A stretch of DNA of 64,000 nt from positions 32,001 through 96,000 of the forward strand of contig CAXXWX010000017.1 in NCBI GenBank assembly GCA_963675745.2. Direction: 5' to 3'. The notes beneath the pieces are model-generated. The model searched no databases. It was not told the DNA's origin and saw only the letters and a program-made list of their open reading frames with translations. Below, one piece after another: positions 1 through 64,000 of this stretch. This stretch comes from Phycisphaerae bacterium. Its GTDB lineage: Bacteria; Planctomycetota; Phycisphaerae; UBA1845; Fen-1342. Each line of letters opens with the position of its first letter. The first letter of the stretch is position 1. Both the position numbers and the translations under genes were made by a program.

Positions 1-2
1 AA

Positions 3-1043
3 GGGCCGCTTCAGCTAATCGGATGCACGTTCACCGACAATATCGCAGGTCTTGGCAATGGTGGCGCGTTGCATCACAGCGGGAGTTCACCTCTGATAGT
101 GGTAGAATGTTGTTTTCTGCATAATCTGGCGCCGCTGGGCGGCGGAGGCGCGATCTTCGATGAGGGCGATGCGCTGGATTCGAGTCTGATCAACTGCCGA
201 TTCGCTGGCAATTCTGCGGAGTTCGGCGGGGCAATCGTTCTTGGTGAGTTTCTGACGGGCGTGTCGTTTGTGAATTGTGTCCTTAGCGGCAACCGCGCTG
301 ATTCCCACGGCGGCGGGGTATATGCCTTTGGTGGCTGGTTGGGACTGGTCAACTGCACGTTCATCGCCAACGACGCAGTGGCAAATGGGGGTGGTATATA
401 CGCTGGCTCCGACGTCACGATCCGCAACTGCATCTTCTGGTCGAACGAGGACGCGGATGGCGTGGACGAATCGGCGCAGGTGCATGACCCAGGGTGCTGT
501 GGCGAGATCATCATCGCGCACACGTGTATTCATGGCTGGACGGGTGTCTTTGGCGGACCTGGAAGTCATGGTCAAGATCCGCTACTGATAGACGAGGTCG
601 GTGGTGATGGGATCCCCGGCACGAGTGACGAGGACCTTCGGCTATCTCCAGGTTCACCCTGCATCGACAGCGGCGATAACACAGCTATCCCGCCGGACTT
701 GTTCGACCTCGATGGCGATGGCGACACGAGCGAGGCGATGCCCTTTGATCTGGCTGGCCGGTCGAGGTTTATCGATGATCCAGCAACGCCGGACACCGGC
801 GCTGGCACACCACCAATTGTCGACATGGGCGCATACGAATTCCGATCGCACAGCTACGGTGACGTCAACTGCGACGGATGGGTCAACAATGGCGACATCG
901 ACGCTTTTGTATTTGCGTTGTCGTATCCAGAGCAGTACCCGACTGAGTACCCGGGATGTGACATAATGCTCGGTGACGTCAACGCTGACGGTTGGGTGAA
1001 TAACGGCGACATTGATGCGTTTGTCATGTTGCTCGGGCAATAA
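3..1043 (+). CDS. Secreted beta-helix (pectin lyase-like/polymorphic membrane repeat) protein with choice-of-anchor-Q-like region and C-terminal dockerin-like domain; 5' end lies outside the window
   Basis: Frame is open from base 3. GGA(I/V)/FxxN repeats, SPCIDSG...VDMGAYE motif, then GDVNCDGWVNNGDIDAFV...GDVNADGWVNNGDIDAFV. Confidence 0.85.
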   Translation, partial: GPLQLIGCTFTDNIAGLGNGGALHHSGSSPLIVVECCFLHNLAPLGGGGAIFDEGDALDSSLINCRFAGNSAEFGGAIVLGEFLTGVSFVNCVLSGNRADSHGGGVYAFGGWLGLVNCTFIANDAVANGGGIYAGSDVTIRNCIFWSNEDADGVDESAQVHDPGCCGEIIIAHTCIHGWTGVFGGPGSHGQDPLLIDEVGGDGIPGTSDEDLRLSPGSPCIDSGDNTAIPPDLFDLDGDGDTSEAMPFDLAGRSRFIDDPATPDTGAGTPPIVDMGAYEFRSHSYGDVNCDGWVNNGDIDAFVFALSYPEQYPTEYPGCDIMLGDVNADGWVNNGDIDAFVMLLGQ

Positions 1044-1061
1044 GGCAGGTCACGCGCACCG

Positions 1062-1273
1062 GTAGCGTTCGACGCCCGAGTCGGACGTTTTGTGCCAGCG
1101 CCGCGCTATCGCCGAAGCACGGCCGACTCGGGGGGGCGGCCGCTACGCATCAACGGCCGCCACGCATCACGGCCGCCACACATCAACGGCCGACTCCGGG
1201 GGATTGGGCCCGACGCTACAACGGCCGACTCAGGGGTCGGCCGCTACGCAACGACGGCCGGTACGGGGTCGGC
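1062..1273. repeat. Cluster of GTAG-type REP-like palindromes between convergent genes
   Basis: GTAGCGTTCGACGCCCGAGTCGGACGT at 1062-1088. Reverse-oriented ACGGCCGACTC..GGGG(T)CGGCCGCTAC at 1119-1146 and 1221-1247, plus degenerate copies. Confidence 0.75.
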
Positions 1274-1443
1274 GTATTTGGTGGTTGCGACGCGCTGATG
1301 ATGAAAGGGGCTGACGCCGATCTTGCTCGGCGCCAGCCCCTTTCAGTCGCGTGCCGGCCATCATTGATTGCCGGCTGAACATGTCTTGCCGTGTCGCCGC
1401 GGCGTTGCCGGATCGGCGGACGCCGCGGCCACATAGTTATTGA

Positions 1444-4400
1444 CTAAGCACGCCGGCCACGGCGCGTGCGGATCATGCCGATCACCGATAGTGCGATCAG
1501 CGACGCGCTGGTCAGACCACACAGTGACGGTGCCGGCGGCACGACGGGCGTATTCGGCTCGGCTTCGTCACAGGCGTCGCCGATGCCGTCGCCGTCCGAA
1601 TCGGCCTGGTCGGCGTTGGATACGTCGACGCAGTTGTCAGTGCAGTCAGGCACGCCGTCACCGTCGCTGTCGGTATCGGCGTTGCCGCAACCACAATCAC
1701 CGGCCGCGATCTTGGCGGGATCGTCTGGGCAGCCGTCGCAGGCGTCGCCCGTTCCATCGCCGTCCGCATCTGCCTGGTCGGCGTTTGCGGCATTCGGGCA
1801 ATTATCGCAAGCGTCGCCAAGGCCGTCACCATCAGCGTCGGCCTGACTCATGTTGGCGGTATTCGGGCAGTTGTCGCAAGCGTCGCCCACACCGTCGAGG
1901 TCGCCATCGGCCTGGTCGGCGTTAGCGTCGGCCGAGCAGTTGTCGCAGGCGTCGCCGACCGTGTCCGCATCCGCATCGGCCTGATCGGCGTTGTCGGCAT
2001 TGGGACAGTTGTCGCAGGCATCGCCAAGGCCGTCCGAGTCGGCGTCGACCTGATCACCGTTGGCAACGTCGGGGCAGTTGTCACAGAGGTCGCCGACATC
2101 GTCATTGTCGCCGTCGGCCTGGTCGGCGTTATCGTCGGTCGAGCAATTGTCACAGGCGTCGCCGAACGCGTCCGCGTCGCTGTTGAGCTGGTCTTCGTTC
2201 GCGACACTCACGCAGTTGTCACACACGTCGCCGACGCCGTCGTCATCGGCATCGGCCTGGTCGCTGTTACCCACCGTTGGGCAGTTGTCGAGGCAGTCTG
2301 GCGTGCCGTCATTGTCGGTGTCGAGCAGGTCATCCTCACCCGGACACACGTCACAAGCGTCGCCGACCGTATCGGCGTCGGCATCGGCCTGGTCGGGGTT
2401 CCAGCGTCGCGCGCAGTTGTCGACCTCATCGATCGCGCCGTCGCCGTCGATGTCGGTATCGAACGTGACCGGGATCGCCTGCAGGCTGACATAGTCGGCA
2501 TTCACGTTGATCACGCCGTGGAACGGCGGCGTGAAGTCGTCGCCGGTCGGCATGGTGGCCGTGATCGTTACCTGCTCGGAGCCGTTGGCGGCGAGAGTGG
2601 CGAACATGGTGTCGCTGAGTGTGACGTTGGCATCAGGAACGGTCGCGCCGTTTACGGTGGCGACGTAGTCGATCGAGATGTTGTCGAGCGAGACGTTGCC
2701 GCCGACCTCGCTGACCGTCAGCGTCGGCAGCGTGACGGTCGCGCCATCGGTGACCGCAACGAGAAACTCCTCCGGCGTTACCTGCATGGTGGGAATCTCG
2801 CGCAGGTCATCGTCGGCGAGCAGCGTGAAGCCATCAAGATTCGTGGCGTTGATCTGCGTACCGAGTTTCTGGCCGTCGGTAATGGCCCCGTCAAAGTCGA
2901 CGCTGGTGACGACCTCGCCGTCATCGGTGCCCTGAACCGCGACGTCATAATTTCCGTCACTGGTGCCGACCAGCTCAACCGTGTATGTGCCGGCCTCGGT
3001 GATCGGCAGGGTGATGATCTGGCGCAGCCCTTCGGCGACCGGTCCGGGCGTCCAGGCCACCTCTTCGCCTTCGGCGTCCACGAGGCGGAAGGTCGCTCCG
3101 GGAATCTCGATCTCGAGCGTATCCGGATCGGTGTCATAGTTGACGCCCACATGCCGTCCCATCGTGTCATACAGGTGCAGGTCGGCGTGTGAGGCGAGGA
3201 TGATTGACATCGTCAGGTCGGCCCCCGGCGGCAGGGTGCGCGTTTGCAGGGACAGGATCGCCCAGGCCGTTCGCATGTCGGTGCTGCCCCAGCTTCCGCC
3301 GCTTGACCAGTAACCAGAAACGTGCTGCCGGGCTTCCAGCCACGCGATCATGTCCGCGAACCAGTCGTGCGGGCCGAGCAAAACCTTGTTGCTCATGACC
3401 ATGGCCTTGGACAGCGTCAAGGCGTAGTAGTAGTTGTAGCCGACCATGTAATTGGCATCGTCGGCAAGCCACGCCATCGCCCGCACCACGCGCTCATCCG
3501 TCTCGGCCACGCCGCAGAGCCGGTGGCTCCACACGCCGGCGGCGGTCATCGTGCCGGTTGGGCTGGCGCTGGTGTAGCCGGTACCCCAGAGCGGGTTGTT
3601 GGGGTCTTCCACTTGTGTGAAGTTCAGGTAGCCGTTGACCGGATCGGCGAATCGCGCCGGGACGTTGGGGTCGGTCGTGAACGGCGTTGCCTGCCCCGCG
3701 GGCACGTAAGCGTTGGTCTCGAGCTCGTTGGCGATCGACTCGTATCCCATGATCGGCCACTGTGAGTTCGAGTTGTCCGGGCGATTGCCCACGCCGTAGC
3801 CCCAGCCGCCGTACCACGTGTTGGTCGGAACGTAGTTAGCGGCGTTGGGCCAGACGCACCCTTCATGGAACTGCGTACGGCGGAACCAGTTGTACATGTC
3901 GTACAGGTCGTCGTAGTAGTCCGAATTGTGCGTGGCGACCAACGGCAGCGCGCAAATCGAGGTGTGATAGGTGAAGTGTGCGTTGTAGCCGGACTCACCG
4001 CCGTCGACGGCCCCGCGGAGCTGCATGTTGGGCGTGACGCCGTCGCCCTGCATGGCGTCGTCATTCAGGCGTTTTTGCTGAAGGATGTACTGGATGCCGG
4101 CGGCCACGACCGGGTCGGACGCCTCGCGATAGCCATCGTTCAGCATTGCGAGAACAGCCATGGCGGTATCGGATGGGTTGCCGCTCCATGAACCGTCCGC
4201 GCGCGGGCGTGTGCGGAGGTAGTCGATACCGTTCTTGATCATGCGCTGTTGCTTGTTGAGCGCCAGCACCGGCCCGTAGAGATCGCGGATGCAGTGTTCG
4301 CTTCCGGTAAAGCTCTTGCGGCCTTTGAACAGCGCGCCGTCGAAGACGAAAATCGGATAAGCTGGATCGCCGGCCGCGTTTGTGTAGCCGCAGTCTTTGG

Positions 4401-5658
4401 CCAGATAGCTCCAGGCGATCCCGGGGAACTCGTGCGTCACCGCGGTTGGGAATGAGGCCAGATTATCGAACTCGCTCTGGGGCCCCGCATCGGAGTACGT
4501 CGCGAGCCGCGCGTTGAGTATGCGCGGACCGCCGTTGTAGCTGACCAGCGAGAAATTGCCGGCGTCGTGGAAGTTCTCGACCACGATGTCGTCCGAGACG
4601 GCCGTATTGAATCCGGCCGCGAAGGTGTCCGGCGTGTAAGACGCCCAGGCGGTGTCGAGCGTGGCGGTTGAGGCCTGGCCGATGGTCATGTTTCGCGCCG
4701 CCGTGCCATAGCGGACCGAGACGATCTCGGTGGCCAGCGACAATCCCAGTCCGGTCAGATTGGCCACGTTCAGATCGGTGGAGGGCGTCTCGCCGATGAA
4801 CACGAGGTTGGCAACCGCCGGATTGAACAGCGCGCGGCCCTCGACGTCATTCGGCGCGTGCGCATAAGCGTATGCGGCGGCTTCGCCGACGGCGGCGGCC
4901 ACGCCACCGTTGGTGGTATAGTCGTTTGCGGCGCTGGCCAGCCAAGTGACCTGATCATCGCCATTGGCCAGGAGGGCGAGCACCGCGGGATCAGTCGGCA
5001 GGCAGACCCAGGCCTGGTCCCATTCGCCGTCCGAGACATACGTGTAGGTGCTGCTGATGATGTGGTAGGTGTAGCGTTTGAAGTAGCGGTGGTGATAGGT
5101 GCCGCCATCCACCACGGTCTGGACGCTGTGGTACTCGTAGCGTCCGCCGGCGTCCACACCCTCGGTCATTGTCGGGAGAGGCGCGTCCTCGGTATCCGCC
5201 ACCGTCGTGTCCTGCGACTGAGCGACCGCATCGACCTGGATCGTCGTCGAACACTGCACGCGGTAGAGGCCGGGCGTGGTGATCACGAAGCTTCCGGTGG
5301 TCGTGCCCCAGGCGATGTAGCGGGTCTCAACCAGCGTGTTGCCGCTGAAGACCTCGACCAGGATATCGGGGTTGTACGTGGCGAACGTGTGCGGTGCGTA
5401 CGGGCCGGGGTAGGTGTAGCCCGACCAGTCGGCCGCGAACCCCTCGTTGGGGTCGCTGCGCTGATACACGGTGGAAGACAGCGGTGACCAAGAATTCGGA
5501 TCCTGGTCGTAGCGGAACGTGCCGATCGTGTCACCGATCTGGTTGACCACCGAGACATTGAGATTGCCGGCGCCCCAGGCCGTGGCGCCCATCACCGCCA
5601 CCAGCGGTAATGTCAGTAGTGCGGTTAAGACTCGCGATTGATGTAGTCTTCGACGCAT
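1444..5658 (-). CDS. Large secreted/surface protein: prenyltransferase/squalene-cyclase-like alpha-alpha barrel, thrombospondin type-3 repeats, C-terminal Cys-Gly + TM + basic tail
   Basis: AAGGAGG RBS before ATG 5658 and a signal peptide. QW-like repeats (YLRTRPRADGSW, GGWGY, WLEARQHVSGYW). Many DxDxDGxGDACDNCP repeats. C-terminus SLCG-hydrophobic-RTRRGRRA. Confidence 0.85.
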   Translation of the reverse strand: MRRRLHQSRVLTALLTLPLVAVMGATAWGAGNLNVSVVNQIGDTIGTFRYDQDPNSWSPLSSTVYQRSDPNEGFAADWSGYTYPGPYAPHTFATYNPDILVEVFSGNTLVETRYIAWGTTTGSFVITTPGLYRVQCSTTIQVDAVAQSQDTTVADTEDAPLPTMTEGVDAGGRYEYHSVQTVVDGGTYHHRYFKRYTYHIISSTYTYVSDGEWDQAWVCLPTDPAVLALLANGDDQVTWLASAANDYTTNGGVAAAVGEAAAYAYAHAPNDVEGRALFNPAVANLVFIGETPSTDLNVANLTGLGLSLATEIVSVRYGTAARNMTIGQASTATLDTAWASYTPDTFAAGFNTAVSDDIVVENFHDAGNFSLVSYNGGPRILNARLATYSDAGPQSEFDNLASFPTAVTHEFPGIAWSYLAKDCGYTNAAGDPAYPIFVFDGALFKGRKSFTGSEHCIRDLYGPVLALNKQQRMIKNGIDYLRTRPRADGSWSGNPSDTAMAVLAMLNDGYREASDPVVAAGIQYILQQKRLNDDAMQGDGVTPNMQLRGAVDGGESGYNAHFTYHTSICALPLVATHNSDYYDDLYDMYNWFRRTQFHEGCVWPNAANYVPTNTWYGGWGYGVGNRPDNSNSQWPIMGYESIANELETNAYVPAGQATPFTTDPNVPARFADPVNGYLNFTQVEDPNNPLWGTGYTSASPTGTMTAAGVWSHRLCGVAETDERVVRAMAWLADDANYMVGYNYYYALTLSKAMVMSNKVLLGPHDWFADMIAWLEARQHVSGYWSSGGSWGSTDMRTAWAILSLQTRTLPPGADLTMSIILASHADLHLYDTMGRHVGVNYDTDPDTLEIEIPGATFRLVDAEGEEVAWTPGPVAEGLRQIITLPITEAGTYTVELVGTSDGNYDVAVQGTDDGEVVTSVDFDGAITDGQKLGTQINATNLDGFTLLADDDLREIPTMQVTPEEFLVAVTDGATVTLPTLTVSEVGGNVSLDNISIDYVATVNGATVPDANVTLSDTMFATLAANGSEQVTITATMPTGDDFTPPFHGVINVNADYVSLQAIPVTFDTDIDGDGAIDEVDNCARRWNPDQADADADTVGDACDVCPGEDDLLDTDNDGTPDCLDNCPTVGNSDQADADDDGVGDVCDNCVSVANEDQLNSDADAFGDACDNCSTDDNADQADGDNDDVGDLCDNCPDVANGDQVDADSDGLGDACDNCPNADNADQADADADTVGDACDNCSADANADQADGDLDGVGDACDNCPNTANMSQADADGDGLGDACDNCPNAANADQADADGDGTGDACDGCPDDPAKIAAGDCGCGNADTDSDGDGVPDCTDNCVDVSNADQADSDGDGIGDACDEAEPNTPVVPPAPSLCGLTSASLIALSVIGMIRTRRGRRA

Positions 5659-6272
5659 CGGGCATCCTCCTTTTCCGAGCGTAATCTGCCGGGAAGCCCA
5701 GCAGTGCCCATCACGCATCGCGCCGGCACCGCTTCCCGCACATCTGCATGTCGTGTCAATACCCGGGGCAATCCGGCCCCACGCGAATTCCATCCCGCGC
5801 CTTCACCCACCGATGGCACGGATTTGGATTTCAGAAATGACTCGGAAATGGGCCCAGGCCCACGGACTGAAGCACGTTGTTTGGCCAAGGCCCCCAAAGC
5901 TCACACCCCTTTGTAACGCCGCGCGGTTGGCGCACACAGCGCGACAGCTTACCGCACGACCGAGTAAATCACGTCACACGTTGGCCCGACTACTGAAGTT
6001 TGCAATGACTCGCTCGCGAACGCAGCACATGGTCGGCCGGATCGTACCGACACAAAATCAGACGGGTACCCTACTAACCGACCATTCAGGATATCCGTTG
6101 CCATCGACCGATGCAAGATAACCGCCGTCGATGGCGCCGGCAGAAAAGCCGGGAACCGGTGGGCCGCATTCGGCGTCAAAGGAGAGCGGGCAACAGTGAT
6201 CTTGGGGGGCACGACTGTCATGGGGCGGCCGTGCCGTGATATGCTGAAACGCCGAAGACGGAGGTGTGGTCG

Positions 6273-7490
6273 ATGATTACGACACGTGAAACCGGTCTGG
6301 TTGTGACCCTGGTGCTGATGGGGGCGAATGCGATGGCTGCTGAAAAGGCGATCGACGGCGCCGAACTCGCGCGCGCCAACACGCAGTTTGCCGTGGAGCT
6401 TTACCAGCAACTGCGCGCCGAGCAGGGCAATCTGTGCTTCTCTCCATTCAGCATGTCGACGGCGCTGGGAATGACCTATGCCGGCGCTCGCGAGCAGACG
6501 GCCCGGGAGATGGCCCAAACGCTGCACTTCCCGGCCGATCACGAGCGGCTGCACCCGGCATTTGACGAGCTGTTGACGCGGCTTAAGGTGCCGGGCGGCG
6601 AACAGGGACCCGAGCTGTACCTGGCCAACGCGCTCTGGCCACAGCAGGAGTACGCGTTCCTACCCGCGTTCCTGGCGCTCGCAGATGAGCACTATCACGC
6701 GCAATCCACGGCGGTTGACTACGTCAACGCCAACGAGCAGGCCCGCCTGACAATCAATGAATGGGCCTCCGAGCAGACCAACGGGAAGATCAAGGATCTG
6801 CTGCGGCCGGGTATTCTCAACAAGCTCACGCGCCTGGTGCTGACCAACGCGATCTACTTCAAGGGCGATTGGGCGGCGCAGTTTGACGCCAAGCAGACGC
6901 GCGAAGCGCCGTTCAAGCTCGTGGACGCGGCCACGACGCAATGTCAACTCATGAACCAGACGGGAACCTATGGTTACCTCGAGCGGCCGGCGTTTGAGGC
7001 GGTCGAGTTGCCCTATGCGGGCGACCGGCTGTCATTTGTTGTCCTGCTGCCGCGCGCGCACGACGGCATCGCCAAACTCGAATCGACGCTGACCGGGGCC
7101 AAGCTCACCGAGTGGATCGGGGAGCTGCGGCCGCGGAAGGTAAAGCTCAGCCTGCCCCGCTTCAACGCCACGTCGGCTCTGCGGCTGGACAAAGTGCTGA
7201 TCAAGATGGGCATGCCGACGGCGTTTGATGCCAGCGGTGAGCGACCCGATTTCTCGGGCCTCGACGGTACACGCGACTTGTTTATTACCGCTGTCGTACA
7301 CAAGGCCTTCATGGAGATCAACGAGCAAGGCGCCGAGGCGGCGGCCGCAAGCGCCGTGGTGATAGGCAAGCGCTCCGCGCCCACGCCGCCGGCGGTCTTT
7401 TGCGCGGACCACCCGTTCATCTACCTGCTCCGCGATCGCCAGACGGGCACCATCCTCTTCCTCGGTCGGCTGATGGATCCGGGCGCATAG
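6273..7490 (+). CDS. Secreted serpin (serine protease inhibitor)
   Basis: NLCFSPFS, LVLTNAIYFKGDW, hinge EQGAEAAAAS, FCADHPFIYLLRD..GTILFLGR. GGAGGT RBS upstream. Confidence 0.95.
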   Translation: MITTRETGLVVTLVLMGANAMAAEKAIDGAELARANTQFAVELYQQLRAEQGNLCFSPFSMSTALGMTYAGAREQTAREMAQTLHFPADHERLHPAFDELLTRLKVPGGEQGPELYLANALWPQQEYAFLPAFLALADEHYHAQSTAVDYVNANEQARLTINEWASEQTNGKIKDLLRPGILNKLTRLVLTNAIYFKGDWAAQFDAKQTREAPFKLVDAATTQCQLMNQTGTYGYLERPAFEAVELPYAGDRLSFVVLLPRAHDGIAKLESTLTGAKLTEWIGELRPRKVKLSLPRFNATSALRLDKVLIKMGMPTAFDASGERPDFSGLDGTRDLFITAVVHKAFMEINEQGAEAAAASAVVIGKRSAPTPPAVFCADHPFIYLLRDRQTGTILFLGRLMDPGA

Positions 7491-7659
7491 CCGCGGTGCC
7501 GCTCAGTCGCCGGCGCCGCGCAGGCGAAGCGTAGGTCGAGTAGGGCAGGTCGAGCGCAGCGAGGCCTGCCGCTGAGAGCTATGCCCCGAGCAGAGGACCA
7601 TCGTGTCATGTCAGCTTGACAGGCTGGCCCGCTAGCCCCAGAATCGGCAAGCCACTTGA

Positions 7660-9810
7660 ATGAAGGGGTTTATTATGGCTGTCAAACAGATTGTCCGTCC
7701 GGTTCTGATGGTACTGGCGGGGTTTGGTGTGGCGCTGGACGCCTACGCCGACTGGGTCATGTTACGCGATGGCACGCGCATCGAAGACTGTTATGTGCGC
7801 GATGAGGGTGTGCGCCTGCTGGTGTGGGAGGATATGACCGACGTCGGCACCGAGCGCGTCCGTGTCGTGCCACGCTGGGAACTCGCCGATACTGAGCGGC
7901 CTTTCAAGGTAGAGCGCGACCCGGCGATCTGGGACAAGCAGCCACCACTGCCCGACCTGACGATCACGCACATCGAGCTGAGCCCGCGCTTGCCCGGTTT
8001 GCACGGCAAGGTTCCCTACGACAAATGGGGCCGGCCGAAAATCGCCGGCTCTTCGCGCTTTCACGAGCTCGAAGGCGAAGCGGCTTACATGGAGCCGGAG
8101 ACGATTGTCGGCGACGTCAAGTTCCGGTACGAGCCGGGACAAGAGATCACCATGATCGCTCATGTGCGCAACATCGGCTTCGCGACGGCCAAACCGTTCT
8201 CGTATGTCTGGATGATTGATGACGAGGAGCTGGCATGCGGCAAGTATGACAAGCCCTGTGCCGAGATGGAGATCGTCAAGTTCGAGCAGAAGTGGCGCTG
8301 GAAGGATGGCTTTCACCATGTCACGTTCCGGATTGAGGCCTTCGAGCCGGAAATCGCGACGATCAACAACGCGCTGAAAGATCCGCTCTGGGGCTTTGCG
8401 CTGACCTACGTCGTGAGCAGCGGCCGTGCCGCCGCCTGGCACGATTTTCGCTCCGCCTATGGCACGTTCTCGTTCGAGGACTTCTATCGCTGGCACATCG
8501 ATATCATGAACCTGCTGTTCGAAAAGAGCGTCTATCCGTCCACGCCGAACGGTATTAGAGCCCGCGTGCGCCTCGACCGGCTGATATACGCCGACAAGGT
8601 GCAGAACAACGTTCCGTGGGTGGACGGCAAGGAAGCGCCGCTGGGACGCGATGACGGGTTGCGCTACGACCAGGGTGGCTGGTTCTGGAACGACAGTGAC
8701 GAGGAGCTCACCACCGGCAAGTGGATTCAGGTCAACCCGGAGTGGCGCAACGCCACCGAATGGTCGTTGCCGCATGAGCTCGGCCACCAGTTGGGACTCG
8801 TTGATTGGTACGCACTCGATTTCCCCGGCGGTGACCGCCACGTGGCGGCGGACAATGGTGAGCCGATCGCGCATTTCATGCGGCATCCCGTGATGATGAT
8901 GCACTGGCACGGTCCGCAGGTTTACGGCGAAGTTGATGCGGCGTATCTGGATCAGACCTGGGACAAACCGCGCGGCTATTTTGGTGACATGTACTTCGCG
9001 ATGCCGCGCGAGTGTTATCTAAAGGTTGTGGATATCAACGGCGAGGGTGTGCCGGGCGCGCTGGTGGAGATCTTCCAACGCGGCACCAAGCTCGATCCGG
9101 ACGGCAAACCCGCGGTGGATCACGGCGTCAAGTACTTCCCGGTCATCGAAGACGGCGACTTCTACAGCGAGCAGGTGCAGCAGGTCACAAAGCAGCCGGT
9201 CATCGTGGGGACCACCGATGACGATGGCCTTCTTCGATTGCCCAATCGGCCGGTGAAAGAAGTACGCACGCTGAACGGCTACCATCGTCGGCCGAATCCG
9301 TTTGGAAACATGAATGTGGTCGGCCAGCGGCAGTTGATGATGGTCAGAGTCACAGAGCATGACCAGCCCTGCCACTTTTTCCTCGAGGGGCACGACTTCG
9401 TTGCCGCCTGGTATCGCGGTCACAAGGAGCGCTACACGACGCGGTTGCAGACGCCTTACGGGTCGGTGGACTCGCCGCCGCCGCCGGCGGACGTGCGGGT
9501 GACGCGGGTTGACGAACACCACGCCCGCGTCTCGTGGAGCCGTCCCGACATCGGCGGCGAATACAACGCCACCTATCTGCAGCAGCCGATCGGCTATCGC
9601 GTCTACCGACGTATCGGCAATGACGGGTTGAGTGATCGCCCGTGGTTCAGCGTGGGGACGGTCGGTCCGGAGACGTTCGAGCTGGTCATAGATCTGCGCG
9701 ATCAGCCCAAAGACTATTACTGGTTCTCAAAGGTAAACCGGATCGCGGTGTCCACACTGGCGGGGACATCCCGGCAGAGTGCGCTGAGCACGGCGGTGGT
9801 GTTGGAGTAG
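7660..9810 (+). CDS. Secreted putative zinc metalloprotease with CARDB-like and FN3-like domains
   Basis: Signal peptide. PDLTITHIELSP...AHVRNIG (CARDB-like), HELGHQLGLVD (HExxHxxGxxD) followed by a Met-rich segment, C-terminal VSW..P...GYRVYR. Confidence 0.7.
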   Translation: MKGFIMAVKQIVRPVLMVLAGFGVALDAYADWVMLRDGTRIEDCYVRDEGVRLLVWEDMTDVGTERVRVVPRWELADTERPFKVERDPAIWDKQPPLPDLTITHIELSPRLPGLHGKVPYDKWGRPKIAGSSRFHELEGEAAYMEPETIVGDVKFRYEPGQEITMIAHVRNIGFATAKPFSYVWMIDDEELACGKYDKPCAEMEIVKFEQKWRWKDGFHHVTFRIEAFEPEIATINNALKDPLWGFALTYVVSSGRAAAWHDFRSAYGTFSFEDFYRWHIDIMNLLFEKSVYPSTPNGIRARVRLDRLIYADKVQNNVPWVDGKEAPLGRDDGLRYDQGGWFWNDSDEELTTGKWIQVNPEWRNATEWSLPHELGHQLGLVDWYALDFPGGDRHVAADNGEPIAHFMRHPVMMMHWHGPQVYGEVDAAYLDQTWDKPRGYFGDMYFAMPRECYLKVVDINGEGVPGALVEIFQRGTKLDPDGKPAVDHGVKYFPVIEDGDFYSEQVQQVTKQPVIVGTTDDDGLLRLPNRPVKEVRTLNGYHRRPNPFGNMNVVGQRQLMMVRVTEHDQPCHFFLEGHDFVAAWYRGHKERYTTRLQTPYGSVDSPPPPADVRVTRVDEHHARVSWSRPDIGGEYNATYLQQPIGYRVYRRIGNDGLSDRPWFSVGTVGPETFELVIDLRDQPKDYYWFSKVNRIAVSTLAGTSRQSALSTAVVLE

Positions 9811-9865
9811 CCGCGCCAGTCGAGCGCTTGGAGGAATACCGGGTCAGCGCGTTCTTCCGTATTGC

Positions 9866-9948
9866 GCAGCGGCCGACCCCCGAGTCGACCGTGACGTCGA
9901 GAGACTTCTCGCGGGCTAAGCACGTCCGACTCGGGGGTCAGACGCTAC
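9866..9948. repeat. Inverted pair of REP-like palindromes (same family as 1062-1273)
   Basis: GCAGCGGCCGACCCCCGAGTCGACCGT at 9866-9892 and ACGTCCGACTCGGGGGTCAGACGCTAC at 9922-9948. Confidence 0.7.
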
Positions 9949-9976
9949 GGGCAAACGCAGTCTGCTCTAAACGCAA

Positions 9977-10007
9977 AGCGGCCGGCGCCGGTGAGACGCC
10001 GACCGCT
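9977..10007. terminator. Hairpin between convergent genes, possible bidirectional terminator
   Basis: AGCGG(C)CGGCG..CGCCG(A)CCGCT inverted repeat preceded by a short A run. Confidence 0.4.
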
Positions 10008-10060
10008 CTGCTTCATGGGATCGAGAGTGTTGGGCAATCTCGATAGGGGCCAAGCAGCGA

Positions 10061-11785
10061 CTATTCGCGCGTCATGTACGTCTTGTACAAACTGGGTTCG
10101 TCGGCCTTGAAGTCTGCTTCGCTGGCGAATTCGTACGTGACCTTCTTGCCGCCTTCCTCGATGGTCAACTCGATCGAGCCGTCTTCATTCTTGATGATGC
10201 GGACGGACTTCGTGGCGCGCTCGGTTCGCACATCGGTATCCACGCCGCGCCGGGCGCTGCGTTGCGCCTCGCGTACCGCCTTTTCGATTTGTTCCTGAAC
10301 CTCCTGGGAGTCGAGTGCCTTCGCCTTGGTATCAATGATGATCTTTCGGGCGTCTTTCAGGCGATTGGTGGCGTCATTAAACTGCCTGGTGGCGTCATCG
10401 AACTGCTTGTGGGCGTCGTCAAACTGCTTGCGAAGATGGACGTCGAATTGCTTGCGCAAACCGGGCAGCGCGCCGGCGCCGGGCTGAGTGAAGATCCACT
10501 CGGTCGCGCCATAGCCGGAGTATTCCCGGTATCGTTCGTACGTCTCGGGATCATCCTTCTTGAACTCTTCGACGTCGTCGTAGACCTTGCGGACTTCATT
10601 GCCATCTTCGTCGGTGCGCTCGACGGTGACCGAGCCATCCGCGTCGCGCTTGATTGAGAGCGCGCCATCGTCGTCCGACACGACAATGCTGATTACCACA
10701 GAGGCATCATCTTCAGCTCCGCGTCCGAACCTGAAATTGTGCTCGCCATCGTTGCCGAACCACATCATGCCGTGTTGGGCGTCCGGTACCATGTGCTTGA
10801 ACACCTGTGGCCTGATCACTTTGAGTTCGACGTCCAGATCCTTCAGCATCTCAGGCAGCTCTTCGAGCTCTCCCAGCTCCTTCAAGAGCCAGTTGCCTTG
10901 CGCGTCCCGGTCGAGCTTGAGACCGCGTATGTCCATCGACTCTTCGATGAACGGGACGTCGGCTTCCTCGTATTTCCACTGCGGGACAAAACCCTGCTTG
11001 CGCTTGGTGGGGGTAAGCCGCAGCACGCGCTCGTCGCCGCCGCGGACAACGCCGATCTTGGTCGTTTCGGCGCCGGCCGCGCTGATGGCTTCCAAAAGAT
11101 CCTCGGTGGAGTTGATGGCGCTGCCGCCGAACGAGCGGATGATGTCGTATCGTTCGAGGCCGGCATCGTCGGCCGGGCTGTCGACCACGATGTTGTCGAT
11201 CATGACGCCATCACCACTGACGTGCGCGGCGAGGGCTTCCGGAATAGGCGTGCAGCGCACGCCGATCCAGATCGGCGGGAACTCCATGACTTGTACCGGC
11301 TTCGCCTCATCCATCGCCTGCACAGCGACGTTGGGGGCGGCGCCAACGGCGTAGTAATACGCCTGCGGGCCGGCGAGCTTCTCACACAAGACCTTTGGGA
11401 CGGCGGCACCGGCCGCTGCCACGCCCCGCGGGCCGACACAAATCGACTTCGCCGCGCCCGAGTCGCCGGCCTCACACGTCACGATGCAAACGGCTTGCGC
11501 GGCGTCGCCGGCGCCGGGCGCGCATTTGATTACGCGCTGAATCTTCTTGCAGTCGGCGTCGTTGGGCTTGCAGGTTGCGGCGCAGCTTGCTTTGGCGCAG
11601 CAGGCAGCGGTTGCCCGCTTGTCGACGATCACGCGGGCCGCCTTATCGGCACTGCACTCATCGCCCGACTTGATGACGACGACCTTGACCTGTTCATCCG
11701 CCGGGTCGGCCGCTAGCTTGACGATGGCGTCGGCCTGGGCGGCGACCAATACTGGAATGACCATACATATGACGAATCGAATCAT
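10061..11785 (-). CDS. Secreted PDZ-domain protein
   Basis: Signal peptide, Cys-rich N-region, WIGV...GVMIDNIVVDSPADDAGLERYDII PDZ signature, coiled C-region. AGGAG RBS. Confidence 0.85.
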   Translation of the reverse strand: MIRFVICMVIPVLVAAQADAIVKLAADPADEQVKVVVIKSGDECSADKAARVIVDKRATAACCAKASCAATCKPNDADCKKIQRVIKCAPGAGDAAQAVCIVTCEAGDSGAAKSICVGPRGVAAAGAAVPKVLCEKLAGPQAYYYAVGAAPNVAVQAMDEAKPVQVMEFPPIWIGVRCTPIPEALAAHVSGDGVMIDNIVVDSPADDAGLERYDIIRSFGGSAINSTEDLLEAISAAGAETTKIGVVRGGDERVLRLTPTKRKQGFVPQWKYEEADVPFIEESMDIRGLKLDRDAQGNWLLKELGELEELPEMLKDLDVELKVIRPQVFKHMVPDAQHGMMWFGNDGEHNFRFGRGAEDDASVVISIVVSDDDGALSIKRDADGSVTVERTDEDGNEVRKVYDDVEEFKKDDPETYERYREYSGYGATEWIFTQPGAGALPGLRKQFDVHLRKQFDDAHKQFDDATRQFNDATNRLKDARKIIIDTKAKALDSQEVQEQIEKAVREAQRSARRGVDTDVRTERATKSVRIIKNEDGSIELTIEEGGKKVTYEFASEADFKADEPSLYKTYMTRE

Positions 11786-11805
11786 GTTGAGTTACTCCTG
11801 TTTGC

Positions 11806-12357
11806 TCAGTAGTCCGCGTGGACCACGACGGCTCTCGTCTGCACCTGGTTAACTTCGATCAGATAAATCTCGTTGGGGCGGTCGCCGGGGACCACGATCC
11901 AATTGCGCTGTGTGTGGCGGCGCCCGCTGTAGGGGCGCTCGAGCAGCACCGGCTGAATCTGGGCCGAACCGTCGAGCGTTGGCGCGCGCCACCGGGATGG
12001 GGCGCCCAGCGACGGGCCAACGCTCGGCCCGGCGTTTACCGGTCCGTTGGGTGATTGCGCAGTGGGCGACCAGATCCAGACCATGGCCATCAGGCATGCC
12101 GCCGCAACCAGGCCCACGGTTTGTGCGATCGGCTGACGGCGTGCGGGGTGGGCAGTGCCGCCGACACGTGTTGGCATGGCGTGACGCAGAGCGCGGCCGG
12201 CCTCTACGTCAAGCGCGCTCAGCTCGTGATAAAGCGCCTGAGCCGCGGGATCTGCGTCGAGCACGCGCCGCAGTTCGGCGCGCTCGGCGGGCATGGCCTC
12301 CTGGTCGAGGTAACGCGTAATGAGTCGTTCGAGATGTTCCTGTGATAAATCGCTCAT
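11806..12357 (-). CDS. Putative membrane anti-sigma factor
   Basis: ATG overlaps the sigma stop (TGATG). LITRYLDQEA...L..DP anti-sigma-like helices followed by an AAAC TM segment. Confidence 0.75.
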   Translation of the reverse strand: MSDLSQEHLERLITRYLDQEAMPAERAELRRVLDADPAAQALYHELSALDVEAGRALRHAMPTRVGGTAHPARRQPIAQTVGLVAAACLMAMVWIWSPTAQSPNGPVNAGPSVGPSLGAPSRWRAPTLDGSAQIQPVLLERPYSGRRHTQRNWIVVPGDRPNEIYLIEVNQVQTRAVVVHADY

Positions 12358-12965
12358 CAGATCTTGTCGGTAAGTGTCTCTCTCAGCAGCCGCCGGGCGC
12401 GCACCAGGCGGGTTTCGACGGTTTCCACCGGCAGACTCAACAAGTCGCCGATCTGTGCGTAGCTCCAATCCTCCAGGTGTCGCAAGACAAACGGCTCGCG
12501 ATATATCAGCGGCAGGCCCTGGATCGCCTGTAAGATCGCCCGCTGCAATTCGTCGCCGATCGCCACGCGAAGCGGGCTGGGCATGGCGGGATCGCTGTAA
12601 ACATCGTGCCCCGCCTCAGTGTTGACTTCGCGCGAGCGCCGGCGTGAGTGGGAGATGCCGGCGTCTATCGCCGCGTTTCGCGCGATGCGGTACAACCACG
12701 GCCGCAAGCTCTCCGCATCCCGCAGCGAGTCCAGTCGCTCCCACACCTGCGCCCAGACCTGCTGCGCCACGTCGTCGACCAACTGGCGGCGGCCGGTGAC
12801 GCCGAAGATCACGCTGCGAATCCAGTGATCGTGCGTTTTCACAAGCCGTTCAGCCGCTGCGCGGTCACCGTTACGGGCGCCACTGACAAGCATTCGCATC
12901 GTCTGGGCGTCAAACGCCAGCGTCGTCATCTCATCGTTATTTGACGGCTCGGCGTACGGGGGCAT
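12357..12965 (-). CDS. ECF sigma-70 factor
   Basis: DDVAQQVW, WLYRIARNAAID, region 4 SYAQIGDLLSLPVETVETRLVRARRLL. Confidence 0.93.
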   Translation of the reverse strand: MPPYAEPSNNDEMTTLAFDAQTMRMLVSGARNGDRAAAERLVKTHDHWIRSVIFGVTGRRQLVDDVAQQVWAQVWERLDSLRDAESLRPWLYRIARNAAIDAGISHSRRRSREVNTEAGHDVYSDPAMPSPLRVAIGDELQRAILQAIQGLPLIYREPFVLRHLEDWSYAQIGDLLSLPVETVETRLVRARRLLRETLTDKI

Positions 12966-13290
12966 GTCGAAAAATCTCTCCGGGTATGCAAGTCATTGTG
13001 ACACAGAGGCTTGCACGTGTCACGCCTGCCGCCCGGCGTGGCCGCTCCCCGGCGACCACGTTCCCCCGCGGCGCTGGTCGTGGCTGTACTACGTTTGGCC
13101 ACCACTTGTGTTCGCCGCCCGGCCGCCGATATTCACGCGGCGTTGCCGACGCGGTGCACACCGCCGTCAGATGCGGCATTGTTCCGTGTCTGGGCGATCT
13201 GTAGAATGGAAGCTTGGCGGGGGTCGCCGTGCTCACGCGGGGTTGCGAGTCGCGGCGGCTGCCACTTCGGCTGATTTGGGGAGGTGCTGG

Positions 13291-14345
13291 ATGACACCAT
13301 ATTCGCGGGCGCCAACGCCGCGCCACGCCGGTCGGTGTGCGCTGACGCGGGCCGAAGTGCTGGTTTTTGCCCTGACATTCGCGCTGCTGGGCCTCGTGCT
13401 GCTGCCGGCGCTGGCCAGTGGCCAGCACAGCCGGCGGGCGACGTGTCTTCAGAATCTCCGCGCTATCGGCGCGACCACGCAGGCGTACGCCGAAGATGAC
13501 TCGGCGGAGTTGCTGCTGCCGATTCACCAGATGATGGTGACACCGGCGTCTTTGCCGACGAGTTCGGCAATACCATGTGGCCGTGGCGCACGGTGAATTG
13601 GTTCGCCTGGGGCGGCGCGACGGCGCCGGAGCAGTTTCTCTGCTATGAAGGGGGAGGGCCCTACATTGGGCAGAGTGCCACCGCCGCGTGGGGCGCCCAG
13701 ACCCGGCCGCTGACGCGGTATCTCTATCCCGACATCAGCGAGGACCTTATCGGCGGGCAATACGTGTTCGACGTCCCGGTCTTCCATTGCCCCCAGGATG
13801 TCGGATACCCCGTCGATCAGTTCGTTGATGACTCCCCGATGTCCAACGCGGGCAGACCGTGCTACACAACATTGGGCAACAGCTATAGAGCAAATATGCA
13901 CGGCGGTTTCAGCGGGGCGGGTTCGACGTTCCGCAGCGCAGCCAGTCTGGGCCCCTGGGGACATCGTCGGTCCGACCTTGTGAATGCTGATCGCATTGCC
14001 CTGGGGGGCGATGCCATGTTTGGCTCGATGACCGGGAGCCTCGTGGGATTGATGGGCTGGCACGGCGAGATAGACCACGACAATGTTGTGTATTGCGATG
14101 GCTCCGCGCGCTATACCTTTGTCTCGCCCGTGACGCCGATCGATCCCGATCCGCGTTTACCTCTTGACGCGAACTGTGCGTACATGGAGTCACGCGGGGA
14201 CACCTATCAGCTTGACGCTTATCCGACACCGATGGCTTTCATTTGGGGGCCTGCTGGTGCGCCGTGGTTCGAGCCCCAGACGCCACAGTGGCCCCGTTCG
14301 GGTATGAAGAGGAACCTGCAACCGATGAATCTGGGGTCGGAATAG
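13291..14345 (+). CDS. Prepilin-like (DUF1559/H-X9-DG-related) protein, paralog 1; one frameshift near 13545
   Basis: GGAGGT RBS. ALTRAEVLV + hydrophobic helix + CLQNLRAIG. Continues in ORF 13575-14345 with FHCPQD and WHG..DNVVYCDG. Confidence 0.75.
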
Positions 14346-14561
14346 GCCGACGAGTTTCTATTGTCCGGGACACTTGCCATGTGCGTAGAATGCGCGCGGT
14401 TGGACCGCTCCGGCGGTTGCGACTCAGCAATTGGGAAGGGCTTTCGTAGACGTTTGTTTCGGCTGCCGGGCGAGCTCGGTTTCTCTTACCTCGAGCGCGC
14501 CCGCCGCGGGTGGCGTGCGCCCGGTGACGTCGCAACTCGGCGGGACATGGAGCGAAAGCCG

Positions 14562-15604
14562 ATGATACGCCAAACGCCGCGGGCTGTGACCCGCGCTGAA
14601 GTGGCCGTGGTTGCGGCCACATTGAGTTTGCTTGCTCTGATCCTGGCTCCCGCCGTTGCGAACAACGGGCGCAGCACCAGGGCGACGTGTCTTCAGAACC
14701 TCCGCGCCATCGGCATGGCGACGCAGGCGTATGCCGAAGATGACCCGGCAGAGCTGCTGTGCCGATTCACCAGATGATGGTGGCCAATACCAGCTTTTTT
14801 GCCGCCGACTTCGCTGGCACGTGGTGGGCTTGCGAACTGGTTTGCCTGGGGTGGCGCCACGGAGCGACAAGTTCATCTGCGCCGACTCTGGGGACTTTGC
14901 TGGGGCAGCATCGCACGCGCTACTGGGGCGCACAGACACGGCCGTTGACGCGATATCTCTATCCTGGCCTGACCGAAGATCCAGACAACGATGACTACGT
15001 AACTGACATGCCGATCTTCCGCTGCCCCAGGATGTCGGCTATCCAGACGACCCAAACATCAGCGGCCGGTACATAACGCCGGCCGCTCGTGCTACGCGAC
15101 GCTGGGCAACAGCTACAGGGCGATGCTGAACGAAGTTACCTCGGCAGCTCCGGATCGTCGTCATACAAGGGCGCTGCTCGTATGGACCGTGGGGGCCAAG
15201 CGGTCGGACATGGTTAACACGAGCCGTATCGTCGTCATTGGCGAGCCGATCTTCTTCGCCTCGTTCGGCGACGAATACTCCAGACTACGTCGGGTGGCAC
15301 GGCGAAGTCGATTCCGACCACGCCCTTTACGTGGATGGTTCGGCTCGCCTTACGCAGGTGACGTCCGTGTCGCCGATACCGGCCGATCCACGTTTGCCGA
15401 TTGATTCGCACTTTTGACGACTACTCTTCGCGCGCTGACCAGTTCCAGCTTGACTGTTACCCCACACCCGGAGCGTTCATATGGGCCCTTACCCAGAGCG
15501 ACCGAGCTCTGACAAATGCACACAGCAGCCATCAGGTGTGGCCGTTTAAGGGCTACAAGGACAATCTCACGCCGGTGGAGCCAACTTGGTTGTCCGAGCC
15601 ATAG
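14562..15604 (+). CDS. Prepilin-like protein, paralog 2; several frameshifts (assembly error or pseudogene)
   Basis: AVTRAEVAV, CLQNLRAIG, WGAQTRPLTRYLYP, FRCP, FQLDCYPTPGAFIW recovered across frames. Confidence 0.7.
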
Positions 15605-15659
15605 CGGGAGCGGCGGGCGCCGGCAGGCACCGTCGCCCCGTTTGGATTGGGAGGTGCAC

Positions 15660-16732
15660 ATGATTGTCGAAGAAAGAGGATGTCGCGCGACGAATGGTCT
15701 CAGTTCGCGGCATGCGCTGACGCGTGCCGAAGTGCTGGTCTTTGGCCTGACGCTCGGGTTGCTGGGCCTTGTGCTGCTGCCGGCGCTGGCCAGTGGCCAG
15801 CTCAGCCGGCGGGCGACGTGTCTTCAGAATCTCCGCGCTATCGGCGCGGCCACGCAGGCGTACGCCGAAGATGACGCCACGGAGTTGTTACTCCCGATTC
15901 ATCAGATGATGGTGAATAACACGCAACTCTTCGCACCGGCGTTCGCCAACACGATGTGGTCGTGGCGAACGGCCAACTTCTTCGCGTGGGGCGGCGCAAC
16001 GGCTACCGAGGAGTTCCTCGTTCTGGAGAACTTCGGGCCAATCATCGGACGTGGCTGGACGCGTTGTTGGGGCGCCCAGACGCGGCCGCTCACGCGCTTC
16101 CTCTACCCGGAGATCACCGAAGATCCGGACAACGACGAATACGTGACCGACCTGCCGTTGTTCCACTGCCCCCAGGACGCCGGCTATGTCGAGTCGCATG
16201 AGCCGTACGGCGATGCGGACTGTCCGCAGGCCAACGTTGGCCGGCCCTGCTATACGACGCTGGGTTCCAGCTATCGTGCCAACCTGGCGGGCTCATTCGC
16301 CGCACAGCCAAACTCCAACTACACCGGCGCGTTCAGCTATGGACCCTGGGGGCACAAACGCGCCGATATAGCCAACCCGAGCCGCGTCATTCTCGGCGCT
16401 GATGCGCTCTATGGCGAGATGGTCGACGCTCTGGGTTACACCGGTTGGCACGGCGGACAGGACAGCGACAACGTGCTTTACTGCGACGGGGCCGCGCGCC
16501 TCACCCAGTTCATCGAAGGGCAACCGATTCCAGCGGCCCCGAGGCTCCCATTAGGTCCAGGATACGACGACTTGTGGACGCGCGGCGACACGTATCAGCT
16601 CGACGTGTATCCGACGCCGGGGGCGCGGATTTGGGGATACTCCGTAGGGGGGGGCCGAGCCTCAAACTCCGGCGTGGCCCACGTCCGGCTATAAGGACGA
16701 ACCTGGAACCCGTGAGCCTGGTCTTCGAATAG
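15660..16732 (+). CDS. Prepilin-like protein, paralog 3; probable frameshift(s) in the last 90 bp
   Basis: GGAGGT RBS. ALTRAEVLV, FHCPQD, WHG..DNVLYCDG, YQLDVYPTPGARIWG. A G homopolymer lies near 16646 and the paralog-like ending NLEPVSLVFE is in another frame. Confidence 0.78.
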
Positions 16733-16802
16733 GTCGGGTGACAACTGAAGTGGTGTTCGCGTGAGAACAGAACATTACACGACAGCTCTTGGAGGCTGAA
16801 AC

Positions 16803-18425
16803 ATGATAGCCATCAATCTTCAACGCCGCTGGACACTCGCCGCTGCAGCCGCGAGCGTTGCTTGTGTCCTGGCCGCGGTTGCCACAGTCGGGACGGCGCG
16901 TGCCAGCGAGCCAGAGTGGCAGGTCGCGACCGCGAAACTGATCGCCGCCGACGGCGTGCCGGCGCAACGCTTCGGGCGGTCGGTGTCGGCGTCCGGCGAG
17001 CGGGTTCTGATCGGCGCGCCGGAAGATACGGCGAACGGCACCGGCGCCGGCGCGGCGTACATCTGCCAGTTCGCCGGCGGCGTGTGGAGCCAGCGGGCCA
17101 AGCTCCTGCCGAATGACCCCAACGAGATGCAGCATTTCGGCTGGTCGGTCGCGCTGGATGGCGACGTCGCCCGTCGTCGGCGTGCCGCACGACGACGAGG
17201 TGCACTTCGATGCCGGCGCCGTCTACGTCTTTTTATATGACGGAGCTGAGTGGACGCAGGCCGCCAAACTGATGGCGTCGGACGGCAGGTACCAGGACCA
17301 GTTTGGCACGTCGGTGGCCGTGCGCGGCGACGTGATCGCCGTCGGGGCACCGCTGGTCAACCCCGACACGGACGAGCCCGATACCGGGGCTGTGTACGTC
17401 TTTCGCCGCGACGGGGCAAGCTGGATCGAAGAGGACAAGCTCGAGCGACCGGATGATTTCCAAACGGTGGTTGAGTTTGCGCGCCTCGGCGCCTCGGTTG
17501 CGATCGGCGATGACGTGATCGTCGCCGGTGCCTGGGGGGATCGTGAGGACCGCTATGGCGAGTTCGCGTTCGGCTCGGCCAGTGTTTTCCACTATGACGG
17601 CCTGGCGTGGTCCGAAGCAGGCCCGCTTGATGCCCAGCGACGGCGCGGATTATGACCGCTTTGGCAGCGCCGTGGCGATCTGCGGCGAGGTAATCGCCGT
17701 CGGCGCGCCGCGCGTTGACTATGAAGACCCGAACACGCTCGAATTCACCAAAGACGGCCGGCTCGGTCTACGTCTATCGCCACGATGGAGCCGATTGGGT
17801 CGAGGAAGCCAAACTCATCTCGCCCGCGCTGGGCGGCGCCGACCTGTCGCACGATGACTACTTCGGCGGTGCCGTCGCGCTGGACGGTGACACGCTGCTG
17901 ATCGGCTCGCGCTATGACGACGACTGGGGGCTCAACGCCGGCGCGGCGTACGCCTATCACTATGACGGCGCCGCGTGGTTCGAGCAGTTCAAGTTTGTTC
18001 CCACCTGGATCGGCTATCGCGACGCGTTCGGCGGCTCGGTCGCCCTGTCGGACGGCCACTTCGCAATGGGCGCCGTCGGCGATGATAGTCAGGGTGAACT
18101 GGCCGGGGCCGCGTATGTCTTCGAGTTTGAGAACGACTGCAATCGCCAACGCGCGTTCCGGACGAGGACGACATCGCCGCCGGCACCAGTGCCGACCTGA
18201 ACGAGAATGGCATCCCCGACGATTGCGAACAGCCGCCGATTGGCGATGTCAACTGCGACATCATCTGCCAACAACGCCGACATCGACGCGTTTGTGCTGG
18301 CGCTGCACGACTACGCGGCGTACCTGACGGAGTATCCCGGATGCGACAACGCGGATGTCAACGGCGACGGCTGGGTCAACGCGGGCGATATTGATCCGTT
18401 CATCGCGCTGCTGGCAGCGCAATAA
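16803..18425 (+). CDS. Secreted FG-GAP (integrin-alpha-like) repeat beta-propeller with C-terminal dockerin-like domain; multiple frameshifts
   Basis: Signal peptide. Repeated FG.SVA..GD...VGA...GAVYVF units across ORFs 16803, 17113, 17528 and 17715. Ends NNADIDAFV..YPGCD.ADVNGDGWVNAGDIDPF. Confidence 0.8.
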
Positions 18426-18469
18426 GACACGCTTCAGCCACGTAGGGCACATCGAGCGCCGCGAGACGT

Positions 18470-18749
18470 GCCGGGTTTGCCGCACACGGCGGCGTGCAAA
18501 GTAGCGGCCGGCGCCTCGCCGGCCGTTGTGACGCCGGAAACGCTGTTTGATGCGGACGCCTGTTTACCGCCGACGGCCTGCGGGGCGCAGGCCGTTACGG
18601 CCGGGTTCGCCGCTCATGGTGGTGTGCAATGTAGCGGCCGGCGCCTCGCCGGCCGTGTGACGCCGGTGACGCTGCTTGATGCGGACGCCTGTTTACGCCG
18701 ACGGCCTGCGGGGCGCAGGCCGTTACAGCCGGGTTTGCCGCTACATGGC
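18470..18749. repeat. Tandem ~130-bp direct repeat, each unit holding two convergent REP-like palindromes (BIME/REPIN-like)
   Basis: GTAGCGGCCGGCGCCTCGCCGGCCGT at 18501 and 18631. ACGGCCTGCGGGGCGCAGGCCGTTAC at 18573 and 18701. Spacers are near-identical. Confidence 0.85.
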
Positions 18750-19313
18750 ATTTCGCCGTCCTGCTGTCGTTGGATGTGCGGGCGCGGTGCGGTGAGGGGA
18801 TCGCCGGTGTACAGTGTGGCTCGTCGTGCCGCGGGATGAGCGGGTGCGGCGAGCCGCAGCCTGTGGTGGATAGGGGGCGCGCGGTGGCCTTTTGTCAATG
18901 AGGCGGTTCGATGGGCGAGTCTTCGGTGGAATCCGGCATGCTGCCTCTCGGCGCCGCCGCCGACGGTAACCCATCCCAGCGCCGGACATCGTCGATGTGC
19001 GCTTCACGGTTCACGCGATCAGCATCGCCAAGGTATGCTAGCGATGCTCGCGCTTCTGGTCGTCTGCTACAAGCTGTGTTGCGGCGGCGCTTGTTAAGAT
19101 CGTCCGTAGGTTATCAGTGCCTCACGTTCATGGTGGCGCTTCCAGCCCGTCTCAGGCATGGTGGTTGTCGGGCTCATCATGCTCGCATTGGGCGTGGCTT
19201 AATATACGGGCGAGGCTGCTGGCCAGATCAGTAAGCGCGTGAGCCGGTTTGGCGCGACCGGCGCTGATCTGCTGTCCACTGAACATCGTTGCGCGAGTTG
19301 CTCGCTCACGTAC

Positions 19314-20041
19314 ATGCAGAAACCGCTTCTTAGTCCTCTGCCGCGTCAAATGAGCGTGTGGCGTGCGCTGACAGAGGCGCTGGCGGCCCAGGGACGCATC
19401 GGCCTGGTTGTGCGTGTTCTCGCGCCTGAGCGAAGCGCGTGGCCGCCGCTCGGGCCGCCGCTCACAGAGCCGGCGGAACCTGAGCCACTCCATCGCGGAA
19501 ACCACTCGATTCCTGATGCTCCGGACGGCGCGCTTGGCGAGCGCGACAGAGCATTCGTCCTCTGCCGCGCGCGCTGTTTGGTCGAACATCACCAACCGCT
19601 GGGTACCGCTGGTACCTATCGATTGCGCATGATCCCCATCGTTCCTATTCGATGTTTGTCTGTGTGTACTCATCTTGCCGTGGATTCAGAACCGGGAACG
19701 CCGGGCAGACGGACTTGACGTTCCTGGGCTACGAGGCACTGCGTCTTCTGCTGATCATCGCCGCAATCCAACGACGGCGTGTGGCTCAGTGGTTTGCGGT
19801 GCCCGGCGCGCTCATCGTGCGGTCCGCGCCGTGGTATTCTTCGGCCTGGACGCTGGAGGGCTTCCGGCGCGAGGAGTCCGTGATCGTGCATGACGTTGAT
19901 CACAATGTGCTCACGATCGCATCGCGCGACGGCCGCGTTCACCAGCGCAGAATGACGCCATACGAAATCACGTTCGCCCTCCGCGCATGGCGGAGCAAGT
20001 TGCAGCCGCCGGACATCGAGCAGTTGAGCGATTTGGCGTGA
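19314..20041 (+). CDS. Hypothetical protein, possibly membrane-associated, apparently split by frameshift(s)
   Basis: Overlapping protein-like ORFs 19239-19718 and 19652-20041. No recognisable motif. Confidence 0.35.
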
Positions 20042-20048
20042 GCGAGAA

Positions 20049-20070
20049 GGTGCGGCGAGCCGCACCCTAC
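20049..20070 (-). repeat. GTAG-type REP-like palindrome
   Basis: Minus strand reads GTAGGGTGCGGCTCGCCGCACC. A degenerate copy lies near 18842. Confidence 0.55.
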
Positions 20071-20109
20071 GTCGCTGGATCTGCCGGACTGATAGCTGAT
20101 AGCTGACCG

Positions 20110-20430
20110 CTACCCTTCGCCGACGCCGCGCTTGGCTTTGGCGGTCTCCCGGCTGAGTGCGGTCTTGAGGCGGTCGAGGGCCGTGTTGATGGCTGCGTGG
20201 AAGTCGTCGCCTTGCTCTTTGATGACGATTTCGCGCGCTCTGAGTTTCACATCCAGGCTGCACAGCTTGTCGATGCCGCCCTTGTCGGGCCCGGTGACGT
20301 CCTCCAGGCGGACATTCGCCTTGAGAATGTGCTCGGAGAAACGGGTCGTCGCGGTGAGAAAACGCTCCTCAGCGAAGCTGCGCAATCCACCGTCGTTTTC
20401 CACGCCGCGAATGAAGATCTGAAGGTCCAT
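20110..20430 (-). CDS. hpf: HPF/RaiA family ribosome-associated (hibernation) protein
   Basis: GGGAGG RBS. VRLEDVTGPDKGGIDKLC, DDFHAAINTALDRL; about 106 aa. Confidence 0.85.
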   Translation of the reverse strand: MDLQIFIRGVENDGGLRSFAEERFLTATTRFSEHILKANVRLEDVTGPDKGGIDKLCSLDVKLRAREIVIKEQGDDFHAAINTALDRLKTALSRETAKAKRGVGEG

Positions 20431-20485
20431 GTGAGCCTCCCATGGGATTAGGGTTGGGCTGATGGCTTGATTGTAGCAGAAAGAG

Positions 20486-20560
20486 AAGGCAACGAGGCAA
20501 GGAGATAAGAAGGCAACGAGGCAACAAGGCAACGAGGCAACAAGGCGGCGAGGCAACGAG
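20486..20560. repeat. Imperfect 8-bp tandem repeat AGGCAAC(G/A) in a divergent intergenic region
   Basis: About nine units visible directly. Confidence 0.8.
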
Positions 20561-20638
20561 GGGCTGGGGTGGATTGCTGGTGTGGGGGTGGTGGAATACG
20601 ATGTTGGTGTTGAGCTTCATCCCTTATCGGAGTCGATA

Positions 20639-21754
20639 ATGCCCCAGGCGCGCCTGCCCAGGCTGCTCAGAGACCTGTTGAATTTGCCGACGGCCACGTT
20701 TCGTGAAGACGCGGTCCTGGACTACGTCAAGTGCGCCTGCGGTCGGCTGAAGGGCGTGAGCTGCAAATCGGACAAGTACGGCAACCTGCTGGCGCGCTAT
20801 CGCCACCGGCCGCGCAAGGTTACGCCGCTGGTCTTCGCGGCGCACACCGATCATCCGGGCTTTGTGGCGCGGAAGATGATCGCCGCCAAGCGCCTGCGTG
20901 CGGATTTCCGCGGCGGCGTGCGGCCGGAGTTTTTCGCGGGAACGCGCGTGTGCTTCTGGACCGCCGACGGGCTGGTGCGTGGCAAGGTGCTGGAGATCTG
21001 CCGCGCGGAGAAGCCCGCGCCGCGCTCGCCGGTCTCGCTGCCCAAGGAGGTCATCATCCAGGTGTCCGCGCCGATCGAGCCTGAGACGATCGGCATGTGG
21101 GATCTGCCGGATGCGCGGCTGAAGGGTGACAACGTGTTCGCGCGTGGCTGTGACGACATCGCCGGTTGCGCCGCGATGCTGGCGCTGCTCGAACGCCTCA
21201 GCCGCAAGCAGGCCGCCGCCGAGACATATTGCCTGTTTTCGCGAGCCGAGGAGCTGGGCTTCATCGGCGCGATCGCCGCGGCTCGCGCGCTGACCGTGCC
21301 GAAGCGGCTGCCGATCGTCGCCATTGAAACCAGTAGCGAATTGCCCAACGCGCGGATCGGCGATGGCCCGATCCTGCGCGTTGGCGACCGCGTGGCGGTG
21401 TACACGCCGCCGCTGACCGCGTTCTGCGATCGGGTCGCGAAAGACCTGACGAGCCGCCGCCGCGCGTTCAAGCATCAGCGCAAGCTGATGGACGGCGGCA
21501 CGTGCGAATCGACCGCGTACATGGCCTACGGCTACGAAGCCACCGGGATCTGCGTTGCCCTCGGCAACTACCACAACATGAACCGCAAGCGCGGCCGGAT
21601 CGATAGCGAGTACATCAGCCTCGCGGACTACTCAAACATGGTCGCCTGGTTCGAGGCGCTCGTGATGGACAAGACCGGGTACACCGGCGGCGACACGGAC
21701 CTGCGCGGCCGTCTTGACACGCGCTTCGAACGGTTCGAACAGCAGTTGCTATAG
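20639..21754 (+). CDS. M20/M28/M42-clan metallopeptidase/hydrolase
   Basis: DKYGNL, AHTDH, GCDD, RAEE, IET, GGTCE, NYHN metal-ligand motifs. Confidence 0.85.
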   Translation: MPQARLPRLLRDLLNLPTATFREDAVLDYVKCACGRLKGVSCKSDKYGNLLARYRHRPRKVTPLVFAAHTDHPGFVARKMIAAKRLRADFRGGVRPEFFAGTRVCFWTADGLVRGKVLEICRAEKPAPRSPVSLPKEVIIQVSAPIEPETIGMWDLPDARLKGDNVFARGCDDIAGCAAMLALLERLSRKQAAAETYCLFSRAEELGFIGAIAAARALTVPKRLPIVAIETSSELPNARIGDGPILRVGDRVAVYTPPLTAFCDRVAKDLTSRRRAFKHQRKLMDGGTCESTAYMAYGYEATGICVALGNYHNMNRKRGRIDSEYISLADYSNMVAWFEALVMDKTGYTGGDTDLRGRLDTRFERFEQQLL

Positions 21755-21821
21755 CATCGGGTTTCCGTCCAGCCAGACGCGTGGGCCGGCCGGCACGTCA
21801 ACGGCGCGCACCGGATCGCAG

Positions 21822-24800
21822 TCAGTGCGTTGCTTCGCCCAGCGTGCTATCCTGCTTATCGAGCACGGCGCGCACGCGGCGCAAGAGCGCTTCGCGGCTG
21901 AATGGCTTCTCGAGAAACTCCACGCCCGCGTTCGAGCACGCCGTGGTGGGCGATCACATCCGCCGTATAGCCGGAGAAGAACAGGGTTCTAAGTCCAGGT
22001 ATCGCGGCGGTCAGTGAATCTGAGAGCTTCTTCCCATTCATATCCGGCATGATGACATCCGTGACCAGCAGGTGAATACGCTCGTCTCGGCCGGCCGACA
22101 AACGGATTGCCTCAGCTCCGTCGGCGGCGCTCAGGACCTTATAGCCGGCATCGCGCAGCAGGTGGACCGCGAGCCTTCTGACGGTCTCGTCATCCTCACA
22201 GACCAGTACGGTTTCGGAACCCGTGGGGACCGCCACGGTCTCAGGCCGCGCGTCGCGTTCTTCCAGTGACGGCTCAACGGCCGGCAGGTAGACCCAGAAT
22301 GTCGTGCCCTGGCCCGGGGCGCTTTGGACCAGCAGGTGGCCTCCGGCGCGCTTGACGATCGCGTACACCGTTGCCAGTCCCAGACCGGTGCCTTGCCCGG
22401 CCGGTTTGGTGGTGAAGAAAGGCTCGAAGATGCGCTCGCGCGTCTCCCGATCCATCCCGCTACCGTTATCGCTCACCGTCAACAAAACGTGCGGGCCCGG
22501 ATGTGCGCCGGCGTGGGTGGAGACGTACGCCTCGTCAAGCACAACGTGGGCCGTTTCCAGCTTGAGCTTGCCACCGCTCGGCATCGCGTCACGCGCATTG
22601 ACCACCAGATTCATGATGAGCTGCTCAATCTGGCCGGCGTCGGTGTGCATGCGCCCGATCTGTGGGTCGCACACGATCTCCAGCGTGACGTCCTCGGTGA
22701 TCAGGCGGGCCAGCATTCGTTCCATCTCGTCCAACGTGCGGTTCAGATCGAGCAGTTCCGGCTGGGCGGCGTCGCGCCGGCTGAAGACCAGCAGTTGCCG
22801 CGTAAGCGCCGCCGCACGCTGCGCGCTCCGCTCGATCTGCCCCAGCCCGTGCAACACCGGATCGTCAGATCCCAGCTTGGATTTCACGGCGTCAAGCGAC
22901 AGCTCCACATTGCCGAGAATCGCCGTCAGGATGTTGTTGAAATCATGCGCCACGCCCCCGGCAAGTTGTCCGACAGCTTCCATTTTTTGCGCCTGTCGGA
23001 GCTGAGCCTCCAGCGCCACCTCGTTGGTGACATCCCGCCGCACCGCGACGTAGTTGATGATTTCGCCGGCGCTGTTGCAGACCGGGGCAATGGTCGCCTC
23101 CTCCTCGTAAGGCGTGCCGTCCTTTCTGTGGCTGGTCAGCCGGCCGCGCCACACCTCGCCACGCTTCAGCACGGCCCATACCCCGCGTGTCGCCTCAACG
23201 GCGCGATCTCTCCTGAGCAGACAGAGGTCGGACCCGACGGCCTCACTGCGCTCGTGCCCGGTGATGTGTTCAAAGGCCGGGTTAACCTGGAGGATCATGC
23301 CGGCCGCATCGGTGATTGCAATGGCTTCGGCGGCCTGCTCGATGGCCGTGAAGAGGCGCGTCTTTTCCTCCTCGGCGCGCTTGCGCTCGGTCACATCCCG
23401 GCTGAATAGAGAATACCCGACCAGCTCACCGTTCGGATCGAATATCCCGGCTACGCGGGATTCGAGCTCACGCATACCATCCTCGGTCTGCCGCCTGAGC
23501 GCAAAGCGATATTCACCTTCCCGGCGGACGACCTCAATCGCGCGCTGCAAACGCTCTCGCGATACGTTTTCCCGCGAGTGCATCTCAAACGCCGTGCGCC
23601 CGATGACTTCATCAGCGGAATATCCGAAGAGTTTCTCCGCCGTCGAGTTGTAGTATGTGATCCGCAGGTCCAGATCGATCGTGGCGATGGCCACGTCCGA
23701 GGCGCTGCGCAATATGTTGTCGAGCATCAACGTCTTCTCGGCCAGTCCCTCCTCGGCTCGCCGCCGGTCGGTGATGTCCGTCGCGACGCCACACACGCCG
23801 GTGATCACGCCGTTGGCATCCCTGACCGGAAACTTCAACGACAAGTAAGAGTGAACCCCATCATCGTGGGGAACCTCCTCGTCCAACATGAGCGGCGTGC
23901 CCGCTGACAGGGTCTTCCGATCGTTCGCCATGAAGCGCTCCGCGATCGGTGCGGGAAAAACCGCGTGATCCGTCTGGCCACGGAGTTGTTCGCTGGTGAT
24001 GTGAAACAGCTCTTCATAGCGGCGGTTTACCAGTACGTAGCGCCCTTCGGTGTCTTTGAGGAATATCACCGACGGACTGTGGTCGAGTAGGCCACGGAGC
24101 CGTTCCTCGCTTTCGCGCAAGGCCGTCTCCGCCCGTCCCCGATCGGCGATCATGTTGTTGAACGAGTGCGTCAGATCTGCAATCTCTGGGCCGCCGCCGG
24201 GGTTGGGAATATCCTCCGCCTTGAAGGCGCCGTCGCCATACACGCGCATCGCGCCCGCGAGTTGGGTCAGCGGGCGCGCAATGCGATAGCCTACAAGTGC
24301 GGCCACACCGACGCCGACCAGCAATGAGACAAGCGTGAGCCCGAGGATCTTGTACTTGATCGTCGCTACCTGGCTGATCAGGTGCTTCTCGCTCAACCCG
24401 AGGTGTAGGCGGCCGCCGGTGGGGGTGAGTGGATAACTCACGTCGAGCATATTGTCGCGCCGCTCAATGTGGGGCTGCGGCGGCGACGATGTGCCGGAGT
24501 TTGGTATCGGGGGTGTCAACTGCGCCAATTCACCCGGCAGTTCACCTTCAAACGAGTGGGCGAACACGTCTTGGGCGGGACCGATGGCCATGGCGTACTC
24601 GACGTCTCTGGTTCCGCGGACAGTCTCGCGCAACGCCTCGCGCGCGGGAGCGACTTCGCCGTCGCGGAAGTTGTGCGCGATATGCTCCGCCAGCGTTCGC
24701 ACCACCGCCGCCCCCCGCTCCTCCAGCCCGGTCTGGAGCGTGGTGCGCATGATCCGCCCCACCATCAGCGATGCAAGAATCCCGCTGCCGGACACAACCA

Positions 24801-24837
24801 CGGCGACCAGGAGAGTGATTCTTGTGTGGAGCTTCAT
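21822..24837 (-). CDS. Membrane hybrid sensor histidine kinase (HAMP, 3 PAS, HisKA, HATPase, receiver); frameshift near 21930
   Basis: AGGVAHDFNNIL, NLVVNARDAM, FEPFFTTK, GTGLGL, TDVIMP. The receiver tail FLEKPFSREALLRRV is in a shifted frame ending at 21822. Confidence 0.92.
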
Positions 24838-25416
24838 GGACGCGGCTCCTCGTTGGGGCTGGCCTGCGCGTCGGCCGTCTCGATCGCAATCGCGATATGA
24901 CGTCCGACAGATCGGCGGTGCAGCCGACACCGATGAGTGATCCGGCTTGCTCTCCTCTGCAAACCTCCGCAGTCAGTCGGACTTTCTCACGTCAGCCACA
25001 GGCCCATCTGGAATATGTACGTGCCGGATGCGATCGGCCGCGGCCCGCGCGTGCCGACCTGAGTGAAGTTCTGTACGCCGGACCGGTAGCCGGCGTGCCA
25101 CTACTGGCTAGCATACAGCGCAGCAGACACACTCACCATATCGAATATCGGGCAAGCGCGCGCCGCTGCCGTGCAACTCACCCGTCTCGGCGCTCTGGCA
25201 CACCCGGCGAGGGAGGCCGGCGTCGGCTTGTTGACGCAATGCTCCGCGGCCGTTGAGCTTGCAGGTGACTATTCAAGATGGGTACGATCATCAGTGGAAA
25301 GCGGCAAAGCCGGTCGGGTGGGCGCCATTGGGGGAGTGTCCGCCGAGGAATCGCGGATGAATGCTGAGAGCGCACATCCCGGAAATCCGGCGTCGTGGAA
25401 ACCCAGGAACACCCTG

Positions 25417-26355
25417 ATGCACAACGCGCGTCGTGCTTTCACGCTGATCGAAGTGCTGATAGTGGTGGCGATCATCGCGCTGCTGGTTGCCGTCCTGCTG
25501 CCCGCGCTGTCCCAGGCGCGGAAACAGACCCGGGGCGTAATGTGCAGATCAAACATGAAGCAGCTTATGACGGGCGTGGCTTTCTACGTCACCGAAGAGG
25601 AGGCCCTCCCGGGCACACATAGCCTGTTCTGGATGCAGATCCTGTTCGGCGCCGAGTGGTCCAGACCAGCCGGTGTGACCTGGGACGGCGCCCGCGACAA
25701 GCTGATCGGTCTGAAGTACCACCCGGCGTATCAGCAGCCGTACCACCTCGACCCCGAGTTCATCGCGGATGTGCCGCGGAAGGGCACGCTTTACCAATAC
25801 GTCAACCACGAGGCGGTCTACGTGTGTCCCTCTGACAAGCCGGGTGTCGCTGTCGATACGCCACTCGGCGGCGGCGGCAACGGAAGACTCAGCTATTCGA
25901 TGAACGCCTACATCGGCTACAAGGCTCCCGAGGATCTGGCGAGCTTCACGTATGTCGCGGACTCGCTGAACAATCCGCTGCCCGGCTCACAGAACACCGT
26001 TTCTTTCACGGCGGGACAACGCGTCTGGTTCAATCCTTCACGTTTCATGACCATGTTTGAGGATCATCCGTTCTACCACACGAACGCCAACTACCCCGAT
26101 GGGAACTTCAACTGCATAGACCGGATCGCAACCCGCCACGGCCTCAGGATCGGTGCCGACGGGGTTTCCGAGGGGCGTTCGACCATGGCGTTTCTTGACG
26201 GTCACGTCGAAGCCCGCGTGTACCCGTCCAAGACGATGGGGCGCGAGTTGTTCGCTGAAATCGGCCAGCCGCCGTTCTGGCGCGCGGAGGGATCACCCGA
26301 CCAGGCCAACATGTCCGCATTCATCAAGAGACTCCATGGCCCCCGGCCCTGGTGA
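25417..26355 (+). CDS. Prepilin-type N-terminal cleavage/methylation domain protein (DUF1559/H-X9-DG type)
   Basis: [43 protein letters not shown]...AFLDGHV. Confidence 0.92.
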
Positions 26356-26629
26356 TTTGCGTACCACCTCCTGCGCTGCTTGTCTGCCGCCGCCACCGCG
26401 CCAGTGATGCGGTGACAGGCCCGCGCGTTAATGGCTGGTTACTCCTCTGCCCGGCAGTAGTCATGGACGTTTCCGAACCGGTACGGCACAAACCGAAGTT
26501 GGTGTGCCACGCGAATCGTCTGTAAGAAACCGGCGTGATGCTCCGTCATTCTCTGTGAGGGTGTGATTCGCCTCTGGCCACTCGGGATTCCCGGCTGAAT
26601 CGCCCCGGCTGCTGACTCAGGGTGTTTGC

Positions 26630-27199
26630 ATGCAGCAAACCCAGGCCCACTGGATCGCGGAACTCGTGGAGCGATACGGCAGGATGGTGTTCGCCACTGC
26701 GTATCGCATTCTCGGGAACGCTGAGGACGCCGACGATGTGCTTCAGGAGGTCTTTCTGCGCCTTCTGCGGCGAGGTCGCGGCGGTCGGGGAAACCAAGGC
26801 GTGCAGGACTGGGGCGCCTACCTGAGGGTGGTGGCGACGCGCTGCGCCATCGACGCCTTGCGCAGCCACGCGAAGTGGCGGACGGAGAGCCTGCAAGCGG
26901 CCGACCTCGCGGTCGCCGATGACAGTGACCCGTCCCGGCTGGCGAGTCGGCGGCAGAAGGCGGACATGTTACGAAAGGCGTTGGGCCTCGTGCCTGAACG
27001 CGATGCCCAGGTCTTCGCGCTCCGCTGCTTCGATGATCTGAGCTACGAGACGATCGCAGCGCAGATGAATCTCAGTGTCAGCCAGGTCGGAGTGATCCTG
27101 CATCGGACGCGGAATTGGCTCCGGCGGATGTTCGATCCCCAAATGGATGGTGTCATCCCACGCGTTGAAAGAAGAGAACGAGATGTCGGCACATCCTGA
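26630..27199 (+). CDS. ECF sigma-70 factor
   Basis: AYRILGNAEDADDVLQEVFL, SYETIAAQMNLSVSQVGVILHRTR. Confidence 0.93.
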   Translation: MQQTQAHWIAELVERYGRMVFATAYRILGNAEDADDVLQEVFLRLLRRGRGGRGNQGVQDWGAYLRVVATRCAIDALRSHAKWRTESLQAADLAVADDSDPSRLASRRQKADMLRKALGLVPERDAQVFALRCFDDLSYETIAAQMNLSVSQVGVILHRTRNWLRRMFDPQMDGVIPRVERRERDVGTS

Positions 27200-29792
27200 C
27201 GACGACAAACTCCTCCAGGGCATGATTGATGCGGCTCGCGCCGCCGTGCCCAGCGAAGCGCAGTGGCGCACGGCGCGCCGCAGGTTGATGGAGCATATCA
27301 AGCTCGACGAATCCGAGCGTAAATCACCCGATGGAACCGGAGACCGGACAGGCAGCGGGGCGCAGAGCTCATCGCGCCGGCGCTGGCCTCGTCGGGTCAT
27401 CTGGGGCGGCGTCGGACTTGCCGCCGCCGCATCGATCCTCGCCATGCTGATCATGCCGCGCATTGGACACGAGCGACCTGCTGGTGTGTCTTCGTTGTCC
27501 CAGCCGTTCGGCCATGTCGCCGTCGCGCGCGGGGAGTGCGTCAGGATCAATGCAAGTGGCGGTTCGCGCGGCCTGAGTGTTGGCGAAGTCGTCGTGTTCG
27601 GGGATCAGCTTCAGGTGGGGCCACAAGGCGGCCTCTGTCTGCATCTGGAAGACTCGACGACTCTGTGGCTGGATTCTGGGGCGGAGCTGTTCTGTGTGGC
27701 TCCGCGAGCGGCGGAAACGGCGACGGTGCGGCTTGTGCGTGGCGAAATCCGCGCCGATGTCGCTCCCTCGGACGAATCCGCGTTCTCCATCGAGACACCT
27801 ACGGCCACGCTGCGTGTACTGGGAACTCAATTCCACTGCCGTGTCCTACCGGCACTGGCACAAGAGAAGGATGAAACGATGAAGCGCTTGCGAAACGCAT
27901 TACAGAGGGCCATCACGGTCGTAACGGTCTTGTCGGGGGCGATTGCCGTTGAGGCGGGTGGTTCCGAGCAGATTCTGAAGGAAGGTCAGCGAGCGGCGAT
28001 CATCGCCGGGACCGCGCTAAGCGCCGCCGAAACGGTGGACCGGCTTGACTATACCCGCAAGTGGCTGGGTGAGCCCGGCGGGCCTCAATCGGCGGAAATA
28101 CTGATGTTTGTGCCGATACGTGCGCACTTGCTTCACGCTCTATGGGCGGTAAACGTGGAGAGCGGCGCTGCTCGGCATGTTTCCGATTTCGTCGGCGCGA
28201 GTCCGAGCGTCGTCCAACAACTCGGCCCCGACCTGGCGCTTATCAATGCGGGTAGCGTGCTGTTCGCCCACTTCGGGTTGCAGCCGGTTGGTCATGCGGG
28301 CCGACCTTTCGTGAAGAACCAGATCGCGCTGGTACACCTGGTGTCGGGCGAAAAGCTGCCGATGATTCCGCTCGAAGACTGCAATCCGCTGTACACAGAG
28401 GTCTCGCCAGACCGGCGCCGGCTCGCATTCGTCGGCAGTCGCGATATCGGTTCCGCCGGTGAGCGCGAGTTCGGGCTCTATGTCCTTGATCTGGAGACGT
28501 TTGAACTGACGCGCTTACTCGAAGGCGGACTCGTCACCTGTCCCCATTGGGCACCAGATTCACGCTGGTTGGCGATTTCCAGGAGCGCGGGATACGTATA
28601 CGACCATCAGATTGTCCTGGTGGACACGTTCACCGGCGAGGTTGTGGAAACCGCATTCCAGGGAGCGGGCGTCCACTTCCCGCCGGACGGGCAACATCTG
28701 ATCTTCTCGGGAGAATTCGCACGGACAGGTCGCTGGTGCGCGGGTGTGCCGAGTGGCGGGAACCTGTTCCGCGCGGAATTGCCGGACGGCCCGGCGGAGC
28801 CGATCACGTTTCTGCCGAATGGCGGCGCCGTGCTGCCTCTGATTTCGCCCGACGGCGCGCGCGTGTCGTATTGGGAGATGTCAGACGCGAATCGCCTGCA
28901 CGTGCTGGAGCTCGATACGTTCGAGGATCGCGTTGTATGGATGGCCGATTCCCCTTCGTCGGTGCGCTGGATCGACGGCGGCGGCAGCCTGGCCGTGATT
29001 CCGCCGTTGCAAGGGCGGCCCCAAGGGTGGCAGGAAGCGCTCCGGGATTTCCTGGGTGGGGATAACGAAAAAAGCGTAACACTCATCAGCGCTACGGCTG
29101 ATGTTGCTCCACGGAGCATTCAATTGCACGAGCCGGCGCTGCCCGCGGATCAGAAGAGATCCGCATCGGCCGTGGCCGACCGCCTTCTCTCAGTGTTCAG
29201 CCTCTACCGCGCCGGGATCGATGCGCTGGACTTGCACCGGATCGAGACGGGCCAGCGGAAACTCCGGGATGCGAGTGCCCGGCTTTCGGACTTCAGCGCG
29301 ACGGTTTGCCTTGCCGGGGCGGACGAACGCCCGTCGCAAGGCGGTGCGGAGCGAGGCACGCTGCTGGCTCAGTCTGATCTGCGCGCCTATGAGGACGTCC
29401 TGGCCAGGCAAGCCGAGATGCCAGCGGCCGAGCGGATTGCCGAGATCGTGCGTAAGAACCTCTACAGCATTTCGTCACTGCTATCCTCTTACCATCGTGA
29501 GAATGGGGGATTCCCACCGAGTATCGAGCAGTTGGCCGAGTGGGCCGCGGGGGCGCGTTGGCAGATCGATCATATCCGCTCGGGCAGCGAGCAAGCCCGC
29601 CGCCTGTTCCTGATTCCGGGAGATGACGCCGACGTGATCACGACTTCGTTCCGCCTGATCGAAACCGGGCCGGAAGAAGGCCGCTGGGTTGTCCAGACTC
29701 CGGTGCTGCCGGACGGGCGGCAATACGTCGGCACCTACCGCTACATTGCTGCAGACAGCCGCGTGGAAGTGGTATTGGGCGAAGCCAGATGA
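27183..29792 (+). CDS. FecR-domain anti-sigma/sensor with TolB-like beta-propeller and helical C-terminal domain
   Basis: TM LAAAASIL, FecR motif FSIETPTATLRVLGTQF, repeats SPDRRRLAF / WAPDSRWLA / PPDGQHLIF / SPDGARV. Confidence 0.85.
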   Translation: MSAHPDDDKLLQGMIDAARAAVPSEAQWRTARRRLMEHIKLDESERKSPDGTGDRTGSGAQSSSRRRWPRRVIWGGVGLAAAASILAMLIMPRIGHERPAGVSSLSQPFGHVAVARGECVRINASGGSRGLSVGEVVVFGDQLQVGPQGGLCLHLEDSTTLWLDSGAELFCVAPRAAETATVRLVRGEIRADVAPSDESAFSIETPTATLRVLGTQFHCRVLPALAQEKDETMKRLRNALQRAITVVTVLSGAIAVEAGGSEQILKEGQRAAIIAGTALSAAETVDRLDYTRKWLGEPGGPQSAEILMFVPIRAHLLHALWAVNVESGAARHVSDFVGASPSVVQQLGPDLALINAGSVLFAHFGLQPVGHAGRPFVKNQIALVHLVSGEKLPMIPLEDCNPLYTEVSPDRRRLAFVGSRDIGSAGEREFGLYVLDLETFELTRLLEGGLVTCPHWAPDSRWLAISRSAGYVYDHQIVLVDTFTGEVVETAFQGAGVHFPPDGQHLIFSGEFARTGRWCAGVPSGGNLFRAELPDGPAEPITFLPNGGAVLPLISPDGARVSYWEMSDANRLHVLELDTFEDRVVWMADSPSSVRWIDGGGSLAVIPPLQGRPQGWQEALRDFLGGDNEKSVTLISATADVAPRSIQLHEPALPADQKRSASAVADRLLSVFSLYRAGIDALDLHRIETGQRKLRDASARLSDFSATVCLAGADERPSQGGAERGTLLAQSDLRAYEDVLARQAEMPAAERIAEIVRKNLYSISSLLSSYHRENGGFPPSIEQLAEWAAGARWQIDHIRSGSEQARRLFLIPGDDADVITTSFRLIETGPEEGRWVVQTPVLPDGRQYVGTYRYIAADSRVEVVLGEAR

Positions 29793-30099
29793 CCGCGCCG
29801 AATCGAGACCGGGAGAGACGCCGGCTCCGTACCGGCGAATCTCCCGGATGTCTGGCCTACTGAAGTCGCTCGTAGACAAATCCACCGGCGCAATCCAGCG
29901 CTAGACGTGACCCCATTAGCTGCCGGCACTTGGCGCCGCGATGCTGATGACGGGCCCATAGACCCGCAATCCGACAGCGTGTCCGGGGGCCATCCGCCAG
30001 AGGCGCCGGATTTTCCTGTAACCAAGCGGCCGGATTCCGTCAGGAATGGGTGTGCGACGCCCTCTCCGTGAGGTTGTGTTGCAGGAAAGGCGCTTCACC

Positions 30100-31800
30100 A
30101 TGCTCACGCCCGATGCACAACATGCCGCGGTCACACACGACCGAGTCCCCTGGCTGGACAATCTGCGCGTTTGCATGGTCTTTCTGGTTGTCCTGCTCCA
30201 TGCGGGAGGGGTCTACGAAAGCAGCGGCAGGTGGTCCTTGTTCTGGATCGTGGACGATCCCTCCACCAGCGGTTTGCTAAATTTGCTGATCGCGCTCCTC
30301 GGCGTCTTTGTTATGCCGCTCCTGTTCTTCGTTTCCGGTTACGTCACACCTCAGTCGCTGGCGACGAAGAGCGCCGTGGCCTTTCTGAAAGCCAGATCCC
30401 GACGGTTGCTCATCCCGTGGCTTATCGCCGTCTTGACTGTGATTCCGCTCTACAAGCACATATTCCTCTTATCGCGCAACATTCCTCAGGAACACTGGAC
30501 TGCGTACTTCCACTGGAACGCGCTTTGGGGGCAGAACTGGCTCTGGTTTCTTCCGGTGCTGTTTCTGTTTGACGTGCTGTATGTTCTTGCCATCATAGCA
30601 CGAGTGGTGCCCGCGCGCATTCCGTTCAGGAGTGCCGTTGCCGTGATCTTCCTGGCCGGATGGGCCTACAGCACCTGTATGGATTTGTGCGGCCTCCGCG
30701 GCTGGACACACACGCTCATACTCGACTTCCAGAATGAGCGGCTGCTCATCTACTTCATGGTATTCATGCTGGGTGCGGCGTATTCCCGACGACAGGCGTA
30801 CGCTGTCACGTCCCCGAGCAAGGCATGGTATGCCACGCTGGCGGTGGCGGCATGCGGGACCATGGCGCTCTACTACTTGTTGTACAGCCAGCCTGCGGCT
30901 ACGACAGGCACTCACGCACTTCCGCCGGTTGCTGATGCGCTGCTGTTGTGGCTTGCGTTCCATGTATCACTATATTGCACGATGTACCTCATCGTGACTA
31001 CATTTCAGACTTGTCTGAACACACACGGCCCGCTCAGCAGGATATTGAGTGCCAATTCCTACCATGTGTACATCATCCACACGATAGTTCTGGGCGGCAT
31101 TGCGACAACTCTTCTCGGTACAAAGGTGCCTGCATTGTGGAAATGCGCCATTGTCACATTAGCAACATATGTGACGTGTAATCTGATCGCAACTGGTTTG
31201 AGGGGGTTATTTCAGGTGCGGCCATTCGCAAACAGAACGGAGGTGCGGACAATGAAAGCTATTACATGGGCATCGTTGATGATCGCGGTGACTTGGGTTC
31301 ACGGTTGCGGCAAGCCGCAGGAGACGCCGCAAACAACGGTCGCTCCGCTTGTGAACATTCACGTGGCGGCCCTTCAGGGGCACATTGACGCCGTCCGGCA
31401 GCACATTGATGCCGGGACGAACCTGGATGAGAAAGACGAATATGGTTCCACCCCTCTGATCATTGCGGCGACGTTTGGCAAGACTGACGTGGCAAGGGCA
31501 CTCGTGGACGCCGGGGCCGACACGGGAATGACAAACAACGACGGCTCAACAGCGCTTCACATAAGCGCGTTCCTGTGTCGCACGGAGATCGTGGAGATGT
31601 TGCTCGCCGACGGCGCCGCTAGCAGCGCGAGGAATGCCGCGGGGAAAACGGCGCTGGATATTGTTGCGGGTCCGTTCGAGGATGTCAGGGGCATATACGA
31701 TCAATTGGGCAAGGGGCTCAAACCTCTGGGGCTCCGATTGGACTACGACCGGCTCAAGAGAACACGTCCCCGGATTGCCCGGATGTTGCGGGGCGCTTAG
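30100..31800 (+). CDS. Acyltransferase-3 (OpgC/MdoC-like) membrane domain fused in frame to a lipoprotein-like ankyrin-repeat domain
   Basis: R..WLDNLR..LVVLLH, MPLLFFVSGY, R.RRLLIP, LWFL, SYHVYIIH. Then GSTPLIIAA, GSTALHISA, GKTALD ankyrin repeats. Confidence 0.85.
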   Translation: MLTPDAQHAAVTHDRVPWLDNLRVCMVFLVVLLHAGGVYESSGRWSLFWIVDDPSTSGLLNLLIALLGVFVMPLLFFVSGYVTPQSLATKSAVAFLKARSRRLLIPWLIAVLTVIPLYKHIFLLSRNIPQEHWTAYFHWNALWGQNWLWFLPVLFLFDVLYVLAIIARVVPARIPFRSAVAVIFLAGWAYSTCMDLCGLRGWTHTLILDFQNERLLIYFMVFMLGAAYSRRQAYAVTSPSKAWYATLAVAACGTMALYYLLYSQPAATTGTHALPPVADALLLWLAFHVSLYCTMYLIVTTFQTCLNTHGPLSRILSANSYHVYIIHTIVLGGIATTLLGTKVPALWKCAIVTLATYVTCNLIATGLRGLFQVRPFANRTEVRTMKAITWASLMIAVTWVHGCGKPQETPQTTVAPLVNIHVAALQGHIDAVRQHIDAGTNLDEKDEYGSTPLIIAATFGKTDVARALVDAGADTGMTNNDGSTALHISAFLCRTEIVEMLLADGAASSARNAAGKTALDIVAGPFEDVRGIYDQLGKGLKPLGLRLDYDRLKRTRPRIARMLRGA

Positions 31801-31963
31801 CAGCGTGGTCAAGGCAAACGCGCGGCGTCGACTCAAGGCAACGTCGGACGCCGCGCCGGGCTAAGCCGCCGGCGTCCTGCGCGGCCTGGTCTGTAAGTAA
31901 TGGGCGCTGGACATCCGACGTCACCTTGCGCAGTTGCTCGGATATCCACTCCGGTAGCACCCA

Positions 31964-32914
31964 TCAGTAATAAACCGTCCGTGTCCGGTGATGCTCGACG
32001 GCGACATCAGCATCGTGCGAGTGTTGCCATAAATGGAAATCGATCTTCCACGCCGGCACGGTTCCGTCGTATGCGCGGCGAATCAGCTCGGCAGCCTGGA
32101 TCGTGGCGGCGCGCAGCTCGACCTCTTCGGGCGAGCCGGCCACTATCTCGCTCCTGCGGTTGATTCGCTGCTCGAATTCAGACGCCAACTCCAAGATCCC
32201 CACGTGGCGCAGGTACTGCGGCAGGCGATAGTCGGCAAACGCCGTCAGCTCGTTCATCCCGGTCAGACAGTCCATGCCGTTTCGCCGCCACGTTCGATGG
32301 ATGTCCGCAGCGCAGATTTGCGCGCGTTTCAGGAATGCCACCAGAGCGTCGTCGTGCATCGCCACATCGTGGAACGATGGAAAGTGCTCGGCCAACAGGT
32401 AGGCGACCGCGCGGGCGCTTCCGCCTGCCTGCTCGACGACCTGTGCCATGCGCCCGCCGAACTGCGCCTGAAGTACCGCGCCGGTCTCGTTCAGAACCTG
32501 TCGGCGCTCGCCGAGGAGGGGAATCCGGCCCTCACCTCGAAACACCTCCGTTACCTCGGATTCGCTGGCGTTCATCCAACGCTGCGACGACAGCCATGAG
32601 TCATCTGCCTCGACGGCGCGCAGGATCGAGGCGAACATCGCGTAGGTGCGCGTCCACGTATGGCCGCGGAATTCCACACTCCACGGTTGCTCTGACCAGA
32701 AACAGAAGTTGAGGCTGTTAAGCAGCAGGCAGAGATTGGCGCTGGCGTCACGATTCCCCTGGAACTCCAGCGCGGGCGGATGCGCGGGCGACGGGAAATC
32801 ATCCGCCGTGCGACGTGCCGCCCACTTTCTCGCCGCATGCGTGTTGATTCGCACGTACCGGGCGCGCTCGAGCACGGCGGCGGTGGACTCCAGTACATCG
32901 GGGATCTTCTTCAT
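31964..32914 (-). CDS. Queuosine salvage protein (DUF2419/Qng1-like queuosine nucleotide glycosylase)
   Basis: LNFCFW, FPSFHD, KRAQI, LTAFADYRLPQYL, EEVELRAA, DFHLW, HHRTRTVYY. Confidence 0.9.
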   Translation of the reverse strand: MKKIPDVLESTAAVLERARYVRINTHAARKWAARRTADDFPSPAHPPALEFQGNRDASANLCLLLNSLNFCFWSEQPWSVEFRGHTWTRTYAMFASILRAVEADDSWLSSQRWMNASESEVTEVFRGEGRIPLLGERRQVLNETGAVLQAQFGGRMAQVVEQAGGSARAVAYLLAEHFPSFHDVAMHDDALVAFLKRAQICAADIHRTWRRNGMDCLTGMNELTAFADYRLPQYLRHVGILELASEFEQRINRRSEIVAGSPEEVELRAATIQAAELIRRAYDGTVPAWKIDFHLWQHSHDADVAVEHHRTRTVYY

Positions 32915-33027
32915 GAGCAGGTCCACAGAGGCTGTGCGCCGCGGATTCAAAGCCGTGCTTCGAAGCACGCTGTCAGGCCATTTATCCCGTTAAGCGTGTT
33001 GTAGTGCAACATCCCGATACGCACCGC

Positions 33028-33813
33028 TCAAGAACGCTTGGCCCGTAGATGCGTCTCCAGCGACTCCGCGAGTATACGAATCGTGTCCTCGGACAGCTTG
33101 GGCGGTTCGCGACCGATGATCTTCAGGAACGCTTCGTCGTTGAGAACCCACACCTCGGGGTCACGGGCCGTCCGTTCGACCCACCAACCTGGGAAGACCA
33201 CGACAGCCCGTCCAGTTGGACGCTCTTTGAGGAACTTCGCCAGCACGCCGCAAACATGGTCACGGTTGGCCCGGGCTTGTGCGATAGGGTCGCGGTCCGG
33301 CGCGTGCCCATTCACAAACACTCGCCGTCCATCGTACGTGATCGTCGCCCGACCCCGAGCTGGCTTGCTGCGGGTCTTCGTCTCTATGACGAACAGGCCG
33401 GCGGGACCGATGAGCACGTGATCGACATTGAAACCGTTGCCGGGCAGGTCGTGGAACACGTGGTAGCCGAGGGCTCGCAGCGTCTCCAACTGCTGGCCCA
33501 CCGCGCTCTCGCCACGTATGCCGAGTCTGAGATTGTTGGCCGTTCTCCGTGCCCCGGGCAACCGAATAGCCAGGATAATGGCGAGGATCGCCGCAATGAC
33601 CGTCGTGATGATGGGGTGGGGTGGCTTGGCTGAGAGGAACATGATCCACTGTCCGATTGCGATGGCCGCACACACCACACAGGCAAGCAGCCACCGTTCG
33701 ACCTCTTGCTCGAACACGCCGCTGAGCTGATCATGCGTGGAATCGCCGGGTTGGGCCAGCGGCTGCCGCTTGAGGGGATCACGTTTCGCCGAGGGTTGCG
33801 GATTCACTTGCAT
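33028..33813 (-). CDS. Membrane-anchored NERD (nuclease-related domain) protein
   Basis: Two TM helices, G..GE..V, VFHDL, NVDHVLIGPAGLFVIETK. Confidence 0.88.
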   Translation of the reverse strand: MQVNPQPSAKRDPLKRQPLAQPGDSTHDQLSGVFEQEVERWLLACVVCAAIAIGQWIMFLSAKPPHPIITTVIAAILAIILAIRLPGARRTANNLRLGIRGESAVGQQLETLRALGYHVFHDLPGNGFNVDHVLIGPAGLFVIETKTRSKPARGRATITYDGRRVFVNGHAPDRDPIAQARANRDHVCGVLAKFLKERPTGRAVVVFPGWWVERTARDPEVWVLNDEAFLKIIGREPPKLSEDTIRILAESLETHLRAKRS

Positions 33814-34127
33814 TGATGATGCCCCGATTAGAGTCGTTGAGCCACCCGATTGGTTCGACAACAGTTGTGCCATAAGCCCCCTATCCGGGCGCCCGGCCAG
33901 ATGAGCTGCCGCCAGGTAAATGCGCGCCGATAGCATATCTGACAAAACGGCGACTGGCCACTCGGCGAGTACGCCCGAGCGCGACGCCGTACGGTGCAGC
34001 GTCGCCGACTCGCGACGAGCGGCGTCATCCCCACGCTTGCCAATGGAAAGTGGAGCTACTCGAATGCCGGAGCGCGCGGCGCGTGACGCTTGCCATCTCC
34101 AATGCCGGCAGATTAGCATCGGCTGGT

Positions 34128-35117
34128 ATGGACGCGGGCAGACCTGTTCAGTTTGGCATCATTGGCGCGGGGCGCATTGCCAGGAACGCCTTCGCGCCGG
34201 CACTTGCCGCGGCCGGCAACGCGGCGTTGTCGGCCGCCGCCAGTCGTGACCTCGATCGCGCGCAGGCCCTTTGCCCCGGCCGCGCCTACGACGATTACGA
34301 ATCCCTGCTCAACGAAGCCGCTGTCGAAGCCGTTTACATCGCTACGCACAACGGCCTGCACTGCCAGCTCGCCATCCGCGCTATGGAGCGCGGCAAACAC
34401 GTGCTCTGCGAAAAGCCCATGGCGTGTAACGCTACGGAATGCGCACGGATGATCGCCGCGGCGCGCACGCACCGCCGGCACCTGGTCGAGGCCTTCATGT
34501 ACCGCTACCACCCGTGCATGGCCCAGGCACGGTCGCTGCTGGAGAACGGTACGATTGGTGATCTCAAAACAATCCACGCCTCCTTTAGCTTTCTGCTCGA
34601 CAATCCGGGCGACGTACGCCTCAAAGAATCGTGGGGCGGCGGCGCTGTGCTTGATGTGGGGTGCTACTGCGTCAATGCCTGCCGGTATCTCTTTGGGGCC
34701 ATGCCCACCGCCGTGACCGCCATGGCGGCCTCTCACCCCGCGCATCATGTGGACATGGCGCTTCACGGCATCCTGGATTTCGACGGCGGTCGCTATGGCA
34801 TTGTCTCCTGCGGCTTCGACGGCGGCGTGCGCAACCAGATTGTCGCCTGCGGGACAAGCGGAACACTGACGTTTCCCTGCGGCTTCGACACCAACCAGAA
34901 ACCCGTCAGGCTGCTCATCAGTTCTGCCGGCGTAGATCAGGAATTGGCGTTCGAGCCGGTGGATCTTTACAAGGCTGAGATCGAGGACTTCGCCCGAGCC
35001 GTGCGTGGCTCTGCGCCGCTGCTTGACGCTGAGGAGGGATTGCGGAATGCTCGCGTGATCGATGCACTGCTCGAATCGGCTCGCCAGAAAGGGGCGCGGG
35101 TCGCCGTGTCGCGATGA
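34128..35117 (+). CDS. Gfo/Idh/MocA family oxidoreductase
   Basis: FGIIGAGRIA, GKHVLCEKP, EAFMYRYHP, GGGAVLDVGCY. Confidence 0.93.
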   Translation: MDAGRPVQFGIIGAGRIARNAFAPALAAAGNAALSAAASRDLDRAQALCPGRAYDDYESLLNEAAVEAVYIATHNGLHCQLAIRAMERGKHVLCEKPMACNATECARMIAAARTHRRHLVEAFMYRYHPCMAQARSLLENGTIGDLKTIHASFSFLLDNPGDVRLKESWGGGAVLDVGCYCVNACRYLFGAMPTAVTAMAASHPAHHVDMALHGILDFDGGRYGIVSCGFDGGVRNQIVACGTSGTLTFPCGFDTNQKPVRLLISSAGVDQELAFEPVDLYKAEIEDFARAVRGSAPLLDAEEGLRNARVIDALLESARQKGARVAVSR

Positions 35118-35544
35118 TCATCGCGGCGCAGCGTGAGATGCGGGGTCGATCGTCGCGTCTGTCGTCGACGTTGATCGAAGAGCCGCTCGGGCAGGTATTG
35201 ACGTCATGCCCAGGGACAGTGGTTGCCGACCGTGGCCACCGTTGTCGGTGGGGGCTGCCGCGGCGAGAGTCGGCTTTGCCACCCGCATGGCGAGTCCGGC
35301 TCGAGGATCTTCCCAGGTACTGATTCCTTGGCGTTTCCCGCCCGATCGGATAGTGTAGAACCAGCGCCGTGCGGTATTTGGGGGAATGCGCCGGTGATCG
35401 TCTCGGCGGATTTGCCGTGTCCGTTGACCTGGACGCGACGTGGCGCCACGGTCAACGGCTCGCCCCGGTGCCACAGCTCTCGATGTGGGACGCGCGACGG
35501 CACAGGGCGGAGTCAGTGGCACTGGTCAAGGCCGCGGCGTGTAT

Positions 35545-35631
35545 GGAGAGGTGTCCGAGCGGCTTAAGGAGCCGGTCTTGAAAACCGGTGATAGGGCAAC
35601 CTATCCGCGGGTTCGAATCCCGCCCTCTCCG
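35545..35631 (+). tRNA. tRNA-Ser (anticodon TGA), CCA not encoded
   Basis: GGAGAGG/CCTCTCC acceptor stem, CCGGT-CTTGAAA-ACCGG anticodon arm, long variable arm GATAGG-GCAA-CCTATC, GGTTCGAATCC T arm. Confidence 0.96.
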
Positions 35632-36011
35632 TACCGATCCGCTTCGATCTGTTCCGACAGCGAGTGCTGCTCGACGCTGCCCCGAGTCGCCCTGGGCGCG
35701 CTTCGGCCCGGCGGCGTTCTCGCGAATCCACTGTTCAAGGTCCTCGGCCACGTCTTGCTCCGTCGGCCGGGCGCTCCGGGAGGCGACGCCAATAGAAAAC
35801 GCCGCGCGGGGGTACAGCCCTGCACGGCGTGTCACTTATGGCTTGTCGCACGGCGGTTGAAGGGGGCGCCAGATTGTGGACAAGGTGAGCGAGACTCGGA
35901 GCCGCATCTACCACGAGATTCGCAAGGCGATGGACCCCGCTCCGCGTACTCCTCTGCCCATCGTGGGCGGTCTCGGAACCAATCAAGATCCCGAGGGTAC
36001 GCCGCCTTTTT

Positions 36012-37140
36012 TCATCCAGCCATCAACGAAATTCGGTTATAGCTCGCAATTGCCAGGTCATAGTCACTCACTCGGCCCTGGTCAAAAGCCTGACCTGTCC
36101 TGAAGCTCCTTCCCGTCACGGCGCTGCCGCGAAACGCCACTGTTGCATCCTTCGCGCCAACTTCCGTTAGCCCGTCGGTCAACGTCTGCGAAAAGTCGCT
36201 GAATTGCTCCGGGCCACGGAAACCGAAAGGAACTCGGCCTTCGGGCGCGCGTTGTACCGATCGATGGTGATCCACCCCCCGGGCGGCGGCGGCACATGTT
36301 GCTATACCACCCACCAGACCAAGTTGCTAGACGGAACAGCGCCTGCCAGTACAACCCTTGGGAATACGACGTCGCCGCACCGACAAGCATGAGGCCCGCC
36401 TGAGGATGCCGCCAGGTGCAATCGCCACCCATCCCGGGCTGAGAGCCATGACGAGACCAACAACGAATCCGAACGCGGACCCGTGTTTGAAGCCGGACGC
36501 GAAGCTCCCGCCGCTAGCAGGCTGTCGACTCCCCCAACATCACCCATAACTGTCGCCGTGACAGTAGCGGTGATCGCAGCACGGATCGCGACTGAAATTG
36601 TCGTGCTAATGAGCAGGTTCGTGTAGGCTAGGAATTGCCCAGATGGATCCACGGCGTTGACGGGATCTAGATTCGCATATACGTAGGCGTGTCTGGTGAG
36701 CGGATCATAGTCTGTGCCACCGAATGGATCCCGCCCATTGAACCTTCCAACCAGCGGGTCATACTGCCGTGCTCGCAGGTGATACAGCCCACTCTCGGCG
36801 TCGAAGTGCTCGCCGGTGTAGCGGTGGCCGTGGCGAGCGATGATGGGCTAGCGACCGGCAGGCCGGTGTTGGCCAGGTCTTCGCCGAAGGCGTCGTAGCG
36901 GTAGTCCGTGTTGTCGACTGTGCCGGCGTCGTCGGTCAATTGCCGGGTCGAGAGTTGGCCGTCCGTGTGGAAGTAGTGCGTCGCCGGCTCGTCGGGCGCG
37001 ACGGCGTCGAGGTTGGATTCCTGCGTGACCAGATCGTCGCCGTAGGTGAAACGCTTGGTCAGCGCATCGTCGGTGAGCGTCCGCGGTTGGCGGGTTCTGG
37101 CCGTCGCCGTCGTCTTCGAACTCGGCGATCACCTGGGCGA
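36012..37140 (-). pseudogene. Fragmented Rhs core with hydrophobic linker and truncated nucleotidyltransferase-like C-terminal toxin domain
   Basis: Across frames: FTYGDDL, YFHTDGQLSTRQLTD, YRYDAFGE, RYTGEHFDAESGLYHLRARQYDP..GRF..RDP, NLDPVNAVDPSG. Distal FRGSAVTG...SDYDLA. Confidence 0.8.
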
Positions 37141-37485
37141 AGGGTTGTTGTTTATCCACCAGGAAACGCGTGATTTTCGCCAGATCCTGACCCGTGATTC
37201 CCCCTCGACAAACCTCACCCCCACTCGTATCCTCTCCCCATCAGCGCCGCACTTTTCACCCGCCAGGCGCTGCATTTTTCAACCGGCGTTTACACAGCGA
37301 GTTAGGTGCAAAGTGGTGAAAAAAGAGAGAACCGCTTGACCGGGCCCAGGTTTCGCATTATTTTATTGAAGTAAGTTTAAGAAGTGCCATGCTAAATCAG
37401 GTTTCACGCCCCGCGTTGTCCGATGGGGCCTGGCAGTGTACTCAGGGTTAGGCACGCTTGGCCGGCACGCGCATCTTGCCTTCGG

Positions 37486-37740
37486 ATGATGAAAGCTGTG
37501 GAACGCAGGGCCTGTCCATTCAAAGCGGGCCCCTTGGGGATTCGCGGCCGGCTCCGCGGCCGGTTCGATCGCGTCACTAATTGCGCTGACCTGTGCCTTG
37601 GCCGCCACGGCCAGCGCCGACGTGGTCAGTTGGAATTCGGACTGTTATCCAGCCAACTACTGGGACGGCGACACCGGCGCGCTGTGGAACGTGGCGGCCA
37701 ACTGGACGAATGACACGCTGCCTACGTTCACCGGCTCGCG
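37486..37740 (+). pseudogene. N-terminal remnant of a secreted repeat protein
   Basis: Signal-like LTCALAATASA followed by YWDGDTGALWNVAANWTNDTLP, resembling the start of the 56369-60304 protein, then breaks off. Confidence 0.45.
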
Positions 37741-37912
37741 CGTGGCTGCGTTTCCGACGTCAGCGGCGGGACTAGTGTCCATGCCGGAACGTTTGACCGT
37801 GCGAGACGGCCGGATGGGGCGGCAGGGATTGGATTGTGGCCTTACCGAAGGTGGGCAATGACGGCTCAGTGATTTCCGTTTATTGCCGAGAGGTGTTGAG
37901 GAGTATCTAAAG

Positions 37913-39429
37913 ATGTCCACGCAAAGCGCGCTGGAGTTGTGGTTCGTCACCGGTAGCCAGCACTTGTATGGCGAGGAGACACTCGCCCAAGTGGCCGAGC
38001 ATACCGAGGCGTTGGTGAAGGGGTTGTCCAGCGAAGCGCAGTTACCTGTGCGGCTCGTGCCCCAGCCGGTGCTGACTGACGCCGATGCGATTCGCGGGTT
38101 GTGCCACCGGGACGAACGCCGCCGAGCAGTGCGTCGGCCTGGTCTGCTGGATGCACACATTCTCGCCCGCGAAGATGTGGATCGGTGGACTCAGCGCTCT
38201 GCGCAAGCCGCTGGCCCACCTCCATACGCAGTTTCATCGTGACATCCCATGGTCGACGATCGACATGGACTACATGAACCTGCACCAGTCGGCGCACGGC
38301 GGGCGTGAGTTCGGCCATGTCTGCGCCCGGCTCAATCTGCCGCGCAAGGTCATTGTCGGGCACTGGCAGGACCAGCGCGTCGTCCATGAGATCGATGACT
38401 GGTCGCGTGTCGCCATCGCCTGGAACGAGATGCAGCATATGAAGATCGCGCGCCTCGGCGACAACATGCGCGATGTCGCGGTCACCGAAGGGGACAAGGT
38501 AGCGGCGCAGATGCAGTTCGGCATCAGCGTCAACGGCTACGGCCTTGGCGAACTTGTGGCGCACATGGAGGCCACCACCAAGCGCCAGATCAATGAGCTC
38601 GTGCAGCAATACGAGAGCCAATACGAAGTCGATGCGCGGCTGGGAGGCAACGGAGCCAAGCGCGGCGCGTTGGTCGAAGCGGCCCGCATCGAGCTGGGGG
38701 CTGCGCGCCTTCCTCGAGGAGGGCGGCTTCACCGCCTTCACCGATACGTTTGAGAACCTCGACGGGCTCGGCCAGCTTCCCGGAATCGCCGTCCAGCGTC
38801 TGATGGCCGAGGGTTACGGTTTCGGGGCTGAGGGCGACTGGAAGACCGCCGCCCTGGTGCGGGCGATGAAGGTGCTCGGCGCCGGGCGGTCCGGGCGGCG
38901 CGTCGTTTCATGGAGGATTACACTTATCACTTTGAGCCGGGCCGCGAGATGGTGCTCGGCGCGCACATGCTTGAAATTTGCCCCCTCGCTGGGCCAGCCC
39001 GCAAGCCGACGCTCGAGGTTCACCCGCTCGGCATCGGCGGGGCGCTCTGATCCAGTGCGACTGCGCTTCGACGCGGCCCCCGGCCGCGCGCTCAACGCCG
39101 CCCTGATCGAGGTGGGCAACCGTTTCCGCATGCTGGTAAACGAAGTCGAGATCCTCGAGACACCAGAGCCACTGCCGAAGCTGCCGGTCGGCGCGGCGCT
39201 CTGGCAGCCGCAGCCTAATCTTGCGACTGCGGCCGGCGCATGGATTCTCGCGGGCGGCCCGCACCATACGTGTCTGAGTATGGCGGTCAGCACGGCGCAA
39301 CTCGTAGACTTCGCCGAGATTGCCGGCGTGGAATTGCTGGTGATCGACGCTGAAACGCGGCTGCGTGACTTCCGTAACGCGCTGCGCTGGAACGACGCGG
39401 CCTGGTTGACCACGCGCGGTCGCGGCTAG
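37913..39429 (+). CDS. araA: L-arabinose isomerase; about four frameshifts (likely assembly errors)
   Basis: [71 protein letters not shown] across frames. Confidence 0.93.
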
Positions 39430-39688
39430 CACCCGTTCGTTGCGGCCGGGCCCGCCTCGGCCGTCGACTGAGCGGCTTGCGTGAGTGAAGGTCTGGATCG
39501 AGGGCCGGACGCAAAGGTGAGTTCTCAACGAGTGGAAGCGCGCCGGGTCAAGGTGACCCCGCGCATTGACATACGTCTGCGATCCGATCGCATTAGGAGT
39601 CGGCGCGGATGCAATTAGCGTTAGCGTCCATCGCGGGTTAGACTTTGCTGGTAAGGTCGGGCAGTCCGTCGCGTCCGCGGTGTCGGAT

Positions 39689-40933
39689 GTGGCCGAGCAA
39701 CCCAAGCCGCTGTTGCGGCCTGGCCGTGACCAGTCTGCCCGCTGGAAGAAGAACATGCACCCGTCCGGACTGCGTCGTGTTACCGAGCGCCGCGTGGCGC
39801 ATCTGCTGATGCGCTCGCCCGGGCTGACGCGTCTCGAGGTTTCCCGCCAGACCAGCCTCTCGGTCACCGCCATCGGCAAGATCATCGACGCTTTGGTAAT
39901 CGCCGGCGTCGTCGAGAAATTCGCCGCCAAGCCCACGAAGCCCGGCCCGACGCTCGGGCGCCCGGCGGAGTACTTCGCGCTGGCGCGGAGCCGGCCACGG
40001 CACGTGGCTGTTCAGCTCAATGTCAAGAACACGCAGGTGGCGGCGCTGCCGATCGCCGGTCCGGTCGGCGATATTCAAACGGCCCAGTTCCGCACCTCGT
40101 CCGACTTTAAGGCGTTTGAACGGCGGCTGACCGCGGCTGTCGGCATGTTGGATATTGATGAGCCGCTGGCCGTGCTGGTCAGCGTTCCCGGTGTGGTTGA
40201 CGAACAGACCAAACAGGTGCTGTACTCGCCCAACCTGCACTGGAGTGAGGGCACACAGCTTGTCGAGACCATTGAGCGCGCAATTCCGGGGCGCGTGGTC
40301 TTCGTCCAGGAAATTCGCGCGCTCGCGCTGGGCAACCTGGTCCGCTCTGATCCAAACGACAGCTTCCTGATGATCGATACCGGATTCGGTGTCGGCGGCG
40401 CTGTTGTCGTGGATGGTCAGTTGCAGTATGGGCCGCTGCCGCTCTCCGCCGAGATCGGACACACACCGATACACGGTAATCGACGCGTCTGTGGCTGCGG
40501 CGGCGTGGGTTGCCTCGAAACCATCCTTGGTCGCCGTGGTCTGCTCCGCACCGTTCGGGGCCACTTGAATCCGAACGTGCGCACGTGGGCGCAGTTGGTC
40601 AGCGAATTGGCCGGTAAACCGGTGCCCAAGTGTCTGCACGCGACGTTCACCGACACAGCCCGTGTGATTGCCGGGGCGCTCAATACGGCCGGTGTCGCGA
40701 AGATTGTGATTTCGGGCGATCTGGTCGAGCTCGGCGAGAGCGTGATCGAGTATTTGACCGACAAGATCAATTCGCATGCCCTGTGGGGACGGTTTGGGGC
40801 CGTAGGTGTCGAAGCGGTCCCGCGACAACGCTTGCTCGGGCTGGCTCGCGCCGGCCTCGATCGCGCCGTGCTGGAGCCGTCCGCGGCTGAAGAAGCGCTG
40901 GGCAGGCGCGCTCGCGAGATGGGCGCGCAGTAG
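39689..40933 (+). CDS. ROK family transcriptional regulator (start uncertain, 39689 or 39755)
   Basis: N-terminal HTH (LTRLEVSRQTSLS), GRP, SVPGVVD, GFGVGGA, EIGH...CGCGGVGCLE. Confidence 0.9.
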   Translation: MAEQPKPLLRPGRDQSARWKKNMHPSGLRRVTERRVAHLLMRSPGLTRLEVSRQTSLSVTAIGKIIDALVIAGVVEKFAAKPTKPGPTLGRPAEYFALARSRPRHVAVQLNVKNTQVAALPIAGPVGDIQTAQFRTSSDFKAFERRLTAAVGMLDIDEPLAVLVSVPGVVDEQTKQVLYSPNLHWSEGTQLVETIERAIPGRVVFVQEIRALALGNLVRSDPNDSFLMIDTGFGVGGAVVVDGQLQYGPLPLSAEIGHTPIHGNRRVCGCGGVGCLETILGRRGLLRTVRGHLNPNVRTWAQLVSELAGKPVPKCLHATFTDTARVIAGALNTAGVAKIVISGDLVELGESVIEYLTDKINSHALWGRFGAVGVEAVPRQRLLGLARAGLDRAVLEPSAAEEALGRRAREMGAQ

Positions 40934-41027
40934 CCACTGACCTCTGCTCAAACGGCCGCGACGCGCGGAGCGGCCGCTTGGGCGACTTCCTGAATATCAG
41001 ACTGCCTGGCTACTTGGAGCACTTGAT

Positions 41028-43412
41028 ATGCGCATGTCCATCTCTGACATCGCCCTGCTAACCGGGGCCCTCCTGATCGCCGTCGGCGTCGCGGCGGCGT
41101 CGGCCGGAGAGAACCTCGTTTCGAATCCGGCGTTTGACGAGATCAACGGCGACCAGCCCCGCGGCTGGGAGACACATACCTGGTTCGGCGAGGGTGATTG
41201 TGCGCTCGTGGCCGAAGGCCGCGACGGCTCGCACGCCGTCCGCATCTCCTCGACCGGCGGTGGAGACCTCGGCTGGCGGCAGACGGTTGCGGTCAAACCC
41301 GGCGGTGTGTATCGGCTGAGCGGCTGGATTCGCACCGACAACCTCGAGCCCGGCAGCGGACGCGGCGCTTTGCTCAATGTTCACACGCTGGATGCTTCCA
41401 TTACCCGCGCCGTAACCGGCACCAGCGACTGGACCTACGTCGAGAGCGTCTTCCGTAGCGGAACTCGCGACTCAATCACCGTGCATTGCCTGTTTGGCGG
41501 CTGGGGACAATCGACCGGGACCGCGACGTACGACGATATCCGATTGGAAGAGGTCGACTTGAGCAACATCAAGCCCGCAGCCACGATCCACGCCCGGCGC
41601 ACGGGCGCGCCGATCGACCCGTTCATCTACGGCCAGTTCATTGAGCATCTGGGGCGCTGCATCTACGGCGGTATCTGGGCCGAGATGCTCGAAGATCGCA
41701 AGTTCTACTTCCCGATCACCGCCGACTATCGCCCGTATCGCAGCCGGTCCGAGGACCGCGCCATGCGCTTCCCCGTCGTCGCGCGCTCGCCGTGGCAGAT
41801 CATGGGCGAAATGGATGGCGTGACCATGGTGGCGGAAGACTCCTTCGTCGGGGAACACACGCCGCGCGTTCAGCCCGGCGCGGCCATTCAGCAAAACGAC
41901 CTTGGCATTGTCGCCGGCGAGAAATATGTCGGCCACGTCTGGCTAAAATCAACCGGCGCCGCCGAGGTGGCCGTGACGCTCAGCAGCGCGAGGGGCTCGA
42001 CCCGCATTGTGGACGTCGGCCATGATTACACCCGACACGAGTTTGCGTTCACGGCCGAGGAGTCGACCGACGAAGCCTCGCTGAAGATCGCCGTTGCGGG
42101 CGCTCCGGTGTTCGTCGGCACGGTTTCGCTGATGCCGGCCAACAACGTCCACGGGATGCGGCCCGACACGCTCGCGCTGATCAAGGAGCTCGATTCGCCG
42201 ATCTATCGCTGGCCGGGCGGCAACTTCGTCAGCGGCTACGACTGGCGCGACGGCATCGGTGACCGCGATCGCCGCCCGCCACGCAAGAACCCGGCCTGGA
42301 CCGGCGTCGAGCACAACGACTTCGGCACCGATGAATTCCTGGTGTTCTGCAAGCTAGTCAACACCGAGCCGCTCATCTCGGTGAACACCGGTTTCGGCGA
42401 CAGCTACTCCGCGGCGCAGTGGGTCGAATACTGCAATAGTGGTGCGGACACGATCGGCGGTGGTTGGCGGGTCAAGAACGGCCACGCCGAACCGTACGCC
42501 GTCAAGTACTGGTGCGTCGGCAACGAGATGTTCGGCAACTGGCAGCTCGGCTACATGCAGCTCCACCACTACGTGGAGAAGCACAACGATGTCGCCGACA
42601 AGATGCACGCAGTTGATCCGGGGCTGGTGCTGATCGGCGTTGGAGCGGCTGGCGAATGGTCGCGCGGCATGCTGCGCTCCTGCGCCAATCACATGGACAT
42701 GATCAGCGAGCACTTCTACTGCGGCGCGGTCGATGACGTGGTGAACCACGTGCAGCAGATACCGAACAGCATCCGCCGCATCGCCGACGCCCATCGCGCC
42801 TACCGCCGTGAGCTGCCCGAGCTCAGCGGCAAGGACATCCGCATCGCGATGGACGAATGGAACTACTGGTATGACCACACGCGCTACGTCTACGGCGAAC
42901 TCGGCGTCCGCTATCGCCACCGCGACGCGCTCGGCATCGCCGCCGGCCTGCATGAGTTCTTCCGTAACTCCGACATCATCCGCATGGCCAATTACGCCCA
43001 GACGGTTAACGTCATCGGCTGCATCAAGACCACCAAGACGCAGGCCTTCCTCGCCACAACCGCACCGCCGCTGATCCTGTATCGCACTTACTACGGTGTC
43101 ACACCGGTGGAGGTCGAGGGCAACTTCGGCATGTTGGCGCTCGACGTGGCGGCGGCCTGGACGGACCAGCGCAACGCGCTGACGATCGGCGTCGTGAACC
43201 CCAACGACGCGCCGATGACGCTCGCTGTGGATATCGAAGACGCGAATCTCGCGGATAGCGGCACGTTCTGGAGCATCGTGGCCGATGACCCGGACGTCTA
43301 CAACGACGAGAACAGCCAGCCGGTCGCCATCAACAAAGACACGTTCACATTCGACGGCAAGCTGCGCGTGCCGGCGTATGCGGTCATGCTCTACCGGCTG
43401 GATTCGAAGTAG
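41028..43412 (+). CDS. Secreted GH51 alpha-L-arabinofuranosidase with N-terminal CBM4/9-like domain
   Basis: YGQFIEHLG, RWPGGNF, FGTDEF, VGNE, DEWN, ANYAQTVNV. N-terminal NLVSNPAF beta-sandwich. Confidence 0.92.
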   Translation: MRMSISDIALLTGALLIAVGVAAASAGENLVSNPAFDEINGDQPRGWETHTWFGEGDCALVAEGRDGSHAVRISSTGGGDLGWRQTVAVKPGGVYRLSGWIRTDNLEPGSGRGALLNVHTLDASITRAVTGTSDWTYVESVFRSGTRDSITVHCLFGGWGQSTGTATYDDIRLEEVDLSNIKPAATIHARRTGAPIDPFIYGQFIEHLGRCIYGGIWAEMLEDRKFYFPITADYRPYRSRSEDRAMRFPVVARSPWQIMGEMDGVTMVAEDSFVGEHTPRVQPGAAIQQNDLGIVAGEKYVGHVWLKSTGAAEVAVTLSSARGSTRIVDVGHDYTRHEFAFTAEESTDEASLKIAVAGAPVFVGTVSLMPANNVHGMRPDTLALIKELDSPIYRWPGGNFVSGYDWRDGIGDRDRRPPRKNPAWTGVEHNDFGTDEFLVFCKLVNTEPLISVNTGFGDSYSAAQWVEYCNSGADTIGGGWRVKNGHAEPYAVKYWCVGNEMFGNWQLGYMQLHHYVEKHNDVADKMHAVDPGLVLIGVGAAGEWSRGMLRSCANHMDMISEHFYCGAVDDVVNHVQQIPNSIRRIADAHRAYRRELPELSGKDIRIAMDEWNYWYDHTRYVYGELGVRYRHRDALGIAAGLHEFFRNSDIIRMANYAQTVNVIGCIKTTKTQAFLATTAPPLILYRTYYGVTPVEVEGNFGMLALDVAAAWTDQRNALTIGVVNPNDAPMTLAVDIEDANLADSGTFWSIVADDPDVYNDENSQPVAINKDTFTFDGKLRVPAYAVMLYRLDSK

Positions 43413-43458
43413 CGCCAAGTGTGTGCCACTGCTCTTGAGCAGTGTTTTTGCCGCTGTT

Positions 43459-43570
43459 GTAGAGGTGCGGGAACGGATTCCCGCGGGAGTTGGTGCGAGA
43501 AGGGACTCTCGCACCAGCGCGTGCGAGAAGGGATTCTCGCACCAACGCTCCGTTTTCGCACCAGCGTTGG
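43459..43570. repeat. Three to four tandem palindromes GGTGCG(A/G)GAA..GA(C/T)T(C)TCGCACC
   Basis: Copies at 43464, 43492 and 43521, and a partial copy at 43553. Confidence 0.7.
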
Positions 43571-43675
43571 GTGCCATGCCGATGGCTGTTCGCGTCGGCA
43601 TGCTTTGACGCCGACAGAGTGGCAACCCGCTTGAGTCACCGCAGGCTGTGGTACTCCTACCTCCTGGAGAGAGCG

Positions 43676-46021
43676 ATGCACCTTCAGAGAATCATCCGGC
43701 AGGTGACGCTGGCCACGTGTGTGAGCGGCGTCTTGGTGAGCGGCGTGTTGGCCGAGACACCGGCGTCGGTAACCATCGACCCAACCACCCGCGTCACGGC
43801 CGCGCCGTTCGCCCTCGGCGATGTGGTCTTGCTCGACGGCCCGTTCCGCGCCGCGCGCGAGCGCGATGCCGCTTACCTGCTGAGCCTCGACCCGGATCGT
43901 CTGTTCTCGCGCGTCCGCGAGTACGCCGGCCTCGAACCCAAGGCGCCGACCTATGGCGGCTGGGAAGCGATGGGGATATCGAGCCATTCGCTCGGACACT
44001 ACCTTTCGGCGTGCGCGCTGCACTACGCCGCCACCGGCGATGAGCGCTTCAAGCAGAGAGTCGCATACATCGTTGACGAGATGGCCGCCTGCCAAGCCGC
44101 GCACGGCGACGGCTACGTCACCGGCATCCCGCGCGGGCGCGAAATCTTCGCCGAGGTTGCCGCCGGCGAGATTCGCTCGCAGGGTTTCGACCTTAACGGC
44201 GGCTGGGTGCCGTGGTACACGACGCACAAGCTGCTTGCCGGCCTGCGCGACGCGTATCTCTGCTGCGATCTGGAACCCGCCCGCGCGGTCCTGATCAAGC
44301 TGGCGGACTACTGCTGGTCGGTCATCGATGATCTCGACGATGACCAGATGCAGCGCATGCTGGCGTGTGAGCACGGCGGCATGAACGAAGTTGCCGCCGA
44401 CCTGTACGCGCTGACCGGCGAGCAGCGCTACCTTCACATGGCCCGCAAGTTCTATCACAAGGCCGTACTCGAGCCGCTGGCCCGCGGTGAGGACAAACTC
44501 GCGTTCCTGCACGCCAACACCCAGGTGCCCAAGCTGATCGGCCTCGCCCGGCTCTATGAAGTCACGGGCGAGCCGCGCGATGCCGCCACGGCCCGCTTTT
44601 TCTGGGACCGCGTCGTCCACCACTATTCTTACGTCAACGGCGGCAACAGCTACAACGAGCACTTCGGCGCGCCGGACAAACAGGTCGGCACGCTCCACGA
44701 CACGACGGAAACGTGCAACACGTACAACATGCTCAAGCTCACGCGGCACCTGTTCATGTGGGAGCCGCGCGCGGAACTGATGGACTTCTACGAACGCGCC
44801 CTGCTCAACCACATCCTCGCCCACCAACATCCCGAAACGGGCATGTTCGTCTACAAGGGCTTCCTCGACCCGCTGACGCAAAAGCACTTCAGCACGCCGT
44901 TTGATTCGTTCTGGTGCTGCGTCGGCACGGGTATGGAGAACCACGTCAAGTACGGCGAGAGCATCTACTTCCACACCGCTGACGCCTTATACGTCAACCT
45001 CTTCATCAGCTCGCGGTTGAAATGGAAAGAGCAGGGACTCACGCTGACGCAGGAAACCGACTGGCCGTTCGGCGGCCGCGTCAAACTGGCCCTGGAGCTC
45101 GTCGAGCCGCGTGAGTTGACACTGAATCTGCGCATCCCTGCGTGGGGCACCGGCGACATCGTGCTCCGAATCAACGGCGATCGGGCCGAAGTTGACGCGT
45201 TGCCAGGCGCATACGTCGCCCTCAAACGTCAATGGCGCAGCGGCGACGAGGTCACGCTCGAGCTCCCTATGAAGCTCCACGTTGAGGCGATGCCCGACGA
45301 CGAGAGCAAGCTCGCCGTGTTCTACGGGCCAACGCTACTGGCGGCGTTGCTCGATGCCGGGGCTGACGAGGTGCCCGCTTTGGTTGCCGAGCGCGAAGAA
45401 CTGCTCGAGCACATCGAGCCGGTGAGCGGTAAACCGTTGCACTTCAGCACGCGTGACGTCGGCCGGCCGCGGGATGTCGAGTTGATCCCGCTGTTCCAGA
45501 TCGCCGACCAGCGCTACAGCGTTTACTTCGACTGTCTCGGTGAGGCGCAGTGGGCGGAACTGGAGGCCGAGCGCGCCGCGGAACGCCGCCGGCTGGCCCA
45601 GCTCGAAGCCCGTACGACGGACTACTTCCTGCCCGGACAGATGCAGCCCGAGCGCGAGCACAATCTGACCGGCGAGAATATCCGCAACGGTCGCCACAAC
45701 GGCCGCACCTGGCGCGACGCCGCGGACGGCGGTTGGTTCAGCTTCGAGATGGGCGTCGCGCCCGAGCAGCCGATGACTCTGGTCTGCACCTACTGGGGTG
45801 ACGACTCCGGACCGCGCACGTTCGACATTCTCATTGACGGCGAGAAGATCGCGTCGCAGACGCTCAACCGGCCCAAACCCGGCCAATTCACAGATATCGA
45901 ATACCCCGTTCCACCGGCGCTGACGCTGGGCAAACAACGCGTCACCGTGCGCATCCAAGCCCACCCGGGCAACATCGCCGGCGGTCTGTTCGGCTGCCGC
46001 ATGCTGCGCCCGAGCGAGTGA
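43676..46021 (+). CDS. Secreted beta-L-arabinofuranosidase, GH127/GH146 clan (GH146-like)
   Basis: YGGWE..GHYLSA, EHGGMNE, HANTQVPK, ETCNTYNMLKL, FWCCVGTGMENH. GGAG RBS. Confidence 0.9.
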   Translation: MHLQRIIRQVTLATCVSGVLVSGVLAETPASVTIDPTTRVTAAPFALGDVVLLDGPFRAARERDAAYLLSLDPDRLFSRVREYAGLEPKAPTYGGWEAMGISSHSLGHYLSACALHYAATGDERFKQRVAYIVDEMAACQAAHGDGYVTGIPRGREIFAEVAAGEIRSQGFDLNGGWVPWYTTHKLLAGLRDAYLCCDLEPARAVLIKLADYCWSVIDDLDDDQMQRMLACEHGGMNEVAADLYALTGEQRYLHMARKFYHKAVLEPLARGEDKLAFLHANTQVPKLIGLARLYEVTGEPRDAATARFFWDRVVHHYSYVNGGNSYNEHFGAPDKQVGTLHDTTETCNTYNMLKLTRHLFMWEPRAELMDFYERALLNHILAHQHPETGMFVYKGFLDPLTQKHFSTPFDSFWCCVGTGMENHVKYGESIYFHTADALYVNLFISSRLKWKEQGLTLTQETDWPFGGRVKLALELVEPRELTLNLRIPAWGTGDIVLRINGDRAEVDALPGAYVALKRQWRSGDEVTLELPMKLHVEAMPDDESKLAVFYGPTLLAALLDAGADEVPALVAEREELLEHIEPVSGKPLHFSTRDVGRPRDVELIPLFQIADQRYSVYFDCLGEAQWAELEAERAAERRRLAQLEARTTDYFLPGQMQPEREHNLTGENIRNGRHNGRTWRDAADGGWFSFEMGVAPEQPMTLVCTYWGDDSGPRTFDILIDGEKIASQTLNRPKPGQFTDIEYPVPPALTLGKQRVTVRIQAHPGNIAGGLFGCRMLRPSE

Positions 46022-46076
46022 GATTACGCTGATGTCGTTGGCGTATCGTTCGCGTAAGTCGGCTCATTCAACGGGC

Positions 46077-46790
46077 TTACTCGACATCATGCCCGCCCTG
46101 GCCGTAATACGCGTTCGGCCCGTGCTTGCGCTCGTGATGCACCTTCTGGATGTGCGTTTCGAGCGGTGAGATTGTCGGCGCCAGACGCCACGTCCCCAGC
46201 GCCATCTCCGCGACGGCTTCCAGGGCGATGGCGTTATCCAGCGCCTTGCCGACCGACGGTCCCCACGTGAACGGCGCGTGGCCGGCAACAAAAACCGCTG
46301 GCATGGCGTTCGGATCGAGCGCGGCGAAACGCTCGACAATGACCTTTCCCGTGTTGGTTTCGTACCCCGCCGCAACTTCGTCCGGCGTGAGTACGCGCGT
46401 CAGCGGGATTGCCCCGTGAAAGTGGTCAGCATGCGTCGTGCCCATACTCGGCAGTTCACGTCGGGCCTGGGCGAACATCGTGGCGTAACGGCTGTGCGTA
46501 TGTACGATGCCGCCTATCCGGTCGAAGTGGCGGTAGAGGTACAGGTGGGTCGGCGTGTCGGAAGACGGACGGGCCGTGCCGGCGCGGACCCTTCCTTCAA
46601 GATCGACGACGACGGTCGATGCCGGCGTGAGCTCCGCGTAGGCGACGCCGCTCGGCTTGATCGCGACAAGTTCGCGGTTGGCGTCGATTGCGCTGGCATT
46701 GCCCCAGGTCAGTGTCACCAGCCCACTCGCGCCTAGGCGGCGATTCGCCTCGCAGACGGTTTCGCGGAGTTGTTGGATTGCATCGCCCAT
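46077..46790 (-). CDS. araD: L-ribulose-5-phosphate 4-epimerase
   Basis: TWGNAS, IKPSG, PSSDTPTH, HTHS, GTTHAD, RKHGPNAYYGQ. Confidence 0.96.
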   Translation of the reverse strand: MGDAIQQLRETVCEANRRLGASGLVTLTWGNASAIDANRELVAIKPSGVAYAELTPASTVVVDLEGRVRAGTARPSSDTPTHLYLYRHFDRIGGIVHTHSRYATMFAQARRELPSMGTTHADHFHGAIPLTRVLTPDEVAAGYETNTGKVIVERFAALDPNAMPAVFVAGHAPFTWGPSVGKALDNAIALEAVAEMALGTWRLAPTISPLETHIQKVHHERKHGPNAYYGQGGHDVE

Positions 46791-46806
46791 GTTGACAGTT
46801 GCCACA

Positions 46807-48500
46807 CTAGTTGCGCGATGCGCGCACTTTGTCGCGCACCGCCAGCAGATCCTTCATCACCATCTGCACACTGTCGCCACCCGCGGCGGAAAACGCGTCG
46901 TGCAGACGGCGATACAATGCGTAGAGTTCCTCATAAACCGCGGCACGTTGCGGGTTCGGCGTGAACACCTCGGGTTTGACGCCCGTCATACGGCGCTGGG
47001 CATCCTCCACCGTGTCATACGCGCCCCCAACCACGGCACCAAAGATCGCCGCGCCCAACGCACACGTTTGCGTGGAACGACTGATCCGCATCGGGCGATT
47101 GCAAACGTCGGCGTAAATCTGCATCACCAGCGGGTTCTTGTCGGCGATTCCGCCGCAGTTCACCACATCATTAATCTCGACGCCATACTCCTCGATGCGC
47201 TTGATGATCGTCAGCGCGCCGAAGGCGGTCGCCTCGATCAGGGCGCGGTAGATTTCAGGAGCGGTCGTGTGCAGCGTCTGACCGATCAGGAGCCCGGTCA
47301 GCCGAGCGTCGACCAGGATCGTGCGATTGCCGTTGTTCCAATCCAGGGCGAGCAACCCGGACTGGCCGGGAGCGAGTTTGGCGGCCGCCTCGGTCAGCGC
47401 GATATGCGCGTCGCCGTCACGGCTGTACTCGGCTGGCGTGAGCTGCTTCACGCACCAGTTGAAGAGATCCCCGACCGCGGACTGGCCGGCCTCGATGCCG
47501 TACATCCCGGGGAGAATCGACTCGGGCACGATGCCGCACACGCCCGGAATGTCGGGCAGCTCGCGCTCAAGCGGCGCGACAATGCAGTCGCAGGTGCTGG
47601 TGCCGACGATCTTGACGAGTGTGCCCGGATGGCAACCCCGCGCCCACCGCGCCCATGTGTGCGTCGAATGCCCCCGCCGCGACGGCAATCCCCGCCGGCA
47701 GACCGACAGACTCGGCGATCGCCGCGGTCAGGCGCCCGGCTTCGTGATTCGCGGGAACGGCGCGCGTCTCGTAGCGAAAGCGTGACAGGCCTGCGTGCAG
47801 ACTGTCCAGGAACTCCGCCGGCGGCAAGCCGCCCCAGGCCTCGTTGTACATCGCCTTGTGGCCGGCGGCACAAATGCTGCGGGCCATCTGCTCCGGCCGA
47901 GTCGTGCCGGTCAACCAGGCCGGGACGAAGTCGGCGAGCTCGACCCAGGAGGCCGCGGCCTGCGCCACCGCCGGCGCGGTCCGCGCCAGGTGCAGCAGCT
48001 TCGACCAGTACCATTCGGATGAGTACGTGCCCCCACACTTGCCCAGATACGGCGCGCCCGACCGGCGAGCTTTCTCCGTGATTTCCTCGGCCTCCGCATG
48101 CGACGTGTGGTCTTTCCACAGCCACGCCTGGGCGGCGAGATTATCAGCAAACTCCGGCAGCGTGCCCAGCGCCCGACCGGACGCATCGACAGGCAGTGGT
48201 GTCGAACCGGTCGTGTCCACGCCGATGCCGACCACACGCTCCGGCGAAAACTGCGGCGTGGCGCGGGCGTCGCGCAACGCGGCCGCAACGGTCGCCTGAA
48301 ACCCGGAGAGGTAGTCGCCGGCGTGCTGGCGGGCGAGATTGGGATCGCGCGGGTCGGTCAGCACACCTTCGTCGCCGCCGACGTAAGTCTGCGTGGCGCT
48401 CGCAATCTCGCTACCATCGCGTGTGTCGACAATGACTGATCGCACGCTATTAGTGCCGTAATCAACGCCGATGGCAAATTGCCGGCGAATGCTCGCTCAT
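46807..48500 (-). CDS. araB: Ribulokinase; frameshifts near 48480 and 47635
   Basis: IGVDYGTNSVR, DTTGST, LWKDH, YSSEW, CAAGHK, FDAH, EAGQSAVGD, DWNNGNR, CGGI..KN. Confidence 0.93.
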
Positions 48501-48687
48501 ACGGACCTCATGGATTTCATGGTGACACGGCACCGCCAGCGGACCTCTGGCTCGGAACGGCCCTCCGGCTTATGTGCCTTTGTCTATCGCTATATCCATC
48601 CGAATTCAGCCGTGCGGGCTGGAAGACGATATTCCAGCGTCCTGGGCTCCGTGCCAACGAGCTGCCACCTGATGTCGCCCGCGGCAG

Positions 48688-50493
48688 TCAACGGAAGACC
48701 ACGTATAGGGCGACGGTTACGGCGCAGATCAGACCACCGAGGACGTAAGACGACCTGGGCACGGTTACGTCGATCTTGGACGTCGGGTACGTGACCGGCT
48801 CGGGGCGCGGGGCCGCCAGCGTAATCAGCCACATGACCGCCGCCAAAATCAGGAACACGATCGCCATGTGGTGCAGGAAGGCCATCGCGCAGAACTGGTA
48901 GTACAGGGCGGCGAAGCCCTCGACCACCTGAGTCTGCCCTTCGGCGACCTTGGCGACCACGCGCTGGCCGCCTTCGGCGAGCTTCTCGATCTCAAAGCCG
49001 TACGCGCCTTCCATGACCCACTTGGGGATGCGCGAGGCCGCGTAGAGGATCGGCCCGAGGATCAGCGCCGTCTTTCCCGCCGCTGTCGGTGCGCGCTTCA
49101 GCCAGATCCCCATCAGGAACGCCGCCACGATGCCGGGCGAGATAAAGCCCCAGATTTCCTGGATGTAGTTGAACACGCCCTCGAACTGCCCGGGCAGCGG
49201 CGCGATCAGACAGGCGAACAGGGCGATGACCGCCGTCGCAATCCGACCGATGAAGACCTGCCGTTTGGCGTCGGCGCGGGGATTGATGTACTGCTTGTAG
49301 ACATCGATCGTGTAGATTGTCGAGGCCGAGTTAATGCCCGAGTTGAACGTGCTCATAACGGCGCCGGCCAGCGCCGCCAACATCACGCCGCGCAGCATCG
49401 GCGGCATGATTTCCTTGATCAGGAAGGGGTAGGCGATCTCGCCGGCCTTGGCTTCCTCACCACCGGCCTGGGCGAGGATCTGGTCGCCGAAAACCTGGAA
49501 GGCGATGATGCCGGGGATGACGATGATGAACGGAATCAGCAACTTGAACAGGCAGGCCAGGAAGATGCCGCGCTGCCCTTCGGCCAGGCTCTTGGCGCCG
49601 AGTGTCCGTTGCGTGATGAACTGGTTGAGGCCCCAGTAAAACAGGTTGGGGATCCATAGGCCGCCGACAAAGACCGCCAGCCAGGGCACCTCTGAATCAT
49701 TCCAGGGACGAATGACGCTGAGCCGGTTGATCCCGGTCTCCGGGTCAATGGCGCTGGCCCGCAGCGCGCGCCAGCCTTCGAGCAGGCTACCGCCGGCAAC
49801 GCCGCCGCCATCCGCGAGATCGCCGCCGCCGAGCAGCTTGAGCCCCAGGAACAGGCAGATCGCCCCACCGATGAGCAACCCCGCGCCCTGGATCAGGTCG
49901 GACCAGACGACGGCCTTCAGCCCGCCATAAACGGTGTAGATCGCCGCGACGATGCCGATCATCCAGGCACCGGCGACGGTGGCCCAGAAGGTCGCGGTCT
50001 CGGGGTCCATGCCGTTTCTGTTGGCCAGGTAATCGGAGAAGCCGAAGACGCCGTCGAGACCGCGCGAGCCGCTGTAGAGCACGGTGGCCAGCAGCGCCAC
50101 GACGTAGAGCGCCATCAGGTAGGTGGCCATGATCGTGCGCGTGGTGCGGTCATAGCGGTATTCGAGAAACTCGGGCATCGTGTAAATGCCCGACTTAAGA
50201 AACTTCGGCAGCAGCCACAGCGCCACGATCACCAGCGTGATCGCGGACATCCATTCGTAACTGGCGATCGCCAGGCCGACGTTGGTGAACGCGCGCCCGG
50301 CCATGCCGACGAAGTGCTCGGTCGAGATGTTGGAGGCGATCAGCGAAAAGCCGATCAGGCCCCAGGTCAGTCGGCGACCGGCGAGGAAGTAGTCCTCCTC
50401 CGAATCTTCTTTGCGCGACATGTACAGCGACACGCCAACAACCGCCGCCAGGAACGCGATGAACGTGATAATGTCGAATGGTGAAAGAGCCAA
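48688..50493 (-). CDS. Sodium:solute symporter (sugar-type SSS)
   Basis: YFLAGR, SNISTEHFVG, YGGLKAVVWSD, NQFITQR, many TM helices. GGGAGG RBS before TTG. Confidence 0.93.
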   Translation of the reverse strand: MALSPFDIITFIAFLAAVVGVSLYMSRKEDSEEDYFLAGRRLTWGLIGFSLIASNISTEHFVGMAGRAFTNVGLAIASYEWMSAITLVIVALWLLPKFLKSGIYTMPEFLEYRYDRTTRTIMATYLMALYVVALLATVLYSGSRGLDGVFGFSDYLANRNGMDPETATFWATVAGAWMIGIVAAIYTVYGGLKAVVWSDLIQGAGLLIGGAICLFLGLKLLGGGDLADGGGVAGGSLLEGWRALRASAIDPETGINRLSVIRPWNDSEVPWLAVFVGGLWIPNLFYWGLNQFITQRTLGAKSLAEGQRGIFLACLFKLLIPFIIVIPGIIAFQVFGDQILAQAGGEEAKAGEIAYPFLIKEIMPPMLRGVMLAALAGAVMSTFNSGINSASTIYTIDVYKQYINPRADAKRQVFIGRIATAVIALFACLIAPLPGQFEGVFNYIQEIWGFISPGIVAAFLMGIWLKRAPTAAGKTALILGPILYAASRIPKWVMEGAYGFEIEKLAEGGQRVVAKVAEGQTQVVEGFAALYYQFCAMAFLHHMAIVFLILAAVMWLITLAAPRPEPVTYPTSKIDVTVPRSSYVLGGLICAVTVALYVVFR

Positions 50494-50586
50494 GGCCGTG
50501 CCTCCCTACGCTCTCGAGTCGTGCGCCGATTCCGGCGCCATCCCATGCCGCCGGCGCGCCGTGTGCCACGGATATACTGAATCAGT

Positions 50587-51108
50587 CTACCGATTCTGCC
50601 ACGGCAACGCCTGTTTGACCAGCGCTGCCGGCGAATCATGCGCCGGATCGGATGTCCGCAGGCAGAACTGATACCCGTACTTCGTCGGCGGCAGGCGGTA
50701 CTCCTCGTGCGGCTGCGCGCCACAACTATCGTCGCCGCCGACGCCCATTTGCTTCAAATCCAGGGCAAGCGTGGTGAATTCGCGCGGCGTCAATTCGTAC
50801 GAGTGCTTGGGGCCGTCCAGATCCGCGGTTGTGAACGGTAGCGCACTAACGCTCAAGTGCGGCAACCCGGCCGCCAGCAGGCCGACGGGGCCGTCGCCGC
50901 TCAGCGTCAGCCAGCGCACGTCCACCTTGTTGCCCGTCTCACCGGGCTCAGCGTAATGCACGTAGTATTGCTCGCTCACGGGGCCGAAGTATAGCCCAAC
51001 GTGGGCATCGCGCCGATCACACTATGTCTCGTGCGGCCCGCGCCCGAACTACTCGAGATGATCCAAATCGCCGACGATTCCAATCTGCATGCCGAAGCGC
51101 GGCAATTC
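50587..51108 (-). pseudogene. 3' remnant of a GH2 beta-galactosidase (small-chain domain), 5'-truncated, with two in-frame TAG stops
   Basis: ELPRFGMQ..LE*FGRGPHET*CDR..YVHY..PGETGNKVDVRW..KQMGVGGDDS. Stops at 51049-51051 and 51022-51024. Confidence 0.85.
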
Positions 51109-52607
51109 GCCTACCCGGACTGCGACTTCATGCACGGCGACATCAACGGCGACGGCTACGTGAACACCTTTGACACCTTGAGCGGCGTCAAAGGCAGGCC
51201 GGCGACATCGACGCATTTGTCAGACTGACGTCGGCGGTGGGCAGCTTCCGGGCGATGCGTTACGTCTATGACGGCGAGAACCGCCTGATCGAAGCCCGTG
51301 ACGCCTACCCGGCGCTCGCGAGCCACACCAAGGCCGAGTACGAATACGACTATCTGGGCCGGCGGATCGCGAAGATCGTGTACAATTGGAACACTGGTAC
51401 GTCGGCGTGGAACGCCACGGCGACGGTGCATCGCAAGTTCATCTACGACGGCTGGCGGCCGATCATGGAGCTTGACGCACTTGATGATGATGCGGTGATC
51501 CGCAGCTACACTTGGGGACTGGATCTGTCTGGTCTTGTGGGATCGATTTCCAACCGGTCAGGCCTCGACGGCGCCGGCGGCATCGGCAGCCTGCTCGCCA
51601 TCAGCGACCCCAATGACCCCAACGACCCGCACGGCGACTTCGTCATCTTCCACGACGCCACCATTGACAGAACTACGTCCTGTCAAAGGCAGGCCGGCAA
51701 CGTCGGCCACCTCTTCAACCTGAGCCTCTCCGACCCGAACGACCCGAACACGGCGTCGGACGCCATCGTCGCCCACTACGAATACGACCCCTACGGCAAC
51801 GCAGTCACCACGACCGGCGACTACGCCGACGAAAACCCCATCCGCTTCAGCACGAAGTACTGGGATGACGAGACGGGCTTCGGGTATTGGGGCAAGCGCT
51901 ACTATGATCCGCGGCTTGGTAGGTGGACGACGCATGATCCGATTGGGATGCGCGGAGGACGAAATCTCTATGCCTACGTTGGAAACTCCCCAATTCACAA
52001 ACGCGATCCGGACGGCAGAGAGATGGCCAAAGAACCACCGCGGTCTTCTGCTTGCGGGGAGTTTTGCAATGAGCATTACCCCGATGAGTCGCTGGCACAA
52101 GCCTGTCTAGCGGGTTGTGAGAGGGGCTGGGCGGCGCCCACTTGGAAGGACTGCGCGAATCACTGTGAAGCGGAGCATGGTTCGGAAAGGGGTGAAGCAT
52201 ATAACGCATGCTACCAGGGCTGCATGTCGGGAGCGCCCGACCTATACACTCCCGTGGTGTGCGACCGTATTTACCATATCGTAGGCCATGGAACGAAGAC
52301 TGGCAGTGTGGCCTTAGATGACGGCACTACGGTGGACGCGGCGTACATGGCGAAAGTGGTATGTCCCAAGCTGTGCTGGGGTGCCAGAGTTGTATTTTGG
52401 ACGTGTTGGACCGGCGACAACACCACGGCGGTCGAAAACCTGTTGCGCGCATGCCCGAAGATCAAGAAAGCCGTGGCATGCACCAAGAACCTCACTACAT
52501 ATGATTTCACTCCGTTCTATTGGTGTAGTGGGCAATGGAAGACCATACCCAATCCAGGCTATCGGCCGCCGGAGGACTTCGCCATTGCTGAAGGAGGTAG
52601 TCCATAG
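51109..52607 (+). CDS. Rhs cassette 1 (5'-truncated): half dockerin-like module, Rhs core, Cys-rich C-terminal toxin-like domain
   Basis: YPDCD..GDINGDGYVN[insert]GDIDAFV runs into YVYDGENRL, YDYLGRR, YEYDPYG, RFSTKYWDDETG..RYYDPRLGRW..DPIG, DPDG. Confidence 0.88.
51167..51199. mobile_element. 33-bp hairpin insertion, copy 1
   Basis: CCTTTGACACC-TTGAGC-GGCGTCAAAGG-CAGGC interrupts the VN.GDIDAF motif and shifts the frame. Confidence 0.7.
51661..51694. mobile_element. 34-bp hairpin insertion, copy 2 (frame preserved)
   Basis: CCATTGACAG-AACTACGTC-CTGTCAAAGG-CAGGC splits the expected DA(N)GNV Rhs motif. Confidence 0.7.
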
Positions 52608-52611
52608 AGAT

Positions 52612-53151
52612 ATGACATCACTCAAACCGAAGGCATCTTCTGGTAACCGCGCAGTTAACATCAAGGCGTCGGGGGAGGCCCAATGGGGCCGAGGCAGACT
52701 TCTGGTGACCCTGCTTGGAAGCGCAGGAGCTGTCGCGATCGCGTTGGTTGTCTATAATTGCTGGAACGACCGTCGCGATGACCGATGGCTCTATAGAAGC
52801 ACCGTTGTGCTCAGAGGTGAGACGTCGGGTGAAGGTCTGACTCTCCATGCGCACAGGCCGGACCGGCAGATGGCACACATAATCGATGTATATCCCGAAG
52901 GATCCCCCGAAAAGGTCGCGGAGCTTCACACGGACACGAAGGAGTGGTCCTGGCTGGGTGCGTCCGAGTTTCATGCTCTGACGGAGGACAGCTTGCGCCG
53001 GTGGTTTTCTACCGGCCCGGCGGCGACGGACGCCAATGCGCTGGCGGAAGCGCTGATGCACATTGTGGCCGGGTTTGACGAAGAACGCGACTTGTGGAGC
53101 GCAAGCGAGGATGTGACGGGCGTAAGTGTGGCGCGTGTCGAGTGGGACTAG
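52612..53151 (+). CDS. Single-TM hypothetical protein, candidate immunity/accessory protein for cassette 1
   Basis: Starts 4 bp after the Rhs stop, AAGGAGGT upstream, one hydrophobic helix. Confidence 0.6.
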   Translation: MTSLKPKASSGNRAVNIKASGEAQWGRGRLLVTLLGSAGAVAIALVVYNCWNDRRDDRWLYRSTVVLRGETSGEGLTLHAHRPDRQMAHIIDVYPEGSPEKVAELHTDTKEWSWLGASEFHALTEDSLRRWFSTGPAATDANALAEALMHIVAGFDEERDLWSASEDVTGVSVARVEWD

Positions 53152-53152
53152 C

Positions 53153-54868
53153 ATGACCAGGCCTACGGCCGGCAGCTTGTTCGCGTATGCGTACGACAAC
53201 ATCGGCAACCGGCTGACGCACGAGGACAATCGCGACTGGGAATACACCGCCAATGAGCTGAATCAGTACGATGCCGTCGAGACGGATGATGGCAACACGT
53301 TGGTGATCGCCGAGGGGTATCGGTTCGACGAGGATGGGAATCTCGAAGAGGCGTTCGTCACCGGCGACATGAACTGCGACGGGTTGGTGAACAATGGCGA
53401 CACCGACGCGTTTGTGCTGGCCTTGATGTACGGCTGTGCGACGTACGCCACGTATTACCCATACTGCGATTGCCTGAACGGCGACTTCAACGGCGATGGG
53501 CAGGTCAATAACGGCGACCTCGACCCGTTCGTGGCGGCCTCGGGCAACCAGAGCCGCGACTACATCGCCCGGCGGTACGTCTACGACGGCGAGAATCGGC
53601 TGATCGCGGTTGAACCGACGGCCAATCGCGACGCCGCCACCGTGCGTTATACTTACGGGTATGATTACCTGGGTCGGCGGATCTGGAAGGCGACGGAGCC
53701 GTGGGATCCGAACGCCAGCGGCGGTGCCTGGGATCCGAACAACCCGACCGCGCTGACGAAGTTCATCTACGACGGCTGGCGACCGCTCATGGAGCTTGAC
53801 GCACTTGATGATGATGCGGTGATCCGCAGCTACACCTGGGGCCTGGACCTGAGCCAGTCGCTGGATGGTGCTGGCGGCATCGGCGGCCTGCTCGCCATCA
53901 GCGACCCTGACGACCCGAACGACCCCAACGACCCGCACGGCGATCTTCTGGTCTTCCACGACGCCACCATTGACAGAACTACGTCCTGTCAAAGGCAGGC
54001 CGGCAACGTCGGCCAGCTCTTCGACCTGAGCCTCTCCGACCCCAACGACCCGAACACGGCGTCAACGGCGATCGCCGCCCACTACGAATACGACCCCTAC
54101 GGCAACGCCGTCACCACCACCGGCGACTACGCCGACGAAAACCCGATTCGTTTCAGTACGAAGTACTGGGATGATGAGACGGGGTTTGGGTATTGGGGTC
54201 ATCGGTACTATGATCCACGCTTGGGGCGCTGGACGACGCATGATCCGATTGGGGAGCAGGGCTGGGCGAACTTGTATGCAGCTTTGCGCAACAACGCGTT
54301 CGCCTGGATTGACCCCGACGGTGCTGAGGAGCATCCGCCGACCAGCCAGCCTTCGAATCCACCGACCACGCAACCGTCGCCACCTATGAAGACCCCTGTA
54401 GAACCGACACCGGAGCCGCCGTGGCGCACGCCAGCGCCGCCCAAATGGCGACACCTAAAACCGCCGACTGTCAAGTACAGGATGTGCGGCTGCCACACCG
54501 GAGACAATGGCAACGACCCGGGCTCACCGATCATCGACTCAAAGTGTTGTAAAGTAGTGGACATCTATGGCCATGGCACCGAGGATCAGGGACCAACATA
54601 TGATGATAACAAGAACTACTTCAGCGGCCTGTATTTCGCGGGCATCTGTCACAGGCTATGCCCCGGAGCCACAGTGAATCTCAGGGTCTGCTACGGCGCG
54701 ATGAATAAGCCCGAACGCGATGACGAGCTTCGGCGATACGCTCTTCCTTGCCCGAACATCAAGGAAATTTGTGCCAGCACTGGGAAATACTACGATGCGC
54801 CGTTGTGGCCCGATTGGTACGATGGTGACTGGCGGTGCGTCAGCGTGAATGAACATGTGGCAAGATAG
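53153..54868 (+). CDS. Rhs cassette 2: YD repeats with an intact internal dockerin-like module, Rhs core, Pro-rich linker and Cys-rich C-terminal domain
   Basis: YAYDNIGNR, YTANELNQY, FDEDGNL, GDMNCDG..GDFNGDGQVNNGDLDPF, YVYDGENRL, core DPIG/DPDG. Confidence 0.92.
   Translation: MTRPTAGSLFAYAYDNIGNRLTHEDNRDWEYTANELNQYDAVETDDGNTLVIAEGYRFDEDGNLEEAFVTGDMNCDGLVNNGDTDAFVLALMYGCATYATYYPYCDCLNGDFNGDGQVNNGDLDPFVAASGNQSRDYIARRYVYDGENRLIAVEPTANRDAATVRYTYGYDYLGRRIWKATEPWDPNASGGAWDPNNPTALTKFIYDGWRPLMELDALDDDAVIRSYTWGLDLSQSLDGAGGIGGLLAISDPDDPNDPNDPHGDLLVFHDATIDRTTSCQRQAGNVGQLFDLSLSDPNDPNTASTAIAAHYEYDPYGNAVTTTGDYADENPIRFSTKYWDDETGFGYWGHRYYDPRLGRWTTHDPIGEQGWANLYAALRNNAFAWIDPDGAEEHPPTSQPSNPPTTQPSPPMKTPVEPTPEPPWRTPAPPKWRHLKPPTVKYRMCGCHTGDNGNDPGSPIIDSKCCKVVDIYGHGTEDQGPTYDDNKNYFSGLYFAGICHRLCPGATVNLRVCYGAMNKPERDDELRRYALPCPNIKEICASTGKYYDAPLWPDWYDGDWRCVSVNEHVAR
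53967..54000. mobile_element. 34-bp hairpin insertion, copy 3 (identical to copy 2)
   Basis: Same sequence and position as 51661-51694. Confidence 0.7.
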
Positions 54869-55652
54869 TGCTGATCACCATCATCGTACTGGCCCGTGGC
54901 AGCAGCTGGCGCCACTTCACGTGTTGCTATTCTGGTCGCTATTGTGTCTGTCTTGTGCATTCAGTACGTGCGAGTTTGCTGGTGGTCGTGTAGGCCAGAA
55001 TGGCGACCCATGGGCAAAAGGATATTCCATGAGAATCGCCACGCAACCAAACATGCAGGGCCGTGCCCACTTTGCCACATCACAGCGTGATCCGGGCGCC
55101 ACTGTCATGTACATAGAATACGGCCTCGACACGATGTTAGTCGAGTACGAGATTGATCGCACGGGGGCGGGATGCTATAGGGTGCGTGATACAGCATCGC
55201 GTGCGCTATTAGAAGGAGAATTCGAGGAGCTCATTCCTAGAGCACAAACTGACATTGCTGCTGTGGTTCCGGACACACGACCGCCACGAGTTCGTAGTTG
55301 CGCTGAGGGACTCGCCAGCATTGTGGCGTTGATCTGGTCAGACTCGATTACTAATGGGTATGCCAGCGATCACGGTGTAACGGCGGTTCTGCTCCGCGGA
55401 GGTAAACGCCAACGGCCAGTGCTGTGGGCGCGTGTGTTCCTGGGTACACTATGGATGGTCGGCTGCTTGGTTGTTTGGAGGTGGCATTTGCGAAGGTACA
55501 GGCGTCGGGCAAATCTCTGCATGAATTGCGGGTACGATCTGCGCGCATCACCCACGCGATGTCCTGAGTGCGGCACTGAAATCGGCACGCTACGGATGCC
55601 GTTGAGTTCGAACTCTGCGGCTGGCGAATCGCGTCAGCGAACCAGAGAATGA
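54849..55652 (+). CDS. Two-TM hypothetical protein with C-terminal zinc ribbon, candidate immunity/accessory protein for cassette 2
   Basis: Overlaps the Rhs stop. Two hydrophobic segments and CMNCGYDLRA...CPECG. Confidence 0.7.
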   Translation: MNMWQDSADHHHRTGPWQQLAPLHVLLFWSLLCLSCAFSTCEFAGGRVGQNGDPWAKGYSMRIATQPNMQGRAHFATSQRDPGATVMYIEYGLDTMLVEYEIDRTGAGCYRVRDTASRALLEGEFEELIPRAQTDIAAVVPDTRPPRVRSCAEGLASIVALIWSDSITNGYASDHGVTAVLLRGGKRQRPVLWARVFLGTLWMVGCLVVWRWHLRRYRRRANLCMNCGYDLRASPTRCPECGTEIGTLRMPLSSNSAAGESRQRTRE

Positions 55653-55939
55653 CGGCCGAGAGGCGTGCTGCACCGGCACCGACCCGAACGACGCCGATCC
55701 GAATGACGCCGTGGCTGGCGAGCAGTTCGATTATGCGTACGACAGCATCGGCAACCGCCTGACGCATGAAGATGACCGCGATTGGGAATACACCGCCAAC
55801 GAGTTGAACCAGTACGACGCCGTCGAGACGGATGACGGCAACACGCCGGTGATCGCCGAGGGGTATCGGTTCGACGAGGATGGGAATCTCGAAGAGGCGT
55901 TCGTGAACGGCGACATGAACTGCGACGGGTTGGTGAATA

Positions 55940-55972
55940 CCCTTGACACCTTGAGCGGCGTCAAGGGCAGGC
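55940..55972. mobile_element. 33-bp hairpin insertion, copy 4
   Basis: CCCTTGACACC-TTGAGC-GGCGTCAAGGG-CAGGC. Absent at the homologous site near 53393. Confidence 0.75.
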
Positions 55973-56088
55973 CGGCGACACCGACGCGTTTGTAATCGCC
56001 CTGATGTACGGCTGTGCGACGTACGCCACGTATTACCCGTACTGCGATTGCCTCAACGGCGACTTCAACCGCGATGTGCAGGTCAACA

Positions 56089-56121
56089 CCTTTGACGCCT
56101 TGAGCGGTGTCAATGGCAGGC
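56089..56121. mobile_element. 33-bp hairpin insertion, copy 5
   Basis: CCTTTGACGCC-TTGAGC-GGTGTCAATGG-CAGGC. Absent at the homologous site near 53510. Confidence 0.75.
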
Positions 56122-56303
56122 CGGCGATCTCGACCCGTTCGTGGCGGCCTCGGGCAACCAGAGCCGCGACGTCATCTCTGGCGGACGACGGCTTCTTGAA
56201 ACGCCGCGATTGTTTGCCGGTGAGGCTGTAGCCAGGCCCGGTCAGGCTGTGATCGGCATGGTCCGTCCGGGCCAGGATTAAAAAAAGCAGGGGCCGACGA
56301 TCA

Positions 56304-56336
56304 GGGGGCATGTTCGCCCCGTGAACATCGGCCCCC
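56304..56336 (-). terminator. Hairpin downstream of the large repeat protein, possible terminator
   Basis: GGGGGC-ATGTTC..GAACAT..GCCCCC inverted repeat, with a T run on the minus strand near 56280-56286. Confidence 0.45.
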
Positions 56337-56368
56337 TGCACCTTCGGCTCCCCTCGTGTGATTCCCTA

Positions 56369-59300
56369 TCAGCGGGCCAATAGCTCGACGAACGCGTCGA
56401 TATCTCCATTGTTGACAAAGGTATCCTGGTTGATATCGCCCAGGTTGATGTCGCAGCCGGGGTAATTCGCGGCGTAGGCGTCGGGGTCAGAGATTGCCAT
56501 CACAAACGCGTCGATGTCGCCGTTGTTGACCCAGCCGTCGCAGTTAAGGTCACCCAACTCGTACTGCTGGTCGATCACCTCCAGGTTGACGCCGGTCGCC
56601 GCGTATGCCACGCGCCAATAGAGTCCCTCCGGCAGTGTTGGCAACTGGGTTTGATCGAACTCCCCCGAGCGGCTGCCGCATTCCACGACGGCGAAGCCGT
56701 CGCCGAGGCCGGGTACAAACCCGTCAACCAGGACGACGGCCAGCTCACCGCCGAGGATGGCACTGCCGGTCACGTCGAGGACACAATATTCGTCGCCGGC
56801 GGTCGTGCCGCCGAGCTCAATCCAGAGCGTGCCGTTGGCCTGTTGCTTGAAATCGCCCTGGACGTTCAGGGTGCCGGTGAGGATGTCGTCGTTGATCGAG
56901 CCGCCGGGGTAAACCGCTCCGTCGCCGTTCACAACGGTGCCCGTGATGAGCCCCGTGCCTCCGAGGTGGGCGCCGGGGCCGAGGTGCAGCTCGCCCGCCG
57001 GCACGCTGTTGGGATCAACGCCCAGCGCAGCGCGGCCGTCGCCGACGTCGATACTCGCAGCGCCCGCGCGACCGACCATCAGAACCGGCGTTTCGAACGT
57101 GGAACCCGTGCCGCTCAGCGTCACGTGTCCGCCGGAGCCTTCCTGCAAGCCGAGGAAGCAGGCGGAGTTGGCGTTGAAGTGGCCGCCGTTGGCGATGCTC
57201 AGCGTGGCACTGCCGGCGTCGCCGAGCTTGCTTGGGTAGGCGCTGGCACTCTCGTATTTCGAGCCGAGGCCGTCCACGGTGATGTTGGCGACAGCGCCCG
57301 CTTGTGAACCGGCAAACAGCTCGCCGTTGGAGTATGCTTCCGACCCGCCGAGAATGCTCAGAGCGCCCTGCCCGCTGTTGCCGACGACTATCGGCGCGAG
57401 GTCCGCGCTCAGCAGGCTGCCGCCATCAACAGTCACTGTTCCATCCGAGCCGGCGATGTCGCCGACAATGATCCAGCCGGTGTAGTCGAGCGTGCTGACG
57501 GTGGCCCCGCCGCCGACTTCGAGCGCGCCGGTCCCCCAATAGCCGATCCGCAGGCCTTCGGTCGTCGTCAGCGTCGAACCGGCCCCATCGACAATCACAT
57601 CGCCGTGACCGGTGGTCGCCACGCCGGCCTCGAGCCAATGTGCCACGCCGGCGGCCTGCCCTTGAATCGTCAGGCTTCCAATACCCTGGTTGCCGACCTG
57701 CATACCCTCGGTTGTGCTCAAGACGGTACCGGCGCCGCTGGCGGTGAGTTCACCGTCACCGGTGGTGTCCCAGCCGATGATCAACGACTGTGCCGCCACC
57801 GATGCGGTGCCGGCGACGTCGAGCGCAGCCTGGCCGGCCACGCCGACGGCGATTGTGTTGGTCGCCATGAGGGAAGTACTGTCGCCCGTCGCGCTGCCGT
57901 CTCCGGACCCTGTGCTGCCGCGTCCCAGGTAAATCCACGCCGCATTGACGCTGGCGCCCTCGGTGAGGGTGCAGGTACCCTGGCCATCCCAGCCAACCGT
58001 CAGGCTGTCGCCGATGGTCGCCGTTGAGTCGTCCCCGCTGACGCTGAATTCAGCAACTCCGATCTGGTTACCGCCGACCACGATCTGGTTGGCGTCGATG
58101 GCGCCGCCATCGCTGGCGGTAAGCGCGCCGCTACCCTGATAGCCGACTTCGATCGAGTTAGTCACGTCAAGCCGGGAACCGCCGTTTGCCACCGACGTCG
58201 TGCCGTCGGCCGTCTCGGCCAGGCCGATGTTCATCCAGTCGGCGGAAGCCGCGCCACCGCCGAGGATGCTGAGCGTGCCCTGGCCGCCGTCGCCGACGTT
58301 GAGGTAGTTGTCAGTCGCCAGCGACGATCCGGCACCAGTGACGGTAACGTCGGCGGTGGCGGTGTCGAACCAGGCGATCCTGATCGTGTTGAGCACATCA
58401 ACGTTGCCGCCGTCCGCGACCGTCAGTGTCGCGGTGCCGCTGAGCCCGAGGTTCAGCGTGTTTCCGACGTCCAGCAGGGAGTCGGCGCCGGTGATGGTCG
58501 CCTCGCCGTCGCCAGTCGCGCTGTAACCCAGATCGACGTTCTCGGCCTGCGCCGTCGAGCCGCCGCTGATGGTCATCGTGCCGGTCGCCTGATCGCCAAT
58601 GCCCATCGCTGCTCCAATGGCCGAGATGGCGGCGCCGTTGCTGATGGTGGCGGTGCCCGGGCCGTACCGGCCAACGCGGATCAGCTCGTCGACCGTGAGC
58701 ACAGAAGGTGCATCGGCCACGTTCAGCGTCCCCACGCCGGTCGTGGATGAACCGATATTCATCTCACGCACGTCCAGTGATCCGCCGTTCAGCACGTCGG
58801 CCCGACCTTGGCCGCCGTCACCGACATAGATGAGGTTGTCCGTTGCCAGTGATGACTCGGCATCGGTGACCGTCAGTTGTCCCGAGCTGCCCTCGAACCA
58901 GGCGAGGCGGATCGTGTTCAGCACGTTGACCGCACCGCCTGTGGAAACGGTCAGTTCGGCACTGCCGTTCTGTCCGAGGTTCATCGCGTTGCCGACGTCC
59001 AACATGGAATCAGTGCCGGTGACAGTAAGGTCACCGTCGCCGGTCGTGCCGCAGCCCAGATCGACGACCTCGGTTTGCACCGATGAGCCGCCGCTGACGA
59101 TCATCGTGCCGGTGGCCTGATCGCCGACAACGAGCCCCGCGCCGGAAGCGGAGACGGTTGCCCCGTTGCTGATGGTCGCGGTGCCGGGGCCGCCCTGGCC
59201 GACGCGCATCGTGTTTGCCACCACCAGCTCCGACGACGCATCATCGACGGTGAGTGTGCCCTCGCCCGTGGGGCTTACGCCGACATTCACCTCCTGGGCC

Positions 59301-60304
59301 TCGATCAAGCCGCCGTTCAATACGTCGGCTTGTCCTTGACCGCCGTCGCCGACCAGCAGTGAGCCGTTCAACAGGAAGATCGAGTTCGGGTCGGTGACAG
59401 TGAGTTCGCCGGTGCTGTCGGCGAACCAGGCCACGCGGGCGATCGACTCGACGCTGGCGCTGCCGGCCCGCTCAATCGTCAGAGCGGCGGTCCCGGACAT
59501 CCCCACGTTCAACGAGCCCGAGAGATCGAACGAGGCCTCGGCGCCACGAACGGTCACTGCGCCGTCGCCCGTCGCGCCGTTTCCGATGTTTGAATGCACG
59601 CTGCTGATCGAACCGCCGTCCCGTACCAGAACGGTGGCCGTGCCTGCGTCTCCGACGGTGAAGTGGTCGGTCAGCGTCAGCGAGGCATCTGTCCCATAGA
59701 CTTCCACGGATCCCTGGTTCCCGAAGTTATGTCCACCGATGATGGACCGGAAGGCCGTAACGGAAGCGCCGTCATGGATGACGACGCTCCCGTCACCGTC
59801 ATTGGCCACACCCAGCGCGTCGGAGAGCGTGGCGGTGATCCCCGGGCCGAAGTCGAGCATTCCGTGCGCGCCCTCCCCCAAGCCGACGTCGGCCGTCTCC
59901 GCCTCAATCGTCCCATCCGTCAGCCACAAGCTGCCCACCTGCCCGGCGGATTCGCCTACTACGAGCCCGCGGCCGGCGAGGCTGAGCGTATACGTGATGC
60001 CCTCCAGGTCCAGGGCAACCATGTCATCGCGCACCAGACACGCGCTGTTGGTGATGTTCATCCCCGGGCTGAACGTCACCGAGTACGCCGCCGTTTGCCC
60101 CAGGTCGAAGATTGCCGTGTCGTTGGGATCGGGCACGGACTGTGGGCTCCAGTTGGTGGCGACGTCGAACGTGCCGCCGTGCGGTTCGTCCCAGAAGATA
60201 TCGGCCGCCATGGTGGTTTGGACGGTCAGTACCGCCACCACCAATGTCGCCAGGCGTACCCGCTTCGCCCACCTGCCGCGTGATTCGCTTGTGCTCTTTC
60301 GCAT
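56369..60304 (-). CDS. Large secreted T5SS/PEP-CTERM-associated repeat (beta-helix) protein with C-terminal dockerin-like domain
   Basis: AGGAGG RBS and signal peptide. Many VG..G.G.L.V..G/GS.L repeats. Ends GDLNCDGWVNNGDIDAFV..YPGCD..GDINQD.FVNNGDIDAFV. Confidence 0.9.
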   Translation of the reverse strand: MRKSTSESRGRWAKRVRLATLVVAVLTVQTTMAADIFWDEPHGGTFDVATNWSPQSVPDPNDTAIFDLGQTAAYSVTFSPGMNITNSACLVRDDMVALDLEGITYTLSLAGRGLVVGESAGQVGSLWLTDGTIEAETADVGLGEGAHGMLDFGPGITATLSDALGVANDGDGSVVIHDGASVTAFRSIIGGHNFGNQGSVEVYGTDASLTLTDHFTVGDAGTATVLVRDGGSISSVHSNIGNGATGDGAVTVRGAEASFDLSGSLNVGMSGTAALTIERAGSASVESIARVAWFADSTGELTVTDPNSIFLLNGSLLVGDGGQGQADVLNGGLIEAQEVNVGVSPTGEGTLTVDDASSELVVANTMRVGQGGPGTATISNGATVSASGAGLVVGDQATGTMIVSGGSSVQTEVVDLGCGTTGDGDLTVTGTDSMLDVGNAMNLGQNGSAELTVSTGGAVNVLNTIRLAWFEGSSGQLTVTDAESSLATDNLIYVGDGGQGRADVLNGGSLDVREMNIGSSTTGVGTLNVADAPSVLTVDELIRVGRYGPGTATISNGAAISAIGAAMGIGDQATGTMTISGGSTAQAENVDLGYSATGDGEATITGADSLLDVGNTLNLGLSGTATLTVADGGNVDVLNTIRIAWFDTATADVTVTGAGSSLATDNYLNVGDGGQGTLSILGGGAASADWMNIGLAETADGTTSVANGGSRLDVTNSIEVGYQGSGALTASDGGAIDANQIVVGGNQIGVAEFSVSGDDSTATIGDSLTVGWDGQGTCTLTEGASVNAAWIYLGRGSTGSGDGSATGDSTSLMATNTIAVGVAGQAALDVAGTASVAAQSLIIGWDTTGDGELTASGAGTVLSTTEGMQVGNQGIGSLTIQGQAAGVAHWLEAGVATTGHGDVIVDGAGSTLTTTEGLRIGYWGTGALEVGGGATVSTLDYTGWIIVGDIAGSDGTVTVDGGSLLSADLAPIVVGNSGQGALSILGGSEAYSNGELFAGSQAGAVANITVDGLGSKYESASAYPSKLGDAGSATLSIANGGHFNANSACFLGLQEGSGGHVTLSGTGSTFETPVLMVGRAGAASIDVGDGRAALGVDPNSVPAGELHLGPGAHLGGTGLITGTVVNGDGAVYPGGSINDDILTGTLNVQGDFKQQANGTLWIELGGTTAGDEYCVLDVTGSAILGGELAVVLVDGFVPGLGDGFAVVECGSRSGEFDQTQLPTLPEGLYWRVAYAATGVNLEVIDQQYELGDLNCDGWVNNGDIDAFVMAISDPDAYAANYPGCDINLGDINQDTFVNNGDIDAFVELLAR

Positions 60305-60593
60305 GATGATTCCTCCTACGGATGCGTCGCTCCTGCTTGGCATCACGGCGCCCTGGGGCTGGTTCCCTGCAAGTCGCGTGTGATGACCCTGCCCTATGTC
60401 AACTCCCGCCAGTCCGGCCCGCGTCGAGCCGAGGTGACCGGGGGTGCCGGTGCCGGTCACCCCGCCGTTATCTCAAGCGGGTGTTGTTCGGATGCGTGAC
60501 GCAGGTAGGGAGTGTTTTTTGCGTCGTCGTTCGGCGGCGTCAGTGGGACGTACCATGCATGGTGTTTATCGGATGTGCGCGAGCGGGCATGAT

Positions 60594-63242
60594 TCACGGG
60601 TGGGGTTGATCGGATTCGCGCGCCGCGACCCAGTGCGGCCACAGCGGGGCGACCTGCACCCGGGCCATGAACACCTGGGCGAAGCGATAGTCGATGTAGA
60701 TGAACACGCCGGTATCGAGGCAGGTTTGCAGGAATTCGCGGCCGGCGGCTTGGTTCCCGCGCGAGATTTCGCGCAGCGCGACGATAAACGCGGCCTCACA
60801 GCGCGCGCCCGGCCGTCCCTTCGTGCTGGCGAGGAACGCCGTTGCATCGATTTCCCCCAAGAAGTACGCCAGGCCGTTGGGCACGTCGGCTTCCACCGCG
60901 ACCGTTGGCCGCGCATCGCGTGCCGTGCGTGCTTGCAGCTCCCGAACGGCGGCGAGTGCCTCGGCCGGCGCGCCGAGCAGCTCCAGGAATATGGCGGAGG
61001 CAATCAGTCCGGTCGGATTCCCCGTCTGCGCAGCCACACACGTTCGGCACACAGCGCGCGCATCTTCCAGGCGCCCCAGTTCCGCCAGTAGCAGCGCCTT
61101 CTGCAACGGTAATGGGAAGAACCCGGGCAGATCCTCGCATGCCGGTGTCAGATGCTGCAAGGCCTCCTCCAACTCGCCCTGCGCGTGCAGCGAGATCGCC
61201 AGTTGATGCACGATGCCCGGGTGGTTTTTGCCGGTGGATTGGCGGTCGATCTCCAACGCTTGCTTGAAGCACGCCGTTGCCTGTGCGTGTTCGCCGACAA
61301 ACCGCCGGTAGACGCCTTCGCGGTTCAATCCGCCGATTTCATGTGGGCGTTGCAGTTCGCGTGTGCGGACGAAGTCTCTTCGGCTGTTCTCGAGCCAGGT
61401 CGGCGCGAACTCGCTGAGATCGGGTTGAGTGGTCGCGTAGGCCGCGGCGAACAACCACCCCGTGGCCCGCGCCGCGTAGGCGCGCGACGTGTCCGCCGCG
61501 AAAACGACCCACGCATCGAAGTCATCGAGCATCGGCTGCAATTGCGTGCGATCCCCTTGCGCGAGCAACAGGTTGCCGCGATGGTGGGCGCGGGCACTGA
61601 TGGCCGGCGTGAAGTCAACGCGCATCGCGATGGCGCGGTTGTACGACTCGAGCGCCCCGGCGTCCTGGACCTTGGCCTGCGTCAGCCCGCGCAGCAGCCA
61701 GCCGAGAGCCGTGTCGATGCGGCGGCCCACGTTGGCTTCGAAGAAGCGCTCGCCGTTGCTGATGTCGGCGGTTGAGTAATAGGCGAACGACAGCGCGTAG
61801 CACACCTCGACGTGTTCCGGGTCTCGTTGATACGCCTTCAGCAGTGGCGGGATGGCGCGCTGAGGCTGACCGTTCAGCAGCGGCCCGAGTCCGCGGTACA
61901 GGTACAACCGCGGCGTACCCACGCCCAACGATTCCGCATTGTCCAGCAACTCGCCGGCGCGCTCCAGGTCGCTTTTGAACAGCACCGCGGTAAACGCCTC
62001 ATCGAGATATTGTCGCGCCTTGGCCTCGCGGAGGCGCCCCGTGAGCATCGCGGTTGTCACGATCAGCGCCAACACCACCACGGCCGCCAACGTGTACCAT
62101 CGACGTTGCGCCACAAAGCGTGCGGCCTTTACAGCCAGCGGCGTGCGGCGCGCATGAATCGGCTCTCCCTCGACGAATCGCCGGCAATCCTCCGCCACCG
62201 CCGCCGCGCGCGGATACCGCCTGTCAGGATCCTTCTCCATGCACTTGGAGACGATGGTCTCGAGGTCGCGCGGAATCGCCCGGTTTAACTGCCGGATGGG
62301 CAGGGGGGTGCCGACGGCGATCTGGTTCAGTACGACGTCGCGCTCGCTGCCGTCAAACGCCGGTTCGAGCGTGAGCAGTTCGTACAGCGTCGCGCCCAGG
62401 GAGTAGATGTCGGTGCGCTCGTCGAGCTGTGTATTGCTGCCGCGTGCCTGCTCTGGCGACATGTAGCGCGCCGTGCCGACGACGTCGCCGGAGATTGTCA
62501 GCGAGCTCAAGGCGTCCCCGCGGGCCAGGCCGAAGTCGGTGATCCACACACTGCCGCGCGCATCTCGCAGCAGGTTCGACGGCTTCACGTCGCGGTGGAT
62601 GACGCCGCGCTCGTGGGCGTGCGCCAGTGCGTCCGCAATCTGTCGCCCCCATCCCGCCACGCGTCTGAAGTGCTCGCGCCCCGGTTGGTTGCCGGAAGCT
62701 CTGAGTTCGGCCAGGTGCTCCGCCAGTGTGCAGCCCTCGACAAACTGCATGGCGTAGAAGTGGATACCGTGTTCCTGGCCGACCGCGTAGACGGGAACGA
62801 TGTTGGCGTGCTGAAGCCGACCCGCCATCGCCGCTTCTCGGGTGAAGCGCTCCAGCGCGGTATCTGACAGGAGTGTCCCCGCCGCGAGGACCTTCAGCGC
62901 CACCCGCCGGCCCATCGACGTCTGGATCGCCTCATAGACGACGCCCATACCCCCACGGCCCACCTCCCGCAAAATCCGGTATTCCCCCAGCATCTCATGC
63001 CGGCGCAGGCCGGCGGCGTTGAGACTCCTGCTCGTCGCTTCCACGAAGTCGAGCGTCTTGAATACACCACGCAGGGCATCGGCCAACTCGGGATGCGCCG
63101 CCACGTAAGCCTGCTGATCGGGGATCTCGCCGGCGGCCAACTCCTCTAAGTAGCGATCCAGGATCTCTTCAAGCGTCGCGCCGGACTTGTGCGCGGGCGG
63201 CGGCTGAGGTGCGGCGTGGTCATCGGGTTTTTCAGAGGGCAT
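60594..63242 (-). CDS. Hanks-type Ser/Thr protein kinase with TM segment and TPR-like C-terminus
   Basis: GRGGMGVVY, VALK, HRDVKPSN, DFG, GTARYMSPEQ, DIYSLG. Confidence 0.96.
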   Translation of the reverse strand: MPSEKPDDHAAPQPPPAHKSGATLEEILDRYLEELAAGEIPDQQAYVAAHPELADALRGVFKTLDFVEATSRSLNAAGLRRHEMLGEYRILREVGRGGMGVVYEAIQTSMGRRVALKVLAAGTLLSDTALERFTREAAMAGRLQHANIVPVYAVGQEHGIHFYAMQFVEGCTLAEHLAELRASGNQPGREHFRRVAGWGRQIADALAHAHERGVIHRDVKPSNLLRDARGSVWITDFGLARGDALSSLTISGDVVGTARYMSPEQARGSNTQLDERTDIYSLGATLYELLTLEPAFDGSERDVVLNQIAVGTPLPIRQLNRAIPRDLETIVSKCMEKDPDRRYPRAAAVAEDCRRFVEGEPIHARRTPLAVKAARFVAQRRWYTLAAVVVLALIVTTAMLTGRLREAKARQYLDEAFTAVLFKSDLERAGELLDNAESLGVGTPRLYLYRGLGPLLNGQPQRAIPPLLKAYQRDPEHVEVCYALSFAYYSTADISNGERFFEANVGRRIDTALGWLLRGLTQAKVQDAGALESYNRAIAMRVDFTPAISARAHHRGNLLLAQGDRTQLQPMLDDFDAWVVFAADTSRAYAARATGWLFAAAYATTQPDLSEFAPTWLENSRRDFVRTRELQRPHEIGGLNREGVYRRFVGEHAQATACFKQALEIDRQSTGKNHPGIVHQLAISLHAQGELEEALQHLTPACEDLPGFFPLPLQKALLLAELGRLEDARAVCRTCVAAQTGNPTGLIASAIFLELLGAPAEALAAVRELQARTARDARPTVAVEADVPNGLAYFLGEIDATAFLASTKGRPGARCEAAFIVALREISRGNQAAGREFLQTCLDTGVFIYIDYRFAQVFMARVQVAPLWPHWVAARESDQPHP

Positions 63243-63846
63243 GTCCCAGGAGTTCTCGCAGCCGAATCAGCGCCCGTACACACAAGCTGCGTACGGCACG
63301 GTCTGATCGTCCCATCCGTTCCGCGGTCTCGGCGACATCCATTTGACTGAAGTAGCGCAACTGAATCACCTCACGCTGGTCAGCCGAAAGCTGCTCCAGC
63401 GCCTGGCGAAGAAGCTGAACGCGATCGGCGTGAGCAGCGACCTTCGATGGCGTCGCACCTGAGTCTGTGACGGCGTCCAAAAGTCGCCCCATCGACGCAT
63501 CGATGCCCAGGTCCGCCACACGCACCTCGCCACGTCGCTTCCGTGTTTGAAACGCCTGTCGGTCCACGTCGCAGATGCGATTGACGGCGATGCGGCGAAG
63601 CCACGCGAAGAAGCTGTCGTGCCCGCGATCAACAAACTGCTCGATGTTGTTCACCGCATCCAGGAAAACCTGCTGCATCACATCCTGCGACTCGAGCCGT
63701 TGGCGCAGACGGTCGCCCAACTCCGCCCGGACGGACTCCAACAGGCGCTGTGTGTGCATCCGCACCAGCTCTTCCAGCGCGGACTCGTCACGATCCTTGG
63801 CCCGCGCGATCAGATCCTGCAATTGGTTTGGCTCCACGCTGCGCAT
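63232..63846 (-). CDS. ECF sigma factor of the planctomycete kinase-associated type
   Basis: LRQRLESQDVMQQ, FFAWLRRIA, TPSKVA, region 4 AETAERMGRSDRAVRSL. Overlaps the kinase gene; GGGAGGT RBS. Confidence 0.93.
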   Translation of the reverse strand: MRSVEPNQLQDLIARAKDRDESALEELVRMHTQRLLESVRAELGDRLRQRLESQDVMQQVFLDAVNNIEQFVDRGHDSFFAWLRRIAVNRICDVDRQAFQTRKRRGEVRVADLGIDASMGRLLDAVTDSGATPSKVAAHADRVQLLRQALEQLSADQREVIQLRYFSQMDVAETAERMGRSDRAVRSLCVRALIRLRELLGHAL

Positions 63847-64000
63847 AGCTCACCTCCCCGACTAAAAGCGGGCAAGCCGCGCCTGCGCCACTCTCCAAAC
63901 TCGCGGCACATCGCATCCGTGGATGGACTATAGACGGCGATCGTGGCCGACGCCAAACTTCGCATCGGCCGATATCTCCCCCGAAAGCCGCCGCGGCGCG

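Follow-up and report, generated by a model that had tools for sequence, protein, structure and literature searches.

A dockerin-like module within the YD-repeat shell of Rhs polymorphic toxins from the Phycisphaerae

The closest described systems

How Rhs toxins that carry a signal peptide, and neither PAAR nor VgrG, are held at the cell surface and reach their targets is, to our knowledge, poorly understood. The loci considered here, from the Phycisphaerae, share with the Rhs polymorphic toxins a YD shell, a core, a DPxG site and variable ends, as well as the short gene after each tail and the arrays of start-less tails, so far as these are set out in the available parts of the sources (RhsA, 7q97, PMC8765631; Zhang et al. 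2012, PMC3482391). They are unlike the known toxins in having a folded module of about 60 aa within the repeat run of the shell, and no PAAR or VgrG on record. The bacterial teneurin-like proteins (PMC13018210; 9ifo) are similar in being signal-peptide YD-shell toxins with presumed surface display. In the available text, however, their own anchors are N-terminal lipoprotein, S-layer or wall-binding modules, and neither "dockerin" nor "planctomyc" occurs in the main text of that paper.

Dockerin and Rhs parts also meet in one exported polypeptide in the clostridial ScaO/ScaP proteins. In the accessible portions of the relevant papers, the dockerin is listed before the Rhs part in these and in the A. 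cellulolyticus RhsA proteins, and the study on ScaO/ScaP observed binding of the ScaP2 dockerin to type II cohesins (PMC6780208, PMC3413522). There the dockerin is a separate module, accompanied by cohesins and peptidases, in Gram-positive cellulosome producers, whereas here it lies within the shell, in arrays of toxin and putative immunity genes. With the cellulosomal pairs (PF00404, PF00963; PMC5748583, in its available part) the present system shares the duplication of a calcium loop with its helix, residues at positions 10/11 that are specific to the species, and candidate partners of cohesin fold. It differs from them in its two conserved cysteines and weak Pfam scores, and in candidate partners that for the most part consist of one domain and a PEP-CTERM tail instead of being tandem scaffoldins. 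For planctomycetes, the "Planctosome" hypothesis (Nemodlikiaceae; PMC6461901) puts forward a cohesin/dockerin surface system that is not cellulosomal; its suggested role is to degrade peptides, its suggested anchor a lamin tail, and the available part of that paper mentions no Rhs cargo, PEP-CTERM anchor or genome code. The available part of PMC13483458 mentions PT-TG toxins that have cohesin or dockerin domains, and giant proteins of the Omnitrophota are the subject of BioRxiv 2023.11.21.568195, likewise available in part.

In the mainly open literature, no description of a dockerin inside an Rhs shell was found, although the domain tables of PMC3482391 and PMC13483458 could list one; "dockerin" and "EF-hand" do not occur in the first 300,000 characters of PMC3482391. 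Nor was a paper found there that treats cohesin together with PEP-CTERM. Pfam marks four database homologues with both dockerin and Rhs families. The proteins described below are a real variant of the Rhs polymorphic toxins, apparently undescribed even though the combination is visible in databases, and the indirect evidence that they dock by a host code is good.

The Rhs tails of the window and their module

The window analyzed here is a 64,000-nucleotide stretch of a Phycisphaerae genome (G000). It contains three Rhs tails, bounded on one side by a remnant that flanks an insertion (at ~51000) and on the other by a large tagged gene, which ends at 56369. Cassette 2 (53153..54868, plus strand; open ORF 53126/53153-54868) is an intact orphan tail without signal peptide or N-terminal shell, encoding only the last part of the YD shell. 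Its YD hairpins are followed by the upstream YD turn FDEDGNL (53324..53344, plus), a dockerin-like module of 57 aa recognized by motif and tag likeness (53363..53533, plus), the downstream YD element YVYDGENRL (53576..53602, plus), the Rhs core, DPDG and a Cys-rich end. This is the arrangement that a first-pass annotation had reported, and it holds within the open ORF. (The module sequence as abbreviated there omits nine residues.) The two calcium-type loops of the module (53366-53401 and 53483-53518, plus, 12 residues each) both have D or N at positions 1, 3, 5, 9 and 12 in the window sequence, and positions 10/11 are Asn-Gly, the same as the code of the host's tags. Membership in the Rhs family is borne out by the Rhs-associated core TIGR03696 (54089..54322, plus, aa 322-399), which scores 79.6 bits in cassette 2 and 82.4 bits in cassette 1 against a cut-off of 32.5, and which ends in DPDG, a predicted self-cleavage site by analogy with RhsA (PMC8765631, available part). 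Downstream lies a variable, Cys-rich C-terminal domain of 181 aa (54323..54865, plus), a putative toxin that matches no Pfam family. The ESM Atlas places this domain at a similarity of 0.87 or less to DUF4347 and C80 clusters, and a GHG...C pattern is common to the C-terminal domains of cassettes 1 and 2; the former are leads only, and so is the peptidase-like character of the latter. A gene of 267 aa (54849..55652, plus) that overlaps the stop of cassette 2 is, from its position, a putative immunity gene; it encodes hydrophobic segments and a C-terminal zinc-ribbon-like motif.

The flanking cassettes are less complete. Cassette 1 (51109..52607, plus) is an open Rhs tail with its own core (51783-52016, plus) and a C-terminal domain different from that of cassette 2. 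It starts in the second half of the module, has no upstream YD element, and its remnant second loop is frameshifted by a 35-nt hairpin insert (51166..51200, plus), which is covered by contigs of the public runs X1 and X2. A gene of 179 aa with one hydrophobic segment follows (52612..53151, plus), again putatively for immunity on account of its position; the short genes behind the two complete tails match no known immunity family. Cassette 3 (55711..56175, plus) is a broken remnant. It retains upstream YD elements and the two loops of the module, but a 35-nt hairpin insert puts each loop out of frame (55939..55973 and 56088..56122, both plus, the latter covered by an X1 contig), and the cassette stops before any Rhs core. 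Hairpin inserts of the same kind, but 36 nt long and in frame, are found downstream of the module in cassette 1 (51660..51695, plus) and, identical to it, in cassette 2 (53966..54001, plus). The module had been claimed for cassettes 1 and 3 as well: loop remnants are indeed present in both, but in cassette 1 only the second loop, and all of them are frameshifted.

There are 16 Rhs-core matches in this genome. Searches by tblastn with seven full-length relatives as queries found no shell-encoding parent gene in the 91%-complete assembly, only weak matches to an unrelated Rhs protein of 4,887 aa on contig C13. Since no N-terminal shell of this Rhs family was found, the window copies are orphan tails. 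Module remnants also occur in Rhs tails on contigs C3 and C15, and the C3 remnant, like cassette 1, begins inside the module.

The module resembles the C-terminal tags of other proteins. It had been said to match those of three unrelated secreted proteins in the window, and for two intact ones it does, with identities of 53% and 60%. One is a 1,363-aa protein with T5SS/PEP-CTERM-associated repeats (TIGR04393; gene 56369-60460, tag 56372..56554, minus strand); the other, unrelated protein (gene 3-1043, tag 858..1043, plus) has a tag that exceeds the Pfam Dockerin_1 cut-off with 25.5 bits. The third (about 16800-18425, plus) is frameshifted, including its tag. Two-loop terminal tags number 112 in this genome by a strict pattern and 140 by a looser one, and more than 100 unrelated exported proteins carry the tag. 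For eight of 52 ORFs with PEP-CTERM tails, a paralogue ends in the tag instead.

Fold, distribution and export of the docked proteins

Is the module a dockerin? The profile evidence is divided. On its own, the window module scores 14.8 bits with Pfam Dockerin_1, under the cut-off of 22.9, while the same insert in the relatives P0014 (28.5 bits) and P0054 (34.3 bits) is above it, as is the window tag mentioned above. For the window copy, the assignment consequently rests on the motif, together with the fold predicted for the module of a relative. That fold comes from an AlphaFold model of a 1,176-residue stretch of a full-length protein from G026, made with a 45-sequence alignment (pLDDT 82, pTM 0.78), in which the insert is a helix pair (878-888 and 915-926) between strands 860-865 and 933-937. 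The top 16 structural matches of the model are YD/Rhs shells (Rhs, teneurin and Tc; Z 17-26), the best being 8qjb (Z 26.3 over 822 residues). The next are solved dockerins, which align to the insert at residues about 850-930: 6kg9 (Z 7.8, rmsd 2.5, 66 aligned), followed by 2ccl (Z 6.6) and 4fl4 (Z 6.5). The dockerin fold suggested at first sight is supported by these matches. The insert sits in a turn whose length varies, flanked by two fixed DxxGN/R turns, and on this model the Rhs shell has a domain of dockerin fold spliced into one of its variable turns. The module probably lies outside the shell: the lumen of an Rhs shell is described as containing a partly unfolded toxin of 15–30 kDa (PMC8765631, available part), most C-terminal domains here have 160-300 aa, and there would be little reason for a buried module to follow the code of its host.

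The architecture is widespread in the lineage. Among 122 database homologues, at least 47 have the module at this turn (40 by linker length and seven by eye or profile). The linker site could be parsed in 101 of them: it exceeds 60 aa in 40, and is shorter than 35 aa, usually nine, in 61, in keeping with the short spacing of the two YD elements that had been stated for typical Rhs proteins. Many of the docked homologues are full-length, about 1,800-2,900 aa, and have N-termini that look like signals. When 61 genomes were searched with the module and its flanks, many from the host's own family gave nearly full-length matches, in ORFs of up to 2,931 aa, and the same architecture stands in open frames in no fewer than 13 further genomes of this family. 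The extracted loci consist of full-length Rhs proteins followed by arrays of start-less tails, with short ORFs after most tails, and wherever the module and the core motif could both be parsed, the module lies 259-319 residues upstream. A scan of 22 of the 64 parts of the GTDB contigs gave 75 loci. The module was flagged by script in nine of these and recognized by eye in about five more, all of which belong to the 23 loci with Phycisphaerae or Planctomycetota in their titles; it was seen in none of the other 52, mostly from Verrucomicrobiota and Lentisphaerota. Close Rhs relatives without the module exist, different dockerin types fill the same turn, and two relatives have inserts of 88-96 aa one hairpin upstream. 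Because the Rhs trees (FastTree) have many weak forks, no order of gains and losses is claimed. Of 60 C-terminal domains from docked and neighboring cassettes, eight match Pfam, four of them over the cut-off (GH-E, Ntox16 in two cases, and PLA2G12); the other 52, both window domains included, have no Pfam match.

The first-pass annotation had proposed the module as part of a display or delivery route, noting that delivery is usually set by N-terminal domains. The module does not replace N-terminal delivery, since full-length relatives keep signal-like N-termini; a role after export is more likely. In 22 of 45 docked proteins, the first 70 aa include a hydrophobic stretch of 12 residues that scores at least 2.0 (by a heuristic measure of hydrophobicity, not SignalP), and most of the rest look N-truncated. 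PAAR and VgrG are found neither in the precomputed Pfam lists of the docked homologues nor in direct scans of five of them. Of five genomes tested for a T6SS sheath, it was found in G000, G026 and G022, and not in G017 and G006, both of which have full-length docked Rhs proteins.

Host-matched code, candidate sockets and the use of the module

Positions 10/11 of dockerins are known specificity residues (PMC5748583, available part). In the terminal tags, the dipeptide at these positions differs genome by genome: NG in G000, GF in G017, IL or VL in G026, WR in G010 and G022, VG in G011 and G035, FG in G006 and G019, FA in G027 and NF in G030. The tags from 11 other genomes were the best matches to a window tag (3-16 per genome), a sampling that favors tags like those of G000 and therefore works against a match between code and host. 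For the comparison, 35 Rhs modules were set against 241 terminal tags from 11 genomes, G030 included, leaving aside G014, which has no parsed module, and one false Rhs row (C23). Identity of the Rhs modules at 10/11 is 0.69 to the tags of their own host and 0.12 to those of other hosts. None of 200,000 permutations reaches this value, and with the genomes merged into eight code classes, seven of which best match themselves, one of 40,320 permutations does, counts that overstate the case because the genomes are kin and not independent. The own-host excess is 0.28-0.63 at positions 9, 10, 11 and 14, at most 0.24 elsewhere, and nil at 2, 8, 13 and 17. In 28 of the 35 modules, at least one loop has the host dipeptide; it is absent from seven. 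Modules that deviate from the host code include FS/MA and ND/FT in G019 (against FG), SF/SF in G030 (against NF) and three in G026 with IN/IG or IN/VG. G014 has few tags, yet one of its Rhs proteins contains a dockerin of another type. The distribution of the code is not simply that of the Rhs tree, since two well-separated Rhs clades of G026 both mostly carry the I/V-L code, while the sister of the window cassette has AA/AL. The Rhs module thus bears the tag code of its host, and because Rhs and exported host proteins share this code, the module likely clips the toxin onto predicted surface sockets.

What might these sockets be? The candidate partner of the tags is a protein family with a predicted cohesin fold. 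Its domain model (pLDDT 94) has cohesins as all of its 15 best structural matches (VIA; Z 7.4-9.2, rmsd about 3, about 125 aligned); Foldseek gave no match at E 0.001 or better (best E 0.004), none of 92 aligned members matches PF00963 at E 0.1, and a search of PDB sequences with the family profile returned nothing. (In the ESM Atlas, one cohesin-fold protein has a similarity of 0.85 to a cohesin cluster, a lead only.) The members are mostly single-domain proteins, with two domains in a few. In G000 the family consists of four copies with PEP-CTERM tails (one frameshifted), two that end in the tag, and a further copy that has repeats and a membrane tail. Cohesin-fold domains of G000 are located at C26:546234-549393 (three copies), C15:242175, C9:6973 and C1:21641. 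A profile search yielded 107 representatives, 70 of them with PEP-CTERM tails, and exosortase is present in five of five genomes. Strong matches, defined as E better than 1e-15 with 45 candidates scored per genome, occur in 17 of 26 tag-rich family relatives, leaving nine without, and in none of 10 tag-poor ones; weaker matches were not counted, since the alignment includes the PEP-CTERM tail. The family changes fast in sequence, and a single-sequence query with one cohesin-fold protein finds matches only in G000 and G017. A complex prediction with the cohesin-fold domain and the window module scored 0.07 and 0.09 against a mark of 0.32, for one paralogue only, and speaks neither for nor against binding.

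Proteins recognized by Pfam Cohesin were also considered as the general partner, and rejected. They occur in 17 of 61 genomes, with none in G011, G017, G019, G026, G030 and G035; 13 inspected matches lie in large cargo-type proteins, and the one PF00963 match of G000 is in a tag-bearing cargo protein. No tandem multi-cohesin scaffoldin was seen among the repeat proteins listed by a diagonal scan.

The reading that we prefer, and to which we give an even chance, is that the module is an outward handle that clips the exported, toxin-loaded capsule to predicted cohesin-fold anchors on the surface of the producer. The full-length protein would be exported by its N-terminal signal peptide (the hydrophobic stretch is observed; the route is presumed), and its shell would fold round the self-cleaved C-terminal domain, as in known Rhs proteins. 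The module would then bind calcium and dock to the candidate cohesin-fold proteins, each of its loops making contact by positions 9-11 and 14. These are likely anchored by exosortase via their PEP-CTERM tails and are probably common to the at least 100 other tagged proteins per genome. Finally, the capsule would act on a touching cell. Orphan tails such as those of the window would supply new toxin ends by recombination, and since the module is part of these tails, the handle would survive such an exchange. The original suggestion of an external handle for a shared scaffold is, to this extent, upheld by the relative's fold, the lineage-wide architecture, the host-matched code and the candidate cohesin-fold family, with the correction that the module does not replace N-terminal delivery.

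The code match and a surface-anchored cohesin-fold family would be predicted equally well if the capsule were released and bound same-code sockets on neighbors that lack the immunity gene, the module being a receptor-binding domain. Polymorphic toxins act in intra-species conflict (PMC3482391, available part), and the arrays of variable tails, each followed by a short gene, fit such a role. That more than 100 unrelated exported proteins carry the same tag is better explained by self-display, however, and the producer's own sockets would presumably capture the capsule first; we consider this kin-targeting unlikely, though the most probable of the alternatives. Ranking below it is the idea that the module is a passenger, copied from the abundant tags and kept as a calcium stabilizer or recombination handle, with the code matched by gene conversion and no docking at all. 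The DNA of the module is 68-77% identical to that of many tags, both cassette 1 and the C3 remnant start within it, different dockerin types occupy the same turn, and close relatives do without it. But conversion of the whole domain predicts an own-host excess at every variable position, and not the absence of any at positions 2, 8, 13 and 17, and modules that are only about 45% alike nevertheless have their calcium ligands and two cysteines in common, so that we regard it as distinctly improbable.

Less probable again, in our view, is a sorting signal, whereby the tag would be read by an export or assembly machine without lasting anchorage, and the cohesin-fold family would be unrelated. The replacement of the PEP-CTERM tail by the tag in the eight paralogue cases speaks for it, as do the nine tag-rich genomes that lack a strong cohesin-fold match. 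A fast-changing, genome-specific code at known cohesin-contact positions, on the other hand, is what one would expect of a lock-and-key pair, and the cohesin-fold family is itself fast-changing and tracks the tag-rich genomes. As for an assembly chimera or a chance resemblance, the tags are repeats able to mislead assemblers, and no contig among those listed for X1 and X2 spans the cassette 2 module with both flanks; these runs are one sample, possibly the source of the assembly, and so their contigs are not independent support. The occurrence of the same architecture in the other family genomes and database proteins counted above refutes a chimera at the family level, and we regard this last explanation as next to impossible.

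A specific handle, its pair of code residues and a candidate family of sockets can now be named, which makes the question of how such Rhs toxins are held at the surface and reach a target testable with small recombinant domains. The YD shell evidently tolerates a folded domain in one turn. The at least 100 unexplained terminal tags per genome may, as these observations suggest, form a species-coded display system whose cohesins are missed by Pfam. It is possible, if doubtful, that the Phycisphaerae have a lineage-coded cohesin-dockerin "plug board" on the surface, anchored by exosortase, with the Rhs plug set in the wall of the capsule. The code would then decide both where the toxin is mounted and which neighbors are latched, and would provide these bacteria with a means of kin recognition and toxin aiming without T6SS, CDI or Tc.

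A hairpin element and other probable repeats within coding DNA

The window holds a hairpin element of 35-36 nt, which lies within coding DNA and consists of a TTGAC...GTCAA stem, a variable loop and the tail GGCAGGCC. Copies are found at 51166-51200, 51660-51695, 53966-54001, 55939-55973 and 56088-56122, with others on contigs C15 (two copies), C5 and C18 of the same genome and in a relative, G028 (loci L198 and L200). Insertion is usually at an Asn codon ahead of Gly; the 35-nt copies frameshift the dockerin-like module, and the 36-nt copy keeps the reading frame. A pattern search with the strict form of the element retrieved it from 2 of 61 genomes, and our guess is that its origin is REP-like. 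Rhs tails (window 51537-51570, tails on contigs C3 and C19, and the database homologue P0005) also contain recurrent short peptides, for example GPVSNRS and GVPPV, which probably derive from other palindromic repeats, presumably also REP-like.

Tagged proteins and a predicted cohesin-fold family

The 1,363-aa protein encoded at 56369-60460 (minus strand) carries 16 T5SS/PEP-CTERM-associated repeats (TIGR04393) and ends in the dockerin-like tag rather than in an autotransporter barrel or PEP-CTERM tail. An exported repeat protein gene (16800-18425, plus strand) is split over several frames, its terminal tag being frameshifted too. Elsewhere in the genome, two proteins (C1 ~248900 and C15 ~111100) bear the tag N-terminally, followed by a domain of ~320 aa. 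In a relative, three tag-like modules stand in tandem (L079/L082/L085; G022 C18:83402-83965).

A predicted cohesin-fold family without a Pfam entry comprises 107 representatives (50% clustering), ending C-terminally in PEP-CTERM, a dockerin-like tag, or repeats plus a membrane tail. Members in this genome lie at C26:546234-549393, C15:276050-276851, C15:242175, C9:6973, C1:21641 and C4:24348.

Variable parts of the Rhs proteins

In the C-terminal domains at 52011-52604, 54323-54865 and C15:35850, a common GHG motif precedes a strand and a cysteine, an arrangement that we take to be caspase/C80-peptidase-like; the ESM matches for the domain at 54323-54865 fall below 0.9 and serve as leads only.

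Within the shell, the non-docked homologues P0007 and P0008 have an 88-96-aa insert in the variable turn that precedes the module site by one hairpin. The turn that holds the module is itself filled by other dockerin types in homologues P0020, P0029, P0038, P0040, P0042, P0054, P0055 and P0117 and at locus L229, which suggests that modules have been exchanged at one Rhs site.
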